Assembly: GCA_964452795.1 (NCBI GenBank)
Contig: CAYVOE010000003.1
Coordinates: forward strand, 1-34,881
Origin: an uncultured Nitrospiraceae bacterium
GTDB lineage: Bacteria > Hydrogenedentota > Hydrogenedentia > Hydrogenedentales > SLHB01
Length of the DNA stretch: 34,881 nucleotides
Direction: 5' to 3'
Each line of letters opens with the position of its first letter. Positions within the stretch are counted from its first letter, which is position 1. A program made the position numbers and the translations under genes. Below the pieces are notes generated by a model, which was given only the letters and a program-made list of their open reading frames with translations, was not told the origin of the DNA and made no database searches. Positions 1 through 34,881 of this stretch are shown here, in pieces.

Positions 1-1367
1 TCGGGCTCGAGGGGCGCCTCCGCCTCGGCGGACGGCGGGGCTTCGGCTTCCGCCTCGACCGGGGGAGTCGGCGGCGGCACAAACCGGGCGGCCTGGGCCC
101 ACGCGGCCTCGGCGGGATCTCGCGCGAGCTGAACCAACAGGGGCACGATCGCGACGAGGAGCAGGGTCGCCGCCACCAGGGGCGCCAGCAACGGATGACG
201 GCTCGGCGATCCGGCCGCTTTCTGGAGGGCCTTCCGAACGGCCCCCACGTTCCGGGGCCGGTCTTCGGGACGCGGGCGGAGGCATTGCAGCACGATGTCG
301 TCCACGGCCCGGGGCACGCCCACCGCCGCGTGGGACGGCGGCAAGGGGGGCTCGTCCGGGAGGCGCCCGGTGAACATCCGGTAGAGGAGCACCCCCAGCG
401 AGTAGAGGTCGGCGCGCGCGTCGCCGTCTTCGGTCCATTGGGCCAGTTCGGGCGCGCGGTAGGCCTTGTTTTCGCGGACGGCGACCTCGCTCGACAGGAC
501 GGGGAGGGGGATCGCCGACGCCAGGCCCAGGTCGAGGAGTTTCACGGTTCCGTCCGGCTGCATAACCACACTGTCGGGAGAAAGGGCCTGGTGCGCCGCG
601 CGCCGATGGATGGCGGCCAAGGCGTCGCACAACTGCAACCCCGTGTCCAGGGCTTCCCAGGTGGGCAGGCGGCCGCCCCGATCCTCGAGGGCCGTCCGCA
701 GGGAGATCCCCTCCACCGATTCGGCGGCGACGAAGAGGAGACCGCGTTCGGCGTCTTCCCCCACGTCCAAGAGGGCCGCGACCCCGGGGTGCCGAAGGGT
801 TTGGGAAAGCTCGCACTGTTGGGTGAGTCGCTGGCGCACGCGCGGACGGGCGGCCGCCTCGGGAAGGACGCAAAGGGCCTCCGTGTCCGGGTCGCCCGGG
901 GCGACGACCCGGTACCACGCCCCGATCCCGCCGAGCGGAAGCCGCTCCACGATCTCGTATCGCCCGGCCACGACGTCGCCGGGGCGCAGGCGCTCGTGCG
1001 GGGGCGGATCGGCATCCACGGGTTCGGGCGGGGCCTCCTCCTCCATCGGGTCTGCGGGCGGCTCGAGGGGAGCCTCCTCCTCCGTTTTTTCTGCGGAGGC
1101 CTCGGCCGCTGCGTCGTCCGTGGAGGACTGTTCTTCCGGCGGCGGCAACTCGATCACCCGCGGCGTTTCCGGCTCGGTGGGGTCGTCGTCCTCGAAGGGT
1201 TCCCAGACCTCGGGGAAGGGCAGGTCCTCCACGTCTTCCACGTCTTCGACCCTGTCCTTCTCCGGACTCCCGTTCGTCCTATCTTTGGGTATGCCCGAGG
1301 TGTCGAAGGGAAGGGGCCCGAGTTCGAGCTCGTCGAATCCGTCGCGATCAAAATGTCGATTACGCAT
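1..1367 (-). CDS. Membrane-associated Ser/Thr protein kinase-like protein (probable pseudokinase), C-terminus runs off the window
   Basis: Not in the ORF track (no stop within the window); translated by hand from ATG at 1367: acidic N-terminus MRNRHFDRDGFDELEL..., then GDVVAGRYEIVERLPLGGIGAWY, LRHPGVAALLDVG, HQALSPDSVVMQPDGTVKLLDLGLA, YRAPE, DARADLYSLGVLLYRMFTGRLP, followed by a hydrophobic TM segment (LLAPLVAATLLLVAIVPLLV) and a Pro/Ala/Glu linker. Confidence 0.85.
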   Translation of the reverse strand, partial: MRNRHFDRDGFDELELGPLPFDTSGIPKDRTNGSPEKDRVEDVEDVEDLPFPEVWEPFEDDDPTEPETPRVIELPPPEEQSSTDDAAAEASAEKTEEEAPLEPPADPMEEEAPPEPVDADPPPHERLRPGDVVAGRYEIVERLPLGGIGAWYRVVAPGDPDTEALCVLPEAAARPRVRQRLTQQCELSQTLRHPGVAALLDVGEDAERGLLFVAAESVEGISLRTALEDRGGRLPTWEALDTGLQLCDALAAIHRRAAHQALSPDSVVMQPDGTVKLLDLGLASAIPLPVLSSEVAVRENKAYRAPELAQWTEDGDARADLYSLGVLLYRMFTGRLPDEPPLPPSHAAVGVPRAVDDIVLQCLRPRPEDRPRNVGAVRKALQKAAGSPSRHPLLAPLVAATLLLVAIVPLLVQLARDPAEAAWAQAARFVPPPTPPVEAEAEAPPSAEAEAPLEP

Positions 1368-1767
1368 CCTGCTCTCACTTTGCGATTGGGGCCGCACCCG
1401 TCGGTCGTGCCACGGCACGGGCAACGGAACGCGGAACGACGGCGGGAAGGCGGGCGTGGGGTCCTACGAAAGTCGCAGGCCGGCGCCTGCCTTGGAGGGG
1501 CCTGTCGGGCGCGGCGCGGTCGCGCGTTTGAAACTGGAGAGACAGCGGGGCCCAAGCGGTTTTGTCGGGGCTCCCGCGTCGTCTCTCTCGGACGAAATCC
1601 TATCGCGTCCTATTCATTATACCCGCGAACGCGAGGACGGTCGGGTTTGGGGCGATTTCCGCCCTCCCGCGCTTGTGGCGACCGGCCGACGGGAATTCCA
1701 TTGTCCGCAGTATTCGCAACCTCGAACGGGCCGCCGAACCCCCGGCAACAGCCGGCCGAGCAAAGGG

Positions 1768-1796
1768 TTGCCATGGAACGTGTTACAAGTTATACT
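1768..1796 (+). promoter_or_regulatory. Putative sigma70 promoter for the histidine kinase
   Basis: TTGCCA (1768-1773) - 17 nt - TATACT (1791-1796) in an AT-rich intergenic patch. Confidence 0.55.
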
Positions 1797-1941
1797 CAAT
1801 TCACGATACTGGAAAAAGCCTCGCACAATTGAGCTTCTCCGATTTGTAGTAAAGCCCTCACTTCGATCGCGAAATAGAGCGGCTGTGCGCCCTGCACAGC
1901 GTCTCCGTCCCGGAGCGTCTGCATTGAAGCGTGACCCCGAC

Positions 1942-3966
1942 ATGCCTCGAAATCCGGAACCCTCCCCCGGTAAGCCGCCCAGCGCCGGTTCCTCCTCGGA
2001 AGGTCCGTTGACAAGCCGCACCGAATGGTCGTTAGGCGAACTGGCCGACAGCCTGTTCGAGGTGGTGTGGATCGCCAACCCGGAAACCCGCCGCCTGCTC
2101 TGCGCCAGCCCCGGCTACAGCGCGTGGGCGGGCGCGCCCCTCGACCCCTTGTGCGCAACCCTCGAGACCCTTACCTCGCGGGCTCACCCGGACGATCGGG
2201 GGCGCGTCGAGGCGGCCCGGACCCCTCATTGCACGGGCCCCTACGCCGTGGAATACCGGATCGTGGGGACCGACGGCCATGTCCGGTGGATGCGGGAACG
2301 GGCCGTGCCGCTGCGCAACCCGGAGGGCGACGTCGAGTGCCTTCTGGGGACGGTCGAGGACATCACGGAACGCAAGGCCGAGGAAGCGCGACTGGCCCGG
2401 TGCGAGACCCGGTACGGCCGCATGGCTCAGGGCACCCACGACGCGATATGGGAGTGGGATCTCGCCACGAACCGGTTCTGCTGGACCCATGCCTCGGCGG
2501 CCTGGGCGTCCCCTCCTCCGACGGACGGGGCGTTGTCCATAGACGACTGGTACCGGCTGATACATCCGGAGGATCGGGAGCGGGTCGCCCAGAGCCTGCT
2601 CAAGGCCGTCCGCACCGCCGACGGGACCTGGATCGACGAGTTCCGGTGGATGCGTCCCGACGGCTCCCCGGCCTACGTGCTGGCCCGCGGCTACGTCGAG
2701 CGCGGCGCCGACGGCGCGCCTTCGATCGTCTTCGGCGGCATGGTCGACATCACGGAGAACCAGCAGGCCGAAGAGCAGCTCCGGCTGAGCGAGGAGCGGT
2801 TCCGGTGCCTGGTCTCGCTGATGCCGGCCGCCGTGTACACCTGCGATCGGGAAGGCCGCATCACCTTCTACAACCGCCGCGCCGTGGAACTGTGGGGCCG
2901 GGAGCCGCGGCGGGACGACCCGGAAGAGAAATTCTGCGGATCCGAGCGGATCTATCGCCTGGACGGCAGCCCCCTGCCGCACGACCAGACCCCCACGGCC
3001 CGGGCCATTTTCGAAGGCCTGTCCGCCCACAACGAAGAGGTCATAATCGAGCGCCCCGACGGAACGCGCATCGTCGCCTCCGTAAACGTCGAACCCCTGG
3101 AGGATGCCGACGGCAGGCGTTCCGGAGCCATCAACGTGTTTCAAGACATTACCGCACGCCGTCGTATGGAAGAGGAACTGCGCGCCTGGAATCAGCGGCT
3201 CGAGGCGCGCGTGCAGCAGCGGACCGCCGACCTGGTGGCGTCTCAGGAGGCCTTGCGCCGAGCCGAACGGCTGGCCGCCATCGGCCAGATGATGACGGGC
3301 CTGTCCCACGAATCGCGCAACGCGCTCCAGCGATCCCTGGCCTGCCTCGAGATGCTGGATCGAAAACTCCGCAACGAGCCCGCCCTGCTCGCCCTGGTGT
3401 CGGAGGCCCGCAAGGCCCAGCTCCACCTGCAGCGGATCTACCAGGAGGTGAAGTCCTACGCGGGCCCCATCAAGCTCGAGCCGGCCCTGCAAAACGTGGC
3501 GTCCTGCTGGCGCGAGGCCTGGGAAGCCCTGGCCCCCCAGCGCGAGGGACGCGACATTCGCCTGGTGGAACAGACCGAGGGGGTGGATCTTCAGTGCTGG
3601 AGCGATCGCCAGCAACTGTGCCAGGCCTTCCGCAACATCCTCGACAATTCCCTGTCGGCCTGCGACGACCCCGTCGAGATCGACATCCAATGCACCCCGG
3701 CCACCCGGCAGGGCGCGGAAGCCCTCGCCATCTCGATCCGCGACAACGGACCCGGACTGAGCGAAGAGCAGACGCGCCGGATCTTCGAGCCCTTTTACAC
3801 CACGAAGACCAAAGGCACGGGGCTCGGCATGGCGGTGGTGCAGCGCATCCTCGAGGCCCACGGCGGCGCCGTCAGCATCGCGCCCCGTCCCGGACGCGGG
3901 CTGGAGATCGAGCTGACCCTCCCCCGAAGCGCCCCCCTGAGCGCCGCAGCGCCGGAAGCCGGGTAG
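1942..3966 (+). CDS. Cytoplasmic multi-PAS sensor histidine kinase
   Basis: Three PAS/PAC repeats (HPDDRGRV...EYRIVGTDGHVRW; IWEWD...IHPEDRERV; AAVYTCDREGRITFYNRRA), H-box GLSHESRNAL, N-box NILDNS, G1 DNGPG, F/G2 IFEPFYTTKTKGTGLGM. ATG 1942 chosen; the ORF-track extension to 466 is antisense to the kinase-like gene. Confidence 0.93.
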   Translation: MPRNPEPSPGKPPSAGSSSEGPLTSRTEWSLGELADSLFEVVWIANPETRRLLCASPGYSAWAGAPLDPLCATLETLTSRAHPDDRGRVEAARTPHCTGPYAVEYRIVGTDGHVRWMRERAVPLRNPEGDVECLLGTVEDITERKAEEARLARCETRYGRMAQGTHDAIWEWDLATNRFCWTHASAAWASPPPTDGALSIDDWYRLIHPEDRERVAQSLLKAVRTADGTWIDEFRWMRPDGSPAYVLARGYVERGADGAPSIVFGGMVDITENQQAEEQLRLSEERFRCLVSLMPAAVYTCDREGRITFYNRRAVELWGREPRRDDPEEKFCGSERIYRLDGSPLPHDQTPTARAIFEGLSAHNEEVIIERPDGTRIVASVNVEPLEDADGRRSGAINVFQDITARRRMEEELRAWNQRLEARVQQRTADLVASQEALRRAERLAAIGQMMTGLSHESRNALQRSLACLEMLDRKLRNEPALLALVSEARKAQLHLQRIYQEVKSYAGPIKLEPALQNVASCWREAWEALAPQREGRDIRLVEQTEGVDLQCWSDRQQLCQAFRNILDNSLSACDDPVEIDIQCTPATRQGAEALAISIRDNGPGLSEEQTRRIFEPFYTTKTKGTGLGMAVVQRILEAHGGAVSIAPRPGRGLEIELTLPRSAPLSAAAPEAG

Positions 3967-4125
3967 CCGGCGGCCTGGCCGTCCCGGCCGGGTCGTTCTG
4001 AGCCGTTCCGCTTGAGCGAAGACGCCCAAGCCATGTCCTTCGTCTTCCTTTCGCGGGGGTGCGGTTGACTGGTGGGGACGGGCCCTCGATAATGGCCGGT
4101 GGGAATCTGGAGGGAGTACGACACC

Positions 4126-7100
4126 ATGGGCATATGGCGTATTGTGTTGCTATGGCTGTGCATAGGGACTGCAGGGGGGAATGCCGTGGAACTCGAGACG
4201 ATTGGGGCCGGAGTCGAGGGCCGGTTCGACCGGGCGTATCGTGGGTCGACCAACGGGCTCATGGACGCGGAAGCGGAGAACCTGGACGTCTATTCGTCGC
4301 GCCCGCTGACCATAGAATGCTGGGCGAGGCTCGAGAGCCGCAACGCCTTCAACATCCTTCTGGCCTCGAGCCCCAAGAGCTCTCCGGAACACTGGGAACT
4401 CTACGCCTACGCCGGATCGGGCGCACTCAGCGTTTACATGCCGGGATTCGAGCCGGCGGAGATCGTGTCGGACCGGGACCTTTCGGACGGTGAATGGCAC
4501 TATCTCGCCGCCGTATTGGAAGACCACCGCGTGCGCCTCTACGTGGACGGGGAGCTCGTCAAGGAGGCCTCCGTGAAGCGCGCGCGGGAGGGCGAGGCGG
4601 GTACCGGCCGGCTCAGCCTGGCCATGCTCAACGGCGCCGAGGGCGGCCTGGGCTTCGACGGGGCCATCGACGAGGTGCGCATCTCGAACACGGTCCGCGA
4701 CATCGGCACCGTGCCCGCGGCCCCCTTTGAAGCCGACGAACACACCGTGGGCCTGTGGCACCTGGACGGCCTGGTGGACGGCGCTTTCCCGGACGCATCG
4801 TCGCGCAACAACCCCTTCAAATGCACGCCCATCGACGGCCGTTCGATGGACGACCTCGACCGGGAGGCCTTCGCCCCCGGACCGTCTCCCTGGGAAGGCC
4901 CGTTCGAGCGGGCGACGCTGGAGCCCGGCGCGGCCGAGCACGCAGCGGGTCCGGTTGTGGTAAGCCTGGACGGCGAGTGGCAACTGGCGGAGGGCGGCGA
5001 CGACGCGGACCGGCTCGCGGCACAGACGTGGGCGGACGCGGTGCCGGCGGAGGTCCCCGGCAGCGTGCACACGGCCCTGGTGCGGGCGGGCGTGATTCCG
5101 GATCCCACCGTGGGCAAGAACGACGCCGAAGCTCGGATGAAGAGCACGAAAACCTGGTGGTACCGGCGCACCTTCTCGGGAGCGGAAGGACTTTCCGAGG
5201 CGCGGCTGGTCTTCGACGGCGTGGCGATTCGGTGCACGGTCTGGCTCAACGGCGAGGAGCTGGGCCGCCACGAGGGCATGTTCGGCGGGCCGATGTTCGA
5301 CGTGGGCTCGCGGCTGCGGGAAGGCGAGAACACCCTCGTCGTCAAGATCGATCCCGCCCCCGGCACGGGCGAATTCGGACCCAACGAGGGCTGGCGCGAC
5401 ACGGTGGTCTTCAACAACGTCTACGGCTGGCACTACTCGAACATCCCGTCCCTGGGGATCTGGCAGTCGGTGCGGCTGGAAGGCGCGCCCGCCGTGCGCA
5501 TGGACCATCCCTTCGCGACGACCTTTGACGCGGAAAAAGGCGAGGTGGGCCTGTGCGTGGATCTGGCGGGGCCGGCCGAGGGATGGTCGGGCGAGCTGCG
5601 CGTCACGGTCGAACCCGACAACTTCGAGGGGACGCCCTATTCGTTCGCGCGGCGGATCGAGTCGGCGGAAAAAGAGAAGCGGACGCAACTGCGGTTCGCT
5701 GTGCCCGACCCGCGTCCGTGGTGGCCCGTGGACCTCGGGGATCCGAACCTCTACCGGGTGCGCCTGTCCTTCGTGCCCGACGGGGGGACGGCGGATTACG
5801 CGGAAATCCCCCTGGGAATCCGGACGATCGAGATGGCGCCGTTGCCGTACGGCCCTCATCCGCGGCGCTACAACTGGACCTTCGTGATCAACGGCCGGCC
5901 CACCTTCATCAAGGGTACGGGCTGGTGCACCATGGACCCCCTCATGGACTTCTCGCGGGAGCGGTACGAGCGGCTGTTCTCGCTCGCGGCGGACCAGCAT
6001 ATCCAGATGTTCCGGGCCTGGGGCAGCGGCATGCCCGAGACGGACGAGTTCTTCGACCTGGCGGACCGCTACGGCATTCTGATCCTCCAGGAATGGCCCA
6101 CGGCGTGGAACAGCCACACCCAGCAGCCCTACGACATCCTCGAGGAGACGGTGCGGCTCAACACCCTGCGGATTCGGAACCATCCGTCCCTGGCCATGTA
6201 CGGCGCGGGGAACGAATCGACCGAGCCCTACGGCCCCGCCATCGACATGATGGGCCGCTACAGCGTCGAGCTCGACGGGACGCGCCCCTTCCACCGGGCC
6301 GAGCCCTGGGGCGGCAGCCAGCACAACTACAACTGCTACTGGGGCCGGCAGCCGCTGGACCACAACGTGAACATGACGGCCGAGTTCTGGGGCGAGTTCG
6401 GGCTGGCCTGCATGCCGGTGCTCGAGTCGGTGCTGCGCTACCTGCCGGAGGAGGAGAAGGACGTGTGGCCGCCGACGGAGGACGGCTCCCTGGCCTACCA
6501 CACGCCGATTTTCAACACGGCGGAAGACCTGTCGCGGCTCAAGCAGTACTCGGCCTACTTCACGGCGCCGGACTCGCTCGAGCGCTTCATCTTCGGGTCC
6601 CAGCTTTCCCAGGCCACGGGCGTGCGCCATACGCTGGAACGGGCCCGTACCCGCTGGCCCCACACCACGGGCGCGCTGTACTACAAGATGAACGACAACT
6701 ACCCCGCCGCCTCGTGGTCGTGCGTGGACTGGTACGGCGCTCCCAAGCTCGGCCACTACGTGTTCCAGGACAGCTTCGCGCCGCTTCTGGCGTGCATCAT
6801 CCTCGACGCTCTCAACCCGGTGGGTGAGGCCGTGGCGTGGCCCGTGTTCGTCGTGGACGACGCGGACGCATTAGACGGCGTCTCGTGGAAGGTGACCGTG
6901 CGGGCCTACGACGGCGCGTTGAATGAAGTGAAGCGGCAGACCTTCGAGGGGCGCGGGTCCGTCGACCGCGTGCGGGAAATCGGGACCTTTGAACTCGCGG
7001 CGGAGGAGAACCGTTCGACTCCGCTCCTGACGGTCGTCGAGATCGAAAAGAATGGCGCCCTCGCCCAGCGCAGTTTCTACTGGACGAACTACGAGGCGAA

Positions 7101-7359
7101 GCCGGGCTGTCTGCTCGAGCTGCCGGCTGCGGAGCTGGAGCTGCGCGTCGACGGCGACACGGCTCGCGTGACCAACCGGGGCGAGAAGCCCGCCGTGGGG
7201 GTGAGCGTGGCGCGGCCGGGCCATCTCGACACGTTCCGCGTGAGCGACGGCTGCTTCTGGCTCGACCCGGGCGAGACCCGTTCGGTGACGGTCAACGCCA
7301 TCGACGGCCTCGTTGTGGAAGCGTGGAACGCCGAGCGACGGGAAGCGCAGGGTCCGTAG
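4126..7359 (+). CDS. Secreted glycoside hydrolase family 2 (beta-mannosidase-like) with N-terminal LamG/concanavalin-like domain
   Basis: Signal peptide (WRIVLLWLCIGTAGGNA); LamG motifs (LTIECWAR, WHYLAAV, LYVDGEL, FDGAIDEVRIS); GH2 motifs VPGSVHTAL, LVFDGV, WWPVDLGDPNLY, FVINGRPTFIKG, RNHPSLAMYGAGNES (acid/base), EFG (nucleophile); RBS AGGGAG before ATG 4126. Confidence 0.88.
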   Translation: MGIWRIVLLWLCIGTAGGNAVELETIGAGVEGRFDRAYRGSTNGLMDAEAENLDVYSSRPLTIECWARLESRNAFNILLASSPKSSPEHWELYAYAGSGALSVYMPGFEPAEIVSDRDLSDGEWHYLAAVLEDHRVRLYVDGELVKEASVKRAREGEAGTGRLSLAMLNGAEGGLGFDGAIDEVRISNTVRDIGTVPAAPFEADEHTVGLWHLDGLVDGAFPDASSRNNPFKCTPIDGRSMDDLDREAFAPGPSPWEGPFERATLEPGAAEHAAGPVVVSLDGEWQLAEGGDDADRLAAQTWADAVPAEVPGSVHTALVRAGVIPDPTVGKNDAEARMKSTKTWWYRRTFSGAEGLSEARLVFDGVAIRCTVWLNGEELGRHEGMFGGPMFDVGSRLREGENTLVVKIDPAPGTGEFGPNEGWRDTVVFNNVYGWHYSNIPSLGIWQSVRLEGAPAVRMDHPFATTFDAEKGEVGLCVDLAGPAEGWSGELRVTVEPDNFEGTPYSFARRIESAEKEKRTQLRFAVPDPRPWWPVDLGDPNLYRVRLSFVPDGGTADYAEIPLGIRTIEMAPLPYGPHPRRYNWTFVINGRPTFIKGTGWCTMDPLMDFSRERYERLFSLAADQHIQMFRAWGSGMPETDEFFDLADRYGILILQEWPTAWNSHTQQPYDILEETVRLNTLRIRNHPSLAMYGAGNESTEPYGPAIDMMGRYSVELDGTRPFHRAEPWGGSQHNYNCYWGRQPLDHNVNMTAEFWGEFGLACMPVLESVLRYLPEEEKDVWPPTEDGSLAYHTPIFNTAEDLSRLKQYSAYFTAPDSLERFIFGSQLSQATGVRHTLERARTRWPHTTGALYYKMNDNYPAASWSCVDWYGAPKLGHYVFQDSFAPLLACIILDALNPVGEAVAWPVFVVDDADALDGVSWKVTVRAYDGALNEVKRQTFEGRGSVDRVREIGTFELAAEENRSTPLLTVVEIEKNGALAQRSFYWTNYEAKPGCLLELPAAELELRVDGDTARVTNRGEKPAVGVSVARPGHLDTFRVSDGCFWLDPGETRSVTVNAIDGLVVEAWNAERREAQGP

Positions 7360-7387
7360 CCGCACGCGGCAGCGAGGTACATCAACG

Positions 7388-7406
7388 GGGGGGCTTTTCG
7401 CCCCCC
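7388..7406. terminator. Hairpin between convergent GH2 and cytochrome genes
   Basis: GGGGGGC-TTTTC-GCCCCCC stem-loop followed by T-rich sequence on +. Confidence 0.5.
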
Positions 7407-8621
7407 TTACTCTTTGCTTTCTTCGGCCGGTTCGAACCGAGTGCGGCCGTCGTCGTGGCAGGTGTCGCAGGAGGCGGGCTTGCCCATGCCCTCGCTGTGG
7501 CAGTCCTGGCAGCCGGCGGCCTGGTGGAGCTCGTCGAGGGGCTGGCTCGTGAGGGCGTGGTCGAACTCGCCGTCCGCGGGCGACCAGTCGACGGGATGGC
7601 AGACCTCGCACGCAGCGGCGGCGGGGGTGAAGCGCCGCTCGCCGGGATGGCACTGGCGGCAGCCCACGGACCCGTGCCAGGCCTCGAGGGCGTGGCCGGT
7701 CAGGAGCGCGTGGTCGAAGACCGCGGGCGTCTCCCTCTCCTTGTGGCAATAGGTGCAGTCGCTGTCGAGCTCGGGCTGGTGGCACTGGGCGCAATCCTGG
7801 TGCGGGTCTTCCCGCTTGCGCGCGTGGTGCGCTTCGGGATCGTGGCAGCGGCTGCAGCTCTCCTGGCGGTGGCATTCCGCGCACTTCAGGCCGAAGGTCT
7901 CGGCGTGCATCTTGTGATGGAAAGTGACCACGGGGGTGTCTTCGAGGTCCGGGATGTTGTACACCGCCTTGTCGGGCACCTCGACGTTGGGATGGAGCAT
8001 GCCCATGATGTCGGTGGGATCCTCGGGCAGCCGGGGCACCACGCCGGGAGCGGCCTTGGCGTGACACACGGCGCAATCGGTCTCGTGGGTCCATTCGCGG
8101 TGGCAGTTCAGGCACTGGCGGTGATAGGCCCCCTTGAGGCTGGGCTGGCGCAGGTTGGCCGGGTTCGACGGCCCGCCGTGGCATTCGTCGCAGGCGAGGA
8201 TGGGCCCGGGCGGATTGTTGTGGTGGCAGGTCTCGCAGCCGCCGCCCATCTCGGTCATGGCGGCGTGGAGCTTGTGCGGGAACACCACGGGGACGTAGAT
8301 GTCGGCGAGCTTGTCGATGAGGATCACGTCCGGCGCTTCTTCGGACGAGTGGTCCCCTCCCACGGCGCGAGGCCGCGGACAGGCCCTTAACTCGGCCGAG
8401 CCCTCGGCGGGATCGTCGGAGACGTGGCAGAGGCCGCAGGCGAGGTCGACGGCGGGTGCATGCCCTTCGAGAAGCGGCGCGGCCTCGGGTTCCTCGACGG
8501 CATCTACCTGGGCAATCTCGATGGGGGCGGCGTTTGGGGCGGATGCGCCCAAACCCAGGACGGCGGGTAGTCCCAGGGACGCGGACAGGGCCAGGACTGC
8601 GGGTACAAGGTATTTATACAT
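7407..8621 (-). CDS. Periplasmic multiheme cytochrome c (13 CxxCH), class III/c3-like domains
   Basis: Sec-type signal peptide; 13 CxxCH motifs counted (CGLCH, CETCH, CDECH, CLNCH, CAVCH, CAECH, CSRCH, CAQCH, CTYCH, CRQCH, CEVCH, CQDCH, CDTCH); c3-type PVVFPHKLH, LKGAYHRQC and VTFHHKMH motifs. Confidence 0.92.
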   Translation of the reverse strand: MYKYLVPAVLALSASLGLPAVLGLGASAPNAAPIEIAQVDAVEEPEAAPLLEGHAPAVDLACGLCHVSDDPAEGSAELRACPRPRAVGGDHSSEEAPDVILIDKLADIYVPVVFPHKLHAAMTEMGGGCETCHHNNPPGPILACDECHGGPSNPANLRQPSLKGAYHRQCLNCHREWTHETDCAVCHAKAAPGVVPRLPEDPTDIMGMLHPNVEVPDKAVYNIPDLEDTPVVTFHHKMHAETFGLKCAECHRQESCSRCHDPEAHHARKREDPHQDCAQCHQPELDSDCTYCHKERETPAVFDHALLTGHALEAWHGSVGCRQCHPGERRFTPAAAACEVCHPVDWSPADGEFDHALTSQPLDELHQAAGCQDCHSEGMGKPASCDTCHDDGRTRFEPAEESKE

Positions 8622-8627
8622 GAGAAC

Positions 8628-9854
8628 TCAGCTCCCCGATTCGTGGGCGTCGCCGTGCTCCGCCGGCAACACGGGCAGGATGCTCACGACCACTCGGTAG
8701 ACCAGGGCGAGGGCGGCGATCATGCCGGCCGTCACCGCGATCTCGCCCAGGCTCGGGAAATAGGAGGTTTCGGCGTAGGGCGGGCGGTAGGCCACCAGGA
8801 AAACGTTGATGCGGTTGACGGCCACGCCCAGCACCACGAGGCCCGCGGCGGTGAACAGGAGCCCGGGCGACCGCCGGACGCGCGGCGACAGGAGCATGCA
8901 GAAGGGGACGACCAGTCCGAAGACGACCTCGACCAGAAACATGGCCGACGCGACGCCGCCGTCCAGCAGGTGGACGTAGGCCTCGCGGATGATGAGGTCG
9001 GAGAACTTCGCGGCCATGTAGATCCCGAGGAAGAGGAGGGCGAACCGGCTCAGGGGCGTCAGGACCTCCATCTCCGGCTTGCGCCCCAAAGACTTCGCCG
9101 CCCACATGGACTCGACCACCACCATGGGATAGCCGACGGCGACGGCCGACAGCAGAAACAGGAGCGGCAGGATCGGCGTGTACCACAGGGGGTGGACCTT
9201 GTAGGGGGCGATGAGCATCAGCGCGCCGAGGGAGGACTGGTGCATGCAGGACAGGACCACTCCGGCGATGATGAGGAGGAACATGACTCGGCCGAGGACC
9301 CGCTGGAGGAACCGGAGGAGGCCGTCCACGGGGGCGTTGAGCGCCCTCAAAGGCCCCGGAAGATGGACGCGGCCCACGAATCGTTCGCAGACGATGGGCA
9401 TGAATTCGAGGTAGAGTACGGTGAGGTAGGCCATGACGCACATGCCGACCTCGAAGAGCACGGAGTTGCCCTGCCACATGGTGGGCCAGGCGGGATGCCA
9501 GATGTTGTAGTAGCGTCCCAGGTCCACCAGGAGGGCGAGTCCGACGAAGGTATAGCCCAGCATGGCCGTGAGCAGGGCGGGCCGCACCACCGCCTCGTAG
9601 CGGCGCTGGTGAAAGATGTGGGCCAGGGCGGCCGTGGTGAACCCGCCCGCGGCCAGGGCCACGCCCGTGGCAACGTCGACGGCGATCCAGATGCCCCAGG
9701 GGTAGGCGTCGGTGAGGTTCGTTACCGCGCTGAGGCCGAAGAAGAAGCGCCACAGGGCGAAGGCCCCCGCCAGAGCCGCGAGGCCCAGGAGGGCGCCGAC
9801 TCCGGGCGTCAGCAGCCGTTTCCCGACGGGCGCGCAGGCGACGTGTCCGCTCAT
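8628..9854 (-). CDS. hybB: NrfD/PsrC-family integral membrane subunit (HybB/HmcC-like)
   Basis: TNLTDAYPWGIWIAVDVATGVALAAGG, LLVDLGR, SVLFEVGMCV, LSCMHQSSLG, HPLWYTP; multiple TM helices; ATG 9854 overlaps the upstream TGA (ATGA). Confidence 0.9.
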   Translation of the reverse strand: MSGHVACAPVGKRLLTPGVGALLGLAALAGAFALWRFFFGLSAVTNLTDAYPWGIWIAVDVATGVALAAGGFTTAALAHIFHQRRYEAVVRPALLTAMLGYTFVGLALLVDLGRYYNIWHPAWPTMWQGNSVLFEVGMCVMAYLTVLYLEFMPIVCERFVGRVHLPGPLRALNAPVDGLLRFLQRVLGRVMFLLIIAGVVLSCMHQSSLGALMLIAPYKVHPLWYTPILPLLFLLSAVAVGYPMVVVESMWAAKSLGRKPEMEVLTPLSRFALLFLGIYMAAKFSDLIIREAYVHLLDGGVASAMFLVEVVFGLVVPFCMLLSPRVRRSPGLLFTAAGLVVLGVAVNRINVFLVAYRPPYAETSYFPSLGEIAVTAGMIAALALVYRVVVSILPVLPAEHGDAHESGS

Positions 9855-10762
9855 GGCTTCTTCCCCGCGTCGTCGTCCGATCCGCCCCGGTCGCGGAAGG
9901 CCGACATGGCGGCGCCCAACAGGCCGAAGAGCAGAAGCGGCGGCAGCCCCATCTTGAAGACGCTGTGCTGAATTGTCTCGGTGAGCCGCGGGATGGGATC
10001 CTCGCCGAGGGTCAGGAAATCGAGCTCTTCGAAAGGCCGCGACGCCAGGTACAGCCAGGCGGTCCCCCCCACTTCGCGCTCGCCGTAGACCCGGGGATGG
10101 TAACGGTCCGGATCGGCGGCAATCTTCTGGTGGGCCAGCTCGAGCAGGTCCGCCCGTTTGCCGAAAGTGAGGCACATGGGCGGGCACATCTCGGCGCAGG
10201 CGGGGATCTTGCCCCGGCCGGTGAGCTGCTCGAAGCACAGCCCGCACTTCTGCACCCGGGGCGTCAGGGGATTGTCGTACTCGTAGGCCGGTATCTGGAA
10301 GGGACAGGCCACCATGCAGTAGCGGCAGCCCATGCACTTCCAGGCGTCGTAGGTGACCGCGCCGATGTCGTTGCGCCGCAGGGCCCCCACCAGGCACGCC
10401 GACACGCAGGCCGGCTCGAGGCAGTGCATGCACTGAGTCTTGACGTGGATGGGCTTGTCGGGGTCGTCGGGATTGTCGTAGCGGTTCACCACGGTGAAGG
10501 CGTCGGCGGTGGGACGGCGCCGCTCGGCGAAAACGGACGTATCCTCGTAGTGTTCGAGGGGCAAATCCGTCAGGCCGTTGGACCGGTTGCAGGCCCACTC
10601 GCACTTCCGGCACCCGATGCACTCGGTGGTGTCGACGAGCACCCCCATGCCGTCGACGGCCGCCGGACCACTCCCCGCGGCTTGGGCCGGACCGGCCGCC
10701 GCGGCGCCGAGTGCGCCCGCGCCGGCCACTTGAAGGAACCGCCGCCTGTCCATACTGCTCAC
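9851..10762 (-). CDS. hybA: Tat-exported 4Fe-4S dicluster protein (HybA/HmcB-like)
   Basis: Twin-arginine signal MDRRRFLQ; Cys clusters CIGCRKCEWAC, CMHCLEPACVSAC, CMGCRYCMVACP, CGLC...PACAEMCP; C-terminal TM anchor; start GTG 10762 (or ATG 10753) after AAGGGGA. Confidence 0.92.
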   Translation of the reverse strand: MSSMDRRRFLQVAGAGALGAAAAGPAQAAGSGPAAVDGMGVLVDTTECIGCRKCEWACNRSNGLTDLPLEHYEDTSVFAERRRPTADAFTVVNRYDNPDDPDKPIHVKTQCMHCLEPACVSACLVGALRRNDIGAVTYDAWKCMGCRYCMVACPFQIPAYEYDNPLTPRVQKCGLCFEQLTGRGKIPACAEMCPPMCLTFGKRADLLELAHQKIAADPDRYHPRVYGEREVGGTAWLYLASRPFEELDFLTLGEDPIPRLTETIQHSVFKMGLPPLLLFGLLGAAMSAFRDRGGSDDDAGKKP

Positions 10763-10984
10763 GTTCGTTCCCCTTCGATGCGTCGAGCCGGCGCTGAGTC
10801 CTCCCCCGGACTCGTTGATGGACACCTCTGATTGGGCACAGTTCTCGGCCGGGAAGAGCAACTCCCATACCCACAAGGACCGGCACGAGTCGCCGAAGGT
10901 ACAAGTGGATAAATATCAGGCATTTGCGACTGCTGCCGCAGGCAGAGGAACGAACCAGCCGGGACGTCCGATACATCTCTGCTC

Positions 10985-11011
10985 AGGACAGATCTGTCCT
11001 ACGTAAGGACA
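10985..11011. promoter_or_regulatory. Perfect 16-bp palindromic operator plus a third half-site
   Basis: AGGACAGATCTGTCCT (10985-11000) is its own reverse complement; an extra AGGACA lies at 11006-11011; located between the divergent hybA and UDG genes. Confidence 0.55.
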
Positions 11012-11122
11012 CCCGCCCCTACCCCGACAGGGGGCTTCTCTGGGTCCCGTCTCGGAATATTCCCGGTGGGTGGCTAGTGTTGACCCGCCAAAGAGGCGGA
11101 TCCGTTGCAGGAGGACTGGGTT

Positions 11123-11737
11123 GTGAAGGCGAGCGCGGAACTGAGCCCGCAGGAGAAGCTGGACCGGCTCCTCGAGGAGGTGCGGGCGTGCCGCGTGTGC
11201 GCGTCGCAACTGCCGCTGGGACCGCGGCCCGTGCTTCGGGCCCGGGCGTCGTCGGTGCTCCTGATCGCGGGACAGGCGCCGGGGCTGCGGGTCCATCGGT
11301 CGGGCATTCCCTGGAACGATCGGAGCGGCGACCAGCTGCGGGAGTGGCTCGGCCTGAGCCGGGAGGCCTTCTACGACGAATCGCGCATCGCCATCGTTCC
11401 CACGGGCCTGTGTTATCCGGGGACCAAGGAAAAAGGCGGCGACTATCCGCCGCGGAAGGAATGCGCGCCCCTGTGGCATCGCCGCATCCGGGCCCACCTG
11501 CCCAACATCCGGTTGACGCTGCTGGTGGGGATGTACGGGCAGCAGTTCTGGCTCGGCGATCGGAGAAAGGCGACGCTGACGGAGACCGTCCGGGCCTACG
11601 AAGAGTATCTGCCCGAGTACTGGCCTCTGCCGCACCCGTCCTTTCGCAACCGGCACTGGCACGCGACGAACCCGTGGTTTCGCGCGGAGGTGGTGCCGCG
11701 CCTTCGGGAGACCGTTCACCGGCTTCTCGAGGGCTGA
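11123..11737 (+). CDS. Uracil-DNA glycosylase superfamily protein (family 4-like)
   Basis: EVRACRVC, LIAGQAPG, GIPWNDRSGDQLREWLG, CYPG, PPRKECAPLWH, LPHPS; RBS GGAGGA before GTG 11123. Confidence 0.9.
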   Translation: MKASAELSPQEKLDRLLEEVRACRVCASQLPLGPRPVLRARASSVLLIAGQAPGLRVHRSGIPWNDRSGDQLREWLGLSREAFYDESRIAIVPTGLCYPGTKEKGGDYPPRKECAPLWHRRIRAHLPNIRLTLLVGMYGQQFWLGDRRKATLTETVRAYEEYLPEYWPLPHPSFRNRHWHATNPWFRAEVVPRLRETVHRLLEG

Positions 11738-11740
11738 GCC

Positions 11741-13522
11741 CTATTCGGCGGCGTTCTCCCAATCCGGTACGAGGCGCACCGTCACCTCGAGAGGTCCGGC
11801 CGGGGCGGAAGTCCGCAGCACCAGACGCCGGACGCCCTTGTTCTCCCGTTCGGGGGGCGCCTGTTCCGCCGACTCCTCGGAGAAGACCGCACCCTCGGGC
11901 GACAGGATGCGGGCGAAGAGGCGCTTTCCGTCCTGGGTCAGGACCGCGTCGCCGGAGTCCCGGATCTCGATGACGGCGTCGGTCGTCATGCCCCACAGCA
12001 CGTCGCAGGGCGCGGAAAGCTCGAAGCGGTCGCGGATCTCGACTTCCCGTCGAGCGGAAACCAGCGCCACTTCGCGCAGGGCGGACGAGGCGAACTCCGG
12101 GTAGGCCGACGTAAGGTCGATGGTCACCCGGGCCTCGTCGGGACGGGATTCGAAGGACGTCACCTTCGCCGCCGCTTCTTCGTCCTGGTCCTTCCCGTCC
12201 AGCATGGGGACGTTGTGGCTCGCCGACCGCATGCGGTAGTACTGCCAGCGGACGCCGCCCTTGGCCTTGTCCCAGTACCGCGGCAGGTTGTAGTCGTCGG
12301 CGCCGAGGTCGCGGGCCCACCGCACGCCCAGGGCGTCGAGCTCGAAGTTCCCGAGGTCGAGGTGGCCGTGGTTGACCTGGTTGTACCCCCCTTTGACGCC
12401 GACGAAGAGGGCGTTGGGGTCGTCCCAGGCGCTGCGCATCACGACGATGTCCACGGGGCTGCGGAAGTGGCGGTCGAGGTCGCGGGGGGCCTCCTTCCCC
12501 GAGGGCGGCACGTACCATACTACGTGTTCCGCCTGGGCCGAGCGGTCCTCGAGGAGGGCGTGCTCGGCGTCGGCCACGGCGGCGTCGCCATACTTCCGGG
12601 CGAGCCAGAACATGCAGGACATGGGCCCGCGGGCGCTGCGCTCGCCGCTGTCGGCGTAGTTCAGGTAGAGCCCGGTGGGACCGGTGGTGTAGACGGGGAA
12701 GAGCCCCGTGGCGCGCAGGCCGGGGCGGTCCGACAGGCCGAAATCGGTGCCCAGGGCCGTATCGAGGGCGCAGAGGCCGTAGGCGGTGTAGCGCGTGGCG
12801 TAGTGTCAGTAGCCGGGCCCTTCCATCCAGGCGCCGTCGGGGTTGTAGGCGTCCAGTGCCGGGGGAAGGGACGCCACGGCCCGGGGAACGATGGTCTCGG
12901 CGTAGTTCGGGTCGGTCTCGGCGATGGCGAGGGCGCCCACGACCATGCCGGCGTTGCAGACGTTGTTCCAGTTGAATTCCGACTTCGTCCACCAGTGTCC
13001 TTCTTCGTAGGCGATGAGCCCCGGCTTCAGGCCCTTCTCGACGATGGCCGTCTTGATGCGCGCGCGGGAATCCTCGCTCAGCCAGTGGAAGAGCCAGTCG
13101 TAGCCCACGGCGGTGGCGTGGGTCATCTCGGCGGTGTCGAGGAAGTGGGACGGGTTCCAGTCGGGAAAGTCCGACACCGTCAGCAGGTTCGATTCGGCTC
13201 CGCGGGCGTAGCGTTCGTCGCCGGTCCAGCGCCAGGCCAGCCCCAGGGTGTAGACCCGCCTCAGGCAATCCCGGCTCACGTGGAGCAGGCGCGGCCCTAC
13301 CAGCTTGTGTTCGAGGACCGGAGCGTCGAGGGTCTTGTCGGCCTGCTCGATGACCTGGGCCACCATGCGGCTCAGGGCCGGGTCGCTGGGCTCGGCGGCC
13401 TTCAACGCGTCCAGTTCCTCGGCGGTCAGCATGAGCCGCGGATGGTCGGCCCGCAGCGTATCCAGGACAATGGCGGCGTCGACTTCTCCGGCCGCCAGCA
13501 ACATGAACACAACGGTCACCAC
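11741..13522 (-). pseudogene. Heparinase II/III-like (DUF4962-type) polysaccharide lyase gene interrupted by in-frame TGA at 12806-12808
   Basis: ORFs 12806..13540 and 11741..12622 share a frame; read-through gives ...HPRL...NWNNVCNAG...DGAWMEGPGY*HYATRY...YLNYADS...HGHLDLGNFELDALGVRWARDLG...SHNV; no other stop. Confidence 0.8.
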
Positions 13523-13711
13523 GGTCACCTCTCCTCTCAAGCTGTGTGGCGCAAGTGCAAGTGGACGAAATCGCGTTGGTAGTCCCCTTTCAGCGACTCG
13601 CGCAACGTCCTCCCGTCGGCGTCCGAACCGCGGTCCAAGTCGTCACTGTAGACACCGATGCTCCGAACTGCAAGTAGCCGTTCGACACCCCGCCGTTGCG
13701 CCTCGGCTCGC

Positions 13712-14218
13712 TCAGTGGGTCCGCCGTGTCTTGCCTCCTGACCGTTTGGATGGCGTTTCCGCGTTCCCCGCCTCCTTGGACCGTCGTGTTCGCTGCTTCT
13801 CCGAATCCAGGCCTGTTCTTATGTCCATGAGGGGGATTGTGAACGGTCCTCCCGGACAGAACGCCGTTGCTTGAAGCACCACACCTCGGGCCAAACCCAT
13901 GAGGTTTGCGACCGGCAGGTGGGGTATATAGCTCGGGACTTTGTCTTCAGGGAAGCCGTCGGGCAATCGGAAGAACCCTTCGAGCTCAACCAGGATCTTC
14001 TTGAAGCGCGCCCCGGGCTGGTCCGGCCAAGTGAGCTTCAGGCAAAGACGCACGCGAAATCGTGGCTCCGTCTTGTGTTTGCCGAACTTTGTCTGAATCT
14101 GGCAGGCGAACTTCTCCTCCTGCGCGGGACCGCCGCTCGATCCCTCCTCCGGCGAGGTCTCGACGACCAGACGATGGACAACAAAATGCTCAAGCTGCAA
14201 AGGCGAGGGGGAAGCCAT
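13712..14218 (-). CDS. SecB-like chaperone (third gene of toxin-antitoxin-chaperone module)
   Basis: SPLQLEHFVVHRLVVE start, central beta strands (RFRVRLCLKL, KILVELEGFF), helix ANLMGLARGVVLQATA and GGPFTIPLMDI, matching the SecB layout; ATG 14218 overlaps the antitoxin 3' end. Confidence 0.75.
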   Translation of the reverse strand: MASPSPLQLEHFVVHRLVVETSPEEGSSGGPAQEEKFACQIQTKFGKHKTEPRFRVRLCLKLTWPDQPGARFKKILVELEGFFRLPDGFPEDKVPSYIPHLPVANLMGLARGVVLQATAFCPGGPFTIPLMDIRTGLDSEKQRTRRSKEAGNAETPSKRSGGKTRRTH

Positions 14219-14633
14219 CGGCCGTGTACACCTCATCTTCCGGCTCCGATTCAAACGGGACGAAGTCGTACCGTTCCGGGGATACGACCGAGGTCCCTTC
14301 GAGGCTCACTTCGCAGTCCACCTCTTCGGATGTTACGGCATCGTATTCGCGGTTCATGGTTTGCGGACAAAGAACCGGTTCGCTCCATTCGGCATCCAGC
14401 GCCCAGGCAATTCGAGCCAGGCTGCGAAGCGTGAGATTCGCGTTATAGTTCAGCAGTTTCGAAACGTAAGGCTGGCTCACGCCCAACCTGGCCGCCAGGT
14501 CGCTCTGGGTAATACCGAGCTCGCGCATGCGACGACGGATCGCTCCGTTCACGCGCAAGACGAGCATCTCGGTCAGAAAGTCGGGGTCTTGCTGCAGTTC
14601 CTCCTGTAACGCCTCGCCCCACGTCTTCTCCAT
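14190..14633 (-). CDS. XRE/HTH antitoxin (HigA-like) with acidic C-terminal extension (ChAD-like)
   Basis: IRRRMRELGITQSDLAARLGVSQPYVSKLLNYNANLTLRSLARIAWAL HTH; ~60-aa acidic tail ending ...ADGFPLAFAA; RBS GGGGAG; start adjacent to the toxin stop. Confidence 0.85.
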   Translation of the reverse strand: MEKTWGEALQEELQQDPDFLTEMLVLRVNGAIRRRMRELGITQSDLAARLGVSQPYVSKLLNYNANLTLRSLARIAWALDAEWSEPVLCPQTMNREYDAVTSEEVDCEVSLEGTSVVSPERYDFVPFESEPEDEVYTADGFPLAFAA

Positions 14634-14635
14634 CT

Positions 14636-15079
14636 TCACCTTCTCCCCTGCGTATGGCCTGCCCATGTCGGCGCACGATCCTGCTCCATGGGCCACTGAC
14701 TGTTCTGATACTTCTTCCTGAACTCTATGACTTCGTTGATCTGGATGTCTTGCTCCTTCTTCGGCCCCTTTTTCCAGCCGCGTTCGAGCACAAGTATGTG
14801 GCGCCGAGTGTGATCCCAGAAACCGAAGAGGCGAATGCCATCGGATTTAGACTTGAGCTCGATGATGTCACCACGGACGATTTCACACTTCGACTTGTCA
14901 AGGTCATCGATACCCCGTTCCGTGATGTACTGAAACAGAGCGATAACGCGCTTCTTGGCATCTTTGTTCGATTCGAAGACTGTCTTGAGGAAAGACTCGA
15001 CCTTGCACCGTCCGGAGTCCAGGACGATGCCGCATACTTCAAACTGCTTCCCCTTCACTAGCCTCCGCAATGAACCCAT
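14636..15079 (-). CDS. RelE/HigB (Gp49-like) toxin
   Basis: GRCKVESFL, IIELKSKSDGIRLFGFW, ILVLERGWKKG pattern typical of HigB/Gp49 RelE-fold toxins; toxin-first gene order. Confidence 0.78.
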   Translation of the reverse strand: MGSLRRLVKGKQFEVCGIVLDSGRCKVESFLKTVFESNKDAKKRVIALFQYITERGIDDLDKSKCEIVRGDIIELKSKSDGIRLFGFWDHTRRHILVLERGWKKGPKKEQDIQINEVIEFRKKYQNSQWPMEQDRAPTWAGHTQGRR

Positions 15080-15085
15080 CGACAG

Positions 15086-15114
15086 ATTATAACCTATGAG
15101 TTATACCCCGTCAA
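15086..15114 (-). promoter_or_regulatory. Consensus sigma70 promoter with overlapping palindromic operator of the TAC operon
   Basis: Minus strand TTGACG (15114-15109) - 17 nt - TATAAT (15091-15086); palindrome TATAAC-N6-GTTATA at 15088-15105; ATG follows 6 nt after the -10. Confidence 0.8.
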
Positions 15115-15307
15115 GACGGCTTTACTTTTTCTTTCCGCCGCGCCGTACGGTTGGGACGAAATCTCGTGACTCTATTATTACATAATTCTCGTGACGCGCC
15201 GCAGCACCACGGATTTCCTGTTTCATTTGGCAGATGCAGTCGAATCCACCATCACGGCCACATGGTTCATGTGGCAGATGCGGCCACGCGAGTTCAGTTC
15301 CTGACTC

Positions 15308-15348
15308 AAGAAAGAAGAATGCCGCCGCGGGGGGAGTTCCGCGGCGGC
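15308..15348 (-). terminator. Intrinsic terminator of the pil operon
   Basis: GCCGCCGCGG/CCGCGGCGGC 10-bp stem followed by ATTCTTCTTTCTT on minus, 20 nt after the pilQ stop. Confidence 0.75.
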
Positions 15349-15368
15349 GTGGGTCGGTGCGAGGGGTG

Positions 15369-18300
15369 TTACTTGGCGCGGCGCCATTTCCAGGCGGGGT
15401 CGCGCATTTCGCCGGGTTTGGCCATGGAACGGAACATGGCGCGCTGGGAATCGGGCACCCGGGGCGTGGCGCCGAGTTCGTCGTAGGCGGCCTGTTCCTC
15501 GGGGGTAAGCTCGGGCAGATCGATGCCGAGGACGTGGCAGGTGAGGAAGATCATCAGCTCGGTGTTGGTCTTCTCGCTGCGCGTGTTGCGGAACAGGAAG
15601 TTGATCACCGGCACGTCGCCCAGCACCGGCACCTTGGACACCTCGAGGCGGTCGGCGTGGTTGCGCAGGCCGCCGATGAAGATGGTCTGGCCGTCCTTGA
15701 CGGTCAGGGTGGTCTCGGCCTCGCGCTTGTCTTCGATGGGCACGCCGGTGTCGGTGAGCCCGCTCACGGAGCTCTGCTTGGCCGAGATGTTGGCGATGAT
15801 GTCGTTCAGATGGGTGACCCGAGGCGACACATCGAGGGTGACGCCGATGGGCTTGAACTCGGTGGTGGCCACGGGCGGTCCCTGGGTGGTCTGGGTAATC
15901 TCCTGGTAGGGGAACTCCTGGACGATGCTGATGCGACCGGTCTCGTTCTCGACGATGACGATCTGCGGGTTGGCCAGGATCTTGGCGTTCGAGTTGCTCA
16001 CCTCGGCGGCGATGGCGGCCTGGAAGTCGATGTCGCTCGACAGGATGTTGAAGCTCAGGAGGCCCGCATCAAGGGCGCTGGTCCCCACGTTTCCGAGGTT
16101 GGTGCCGAAGTCGAGATCCTGGAGGCTGCCGACGATCTCGCCCCGGGTGTTGCGATCCCGGACGATGCTGAGCAGCCACTGGGTGCCCGTTTCCGACGAG
16201 TCGGACAGGACGGCATCGACGATCATGGACTCGATGGCGACCTGCTTGACGGGGATGTCGATGGTCTGGATCAGGGCCCGCACCTGCTCGACCACGGCCG
16301 GGATGTCGGTGACGATGAGGTGGCGTCCGCGGGGATCGACGGCGGCGTTTCCGACGTCGGTCGACAGCATGCCTTCGACCATCTGGATCACGTCGTCCGG
16401 CTCGGCGTAGTTGAGCTTGATGGCCTCGGTCACGGTGGGGGTCACGGGTTCGGCGACGTCGAGGGCGTTCGCCAGGGTCACCAACTGGTTGACCCGCTCA
16501 GGCGGACCCGAGATGACCAGGACGTTGGTGGCGCCGTTGGCGGCCACGGAGACGGAGCGGTCCGCCTCGCCCTGGAGGATGGCGTCGAGGGTGAGCTTGA
16601 TCTCCTCGACGCCGGCGTTGTCGAGGGTGACCATCTCGGTGGTGCGCTTGGTGACGAGGGCCTGCTCGTACGGGATGATGCGGTAGACGCCCTCTTCCTC
16701 GACGAGGCCGAGGTCGTGCATGCGCAGCACCATCTCGAGGGCCTGGCGCAGGGGCACGCGCTTGATGCTGGCGGTCACGGTGCCGGTGAGCTCGGTGCCG
16801 GCGATGACGTTGATGCCCGCCTTGCGCGCCAGGAGCGCCACGAAATTGCTGAGGTCCATCTCGCGCAGGTCGAGGTTGACGGGTTCGTAGAGGGCGCTCG
16901 CGTCTCCCACGACCTCCTCGACGGGCTCCGCGGTCTCCACGTTCTCGACCGGGATGGGCGCGGCCACTACGACGCTGCGCGTCGGCGCGGGCGCGGGTTC
17001 GGGCGCCGCGGGCGGCGGAGGAATGGCCTCGGCCGGCTCGGGCGCGGGCTCTTCCGACGCGACGGGCTCGGCGGGAATCTCGACGGCCAGGACGGAGGCC
17101 TCGCCGGCGGGGGCTTCGCCCGACACGGCTTCGCTTTCGGCCTGGGCCGTCAGCATCGCGGGGGCCAGGCGTTCGAGGGCGCCCGACAGGGTCGCCGCCG
17201 GGGAAAGGCTCGCGAGGCCCAGGTCCACCTGTGCCGTCTGCACGGCTTCGATGGCGGCAGGGGCCGGGGCGAGGGCCGCGTCTTCGGTCTTCAACGGCTC
17301 GGAGGCCTTCGCGGGAAGGGCCGTCTTGAGCTTGCGGAACTCGGCATCGAGCCGGGCCAGCGAAGGCTCGCCTTCTTTGGAAGGCGCCGCCGCGGCGACC
17401 TGCACGCGCGATTCCGCCTCGCGACCAAGGGCGTCGAGGACGGCATGCACTTCGGCGAGTTCCGTGGCGAGCGACTCGAGCTCCGCGCGATGGGTCGCGT
17501 CGAGGGCGTCGGCGCGCTCGGCCCACTCGGCATAGGGCGCTCGGTCGTCGTCAGCCAGGCGGGCCTGTTTTCCTTCCAAGACTTCCAGGACGCGGCGGGC
17601 GGAATCGTCTTCCGCGGCGCCGTCCTCCAACCGGGCCTCGAGGGACCGGAGGTCTTCGAGGTCGCGGCGGATGCGGTCGTTGATTTTCTCGGCGTGGGCG
17701 CGGGACTCGGCGGCCAGGACCTGCTGGGCGGCGTCGTATCGGGCGACGAGCTCGCGGGCGCGGGCTTTGACGTCGTGGCACCGGGCTTCCACGTCGGCGA
17801 GGCGCGACTCCGTGTCGTTTGCAGCGGCCTCCGCACCGGCCGGATCGGTCAGGCGGGCGAGGCTTCGGGCCAGGTGCGTCGACTTGGCTCCCTGGAGCGA
17901 GACGACGCAGGCCGTGGCGGCTTCGTCGACGGACGATTCGAGGGCGAAGTGCCGGTCGCGGGCGCGGGCCAGGCGCTCTTCGAGGCGGGCCTGTTCGACG
18001 GCCACGGATCGGGCTTCGGCGTCGAGCCGTTCCCCGAGGTCGCGGGCGGCGGTCCGCAGGGGCGACGCTTCCAGGCCGGACACGGGGGCGCAGACCACCC
18101 GCAGCGCGCCGTCTTCGAAGGTCATCCGGGGCGCGCAGGGCTCGGCGAGCTCGATCACCACGCGGGAGACGAACTGGGGTTCGAAGGCGTAGAGGCTGGT
18201 GCGGACGGCGCGGATCGGCGCGGCCTTTTCAGGCTCCAGCTTGGACCCCGACATGGGATTCAGGGTGTTGTAGAGGTCGACGGCGAGCTTGCGACCGCCG

Positions 18301-18578
18301 TCGAGGATCAGGGTGTCGTAGACGGGCCGGCCGGACACGGCGATTCGAACGGCGGGCGAGGCCCCTTCGTCGACGGCGATGTCGGTGAGCAGTTGCGCCC
18401 GTTCGGCGGCCCGCAGCAGTACGGGATCGTCCGAGGGAACGCCCCGTTTTTCGAGGCCCGCGCGCAGGATCGACCGCTTCGCATCGGTGTCCGATCCCGA
18501 CTGCACCACGGCCCCGGCCGCGGCCAGAAAGACCGCACACACACCGCCCGCCAGGAAGATACGGCTATACTGGCGCAT
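15369..18578 (-). CDS. pilQ: Type IV pilus secretin PilQ-like (AMIN + long coiled-coil + N domains + secretin)
   Basis: Signal peptide; AMIN-like (KLAVDLYNT...VSRVVIEL); N0 (PVNLDLREMDL...KAGINVI); N domains (IKLNYAEP, VDPRGRHLIVTD); secretin core (QVAIESMIV, ILANPQIVIVENETGRI, GVTLDVSPRV, KVPVLGDVPVINFLFR, ELMIFLT). Confidence 0.9.
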   Translation of the reverse strand: MRQYSRIFLAGGVCAVFLAAAGAVVQSGSDTDAKRSILRAGLEKRGVPSDDPVLLRAAERAQLLTDIAVDEGASPAVRIAVSGRPVYDTLILDGGRKLAVDLYNTLNPMSGSKLEPEKAAPIRAVRTSLYAFEPQFVSRVVIELAEPCAPRMTFEDGALRVVCAPVSGLEASPLRTAARDLGERLDAEARSVAVEQARLEERLARARDRHFALESSVDEAATACVVSLQGAKSTHLARSLARLTDPAGAEAAANDTESRLADVEARCHDVKARARELVARYDAAQQVLAAESRAHAEKINDRIRRDLEDLRSLEARLEDGAAEDDSARRVLEVLEGKQARLADDDRAPYAEWAERADALDATHRAELESLATELAEVHAVLDALGREAESRVQVAAAAPSKEGEPSLARLDAEFRKLKTALPAKASEPLKTEDAALAPAPAAIEAVQTAQVDLGLASLSPAATLSGALERLAPAMLTAQAESEAVSGEAPAGEASVLAVEIPAEPVASEEPAPEPAEAIPPPPAAPEPAPAPTRSVVVAAPIPVENVETAEPVEEVVGDASALYEPVNLDLREMDLSNFVALLARKAGINVIAGTELTGTVTASIKRVPLRQALEMVLRMHDLGLVEEEGVYRIIPYEQALVTKRTTEMVTLDNAGVEEIKLTLDAILQGEADRSVSVAANGATNVLVISGPPERVNQLVTLANALDVAEPVTPTVTEAIKLNYAEPDDVIQMVEGMLSTDVGNAAVDPRGRHLIVTDIPAVVEQVRALIQTIDIPVKQVAIESMIVDAVLSDSSETGTQWLLSIVRDRNTRGEIVGSLQDLDFGTNLGNVGTSALDAGLLSFNILSSDIDFQAAIAAEVSNSNAKILANPQIVIVENETGRISIVQEFPYQEITQTTQGPPVATTEFKPIGVTLDVSPRVTHLNDIIANISAKQSSVSGLTDTGVPIEDKREAETTLTVKDGQTIFIGGLRNHADRLEVSKVPVLGDVPVINFLFRNTRSEKTNTELMIFLTCHVLGIDLPELTPEEQAAYDELGATPRVPDSQRAMFRSMAKPGEMRDPAWKWRRAK

Positions 18579-18581
18579 TGC

Positions 18582-19166
18582 CTACTGCTCCTCTGAGGTC
18601 TTGAGGGGGAGCGGAACGGACGACCCGCCGACTTGGAGGATCACGCGATCCGGTTCTATGGACTCCACCACCACTCCATCCGCGAGAACGTCTCCCGGGG
18701 CCACCACGTCGTCGTCGACGACGGCCAGGGGAAACGAGCTATCCCATACGATGCCGGTCACGGCCATTTGCGCCACGCGCATGCGGGCCTCGGCCTCGTC
18801 GCCGGCGAATCCGAAGGCGGCCGGTTCGACGCCGCCGGCGAAGACGGCCTGCGGGCCCACGAGGGGAGTCATGGGGTTGCGGGCCACGCTCGCCGGCTCG
18901 TAATAGAAATCCACCACCTGGACGCCCTTGGCCAGCTCGTCCACGTCGACGGGACCCGCCGGCGCGGCCGGGGCGGCCGGGGCCTTGGCGTTCGCCGCGG
19001 GCGTGGCCGGAACCGCTCCTCCCGAGGGGGCCGGCGCGGTCGTGGCGGCCTCGGCTCCTCCGGAGGACGGAGGCGGCCCGGGGAGGGGCGGAAACAGGAG
19101 GTTCTTGACGATGAGTCCCCCCGCCACGGTCAACAACGCCGCCAGCACAATCGCCTTCTTGTTCAT
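18582..19166 (-). CDS. pilP: PilP-like/GspB-like pilus assembly protein
   Basis: Position between pilO and pilQ; N-terminal TM, Pro/Ala linker, RNPMTP motif and VTGIVWD...LAVVDDDVVAPGD...VESIEPDRVIL beta domain. Confidence 0.65.
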   Translation of the reverse strand: MNKKAIVLAALLTVAGGLIVKNLLFPPLPGPPPSSGGAEAATTAPAPSGGAVPATPAANAKAPAAPAAPAGPVDVDELAKGVQVVDFYYEPASVARNPMTPLVGPQAVFAGGVEPAAFGFAGDEAEARMRVAQMAVTGIVWDSSFPLAVVDDDVVAPGDVLADGVVVESIEPDRVILQVGGSSVPLPLKTSEEQ

Positions 19167-19768
19167 TGGACACCTGCCTTCTCGGCCGAGGCCAGCTTGC
19201 TCTGCGCCGGGTTCGCCGCCGGCTGCTTGAAGCTGAAGGTGCTCAGCGTGAACTTGGCTTCGGCCTTGCCGTCTTTCTGTTCGGAGATGCTGAGGTTCGA
19301 TATCTTGAGATACCGCTTGTGCCGCTCGAGGCGGTTGATGAAGCTGGCTATCTGGTGGAAGGTGCCGTGGGCGGTGACGCTGTAGGGGATGGTCTCCTTG
19401 CGGGCGCCCACCTCCACGTCGCGCATCGCCAACTGCACTTCGAGGTTGACCTCCTTGGCGAGGTCTTCAAACTGCTTGAGGAGCAGGGGGATCTCGCGCT
19501 GATCGGGGAGCCGGTCCTGGAAGGCCTCGACGAGACCCTCGACCTTGGCCGTCTCCTCGCGCAGGGCCGCGATGTTGGCCTCGAGCTTCTTGGCTTCCGC
19601 CAGCTCGCTCTCGGCCGCCCGCAGGTCGGCTTCAAGGGCGGCGAGTTTCTCCGTCTGACGAGTGTGGACGAAGAACACGTAGAACGCCCCCAGTATGAGG
19701 GTGACCGCGAGGATAACGCCGACGGCCATCCAGTCCTTGCGCGTTACGGTGCCTTTGAAGAAGTCCAT
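19163..19768 (-). CDS. pilO: Type IV pilus assembly protein PilO
   Basis: TM, coiled coil, RLPDQREIPLLL, GTFHQIASFINRLE. Confidence 0.88.
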   Translation of the reverse strand: MDFFKGTVTRKDWMAVGVILAVTLILGAFYVFFVHTRQTEKLAALEADLRAAESELAEAKKLEANIAALREETAKVEGLVEAFQDRLPDQREIPLLLKQFEDLAKEVNLEVQLAMRDVEVGARKETIPYSVTAHGTFHQIASFINRLERHKRYLKISNLSISEQKDGKAEAKFTLSTFSFKQPAANPAQSKLASAEKAGVQ

Positions 19769-19770
19769 CG

Positions 19771-20421
19771 TTAGCCGTCCGTTCCTGAGAGGATTTGAAA
19801 GTCCAGGGTGAACCGCTTTACGGCGCTGCCTTCAAACTCGGTATCGCTGAGCTGCGGCACCGTGTAGAGCAGAAAGAGGTCCGAGAACTCGGCGTCTTCC
19901 TCGGCGGCCAGGGCGAAGGAGCTGACGTCGGCGCCGGCGTTCTCGGTGGCGGCCACGTAGCCCGACACGCTGAGCACGGGCTTGTCGATGACCACCCGCT
20001 TGGTCTCCGTCTGTTTGGTCTGGGGGTTGACGACGGGCCGCATCTCGACGAAGGGCTTTTTCTCGACCTTGATGTTGCTGTACCAGAGGTTGGGCGGCGC
20101 CACGCGGGCCAGGTTGAAGAGCTGGCGCGACCAGATGATGCGGCCGGCCACGATCTCGTTGATGGTGGCGATCTTGTCGGCCAGCACCTTCTTCTTGTTC
20201 TCGAGCTCCTTGGATTCTTTGATGATGCTGTCGCGGCGGGCGATCTCGGCGCGCAGGCCGTCGAGCCGGGACGAGGTGTCTCCGATCCGGGCCTGGGTCC
20301 GGATGAAGCTCATCCCCGCCACCGTGAGGATCGCCGCGGCCACCGTCAGGGCGGCCAGGTAGGGGACGGGCGTCCGCTTGATCGGCCGCAGGTGATGGGG
20401 GAGCAGGTTGATGGAGGTCAT
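19771..20421 (-). CDS. pilN: Type IV pilus assembly protein PilN
   Basis: N-terminal INLLP motif, TM, coiled coil, W...PPNLW; ATG 20421 overlaps the pilM stop. Confidence 0.88.
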   Translation of the reverse strand: MTSINLLPHHLRPIKRTPVPYLAALTVAAAILTVAGMSFIRTQARIGDTSSRLDGLRAEIARRDSIIKESKELENKKKVLADKIATINEIVAGRIIWSRQLFNLARVAPPNLWYSNIKVEKKPFVEMRPVVNPQTKQTETKRVVIDKPVLSVSGYVAATENAGADVSSFALAAEEDAEFSDLFLLYTVPQLSDTEFEGSAVKRFTLDFQILSGTDG

Positions 20422-21671
20422 AGTTGCGACATCCCCCGCGCGGCCAGGCCCACGGCCACCATGAACTGGGCCGGACGCTCGCGCAGGCGGTCGAGGCCCG
20501 CCGCGTCCGCCAGGGCCAGCGCGCTTTCCGACGGGTCGGCCACATCCACCCGTTCGAGCCCCAATTCTTCCGCGAGCGTGCGGCGCAACGCGGGCATGTG
20601 GGCCACGCCGCCGCTCAGGATCAATCGTTCCACCGGCCGCTCGTACAACTGCTGCTCGTAGAAGTCGAAGGACCGGCGAATTTCGGAAACCAGCCGCGCC
20701 AGGGGCAGGGCCAGCAATTCTTCGAGGGATTTGTCGGCTTCGTTGGCCGCAAAGAGGGGCGCCGTCGGCGCGGGGATGGGGTCGCCCAACCCGCCCAGTT
20801 CGTCGCCCAGGGGATCGAGCAGGGAGCTGCCCAGCTCCATCACGCCCGGGACGGGCGCGGGCTCGGGCGCGGGTTCCGGCTCTTCCGGCGGCGGTGCCGG
20901 CTCGGATTCGGGCAACGGCGGGGGCATCTCCGTCGCGGGACCGTCTTCGCCGCTCGACTGAACCAGGATGGCCTCGGCCTCGGCGAGGTCGCATCGGCGG
21001 CCCTTGGCGATGGCCTGGACCATCTCCCGGGCGCCCCAGGTCACGTCGCGGATGAAGTTCGACGCGCCTCCCTTCATGAAATGGATGCTGGTCGAGTTCA
21101 GGCCCAGGTTCACCAGGGCCACGGTCTCGTCGGGACCCAGCAGCTCGCAGGATTCGGCGGCGTCCGCCAGGGCCAGGGAATCGACCCCCAGCACGCCGTA
21201 GCGGATGCCCGCGTTGTCGGCGATCTGGACCCGCGTCTCGATGACGTCGTACTTGGCGGCCACCAGGAGGACCTTGAGCTTGGTCTTTTCCCCTTCCCGC
21301 ACCTTGTCCAGGAGGTCCCAGTCGATGAAGACCTCCGACAGGTCGTAGGGGATGCTCTGGCCCGCCTCGGCCTCGATGGCCCGGCCCAGCTGGTCGCGCG
21401 GCATCTCGGGCAGCCGGGGATAGCGAATCACCACGGTCTGGCCCGGCAGAGCGCCCACCAGGAGGCTCTGCTCGACGGGCATGCCGCCGAGGGCCTCACG
21501 CACCGCCGTCGCCTGGGCCGCGATGGGGTCCACGTTGGCCTGGTTGCGGTCGATCAAGGCGTAGCCCACCTGCTCGATGCGGGACCGCGAACCCGCCCGC
21601 CCCATCTGGATGGTTTTCACGGAATGGGACCCGATGTCGATCCCGATCGCCTTGCGAGGTTTAGAAAACAA
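20418..21671 (-). CDS. pilM: Type IV pilus assembly ATPase-like protein PilM
   Basis: IGIDIGSHSVK, IPYDLSEVFIDW, KVLLVAAK, ALVNLG, EIRRSFDFY, LILSGGVA, AVGLAARG; TTG start 21671 after GGGAG. Confidence 0.92.
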   Translation of the reverse strand: MFSKPRKAIGIDIGSHSVKTIQMGRAGSRSRIEQVGYALIDRNQANVDPIAAQATAVREALGGMPVEQSLLVGALPGQTVVIRYPRLPEMPRDQLGRAIEAEAGQSIPYDLSEVFIDWDLLDKVREGEKTKLKVLLVAAKYDVIETRVQIADNAGIRYGVLGVDSLALADAAESCELLGPDETVALVNLGLNSTSIHFMKGGASNFIRDVTWGAREMVQAIAKGRRCDLAEAEAILVQSSGEDGPATEMPPPLPESEPAPPPEEPEPAPEPAPVPGVMELGSSLLDPLGDELGGLGDPIPAPTAPLFAANEADKSLEELLALPLARLVSEIRRSFDFYEQQLYERPVERLILSGGVAHMPALRRTLAEELGLERVDVADPSESALALADAAGLDRLRERPAQFMVAVGLAARGMSQL

Positions 21672-22065
21672 CGGTAGACACTCCCGCCTGTGCGCGGACC
21701 CCGGCCTGTACGGCCCCGTGCCCTTGCGTGCCCTGTTCCATCCTGTCGGCTGCGCAAACCCCGAGAGACGCGGATTTCGGTCCGTGAACCCCGGGCTCAC
21801 CCAACTGCCTTGTGGGGTCCATCGTCGTCGAGTCGGTTGAAGCGGTGCGCTCCGGACGTATCCGGCCGCGCGCCTTCGAGCGTTTGGCCGCGAGGCATCG
21901 TGTCTTGGCGGCTTATCGCACTTTCCGCGCTTTGCTCGAAAGTGGGACGATCTTCAACTCGAAAAACGCCGATAGACCCCTGCGGCGCGTGGAAACCGCC
22001 GCTTCATCCTTACTATCGGGCGGAGGCGGGCTATTCTTGATTCCCCTGCCGCATTTACGCGGCAT

Positions 22066-22097
22066 AAAAAAGAAGAGCGGGCATTTCTGCCCGCTCT
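22066..22097 (-). terminator. Intrinsic terminator downstream of 6S RNA
   Basis: AGAGCGGGCA-GAAA-TGCCCGCTCT followed by TCTTTTTT on minus. Confidence 0.85.
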
Positions 22098-22103
22098 AAA
22101 GAG

Positions 22104-22281
22104 GCCCCGCATCGTGCCGTAGGATGAGAAACAAGTGAACCTGCCCACTAGGGGGGTGCCCTCACGATAGCCGTACCGACGTCCGCCCGAAGGCGGCCTG
22201 CCGTTGGCTATTCAAATGTCGGACTCCCGGTTCATGCATTAAGGTACATTGTTTCCCAATCCACTCGAACACAGCAGGGAA
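22104..22281 (-). ncRNA. ssrS: 6S RNA
   Basis: ~180 nt; 5' TCCCTGCTGTGTTCG pairs with 3' CGGCACGATGCGGGG; GGATTGGGAAACAA pairs with TTGTTTCTCATCC; GGGAG...GGCACCC...AGGTTCA motifs as recalled for 6S RNAs; apical CCGCC-TTCG-GGCGG; flanked by a promoter and a terminator. Confidence 0.8.
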
Positions 22282-22305
22282 AAAGCCGTTTCGGTGAACC
22301 GGCGT

Positions 22306-22334
22306 AGTCTACCATGGCTCGGAAAATCGGTCAA
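22306..22334 (-). promoter_or_regulatory. sigma70 promoter of 6S RNA
   Basis: Minus strand TTGACC (22334-22329) - 17 nt - TAGACT (22311-22306). Confidence 0.7.
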
Positions 22335-22583
22335 TGGGAATCCCCGCCGAAGCCCACCGTAGAGAAGAACACGGGACCGCCCTTTTTCATGCCCGAAGGG
22401 CCCGGGCACGGCGTGGATGTGCCGCCCCGGAAAAAAGGTCGGGAGATCCCGGCCGGGACGACCAAACCGCTTTCCGCCGGCGACTTGAAAAGGCCGGGTC
22501 GGGCGTGGTTTGGTGTGGGGATGGGGATCCTGCGGATACGGGGGCGCGCCCGCGCCTCTTGAAAAAAGGAGTACGCTTCGCAC

Positions 22584-23576
22584 ATGGAATACAGACAGCT
22601 TGGCCAAAGCGACGTGAAGGTGCCGGTGGTGTCGTTCGGGGCCTGGGCCATCGGAGGCTGGGCCTGGGGCGGCACGGACGACGAAGAGGCCGTCAGGGCG
22701 CTGCAACACGCGGTGGACGTGGGGATTACCTGCATCGACACGGCGCCGATTTATGGCATGGGCCACAGCGAGATCGTGGTGGGGCGGGCCCTGGCCGGGC
22801 GCCGCGACCGGGTGGTCATCGCCACCAAGTGCGGTCTGCGCTGGGATTCCGAGGACGGGGAGTTCTTCTTCGACACGCGGACGCCGGAGGGGAAGGCGGT
22901 GAAGATCCACCGCAACCTGCGGCCCGAGTCGATCCGGTACGAGTGTGAGGCGAGCCTGCGCCGGCTGGGGGTGGACGTCATCGACCTCTACCAGTGCCAT
23001 TGGCCGGACGCGACGACGCCTCTTGAAGATACGATGGCCACCCTGCTGGCGCTGCAGCAGGAGGGGAAAATCCGGGCCATCGGCGTCAGCAATTTCACGC
23101 CCGCCATGATGCGGGAATGCCTGCGATACGGGCGGATCGCGAGCGATCAGCCGAAATACAACGCCCTGGAGCGCGAGGTGGAGGCGGAGATCCTGCCCTT
23201 CTGCCGGGAACAGGGCATCGGGGTGCTGGCCTACAGCCCCCTGGCGCAGGGCCTGCTCACGGGGAAGGTGACGGCGGACCGGGTGTTCCCGGAGGACGAC
23301 GTTCGGCACGGAAAGCCTATGTTTTCGCAGGAGAACCGGCGCCGGATCAACGAGATGCTCGACCGGGTGTGGCGGCCCATCGCGGAGTCCCACAACGCCA
23401 CCCTGAGCCAGCTCGCGCTCAACTGGCTCGTGAGCCAGCCCGGCATGACCAGCGCCCTGGCGGGGGCGCGAAACGCCGCCCAGGTGGAAGAAAACGCCGG
23501 CGCCGCCGATTTCGAGCTGACGGACGAGGAGCTGCAGGACCTGCGCAACTCCGTCGAGGCCCTGGGGACGCTGTAA
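22584..23576 (+). CDS. Aldo/keto reductase
   Basis: YRQLG, FGAWAIGG, IDTAPIYG, IATKCG, SLRRLGVDVIDLYQCHWPD, GKIRAIGVSNF, YSPLAQGLLTGK; RBS AAGGAG. Confidence 0.95.
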   Translation: MEYRQLGQSDVKVPVVSFGAWAIGGWAWGGTDDEEAVRALQHAVDVGITCIDTAPIYGMGHSEIVVGRALAGRRDRVVIATKCGLRWDSEDGEFFFDTRTPEGKAVKIHRNLRPESIRYECEASLRRLGVDVIDLYQCHWPDATTPLEDTMATLLALQQEGKIRAIGVSNFTPAMMRECLRYGRIASDQPKYNALEREVEAEILPFCREQGIGVLAYSPLAQGLLTGKVTADRVFPEDDVRHGKPMFSQENRRRINEMLDRVWRPIAESHNATLSQLALNWLVSQPGMTSALAGARNAAQVEENAGAADFELTDEELQDLRNSVEALGTL

Positions 23577-23736
23577 TCGGTTTTTTGAAGACCCTTCGTT
23601 GGGGCGGGGACGACTCGGGCGCCCGGGAAACGATTCGCGGGCGCGGCGAAGGGGGTAGCTGTGCTCCGGGAGGGGCGGATCGCGCCCTGCCCGCACCGAC
23701 TTTCCGAGAGCGGATCGACTTCCGGGAGACCGTTTT

Positions 23737-25257
23737 ATGACCGATCGCATCGTCCTGGGCGTGGACTGCGGGACCCACAGCCTCCGGGCGTCCCTGTACC
23801 GGACGGACGGCGCGCGGCTGGCCGAGGCGAGCCACCCCTTTCCGACGGCGCGTCCTCAGCCGCACTGGGCCGAGCAGGACCCCGACGACTGGTGGGTGGC
23901 GCTGCGCGAGGCGGTGGGCCGGTGCCTGGGAGACGGCGGGGTAAAGGGATCGGACGTGGCGGCCATCGCGGTGGACGGCACGTCGTTCACGGGGGTGTTC
24001 TGCAGAGAAGACGGGCGTCCGCTGCGGCCGGCGCTGCTGTGGATGGACATTCGGGCGGCGGCGGAGGCCCGGGAGGTCGAGGAAAGCGGCCACCCGGTCC
24101 TCGAGGCCTGCGGGGGGCGGGTGTCGCCGGAGTGGATGCTTCCGAAGGCGATGTGGGTGGCGCGCAACGAGCCGGAGGTCTATGCCGAGGCGGACCGGTT
24201 CGTCGAGGGGATGGACTGGGTGACCCACCGGCTGTGCGGACGTTGGGTGACCGCCACGGGAAGCGCCGCGGGAAAACGCCATTGGACGCCGGACGGGGGC
24301 TGGCCCGAGGACCTGTACGCGCGGATGGACCTGCCCGACCTCGCGTACAAGAGTCCCGACGAGGTGGTTTACGTGGGCGACCCGGTGGGCACGCTCCTGC
24401 CGGAGGCGGCGGAGGCGCTGGGGCTGAGTCCCGACTGCATCGTTTCGCACGGGGGCATGGACGGCTGGGCGGCGCCCGTGGGCCTGGACTGCCTGCGGCC
24501 GGGGTGCGCGGCCCTCTCGCTGGGCACGTCGAACGTCATCGTGACGGAGACGAAGACGCCGGCGCGGATCGAGGGGGTCATGGGCCCCTTCCCGGACGGG
24601 ATCCGGCGGGACCGGTGGGTGTACGAGGCGGGCCAGACTTCGGGCGGGTCGGTGGTGGACTGGGTGTTGAAGGTCATGGGCGCGGCCTTCGGCGACGGGG
24701 CCCACCGGGCCATCGAGGAGCGGGCCGCGGCCCTGCCGCCGGGCTCGGAGGGGCTGGTGGTTTTTGACGCGTTCCAGGGCAACCGCACGCCCTATTTCGA
24801 TCCCGAGGCCCGGGGCCACATCGCGGGGCTGCGGCTGCATCACGACCGCGAGCACCTGTACCGGGCCGTGCTGGAAGGGTGCGCCTACGGGATGCGCAAC
24901 CTGTTCGAGGCGCTGGAGTCGGGCGGATGCGCGATACAGGAGGTGCGGGTGGCCGGAAGCGGCGCGGGCAACGGCCTGCTGCTGCGGATCCTGGCCGCCG
25001 TGACGGGCCGTCCGATGCTGGTTCCGGGCGTAACGCAGGCCTCGAGTCTGGGCGCGGCGGCCTGCGCGGCCGTGGCGTGCGGCGCCCACGAGAGCCTGGA
25101 GGCGGCGGGCGCGGCCATGGCGCCGGCCTTTGAGACGGTGTGGCCGGAAGACGATTTCGAGGTTTACGACGCCTATTTCGAGGCTTACCGCGACACGTAT
25201 CGGCAGATGAAGGAGACCATGCACCGGCTGTCGGAGGCCTCGCGGAAGACGCGGTGA
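23737..25257 (+). CDS. FGGY-family carbohydrate kinase (ribulokinase/xylulokinase-like)
   Basis: LGVDCGTHSLRA, AEQDPDDWW, ALLWMDIRA, LSLGTS, FQGNRTP, LYRAVLEG. Confidence 0.93.
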   Translation: MTDRIVLGVDCGTHSLRASLYRTDGARLAEASHPFPTARPQPHWAEQDPDDWWVALREAVGRCLGDGGVKGSDVAAIAVDGTSFTGVFCREDGRPLRPALLWMDIRAAAEAREVEESGHPVLEACGGRVSPEWMLPKAMWVARNEPEVYAEADRFVEGMDWVTHRLCGRWVTATGSAAGKRHWTPDGGWPEDLYARMDLPDLAYKSPDEVVYVGDPVGTLLPEAAEALGLSPDCIVSHGGMDGWAAPVGLDCLRPGCAALSLGTSNVIVTETKTPARIEGVMGPFPDGIRRDRWVYEAGQTSGGSVVDWVLKVMGAAFGDGAHRAIEERAAALPPGSEGLVVFDAFQGNRTPYFDPEARGHIAGLRLHHDREHLYRAVLEGCAYGMRNLFEALESGGCAIQEVRVAGSGAGNGLLLRILAAVTGRPMLVPGVTQASSLGAAACAAVACGAHESLEAAGAAMAPAFETVWPEDDFEVYDAYFEAYRDTYRQMKETMHRLSEASRKTR

Positions 25258-25326
25258 GCTCCGGTCCGGGGTCTCGTCCGGCGGCGATGCGCATGACGGC
25301 GCGGTAGACAAAGGGGAGACGGCGGC

Positions 25327-26067
25327 ATGGCGGAATGGTTCGAAGACGGTTCGTTCTGGGCGGAAGCCTATCCCGTGATCTTTCCGGCCGGCTGCTTCGA
25401 GGCGGCGGAGCAGGAGGTGGACCAGGCCCTGGCGCTGGCGGACATCCCGGTGGAATCGGCCATGGACCTGTGCTGCGGCGTGGGCCGGCACAGCGTCGTC
25501 CTGGCCCGGCGGGGCATCCGGACCACGGGAGTGGATCTCACGCCGTTTCTGCTGGAGAAGGCGAAAGAACGGGCCGCCGCGGAGGAGGCCGACGTCGAAT
25601 GGGTCGAGGCCGACATGCGGGCCTTCGTCCGGCCCCGGGCCTACGACCTGGTGCTCAACCTCTACTCTTCTTTCGGGTATTTCGAGGACAAGCGGGACGA
25701 CCTGCGGGTGTTGAACAACATCTATTGCAGTTTGAAGCCGGGCGGGGTGTGCATCCTGCAGGTGGCGTCGAAAGAGGGGCTCGCGCGGCGGTTCGTGCCC
25801 ACGCAATCGGAGACCCTGACGGACGGCACGGTCCTGGTGCGGCGCCACGAGGTCTACGACGACTGGACCCGGGTCCGCAACCAGTACATCTTCATCCGGA
25901 ACGGCGCCACCCGGACCTACACCGTCCACCACACCATTTATTCGGGCCAGGAGCTCAAGGACCGGTTCCGGCAGGCGGGGTTCCCCGACGTGCGGCTCTA
26001 CGACAACCTCGCGGGCGGCCCTTTCGGACTGGAGACGTTCCGCGTGGTGATCCGGGCGCAGAAGTAG
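25327..26067 (+). CDS. Class I SAM-dependent methyltransferase
   Basis: MDLCCGVGRH, GVDLT, EADMR, YSSFGYF, LKPGG. Confidence 0.92.
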   Translation: MAEWFEDGSFWAEAYPVIFPAGCFEAAEQEVDQALALADIPVESAMDLCCGVGRHSVVLARRGIRTTGVDLTPFLLEKAKERAAAEEADVEWVEADMRAFVRPRAYDLVLNLYSSFGYFEDKRDDLRVLNNIYCSLKPGGVCILQVASKEGLARRFVPTQSETLTDGTVLVRRHEVYDDWTRVRNQYIFIRNGATRTYTVHHTIYSGQELKDRFRQAGFPDVRLYDNLAGGPFGLETFRVVIRAQK

Positions 26068-26151
26068 GCCCGGGCGGCGACGCGCGGACGGAGAGCCCGC
26101 GAGCGGCCGCGCCGGTCCTTTTTGAACTGCGCCCGAACCCGTCGGCTGCGG

Positions 26152-27417
26152 CTACTCGCCGCAGATCTTGAGGAGGCGCCGCTCGCTCTGCACCATGGAC
26201 CGCACCGTGTGGTAATTGATCTTCCAGGCGTGGGCCATGTAGTCCCAGAGCAGGTTGTTGTTCTCGTCGAAGAGGGGGAACCATTCGCCGACTTCGTGGT
26301 TGATCATGTGATCGAACACGAATCGGTGGACCTTTTCGTAGGCGTCGATGTACTTGGCGTCGCCGAAGTACAGATAGGCGTCGAGGAATCCCACCAGGGC
26401 CTCGGCCTGCTGCCAGAACTCCTTGTTGCGTTCCCGGGCGGGACCGGCCGCGGGCCCTTCGCAGAACATGCCGCCCTTTTCGGCGTCGACGCCGTACTGC
26501 TGGGCGTGGTCGTAGATCCGGCGGAGGGATTCCTTGTACTTCTCGGGGTCGAGGTCGAGAATCTCGATGGTGTGCCCCAGGAGCCAGGCGAACTCGACGT
26601 TGTGGCCGTAGCTGGTGTTGTCGAGGGGACGGCCCTCGTCGTCCTCGACGTCGCGGTCGGCGCCACACACGTTGTCGAAGATAATGGCGCGCGCGGGGGT
26701 CCAGTCGAGAAGGAACTGGGCCCGGCCCGTGCCCGATTCGGGGTCGATGATGCGGGCGAAGATGAGGTCCACCATCTCCTGGGTGCGCTGCTTGTAGATG
26801 TTGGCGCCGGTGGCCTCGTAGAGGTTGGTGTAGGCCTCCATGAGGTGCATGTGGATGTCGAAGGACTTGCGGTCGCCGCCGCCGCGGTGGGGCGGCTTGT
26901 GGGTGAAGTCGCGCTCGAGGAATTCGTAGTATCCGCCCCAGCAGTTGTCGGCGACGAGGGTCTGGAGCACCTCGTAGGTGCGGATGGCCCACTCGAGGCC
27001 GCGGGCGTCGCCGGAGGCCATGCCGTACTCGCTGAGGGCGTAGATGACGAAGGAATGGCCGTAGGTGAGCTTGCTGGTGTTGAGGGGCGTGCCGTCGCGC
27101 TCGGTGGTCCAGTACCAGCCCCAGTACTGGTCGTCCCAGAAGTGGTTGAGCAGGAAATCGACGCCTTGTCGGGCGCTCTTGAGGAAGTTGCCCGACGGGT
27201 CGAGGCCGTTTCGGTGGACCTGGGACGCGGTGTAGATCATGCGGGCCTGGCACACCAGGGTCTTGACGGTCTCCCCCGTGGGGTTTCCGTTTCGGTCGAA
27301 GTAGGTCAGGAACCCGCCGTACTCCTTGTCGACCCCGCGGGTGGCCCAGAAGGGCAGCAATTCATCGCGCAGATGGTCCTGGACTTCCTGCAAGAACTTT
27401 TCACAACGTTCTATCAT
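26152..27417 (-). CDS. AGE-family epimerase/isomerase (cellobiose 2-epimerase-like)
   Basis: LLPFW...GVDKEYGGF, KTLVCQARMIY, HMHLMEA, SYGHNVEFAWLL, WQQAEALVG, GEW, WKINYH; ATG 27417. Confidence 0.92.
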   Translation of the reverse strand: MIERCEKFLQEVQDHLRDELLPFWATRGVDKEYGGFLTYFDRNGNPTGETVKTLVCQARMIYTASQVHRNGLDPSGNFLKSARQGVDFLLNHFWDDQYWGWYWTTERDGTPLNTSKLTYGHSFVIYALSEYGMASGDARGLEWAIRTYEVLQTLVADNCWGGYYEFLERDFTHKPPHRGGGDRKSFDIHMHLMEAYTNLYEATGANIYKQRTQEMVDLIFARIIDPESGTGRAQFLLDWTPARAIIFDNVCGADRDVEDDEGRPLDNTSYGHNVEFAWLLGHTIEILDLDPEKYKESLRRIYDHAQQYGVDAEKGGMFCEGPAAGPARERNKEFWQQAEALVGFLDAYLYFGDAKYIDAYEKVHRFVFDHMINHEVGEWFPLFDENNNLLWDYMAHAWKINYHTVRSMVQSERRLLKICGE

Positions 27418-27631
27418 TTCTCCGTAGCCCTTCAATGCGTTTAGACGATTCCGAACGCGTTCGGTCCCCGGTTGGAGTGGAATCGAACCGAAAACGGCGC
27501 TGGAACGACCCCCACATGTAAGTCTTGCAAGTCTATAGAGCCGGAAAGGCGAACGCAACAGTCCGGGAGCGGGCGGCGCGTTGGGGCGGGCGTCCGGGGC
27601 TTCGGCAGCCGATAAAGGGGGCTCCCTTTTC

Positions 27632-27660
27632 TTGTGCGGGGCCGGATCATGGTGTAAGAT
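27632..27660 (+). promoter_or_regulatory. Putative sigma70 promoter of CBS gene
   Basis: TTGTGC - 17 nt - TAAGAT. Confidence 0.4.
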
Positions 27661-27754
27661 CTTAAGAAGAGTCCTCCATCCGCGCCTTGTGCGCCCTTCG
27701 CGCGATTCGCGCCTCCCGCCGGATTCCCCATCCGGCCCTGTAGGAGTTTCCATA

Positions 27755-28336
27755 ATGCCCACCACCGAACCTCCCATCGTTCGTGATTGCATGACCGCTC
27801 AGGTCCCTATCGTCGGCCCGGCCAACGACGCCTTCGAGGCCTTGCGCGCCCTTCGCAAGAGCAAGGCGCCGGCGGCCCTGGTGATTGAGGAAGGCCGCGG
27901 AATCGTCGGGGTCTTCACAGAGAAAAGCGCCCTCCAAATCCTGGCGAACACGGCCTATGACCGCCTGCCCGGGGGCCGGGTCTCGGACTATATGCAGGTG
28001 AGCCCCGATGCGGTGTCACCAAACACGGACCTTTTCCAGGTGGCGCGCACCTTTCTCGATACGGATGTGACGGCCCTGCCCGTGATTGAAGACGGGCGGC
28101 TTGTGGGGGCCATCACCCGGCCGGACCTGGTGGCGGCCATCGAGAAGCTCCAGGATTACCTGGCGGCGGAAGAGGGCTCGTGGGACCGCAACGTCAAGGC
28201 GGCGCTGGATCCGGAGTCCAAGGAGGAGATGCAGCCGTACCTGGCGAACGCCCGGCCCGAACAGCGCGCCGAATCGATGCGCAACCGCAAGACGCTGCAG
28301 GCTCGCGACGAGCGCAAGGAGGATCTGCCGAAATAG
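27755..28336 (+). CDS. CBS-domain pair protein
   Basis: VRDCMT, IVGVFTE, VSDYM, LPVIEDGRLVGAITRPDL; RBS AGGAG. Confidence 0.88.
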   Translation: MPTTEPPIVRDCMTAQVPIVGPANDAFEALRALRKSKAPAALVIEEGRGIVGVFTEKSALQILANTAYDRLPGGRVSDYMQVSPDAVSPNTDLFQVARTFLDTDVTALPVIEDGRLVGAITRPDLVAAIEKLQDYLAAEEGSWDRNVKAALDPESKEEMQPYLANARPEQRAESMRNRKTLQARDERKEDLPK

Positions 28337-28355
28337 GGGCGCCCGGTCGGGACGC

Positions 28356-28904
28356 TCAGAAGGTGTATCCGATGCCCAGGGAAATGGCGTTGACTCCGGC
28401 GTTGTCGCTTCCGAGGCCGGCGTTCGAGATGTGCTGGTACTTTACCGAGAGGTGCCAGTCCTTCTCGAAACGGTAGCCGACGCCCAGCTCGTCGAGGAAG
28501 TTGATGCGCGACGAGTTTTCGTTGAAGTAGCGCGAGGTCCAGAGCGGGGCCACGCCGGCTTCGGCGTAGAAGCCTTTGTGGTCTTCCCGGGGATACCAGC
28601 GGAAGGCGATGCCGGCGGCGACGCCGTAGATGGGCTCGGGCTCGGGATAGATGAACAGCGGATAGGCGCGAACGCTCAGGGTAAGGTGGATCCGCACGGG
28701 GATTTCGTATTCGACGGAGCCGGAGACGAAGTAGTCCCCCTCTCGGTCGGTCTTCTTGGAGTGGAGGACGTCGGCGCCCTGGAGCTCGATGCGCCAGCGT
28801 CCCTGCTCGATGTCCAGGGGACGGGCGGCGGCGGAACCGCTGACGATCGCCAGAAGGAGAGCCGCGAGGATTCCTCCGCGCGAAATACCGTGTGTTCGGA
28901 GCAT
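28356..28904 (-). CDS. PagL-like (lipid A 3-O-deacylase family) outer-membrane beta-barrel
   Basis: Signal peptide; FYAEAGV, NF..ELGVGYRF, YQHISNAGL..DNAGVN and C-terminal GYTF. Confidence 0.85.
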   Translation of the reverse strand: MLRTHGISRGGILAALLLAIVSGSAAARPLDIEQGRWRIELQGADVLHSKKTDREGDYFVSGSVEYEIPVRIHLTLSVRAYPLFIYPEPEPIYGVAAGIAFRWYPREDHKGFYAEAGVAPLWTSRYFNENSSRINFLDELGVGYRFEKDWHLSVKYQHISNAGLGSDNAGVNAISLGIGYTF

Positions 28905-28955
28905 AGCGCGTCCTTACCCGATGGATGGCTACCGTTGAAGAGATGGTTTCGGGCT

Positions 28956-28984
28956 ATCATAGCCGGGCCCTCCACCCGAGTCAA
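28956..28984 (-). promoter_or_regulatory. Putative sigma70 promoter of PagL-like gene
   Basis: Minus strand TTGACT - 17 nt - TATGAT. Confidence 0.55.
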
Positions 28985-29321
28985 TCGAGACGCAGCCGGT
29001 CCGGAGGGTGCACGGCCCGGGTCTGAACGGGTATAGTATTGACGCCGGGACGGTCGCCCTTTCCGGTTTCACCCCCTACTTCATGCGGCATGACCTGCAA
29101 ACGGAACCCGGAGATCACGGAGCGCGGACAAAAAAGCCGCTGGCCCTTCGCGGTCGGCGGCGACCGGCGGCGGACGACGGGTCACCCTTCACGCGCCATC
29201 GGCGGAGCCTCCGGATGAGGTCCTCGTTTCGGGTCGTATGGGCCGGTCGGGCGGTGGAGTCCGGGGCTTCGAACCGTCCCCCCGTGGAAGGATGAAAGCA
29301 GAGAGTCAGGAGAGACGGCCC

Positions 29322-29873
29322 ATGAGTGCGAAGTCCCTGTGCCCGGTTTGGATAGCCCTGGTACTCCTGGCGGCCGGCTGCGTCAGCACGCCCGTGGTGA
29401 CCGCCCCCGTCGTGAACCCCGTTGCGCCGCCCTCGCCGCCTCCCCTGGCGGCGCCGCGTCCGACCACGCCCGAGGAGTTGATGCGGGGGTTCGTGGAGGC
29501 CATGGCCCAGGGCGATCTGGAGCGGGCCCGGGCCTACTACCTGTCTGCGGAAGAGTTCGACGCCCTGTTCTCGTGGCCGGGCGACGCCGACCCGCGGGAA
29601 CGGTTCGGCCAGCGCATCGCGATGGCGTTGCAGCAGCATGCGGAAGTCCTTCAGGGGGCGCAGTACGTCGGGCTCGCCGAGACGCCGTCGATCATCCCCC
29701 TGGAGGCGCAACAGGCCCTGGCGGGGCTCGTGGTGGATCGGGCGACCCGAGGGATCGACATGGCGACGGCCGTGGTGAATGTGAACGGCCAGGAACGGCG
29801 GGTCACCCTCCAGGGCCTGGTCGACGCCGGAGGGTATTGGCGGGTCTTCGGCCCCACGCTGGAAGTCCGCTGA
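29322..29873 (+). CDS. Hypothetical lipoprotein
   Basis: Lipobox LLAAGC after a hydrophobic stretch; Pro-rich linker; TPEELMRGFVEAMAQGDLERA...YWRV pattern reminiscent of NTF2-like/DUF4878 lipoproteins; RBS AGGAG. Confidence 0.72.
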   Translation: MSAKSLCPVWIALVLLAAGCVSTPVVTAPVVNPVAPPSPPPLAAPRPTTPEELMRGFVEAMAQGDLERARAYYLSAEEFDALFSWPGDADPRERFGQRIAMALQQHAEVLQGAQYVGLAETPSIIPLEAQQALAGLVVDRATRGIDMATAVVNVNGQERRVTLQGLVDAGGYWRVFGPTLEVR

Positions 29874-29934
29874 GGCGGAGGCATTCGCGGCGCCTCGGCC
29901 TGTGGAGCGACGGGGCTGTCCGCCGTGGATGAGG

Positions 29935-30563
29935 CCCCGGAAGGGGATCCAACGCAACGATGCAGGCCGGCCATTGGACGGGACCGTTCCGGGATCGACA
30001 TCCACCCCACTTGTCGTAAGCCTGCGAGGACTGCGCCGGACGGGGCGGTGAGGTCTCCCCCACCCGTCATTGCGAGGAGCGGACCCCTGTGGGAGGACAG
30101 GTGTACGGGGCAACAGTCTATGGTTACACGCATGCCTGTGGTGTGTACTCAGGCATAAGCGACGCGGCAATCTCACATGAGCCGGTGACCCTTGTTCGCG
30201 AAGTGAGGATCCTACCACGGGTGAGATTGCCGCGTCGCTCTGTATAGGCGCCCACAGACGGCATAGATAGACCTGACGTATACCCGCCTCCCGTATGGGT
30301 TTCCACAGAGGACCGCTCCTCGCAATGACGGGTTGGCGGTACCTCACACCCATCGAGCGCAGTCCTCGTAGGCTTACGCGGGGAGGGGCACCCTCACATC
30401 CCGGCCCAGCGCAGTCCTTGTCGTCCTACGCGGAGAGGCCATCTCACATGCGTCTGTTGAGCGCAGTCCTCGTAGCGCTACGACGGGTGGAGCGGATGTC
30501 GGTGGCGGGACGGTTCCGTTCTGTGGTTGACCCGTATCCCTACGTATGCCTCCCCTTCGGGGG
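29935..30563. repeat. Giant imperfect palindrome (REP/RPE-like core) with 3x ~50-nt tandem repeat on the right arm
   Basis: Perfect arms 30062-30082/30313-30333 (21 bp) and 30158-30176/30221-30239 (19 bp); near-perfect arms 30015-30036/30357-30378 and 29976-29991/30506-30521; centre TTCGCGAA at 30195-30202. Confidence 0.88.
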
Positions 30564-30695
30564 ATTCGGACGGGGCGACTCAAGGGGGAACGGGGCGGCG
30601 CCGATACCACACACGAATCCATGGTTTTCGGGAAGGACTCGGTATTCGCACTCCTTTTCTGCCTTTGGAGGGGGTGTGTGCGGGCACGAGGACGC

Positions 30696-30724
30696 TTGAC
30701 AGGTATCCGAGGGCGCAGTAGACT
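30696..30724 (+). promoter_or_regulatory. sigma70 promoter upstream of sugar transferase
   Basis: TTGACA (30696-30701) - 17 nt - TAGACT (30719-30724). Confidence 0.65.
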
Positions 30725-31031
30725 ATGATCAATTCTGGATCTTCGCGTAATTGGGTCGCCGGGTTCAGCGTCGGTGTGCAAGGTTGTGTCGTGATCTGCG
30801 GCCGGATTTCCACGGGTTTGCCGGCCCGGAAGGCCGTCGCGGACGGTGGCTCTCACTTGAGGACTCCGTCATTGGCTCGGCTTCCGGAAGAAGGGCCGGC
30901 GCACTTTCAACCTCCTCTCGTGCCCCGCAGTCGTTTCGCCGCTTCGTTCTCGCGCGCGAGGCCTGCCCGTCGCCCTCTTTCAACTCCGACATTGGCATCG
31001 GTTCGACGCGCGGCGAAAGGGCGGGTAGCTC

Positions 31032-32480
31032 GTGCCTTTTCTTAAGAAACATAGTGGACTTCTGACGTTCGGGTTGGCGATGGCCGACGCCACGTGCGTG
31101 CTGGCGGCGTATGCCCTGGCGGTGGCGTTAACGACGCCGGACGCGACGGCCGAGGTGTTCCGCGAGAAATTCGTGGGCAACCTGGCATATTTCGTCGTAT
31201 TCGTGGTGGTATGGTCGGGCGCGGCGGCGGATCAACGGCTGTTCGTGTCGCGCCGCGACGATTCGTTGATCACCCAGGTGCTGTCGGTGCTCAAGGCGGT
31301 GGTGTCGGCCCTGGTGTTCAGCGGGTTCGTGGTCGGGTTCTTCATGCGCCAGATGCCCGAGCGCGACCTGTTCGTCTATTTCGGGCTGTTCACGCTGATC
31401 CTGCTGACGGCGTTCCGGATGGGCCTGCGGCTGTTCCTGTGGAACCTGCGGCGCCACGGATACAATTACCGCCAGATCCTGATCATCGGCGCGAACGAAC
31501 GGTCCGAGCGCCTGGCGGAGATCATCGAGACCCACGGCCAGTACGGCTACCAGATCGTGGGGTTCCTCGACGACGACCCGGGGCGGTTCCACCTGCTGCA
31601 GAAGCACGGGGTGGCCCACCTGGGCGGGTTTGAAGACCTCGAGCGGGTGCTGGCGAACCGGGTGGTGGACGAGGTCTACATCACGCTGACGGTGCGGTCG
31701 TATTACGAGCTGATCCAGCGGTGCGCCCACCTGTGCGAAGGCGTGGGCGTGACGGTGCGGATGACGGCGGACATGTTCCCGCTGCGGATCGCCACCAGCC
31801 GGGTGCACCTGATGGAAGACATCCCCATCCTGTCGCTGTGCCCGGTGCCGGACCACCAGTTCCAGCTCTATTTGAAGCGGACGCTGGACTTCGTGGCGGC
31901 CACGGCGGCGCTGGTGGTCCTGGTGCCGCTGGTGTTCCTGCCGACGGCGATTTTGATCAAGCTCGAGGGGCTGATTTGGAAGGAGACCCGGGGGCCGGTG
32001 TTCTTCGTGCAGGAGCGGGTGGGGCTCAACGGGCGCCGGTTCCGCATGGTGAAGTTCCGGTCCATGGTGAGAAACGCCGAGGAACTGCGCAAGGAGCTGG
32101 AACATCTCAACGAGGCCGACGGACCGGTGTTCAAGATCCGCAAGGATCCGCGGGTCACCCGGGTGGGCCGGGTCATTCGGAAGACCAGCATCGACGAGCT
32201 GCCCCAGTTGTTCAACGTGTGGGTGGGCACCATGAGCCTCGTGGGTCCGCGACCGCCGCTACACTCGGAGGTGGTCCAGTATTCGTGGGACCAGCGGCGC
32301 CGCCTGAGCGTGAAGCCGGGGATGACGGGCCTGTGGCAGATCAGCGGGCGGTCGAACCTGACTTTCCGGGAGTGGGTGGACCTGGACCTGACCTACATCG
32401 ACACATGGAGCGTGGCGCAGGACTTCCGGATCATCGCCAAGACCGTTCAGGTGGTGGTGCAGGGCAAGGGCGCGGCGTAG
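31032..32480 (+). CDS. Undecaprenyl-phosphate sugar phosphotransferase (WcaJ/CpsE-like priming glycosyltransferase)
   Basis: 4 N-terminal TMs, ILIIGA...IVGFLDDD, KRTLD, GPVFFVQERVGLNGRRFRMVKFRSM, DPRVTRVGR, SIDELPQL, MSLVGPRP, KPGMTGLWQISGR. Confidence 0.95.
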   Translation: MPFLKKHSGLLTFGLAMADATCVLAAYALAVALTTPDATAEVFREKFVGNLAYFVVFVVVWSGAAADQRLFVSRRDDSLITQVLSVLKAVVSALVFSGFVVGFFMRQMPERDLFVYFGLFTLILLTAFRMGLRLFLWNLRRHGYNYRQILIIGANERSERLAEIIETHGQYGYQIVGFLDDDPGRFHLLQKHGVAHLGGFEDLERVLANRVVDEVYITLTVRSYYELIQRCAHLCEGVGVTVRMTADMFPLRIATSRVHLMEDIPILSLCPVPDHQFQLYLKRTLDFVAATAALVVLVPLVFLPTAILIKLEGLIWKETRGPVFFVQERVGLNGRRFRMVKFRSMVRNAEELRKELEHLNEADGPVFKIRKDPRVTRVGRVIRKTSIDELPQLFNVWVGTMSLVGPRPPLHSEVVQYSWDQRRRLSVKPGMTGLWQISGRSNLTFREWVDLDLTYIDTWSVAQDFRIIAKTVQVVVQGKGAA

Positions 32481-32532
32481 AGCGTGGCTTGGACGTTTGG
32501 ACGACCCGGGCACATGCACGGCCTTTCGGGGT

Positions 32533-32561
32533 TTGATTTTCGCGGGTTTGATTGTTACACT
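32533..32561 (+). promoter_or_regulatory. Putative rpsT promoter (extended -10)
   Basis: TTGATT - 17 nt - TACACT with TG at the extended -10 position. Confidence 0.5.
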
Positions 32562-32616
32562 GAAGGGCCTTGTGATCTGAATTGGATATCCCACGGGATT
32601 TAGGCGGAGTTACGGA

Positions 32617-32901
32617 ATGGCGAACATCAAGTCTTCGATCAAGGACATCAAGCGGAACGCGCGCAACCGCCTGCGGAACCAGTCGGTGAAGTCGCGGATG
32701 CGCACGTACGTGAAAAACGCGTTTCAAGCCATCGAGGCGAAGGATCCGGAAGAGATCCGGAAGGCGCTGCCGGAAGCCCTGTCGGAGATCGACAAGGCGG
32801 CCTCGAAGGGCGTGATCCATCGGAACAGCGCCGCCCGCAAGAAGTCTTCGCTCGAACGCCGGGCCCACGCGGTCATCGGCTCCTCGGCTTCGGGTTCCTA
32901 A
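32617..32901 (+). CDS. rpsT: 30S ribosomal protein S20
   Basis: MANIKSSIK...RNRLRNQSVKSRMRT...IDKAASKGVIHRNSAARKKS. Confidence 0.97.
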   Translation: MANIKSSIKDIKRNARNRLRNQSVKSRMRTYVKNAFQAIEAKDPEEIRKALPEALSEIDKAASKGVIHRNSAARKKSSLERRAHAVIGSSASGS

Positions 32902-33083
32902 GGCCCGACTCTTTTCCGTTTCCCTCGGGCCGCGACCGCGTTCGGCACACCCGCCGCCCCCGTGGATCCGGTCCGGCCGGAGGGGTTTCCGTACCCGCCT
33001 GACCCTTCGTCGTGCAATCCGTCCGCTTGCCTCGCGGGCGTTTTTTGCCCATACTGGGGACTTGCCGGGCAAAGGGGACTTCC

Positions 33084-34034
33084 ATGGCGAGCGGCGCATA
33101 TCAGGGCGTGATTCTGGCGGCGGGGCACGGGTCGCGGATGGGGCCTTTCGGGGAGCTCTTCCCGAAGCCCGTGGTGCCGATCTGCAACAAACCGCTGGCG
33201 GCGTACCAGCTGGAATACATGAAACGGGTCGGCATCGAGGACGTGGTGGTGGTCATCGGCCACCTGGGGCACCGCATCATCCAGACCTTGGGCGACGGCC
33301 GGGACTACGGCGTCCGCATCCGGTATGTGGAACAGGAGCGGCGGCTGGGCATCGCCCACGCCGTGGGACAGCTCGAGCCGCACGTGGACCGGCCCTTTCT
33401 CCTGTTTCTCGGCGACATCTTCTTCGAGGTGCCGGACCTGCGGCCCATGTTCGACGAGATGGAGCGGCGGGGGGCGGCGGGCGTGCTGGCGGTGCGGGAG
33501 GAGACGGACGCCGCGGCCGTGAAGAAGAATTTCTCCGTGCAGCTTCGCGACGACGGCACGGTGCGCCGGGTGATCGAGAAGCCGCGGCACGTATTCAACC
33601 TGTTGAAGGGCTGCGGGCTCTACCTCTTCGACCTGCCCATCTTCGACGCCATCCGACGGACGCCGCGGACGGCCCTGCGCGACGAATACGAACTGACCGA
33701 CTCGATCCAGATCCTCATCGACCTCGAGTATCCCGTGCGTATCGCCAACGTGGTGACGTGGGACATGAATGTGACCTACATCGGCGACCTCATCGCGTGT
33801 TGCACGCGGCAACTGCGGAACACGGGGCGGGATTCGCTGGTGGGGGCGCGGGCCTCCATCGCGCCGGGGACGGAGCTGGTGGACACGGTGGTGGGCGACG
33901 ACGCGGCGATCCGCCATCCCATACGGCTGGAGCGGTGCGTGGTGCTGGCGGGGGCGACGATCGACGAGAAGCGCGATTTTGCCGACACCGTGTTCACCGA
34001 CGGAACCCGCCTGAGCGCCTCGGAAGAGTCGTAA
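33084..34034 (+). CDS. Sugar-phosphate nucleotidyltransferase (glucose-1-phosphate thymidylyltransferase long-form-like)
   Basis: GVILAAGHGSRM, PKPVVPI, YVEQ..RLGIAHA, FLGD, EKP, GLYLF, ELTDSI, C-terminal hexapeptide-like repeats. Confidence 0.92.
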   Translation: MASGAYQGVILAAGHGSRMGPFGELFPKPVVPICNKPLAAYQLEYMKRVGIEDVVVVIGHLGHRIIQTLGDGRDYGVRIRYVEQERRLGIAHAVGQLEPHVDRPFLLFLGDIFFEVPDLRPMFDEMERRGAAGVLAVREETDAAAVKKNFSVQLRDDGTVRRVIEKPRHVFNLLKGCGLYLFDLPIFDAIRRTPRTALRDEYELTDSIQILIDLEYPVRIANVVTWDMNVTYIGDLIACCTRQLRNTGRDSLVGARASIAPGTELVDTVVGDDAAIRHPIRLERCVVLAGATIDEKRDFADTVFTDGTRLSASEES

Positions 34035-34089
34035 GCCGACCCGACATACCTTTGCATCCGCCCGGGGGCGTCTGACAGAATGCGACGCC

Positions 34090-34881
34090 ATGCACAAGGT
34101 TCAATCCGACACCTACGATCTCGTCTGTTACGGCTGCGGAGCCGCCTATTCCGCCGGCGGACGGCCCGCCTGCGAGGCCTGCGGCGAACCGCTGAGCATC
34201 CGGATGCGGACCCAACCGGCGGCGGACCTGTTTCGAACGCGGCCGGAATCGATGTGGCACTACGCCGAAATGCTGCCCGTTGCGTCGCGGGACGCCGTGG
34301 TGTCGCTGGGGGAAGGCGCCACGCCCCTGGTGGCGGCGCCGCGGCTGGCGAAGCGGCTGGGAATCGGCGATCTCCGGATCAAGAACGAGATGGGCAACCC
34401 GACGGGGTCCTTCAAGGACCGGCAGGTGTCGGTGGGCATCAGCCGGGCCCGGGAAATCGGGGCCGAGACCGTGGCGGTGGTGTCGTCGGGCAACGTGGCC
34501 TGCGCGGCGGCGGCCTATGGGGCCCGGGCGGGCGTGAAGGCGGTGCTGCTGATGCACAGCCATGCGGCGGCGGGCAAGGCGGTGCAGGCGGCGGCCTGCG
34601 GCGGGCGCGTGGTGCGGGTGGACACGCCGTCGGCGGCGGGGCTCTTCGACCTGTGCGTGGAGGCCTGTCGGCGCTTCGGGTGGTATCACCTGTCGACGGC
34701 GGGGATGTACGAGCCGTTTAACGTGGAGGGGGCCAAGACCGTCGCCTACGAGCTGTATCAACAGACGGGCGGAGACCTGCCGGACTGGGTGGTGGCGCCG
34801 GTGGGCGGCGGAGGGCTCCTGGGCGGGATCTGGCGCGGATTTCTCGATCTGAAAGACCGGGGGCTCATCGACCGGGTGCCG
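34090..34881 (+). CDS. thrC: Threonine synthase-like PLP enzyme (partial, runs off window)
   Basis: Translated by hand from ATG 34090: N-terminal CxxC...CxxC, MWHYAEMLP, SLGEGATPL, KNEMGNPTGSFKDR (PLP lysine), SSGN, EGAKTVAYEL, PDWVVAPVGGGG. Confidence 0.9.
   Translation, partial: MHKVQSDTYDLVCYGCGAAYSAGGRPACEACGEPLSIRMRTQPAADLFRTRPESMWHYAEMLPVASRDAVVSLGEGATPLVAAPRLAKRLGIGDLRIKNEMGNPTGSFKDRQVSVGISRAREIGAETVAVVSSGNVACAAAAYGARAGVKAVLLMHSHAAAGKAVQAAACGGRVVRVDTPSAAGLFDLCVEACRRFGWYHLSTAGMYEPFNVEGAKTVAYELYQQTGGDLPDWVVAPVGGGGLLGGIWRGFLDLKDRGLIDRVP

Follow-up and report, generated by a model that had tools for sequence, protein, structure and literature searches.

Organization of the cassette and its surroundings

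The window, the 34,881-nt stretch of DNA that we analysed, comes from an uncultured bacterium of the candidate phylum Hydrogenedentota whose habitat is compost or manure; the lineage is poorly studied, as an earlier note on this DNA had surmised. Three intact ORFs run in the same direction on the minus strand from 15079 to 13712 and are predicted to encode a toxin (T), an antitoxin (A) and a SecB-fold protein (C). The genes are tightly coupled behind one sigma-70-like promoter, which was also a claim of that note: the T stop codon (TGA, 14638-14636) is followed by a gap of 2 nt before the start of A, and the A and C reading frames overlap by 29 nt. The features of the locus are listed below.

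14636..15079, minus strand: toxin gene, 147 aa; Gp49/HigB-like RelE-fold protein (predicted) with a long C-terminal helix
14190..14633, minus strand: antitoxin gene, 147 aa; N-terminal helix and HTH_3 domain up to residue 82 or so, followed by a tail of 65 residues (83-147)
14190..14387, minus strand: antitoxin tail-coding part; putative chaperone-addiction (ChAD) region with a predicted C-terminal Ala-Ala degron
13712..14218, minus strand: SecB-like chaperone gene, 168 aa; residues 5-150 predicted to form a SecB fold, with a basic C-terminal tail after them
15086..15114, minus strand: sigma-70-like promoter, TTGACG (15114-15109), 17-nt spacer, TATAAT (15091-15086); 11/12 matches
15088..15105, no strand: palindrome TATAAC-N6-GTTATA overlapping the -10 box; putative operator for the HTH antitoxin
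13563..13576, plus strand: left copy of a 14-nt direct repeat, 13/14 identical, flanking the cassette; possible insertion scar
15154..15167, plus strand: right copy of the 14-nt direct repeat, flanking the cassette
15348..15321: terminator-like hairpin after pilQ

Two promoter-like sites were present in the 2.2 kb scanned, compared with 0.5 ± 0.7 in shuffled sequences. Since only 6 nt separate the -10 box from the toxin ATG, we infer that the mRNA would be leaderless or near-leaderless. A GTG at 15058 offers an alternative start that would give a 140-aa form of T, as in database protein P0005, and the start position of C is the same in its homologues P0007 and P0008. Within the palindrome, the motif ATAAC-N6-GTTAT occurs at this single place in the window and in none of 100 shuffles. 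A related locus (L012) carries this motif immediately ahead of its toxin gene, and related motifs, TTAAC/TTGAC-ttatag-GTT(G/A)A, precede the toxin genes of two others (L006 and L010). The palindrome over the -10 box is likely an operator for the HTH antitoxin, and this putative operator would be recognisable across genera.

The upstream neighbour is the secretin gene pilQ (Pfam Secretin, E = 5e-42; also Secretin_N, STN and AMIN), and the downstream neighbour is a heparinase II/III-like (lyase) gene (E = 6.5e-11) that contains an in-frame TGA. The window has no tRNA gene, no integrase was present among the sample of its ORFs that was inspected, and an Rfam search of 13000-15800 returned chance matches only, all of them sub-threshold.

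Families and predicted folds of the three proteins

T matched Pfam Gp49 (PF05973) above the family cut-off (E = 3.3e-6; 27.5 bits against 23.9). Its AF2 model (pLDDT 85.8) has a long C-terminal helix (H107-125), a feature that published descriptions attribute to Gp49-like HigB toxins. The model was closest to Streptococcus pneumoniae HigB (6af4; VIA Z 14.8 over 111 residues) and also resembled HigB1, the toxin of the Mycobacterium tuberculosis toxin-antitoxin-chaperone (TAC) system (7awk; Z 12.3 over 116 residues), and the top Foldseek match was HigB1 as well (7nbu_Y), with a weak E value of 2.8e-3. PDB sequence searches with T alone gave a chance match only (E = 1.5), and those with the toxin profile gave no related chain (best E = 0.11, unrelated chains). 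The residues that are invariant in the toxin family (E74, R83, L84, F87, K104 and Q110) are present in T. Together with K76, two positions after E74, residues E74, R83, K104 and Q110 follow an order like that of the HigB1 catalytic set, a likeness by sequence order only; the set is given in the published account of HigB1 as K58, E66, R68, N73, R77, K95, Q98 and K99. The profile match and the model support the assignment of T as a Gp49/HigB-type toxin with a RelE fold.

A matched Pfam HTH_3 (E = 4.9e-10) and the NCBIfam HigA model (E = 2.9e-5, under that model's cut-off). Its 65-residue tail contains 16 acidic, 2 basic and 8 aromatic residues, and we regard it as a putative ChAD region. The end of the tail is conserved in P0157, and the tail is missing from the close relatives P0158 and P0159 (106-107 aa), both of which are possibly incomplete. 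The protein terminates in LAFAA, and the tmRNA tag of the same genome, AEDNLALAA, terminates in LALAA; one contig of this genome carries clpP and, after it, the 5' part of clpX. Given this resemblance and the presence of clpP-clpX, A likely carries a ClpXP degron that would be shielded by the chaperone. An Ala-Ala ending is shared by A and the antitoxins of 9 of 11 relatives, the exceptions ending in AV (L012) and CA (L010). ClpX degrons described for TAC systems end in Ala-Ala (CmdA) or Val-Ala (HigA1). Not every TAC relies on such a degron, since E. coli HigBAC is described as functioning without ClpXP. Complex prediction with four copies of C and residues 80-147 of A, using alignments, scored 0.01 against a mark of 0.32; it was run without controls and carries no weight either way.

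Homology of C to SecB is visible at the profile and fold level only. C itself had no Pfam match at E ≤ 1 except a spurious one to IRF-3, and a PDB sequence search with C alone found nothing. Word-based searches returned 2 homologues of T, 10 of A and 2 of C, a search for related loci among genome contigs with C as the single query gave no relative, and a usable C family came only from an exhaustive HMMER search, which returned 173 homologues. Pfam SecB was matched by 53 of 140 aligned homologues (E ≤ 0.01), and the family profile matched the SecB chains 1fx3, 5jtl and 1qyn at E values from 1e-4 to 6e-4. The AF2 model of C (pLDDT 89.9) had as its top Foldseek match 5mtw, the M. tuberculosis TAC chaperone Rv1957 (E = 1.9e-6); VIA Z scores were 12.6 (SecB, 1fx3), 12.4 (SecB, 1qyn) and 11.1 (5mtw), compared with at most 6.3 for unrelated rows. 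The profile matches and the model thus support a SecB fold for C. Within its own genome (94.6% complete), C was the sole SecB homologue found: the family profile recovered that copy only, and Pfam SecB (PF02556) had no match at E ≤ 10. The earlier note's RelE/HigB-like toxin, long-tailed HTH antitoxin and SecB-like third protein were therefore all borne out.

Distribution, base composition and sample data

Homologues of C were present in 12 of 135 genomes of the phylum Candidatus Hydrogenedentota. Linkage was counted at the 11 loci with context in this phylum other than our own. An antitoxin-size ORF lay directly upstream of the SecB-like gene at all 11 (8 of these ORFs were homologous to A by phmmer), and a toxin-size ORF lay further upstream at 10, so the T-A-C order on which the earlier note had relied recurs in relatives. 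Six of the ten toxin-size ORFs matched Gp49 (E ≤ 0.01), one aligned with those six, two matched DUF4258 and one was unassigned. The remaining locus (L005) has an A-C pair in which a toxin was not detected. Searched at the DNA level, 30 relatives gave no match to the module, as expected because all of them belong to other genera.

The GC content of the module is 0.570, compared with 0.674 for the rest of the window, and its GC3 is 0.69-0.71, compared with 0.89 for pilQ and 0.91 for the lyase gene; among 670 sliding windows, that of the 1403-nt module ranks seventh lowest in GC. The AT-richness reported earlier thus holds. At 0 of 54 pilQ loci in relatives (29 + 25) did a TAC lie downstream of pilQ. 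The dip in GC and GC3, the patchy spread and the absence from this site in relatives fit horizontal acquisition of the cassette, as had been proposed. The second suggestion, protection against phages that use the neighbouring pilus, gained no support from these 54 loci, and the adjacency of pilus gene and TAC therefore looks incidental. When the two intergenic stretches on either side were shuffled 300 times, no repeat like the 14-nt one arose (a post hoc test), so a direct repeat may mark the cassette borders. Flanking direct repeats were significant in 2 of the 11 modules tested, that of the window and L009, and are not a general feature.

The cassette stretch was nearly unchanged in DNA runs from several studies. 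Contigs of three RNA libraries from three studies matched 14444-14966 exactly, and one of them spans the T/A junction; the X18 contig (14606-14763) has under 31 letters on A's side of this junction and was not counted as bridging. The RNA-library contigs reach neither the chaperone gene nor the promoter, and none spans an empty site, these places being gaps only. Such contigs may be DNA carry-over, and they give a weak hint that the cassette is transcribed.

A tripartite TAC reading, its rivals and its known counterparts

With a probability of roughly 0.8, we read the module as a HigBA-type tripartite TAC that was horizontally acquired by a Candidatus Hydrogenedentota bacterium. In the mechanism that we propose, the single promoter would drive T, A and C, probably as a leaderless mRNA, and A, alone or with T, would repress this promoter at the palindrome that overlaps the -10 box. 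T would be a ribosome-dependent mRNA endonuclease like HigB1, and the folded N-terminal part of A would neutralise it. The acidic, aromatic tail of A would serve as a ChAD element that destabilises A, its LAFAA end would mimic the LALAA end of the cell's ssrA tag and mark A for ClpXP, and a SecB-like tetramer of C would bind and shield the tail. Phage structural proteins made in an infection, or unfolded clients present under stress, would pull C off; A would then be degraded by ClpXP, leaving T to arrest translation.

Experimentally characterised TAC systems are known from Actinobacteria and Proteobacteria. The M. tuberculosis system (HigB1 Rv1955, HigA1 Rv1956 and Rv1957) shares with our module the order of its genes, a Gp49-type HigB toxin whose C-terminal helix is long, an HTH antitoxin whose C-terminal extension ends in small aliphatic residues, and a SecB-fold chaperone that is the genome's only SecB homologue. 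However, identity is 15-18% for the chaperone and 17-21% for the toxin. The tail of A is also longer (65 residues) and strongly acidic, its putative degron is Ala-Ala rather than the Val-Ala described for HigA1, the chaperone has a basic tail, and the host belongs to another phylum and lives in compost or manure. HigBAC of E. coli NT1F31, an anti-phage TAC whose phage trigger is reportedly lambda gpV, likewise joins a HigBA-type unit to a SecB-like chaperone, a likeness of description rather than sequence. Aromatic residues in the HigBAC antitoxin tail are proposed in the published description as a recognition pattern, and the tail of A has eight; in contrast to A, which ends in Ala-Ala, E. 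coli HigA is described as ending in Leu-Pro and as ClpXP-independent. Glov-TAC of Geobacter lovleyi, described as a HigBA-family system validated experimentally outside Actinobacteria, is similar by description, although the ChAD published for it spans 30 residues (86-115), compared with a 65-residue tail here.

CmdTAC (PD-T4-9) of E. coli shares a SecB-like chaperone with our module, C matching the PADLOC profile PD-T4-9_C at E = 0.0079 over 106 of 135 profile positions, and its antitoxin CmdA is described as ending, like A, in an Ala-Ala ClpX degron. CmdT, however, is described as an mRNA ADP-ribosyltransferase, whereas T belongs to the RelE-fold Gp49 proteins and had no PADLOC match; the module is therefore not CmdTAC.

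By analogy with HigBAC and CmdTAC, the module may have an anti-phage role. The earlier note had put it forward as a candidate defence system; PADLOC models did not bear this out, T having no matches, A matching generic HTH models only and C giving only the weak PD-T4-9_C match. That the TAC anatomy is kept while the role is to switch growth in response to stress, or to persist as a selfish addiction cassette, is a serious alternative to which we give somewhat less than even odds. It agrees with flanks that hold a secretin and a lyase gene and no defence genes, with the lack of a PADLOC call, with a direct repeat and low GC that would suit a selfish insert, and with the history of TACs, which were first described as stress-responsive systems; a role of this kind was the original proposal for the M. 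tuberculosis TAC. Set against it are two E. coli TACs, one of them HigBA-type, described as conferring phage immunity; patchiness of the kind seen here (12/135) is typical of defence and selfish genes alike and does not discriminate between the roles. We regard as unlikely a more far-reaching version of the defence role: a recombinase-free TAC family would be spreading in Hydrogenedentota as small inserts with short direct repeats at their ends, with an antitoxin end that copies the host ssrA tag. By virtue of that copied end, the module would read both chaperone occupancy and the load on ClpXP and trans-translation, and would sense phage structural proteins to set off abortive infection.

Two further explanations would take the module out of the TAC class or out of function. 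C could be the cell's general SecB export chaperone, placed next to a plain HigBA pair of two genes; in favour of this, no other SecB homologue turned up in a nearly complete genome, and TAC chaperones are described as sometimes SecB-like in overall structure. This is extremely improbable, however, since C overlaps A and shares its low GC3, follows an antitoxin-size gene at every related locus, is too patchily distributed for a housekeeping gene and has a basic rather than an acidic C-terminal tail. Slightly less remote, yet still very unlikely, is a reading of the cassette as a defunct remnant whose toxin is dead or whose operon is decaying. The in-frame TGA of the adjacent lyase gene means that there is some decay nearby, and one relative (L005) has lost its toxin. 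The intact ORFs, the family-invariant toxin residues, the near-consensus promoter, the near constancy of the stretch across DNA runs and the matching RNA-library contigs argue against this reading.

Read as a HigBA-type TAC, the module extends these systems to an uncultured candidate phylum, an increment as a discovery, and offers a compact, well-delimited test case of 1.4 kb. TACs are a known kind of system, of which the cassette would be a new example, and some of them defend bacteria against viruses. Its antitoxin tail joins an acidic, aromatic ChAD candidate to an end that appears to copy the host ssrA tag, and this tail, together with the putative operator and the possible repeat-marked borders, could show how widely the logic of chaperone-shielded degrons applies among TACs.

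Layout of the module and its predicted transcription signals

The window carries three head-to-tail ORFs, all on the minus strand, that encode a toxin (T), an antitoxin (A) and a SecB-like chaperone (C). The genes and their associated signals are as follows.

Features of the toxin-antitoxin-chaperone (TAC) module
15079..14636, minus strand: T, toxin, 147 aa
14633..14190, minus strand: A, antitoxin, 147 aa
14218..13712, minus strand: C, SecB-like protein, 168 aa
15114..15086, minus strand: promoter-like site, TTGACG-17-TATAAT, 11/12 consensus matches
15105..15088: palindrome TATAAC-N6-GTTATA overlapping the -10 box, candidate operator
15348..15321: terminator-like GC-rich hairpin with T-run, 3′ of pilQ

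Two nucleotides separate the T stop codon (TGA, 14638-14636) from the start of A, 5′ of which is the purine-rich sequence GGGGAGAAGG (14648-14639), and the A and C genes share 29 nt. Position 14218 as the start of C finds support in the database proteins P0007 and P0008, the two closest C homologues (41-43% identical in A2, an alignment of C homologues): both have their first residue there and show the same motif at the N-terminus. A 140-aa database form of T (P0005) starts at the GTG at 15058. As the seven residues before this GTG are conserved at the protein level, with different codons, in locus L012 of a relative and in the database protein P0006, the ATG at 15079 is the preferred predicted start.

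Scanning of 2.2 kb identified two promoter-like sites, compared with 0.5 ± 0.7 in shuffled sequences. Since the T ATG comes 6 nt after the end of the -10 box, the module mRNA may be leaderless. Judging from the hairpin and T-run that trail pilQ, the module is predicted to be transcribed as a unit separate from pilQ; terminator prediction gave no site in the interval between C and the downstream lyase gene. A 19-nt direct repeat (15219-15237 and 15263-15281, 89% identical, 44 nt apart) lies past the pilQ terminator and ahead of the TAC promoter. A single copy of the palindrome core, ATAAC-N6-GTTAT, is present in the window, against none in 100 shuffles. The same motif was found directly 5′ of the toxin gene in L012, which is from another genus, and in two further relatives' loci (L006 and L010) related half-sites flanking a central ttatag are found 1-4 nt 5′ of the toxin start. 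We infer that the palindrome is a putative autoregulation site for the HTH antitoxin.

DNA runs labelled as compost or manure metagenomes, from several studies, contained 68-100% of the sampled words of the stretch. Contigs from three RNA libraries, each from a different study, matched 14444-14966 exactly, and a contig from RNA library X15 (14594-14857) spans the T/A junction. Because RNA libraries can contain DNA, these matches are only a hint that the T/A region is transcribed.

Families and predicted folds of the three proteins

C itself has no Pfam SecB match. An exhaustive HMMER search with C returned 173 homologues at E ≤ 0.001, and a further alignment was built from C and 139 of the 150 homologues listed, after removal of fragments and of a 2256-aa protein. 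A Pfam SecB match at E ≤ 0.01 was present in 53 of the 140 aligned sequences, and the profile of this alignment matched almost the whole of Haemophilus influenzae and Escherichia coli SecB (E 1e-4 to 6e-4), with the invariant R111 of the C family aligned to the arginine in FPYAR, a SecB motif. Similarly, 24 of the 30 ESM-Atlas clusters nearest C belong to the set with Pfam SecB on some members (19-73% of members in the three rows shown). The AF2 model of C (pLDDT 89.9) contains four strands and two helices. Its best Foldseek match was 5mtw, the Rv1957 chaperone with a peptide of the chaperone-addiction (ChAD) region (E 1.9e-6), followed by SecB entries, and VIA-align gave Z scores of 12.6, 12.5 and 12.4 against SecB and 11.1 against 5mtw, with unrelated rows at 6.3 or below. 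Both the profile matches and the fold of the model thus uphold the proposal that the third protein is SecB-like. No SecB homologue besides C was found in its own genome (94.6% complete, 791 contigs).

T matches Pfam Gp49 (PF05973; E 3.3e-6, 27.5 bits, cut-off 23.9). Its AF2 model, for which nine sequences served as input (pLDDT 85.8), has the order strand-strand-helix-helix-four strands-long helix, and a long C-terminal helix is likewise described for Gp49-like toxins in the HigB1 paper. The first Foldseek row was ribosome-bound M. tuberculosis HigB1 (7nbu_Y, E 2.8e-3), in a list populated by HigB, RelE, YoeB and YafQ toxins. VIA-align Z scores were 14.8 for S. pneumoniae HigB (rmsd 2.0, 111 residues), 12.3 for HigB1 (rmsd 3.7, 116 residues) and about 9 or less for the other listed RelE-superfamily toxins (HigB2, RelE, YoeB, YafQ and ParE). 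The invariant residues of the nine-sequence T alignment (E74, R83, L84, F87, K104 and Q110) resemble, in order only and without residue-by-residue alignment, the catalytic set reported for HigB1, which includes E66, R68, R77, K95 and Q98.

A matches Pfam HTH_3 (E 4.9e-10) and, under the model cut-off, the NCBIfam HigA antitoxin (E 2.9e-5). C-terminal to the HTH domain is a 65-residue tail (residues 83-147) that terminates in ...ADGFPLAFAA and contains 16 acidic, 2 basic and 8 aromatic residues. The closest full-length relative of A, P0157 (58% identical), retains the end ...ADGFRVAFAA. P0158 (76%) and P0159 (69%) are closer to A in the HTH part, have 106-107 aa and lack the acidic tail; both are on contigs of ~1 kb, and their genes may be either truncated at the contig ends or relatives from two-gene HigBA systems. 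At the C-terminus of C, 33 residues (136-168; 13712-13810) include 10 basic and 4 acidic ones, and Lys/Arg-rich tails are frequent among C homologues, in contrast to the strongly acidic antitoxin tail.

An Ala-Ala terminus is found in A and in 9 of 11 relatives' antitoxins, the exceptions being L012 (Ala-Val) and L010 (Cys-Ala). The tmRNA of the same genome (L070, G000:C444:60-416) encodes the tag AEDNLALAA, whose last five residues differ from those of A (LAFAA) at one position. This genome also carries two clpP genes; downstream of one, on the same contig, is clpX, of which the contig end leaves the 5′ part. CmdA and HigA1 have been shown in published work to carry ClpX degrons at their termini, Ala-Ala and Val-Ala respectively, and the same work places the chaperone-binding site and the degron within one ChAD region; E. 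coli HigA is reported to have a Leu-Pro terminus and to be ClpXP-independent.

Genomic setting and arrangement in relatives

The earlier note raised a possible link between the module and phages that use the neighbouring type IV pilus as receptor. The gene on the upstream side encodes a 1069-aa secretin and comes after a PilO gene; the one on the downstream side encodes a heparinase II/III-like lyase (11741-13540, a single frame of 599 codons). The lyase gene contains one in-frame TGA (12806-12808, minus strand, ...GPGY*HYATRY...), which could mean that the gene is a pseudogene, that the assembly is in error or that the codon is recoded. T, A, C and the lyase gene were all absent within 1.5-3 kb downstream of pilQ in sets of 29 and 25 relatives' pilQ loci, which overlap in part. 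Therefore the module shows no general linkage to pilus genes, and the suggested link to the pilus is not supported.

The AT-richness described in the earlier note was confirmed: GC is 0.570 in the module and 0.674 in the rest of the window, which puts the module among the seven lowest values when 670 sliding windows of equal length are compared, and GC3 is 0.69-0.71 across the three genes versus 0.89 in pilQ and 0.91 in the lyase gene. A 14-nt direct repeat (13563-13576 and 15154-15167, 13/14 identical) brackets the cassette; in a post hoc test, no comparable repeat arose in 300 shuffles of the intergenic sequences on the two sides. Among 11 modules tested, a flanking repeat unmatched by any shuffle was present in two, this one and a relative's (L009; 17 nt, 16/17 identical), and absent from the other nine. 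No tRNA genes were found in the window.

The C-family profile matched 12 of 135 genomes of the phylum (Candidatus Hydrogenedentota), counting the one that contains the window. There were 12 other loci across 11 genomes; one (L013) is cut by a contig end, and arrangements were counted in the remaining 11. In all 11, an antitoxin-size ORF immediately precedes the SecB-like gene and either abuts or overlaps with it. Eight of these ORFs are homologous to A (phmmer); that of L011 matches Pfam HTH_3 and MqsA, and those of L002 and L014 (213 and 170 aa) have no Pfam match and share a GFGFPVVI motif. A toxin-size ORF preceded the antitoxin in 10 loci. Gp49 scored above the Pfam cut-off in four and below it in two, DUF4258 was found in L002 and L014, the L010 ORF has no Pfam match yet aligns with the other toxins, and that of L011 was not placed in any toxin family. 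No toxin was detectable upstream of the antitoxin and SecB-like pair in L005 (G017:C12), whose genome has another TAC with a DUF4258 toxin (L014). These varied matches indicate that the chaperone family is attached to more than one toxin-antitoxin family; pairing with HigBA, MqsRA and HicAB has been reported in the literature.

Gene anatomy, a Gp49/HigB-like toxin fold, an HTH antitoxin and a SecB fold together bear out the HigB-HigA-SecB-like reading. Anatomy and folds are shown for the module itself, and the proposed mechanism would follow established TAC biology. By analogy with E. coli HigBAC, whose chaperone is reported to sense the lambda major tail protein, phage defence is a candidate role of the module. 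We conclude that the module is a HigBA-type TAC in an uncultured phylum.

Follow-up and report, generated by a model that had tools for sequence, protein, structure and literature searches.

In the window, the whole 34,881-nt stretch of DNA from an uncultured Nitrospiraceae bacterium that was analysed here, two genes on the same strand are separated by a large "intergenic" gap, and the question is what fills it. The gap is occupied by a long imperfect palindrome at positions 29935–30563, centred on TTCGCGAA at 30195–30202, as the original prediction, made from the sequence alone, had proposed. The palindrome is non-coding and 629 nt long, a long variant of a family whose canonical form measures 520–536 nt. 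It starts 62 nt past the stop codon of the upstream ORF, and the sugar transferase gene starts 468 nt past its end. From left to right the layout is terminal hairpin, A, B, a half-unit (CGTC-box 1, spacer, box 2), loop, the facing half-unit (box 2′, spacer, box 1′), B′, A′ and terminal hairpin, with the following features.

29238–29873, + strand: upstream ORF, 211 aa, no Pfam match
29935–30563, no strand assigned: complete mosaic foldback copy, from repeat finding, folding and family membership
29935–29947, + strand: left terminal REP-like hairpin CCCCGGAAGGGGA, which also flanks the Y1 gene on contig C248
29935–30012, + strand: outer arm, module A (203 iterated-profile matches)
30013–30092, + strand: module B, the left inner arm with box 1 at its end (398 profile matches)
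30065–30080, + strand: CGTC tag and box 1 (C-GTCATTGCGAGGAGC) of the left half-unit (223 exact copies in the genome)
30081–30158, + strand: left spacer, module C, spacer type 3, 78 nt
30158–30239, no strand assigned: module D, the central hairpin with a 19-bp perfect stem
30239–30314, − strand: right spacer, module E, spacer type 7, 76 nt
30315–30330, − strand: inverted box 1 and CGTC tag (GCTCCTCGCAATGAC-G)
30355–30493, − strand: outer part of module B′, three tandem copies with a 52-nt period (30355, 30407, 30459)
approximately 30485–30563: A′, the inverted partner of module A
30551–30563, − strand: right terminal REP-like hairpin, an inverted copy of the left one
31032–32480, + strand: downstream sugar transferase gene (Bac_transf and CoA_binding_3)

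The centre of the palindrome is a head-to-head pair of CGTC-tagged boxes, box 1 being GTCATTGCGAGGAGC and box 2 GCGACGCGGCAATCT. The left CGTC tag lies at 30065–30068 and is followed by ATTGC. In the stem of module D, box 2 is found at 30159–30173 and inverted box 2 at 30224–30238, on either side of an asymmetric loop of 44 nt (30177–30220), and folded as DNA this module reaches a z-score of –5.06. The right spacer is not the reverse complement of the left one. The core was originally described as expanded by inserts of about 75 nt and by outer arms, which agrees with the family as a whole, where the inserts measure about 77 nt. At the outer edge, the family consensus of the left terminal hairpin is TCCCCGAAGGGGA followed by TACATACG. 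The left arm has a single 52-nt unit compared to three in the right arm, and these extra tandem B′ units make the window copy about 104 nt longer than the canonical form.

All the arm pairs named in the original prediction are present. The pairs 30158–30176/30221–30239 (19 bp by the repeat finder) and 30062–30082/30313–30333 (by self-alignment) are perfect, as claimed. The pairs 30015–30036/30357–30378 and 29994–30003/30494–30503 each contain the one expected G-U, seen as G-T in the DNA, while 30007–30018/30479–30490 contains two and 29976–29991/30506–30521 contains three, again in line with the claims. The single true mismatch in the outermost pair, 29935–29947/30551–30563, is G-G. Folding against shuffled sequences, a check that the prediction had suggested, shows both strands to be far more stable than chance. 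The + strand folds with –362.2 kcal/mol (z –12.7, with none of 20 shuffles as good) and the minus strand with –369.6 kcal/mol (z –13.6). Energies so far beyond those of the shuffles mean that the palindromic structure is not due to chance.

The further claim, that the arm mismatches are G-U compatible on the + strand and suggest selection for strand-specific folding, is contradicted by the complete alignment. When the stretch is aligned with its own reverse complement, so that an A-C on the + strand equals a G-U on the minus strand, the 236 pairs on the + strand comprise 192 Watson-Crick pairs, 14 G-T, 12 A-C and 18 others, and the two strands fold equally well. The arm blocks of the prediction stop exactly at A-C mismatches (30004, 30006, 30037 and 30041). 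The same balance is found across the family when copies are oriented by their asymmetric centre, with 73 G-T versus 76 A-C in the A arms of 15 copies and 170 versus 158 in the B arms of 48 copies, and transversions are as frequent as transitions among the arm mismatches. A full alignment without folding asymmetry between strands is the very outcome that the prediction had named as speaking against it.

The proposal of an undescribed large structured RNA fares no better, given the lack of strand asymmetry, of an Rfam match and of a favourable covariation term. A scan with the covariance models of Rfam 15 at E-values up to 10 gives a best E-value of 0.68, and all matches are far under the gathering scores. 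RNAalifold assigns eight canonical copies a covariation term of +7.58, a positive value being a penalty. In these eight copies 88.1% of the paired cells can pair, compared to 86.7% when partners are shuffled among copies, a difference of 1.4 points. Double-sided changes occur in 24 pairs, mainly in the outer arms, versus 16.5 in the shuffles (9 of 500 shuffles were as high), an excess that is within what relatedness alone can yield without structure according to the caveat of the tool.

The stretch is one member of a dispersed family, which answers the question of copy number raised in the original prediction. A blastn search finds it in 240 places on 217 contigs, of which 130 lie at contig ends. 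When the copy was cut into its five modules and nhmmer profiles were iterated, module A gave 203 matches, B 398, C 89, D 262 and E 118. These group into 273 clusters on 240 of the 791 contigs, 195 of them within 60 nt of a contig end, and total 71 kb or 1.3% of the assembly. The recurring module order is A B C D E B′ A′, and 17 complete copies of 522–731 nt share it, eight of them measuring 522–536 nt. The commonest 16-mers of the genome, with 242, 230, 138 and 91 occurrences, all belong to the element; the one found 230 times, CCGTCATTGCGAGGAG, covers the CGTC tag and box 1. The foldback thus dominates the repeat content of this uncultured bacterium and is probably the chief cause of its assembly into 791 pieces.

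The composite element appears to be specific to this genome. Apart from one marginal 30-nt match it is absent from 40 relatives, 24 from genera of the same family and 16 from the same order. A protein-coding reading was rejected, as each frame is open in 7 of 44 cores at most and no open frame is conserved among them. A literature text search for GTCATTGCGAG returned unrelated primers only, and the literature searched contained no description of the composite; the compact form of the boxes may nevertheless be included in figures or supplements of PMC3733652 and PMC11893778.

Independent assemblies cover both edges of the window copy. Parts of the stretch are carried by 20 runs that belong to 12 studies and were sampled in compost, manure, sludge and digesters. 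The left junction (29500–30081) and the right junction (from 30373 or 30461 to 31000) are covered by Logan contigs of three studies, and contigs tile 30236–30489 without differences; that no contig piece covers about 30094–30153 has no weight as evidence. Every assembly is interrupted within the conserved core, and the foldback is nowhere spanned in full by one read or contig. The summed contig depth is 950–1685 over the boxes versus 10–13 on the flanks, a figure that is not a copy number because contigs of other organisms are included. An RNA library yielded one contig that extends from the upstream gene as far as 30093 and shows 13 differences; its strand is unreadable and DNA carry-over is possible.

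The ends of the element lead to a transposase. Copies start with TCCCCGAAGGGGATACATACG, a REP-like site with 258 occurrences at up to three substitutions, and the terminal hairpins, with the consensus TCCCCGAAGGGGATACATA, also flank in inverted orientation the only Y1/HUH transposase gene of the genome. This gene is the single match to PF01797 (Y1_Tnp; C248:902-1351, 65.8 bits, 149 aa). On both sides of it, inverted, are found the terminal hairpin, a second hairpin (CCCAGGGT...ACCCTGGG) and the terminal hairpin again, and the flanks extend ~25 nt into the beginning of arm A, with 37 nt spanned by the profile match. The original prediction had suggested looking for a linked RAYT/TnpA(Y1) or GIY-YIG gene: the first part is borne out by the Y1 gene with the same hairpin flanks, whereas a link to GIY-YIG genes is lacking in this genome and was found in others. 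The top 16-mer flanking the Y1 gene occurs 138 times and is present on each side. For comparison, top flanking 16-mers of 57 and 140 occurrences are given for the REP-associated RAYT groups 2 and 3, and of about 5 for housekeeping genes, in the accessible part of PMC5581495. The abundance of the Y1 flanking 16-mer is within the range of these REP-associated RAYTs and far above that of housekeeping genes.

The catalytic residues of the Y1 protein are intact. The HUH histidines H56 and H58 and the tyrosine Y114 show no variation among 10 homologues and line up with the ISDra2 motifs, and a profile of these homologues matches the TnpA proteins of ISDra2 and IS608, the closest solved structures, with an E-value of 2e-10. 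The protein scores 43.4 against the NCBIfam IS200 model (cut-off 55) and 26.7 bits against the RAYT model NF047646 (cut-off 80). It is thus under both cut-offs, and it is nearer to IS200/IS605 TnpA than to RAYT. Homologues are present in 23 of the 40 relatives, in 1–9 copies each and with a best identity of 57%. At five of six homologue loci inspected, the gene has a three-hairpin inverted flank of like design, and relatives also carry gene-less foldbacks of ~230–260 nt built only of Y1-type hairpin flanks.

Within the genome, adjacent REP sites are either direct at 75–100 nt (87 pairs) or convergent at 500–800 nt (13 pairs). Short inverted REP doublets are absent, with no inverted pair under 300 nt. 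The flanking duplications that the original prediction had asked about are absent too: none of 13 complete copies with locatable ends has a direct duplication (four further copies could not be placed), and the flanks mostly continue the palindrome. The lack of target duplication, together with ends that match the Y1 locus, indicates a Y1-type pattern rather than that of a DDE-type MITE. It agrees with the REPtron/TIRtron scheme of PMC3733652 and with REPINs, although the element is 5–10 times as large.

The centre of the element has a different connection. In the genome 223 of 285 box 1 sites and 171 of 269 box 2 sites are exact, and the boxes are ~98% conserved per site, compared to a likeness of ~70–75% for the arms. 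Box 1 occurs 257 times in this genome at up to one mismatch and is present in 24 of the 41 genomes searched, this one included, with 385 sites in relative G004 and 66 in G021 (a reversed control gives 0–1). In relatives the boxes adjoin, forming compact palindromes of ~100–250 nt. The exact 29-base pattern of this compact form is found in at least 120 stretches of a species-representative collection, and among the matches listed are Bradyrhizobium, Chloroflexota, Oscillospiraceae, Patescibacteria, Bacteroidota, Verrucomicrobiota, Nitrospiraceae, Armatimonadota and Rickettsiales. The core GTCATTGCGAGGAGC ... GCGACGCGGCAATCTC had been likened in the original prediction to a short palindromic repeat family of many bacteria, and its presence in many phyla agrees with that comparison.

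These boxes resemble a described group of repeats. In the accessible part of PMC3733652, the CGTC-tagged REPs are a second REP superfamily, reported without a transposase, with an unpaired CGTC (or TGTC) tag, a stem of 8–9 bp opening with A-T pairs and a loop of 4–5 nt; they occur mostly as head-to-head dimers and include the Neisseria dRS3/NTS repeats. Ssn GIY-YIG nucleases cut single-stranded DNA at such repeats, as described by Chenal et al. 2025 in the accessible part of PMC11893778. The boxes found here likewise open with CGTC and then AT, lie head to head and occur in many phyla. In contrast to the CGTC-tagged REPs as described there, the unit is a pair of boxes 75–78 nt apart and not a self-folding short stem-loop.

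As in the Ssn systems, so far as their accessible description goes, the boxes elsewhere bracket small GIY-YIG genes homologous to an NTS-flanked one. Among 80 loci examined of the 120 or more, two have a small GIY-YIG ORF adjoining the boxes: in an Oscillospiraceae record the boxes bracket the ORF at 11 nt, and in a Falkowbacteria record a truncated ORF lies 310 nt away. Relative G037 also has a GIY-YIG gene between copies of these boxes, whereas the one in G021 lies between canonical NTS-like repeats. The box-associated proteins and that of G021 are 44–65% identical to each other, the truncated Falkowbacteria ORF being less similar (30–51%).

In this genome, however, no Ssn-like gene was found. 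PF01541 matches only a 622-aa ORF, so that a small GIY-YIG gene is lacking, and a tblastn search of the genome with two cognate GIY-YIG nucleases gave a best E-value of 0.83. The 622-aa ORF, presumably of UvrC size, was rejected as a partner, being far larger than the small Ssn-like nucleases. A 23S-IVS four-helix-bundle gene (PF05635) was also rejected, as the genome has one such gene with no repeat beside it. The published SRM search pattern, as given in the accessible part of its source, matches none of the 223 box 1 sites and is not found in the window element, while the positive control L179 gives four matches; here too the elements differ from Ssn systems.

The geometry of the core is fixed. 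The spacer between box 1 and box 2 measures 75–78 nt (5th–95th percentile of 208 half-units), the central loop is 40–49 nt in 99 of 99 box 2 pairs, none being enlarged to fit a gene, and the core is 255–266 nt long in 55 copies. Self-folding of a single half-unit was tried as an explanation and rejected, with a mean z of +0.28 (n = 120), no better than shuffles. The spacers fall into four types with 77, 76, 35 and 14 members and ~70% identity within a type. None of the 54 complete head-to-head dimers has halves of the same spacer type, while ~17 would be expected by chance, and the window copy has the commonest combination, types 3 and 7. The constant spacer length and the always-unlike halves are unexplained constraints that offer handles for biochemistry.

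The remainder of the element varies much more freely. Identity within versus between copies is 0.733 versus 0.692 for the A arms, 0.756 versus 0.754 for the B arms and 0.621 versus 0.654 for the spacers. Arms within a copy are hardly more alike than those of different copies, so pairing outside the boxes seems barely maintained, unlike what is reported for REPIN spacers. The arms of both sides share one common consensus, and distinct left-arm and right-arm lineages were rejected since their mean identities do not differ. The nearest neighbour lies on the same side for 120 of 183 arms, a modest signal, and in only 2 of 45 copies do both arms have their nearest neighbour in the same other copy. 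For the B units, the median nearest-neighbour identity is 0.915. Contig ends in repeats have near-identical partners in 30 of 195 cases versus 160 of 1387 control ends, a comparison that is uninformative. The search for an empty site found a homologue of the upstream gene in one relative only (G012), where it is not syntenic, and a JGI metagenome scan with a 21-nt flank pattern gave two chance matches. Conserved boxes, fixed geometry, a drifting remainder and fairly close nearest neighbours would be in keeping with a replicating population of long standing, whose members multiply only if their boxes and ends are intact.

From these results the stretch is a single member of a non-coding mosaic foldback family that is high in copy number and specific to this genome, and we consider it to be probably an oversized REPIN-like, TIRtron-derived derivative of a lone Y1/HUH element. 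This reading follows from the hairpin ends that the element has in common with the Y1 locus, and from the like gene-plus-hairpin arrangement and the small gene-less foldbacks of relatives. It also agrees with the REPIN/MITE-like non-autonomous element originally suggested, in that the family is dispersed and its ends are shared, inverted, with a lone Y1 gene. The element would have kept the terminal inverted hairpins of the Y1 element, with other sequence in place of the gene. By analogy with IS200/IS605 TnpA and the RAYTs, the Y1 enzyme would recognize the end hairpins on single-stranded DNA and would cut and rejoin at the ends without target duplication. The central cargo would be the head-to-head CGTC boxes of a cross-phylum family that elsewhere brackets Ssn-like GIY-YIG genes. 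We infer that the element moves and that the Y1 protein moves it, and the conserved boxes may be needed for propagation.

Several observations count against the REPIN-like reading. The Y1 protein is under both NCBIfam cut-offs, the element is 5–10 times the length of the described REPINs, and its best-conserved parts, the CGTC boxes, are not beside the Y1 gene. The small number of copies with both arms nearest to the same copy, 2 of 45, argues weakly at best for movement of whole units, and the likeness of arms within and between copies is nearly equal. Insertion polymorphisms, empty sites and excision junctions were not seen.

A different view takes the central CGTC boxes as the active part, spread or processed by a small Ssn-like GIY-YIG nuclease whose gene has been lost or lies in the unassembled 5% of the genome, with the outer arms as hitch-hikers; such a role for a nuclease has been suggested for repeats of this kind elsewhere. 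Indeed, no words in the genome are better conserved or more frequent than the boxes; the boxes bracket or adjoin GIY-YIG ORFs in Oscillospiraceae, G037 and Falkowbacteria, the proteins concerned resemble the one flanked by canonical NTS-like repeats in G021, and Ssn nucleases cut single-stranded DNA at such repeats, according to the accessible part of PMC11893778. Box number also does not track the Y1 gene, as G004 (385) and G021 (66) are without a Y1 homologue by this query. We nevertheless find this view unlikely. PF01541 and tblastn detect no small GIY-YIG gene in the genome, the loop of 40–49 nt in all 99 pairs could not hold a gene, the SRM pattern gives 0 of 223 box sites compared to 4 in the positive control, and the half-units do not self-fold. 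Furthermore, the published work, in the accessible part of PMC11893778, concerns cleavage and an effect on transformation, not transposition.

Equally improbable is that the copies are kept for a function in the host, for example as protein-binding sites, nucleoid or replication landmarks, modulators of DNA uptake or stabilizers of RNA 3′ ends, with the boxes as functional sites. The fixed geometry of spacer, loop and core despite heavy substitution and the consistently unlike halves of the dimers would suit such a role, as would the position of the window copy just downstream of a gene and between two same-strand genes, and the RNA-library contig that reaches the left arm from the upstream gene. 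The geometry would be expected to be just as constant if it were required by a transposase, however, and the RNA-library contig shows no strand and may be DNA carry-over. There is no terminator-like site in the element, and as the composite is lacking in each of the 40 relatives searched, a conserved role in the host is unlikely. Far less probable still is selection for pairing that tolerates G-U on the + strand, be it in a large structured non-coding RNA or in a strand-specific fold of single-stranded DNA. The predicted fold is very stable and double changes slightly exceed those in shuffles, as does the paired fraction, but the strands fold equally well, G-T and A-C are balanced in the window copy and in the family, Rfam and the covariation term offer no support, the excess of double changes is within the structure-free expectation for related sequences, and copies of the element occur in both orientations. 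Finally, a chimeric fold-back join in the assembly might be suspected, as no Logan contig spans the stretch and assemblies break inside the repeat. The 17 complete copies with one architecture in different unique contexts make such an artefact very unlikely, and with contigs from three independent studies covering both junctions we regard it as practically negligible.

The preferred, REPIN-like reading places the element near several known systems. REP-type repeats are usually 20–110 nt long, and here the same principle, end hairpins that recur beside a solitary tyrosine transposase gene, seems to have yielded a nested foldback of 0.5–0.7 kb. Among the known systems are the REPIN–RAYT systems (Bertels & Rainey 2011). 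Like them, the element is gene-less, forms a hairpin and ends in two inverted REP-like hairpins, no two copies are identical, and a single Y1/HUH gene has the same hairpin flanks, with a flanking 16-mer found 138 times. In P. fluorescens SBW25, REPINs are described as an 89-bp element with a REP-to-REP distance of 34–110 bp in the accessible part of PMC3337134, whereas this distance is 500–800 nt here. The interior also differs from that of REPINs in being a mosaic that includes another repeat family, as do the seemingly barely maintained pairing of the arms and a Y1 protein that is under the NCBIfam RAYT cut-off.

TIRtrons consist of a tyrosine-transposase (TIRYT) gene, of which there are four groups, and long, partly self-complementary TIRs that are also dispersed and found in dimers (Di Nocera, De Gregorio & Rocco 2013; accessible part of PMC3733652). 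Here too the terminal inverted repeats of the Y1 gene are dispersed and occur in dimers. Unlike TIRtrons as described in that part, the copy number is far above that of the "moderately abundant" TIR families, and the dimers enclose ~400 nt of foreign repeat cargo. The absence of target-site duplications (0 of 13) and ends that match a Y1 locus and not a DDE one separate the element from DDE-derived MITEs, although it is likewise gene-less, high-copy and intergenic with inverted ends. Such MITEs, for example the Correia elements, are gene-less, high-copy intergenic sequences with inverted ends. The BIMEs of Escherichia coli are mosaic intergenic arrays of REPs in alternating orientation with other conserved motifs; their sequences are unrelated, and in the present family a single long and fixed layout is copied as a whole.

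Two repeat systems with separate histories of study, Y1/RAYT ends and CGTC/Ssn-type boxes, are physically linked in this element. A more specific scenario, which we put forward as a speculation with the odds against it, is that Ssn-type CGTC boxes were taken up as a dimer by a Y1 (RAYT-like) hairpin system, and that the resulting hybrid then multiplied to several hundred copies without an Ssn nuclease in the genome. If so, the ~98% conserved boxes, their ~77-nt spacing and the unlike halves would be read by something other than the usual nuclease, perhaps the Y1 enzyme, and this would be the first cross-mobilization between two known bacterial hairpin-repeat systems.

For annotation of the window, the 629-nt element accounts for the large "intergenic" gap and is a caution against predicting ORFs or RNAs within it. 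A promoter-like site is present at 30696–30724, outside the element.

The 52-nt sub-unit that makes up the outer part of module B occurs in tandem in the foldback element, in one to five copies, and the number differs both between arms and between elements. The tandem at window positions 30355-30493 belongs to this series, and examples elsewhere in the genome include four sub-units in contig C74 and three in contig C101. This variation in number suggests slippage or unequal exchange within the element. The genome sequence also contains N runs, with a count of 562 all-N 16-mers, so copies or genes may be concealed in a few masked stretches.

Two further features were noted, one beside the window copy and one dispersed:
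Window 30696-30724: promoter-like site (TTGACA, 17 nt, TAGACT) downstream of the element and ahead of the sugar-transferase gene.
Contig C248, 690-800 and 1440-1545: distinct small unit of ~88 nt, with ~96 sites across the genome.

The ~88-nt unit consists of a REP hairpin followed by CCCAGGGTCAGCGAGCG-n-AAGCGAGCGCCACCCTGGG and by a stretch ending in CGTCTTT. It is enclosed by a pair of REP hairpins that point the same way (87 such direct pairs, 75-100 nt apart). Foldback copies often adjoin such a unit at one or both ends; the window copy has none.

In C248:1-2400, the only Y1 transposase gene of the genome, together with its hairpin flanks, lies between two genes that we named from their translations. 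One product presumably resembles a MoxR-type AAA ATPase and the other a DUF58 protein. As genes of these two types are usually adjacent to each other, the Y1 gene and its hairpins may represent an old insertion into an operon.

The core boxes are also found in relatives. G004, a 4.4-Mb genome of the same family, contains 385 occurrences of box 1, in compact palindromes with a spacing of 121-127 nt; here the core box family has gone through a second burst, independent of that in the genome under study. A search of G004 with the Y1 query from the genome under study found no homologue, and the only GIY-YIG sequence in G004 is a fragment at a contig end. In another relative (G037:C3, locus L181), a GIY-YIG gene is flanked by the same boxes as in the foldback. 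There, a perfect palindromic insert separates box 1 from box 2, and split boxes are thus not exclusive to the genome under study.

In the relative G014 (C39:80484-81111), the Y1-associated hairpin AGCCCAGGGCAACGCCCTGG occurs six times head to tail with 61-70-nt spacing, forming a tandem cluster that might be misread as a CRISPR array. A comparable hairpin run lies immediately downstream of the Y1 gene of G040, on contig C35.
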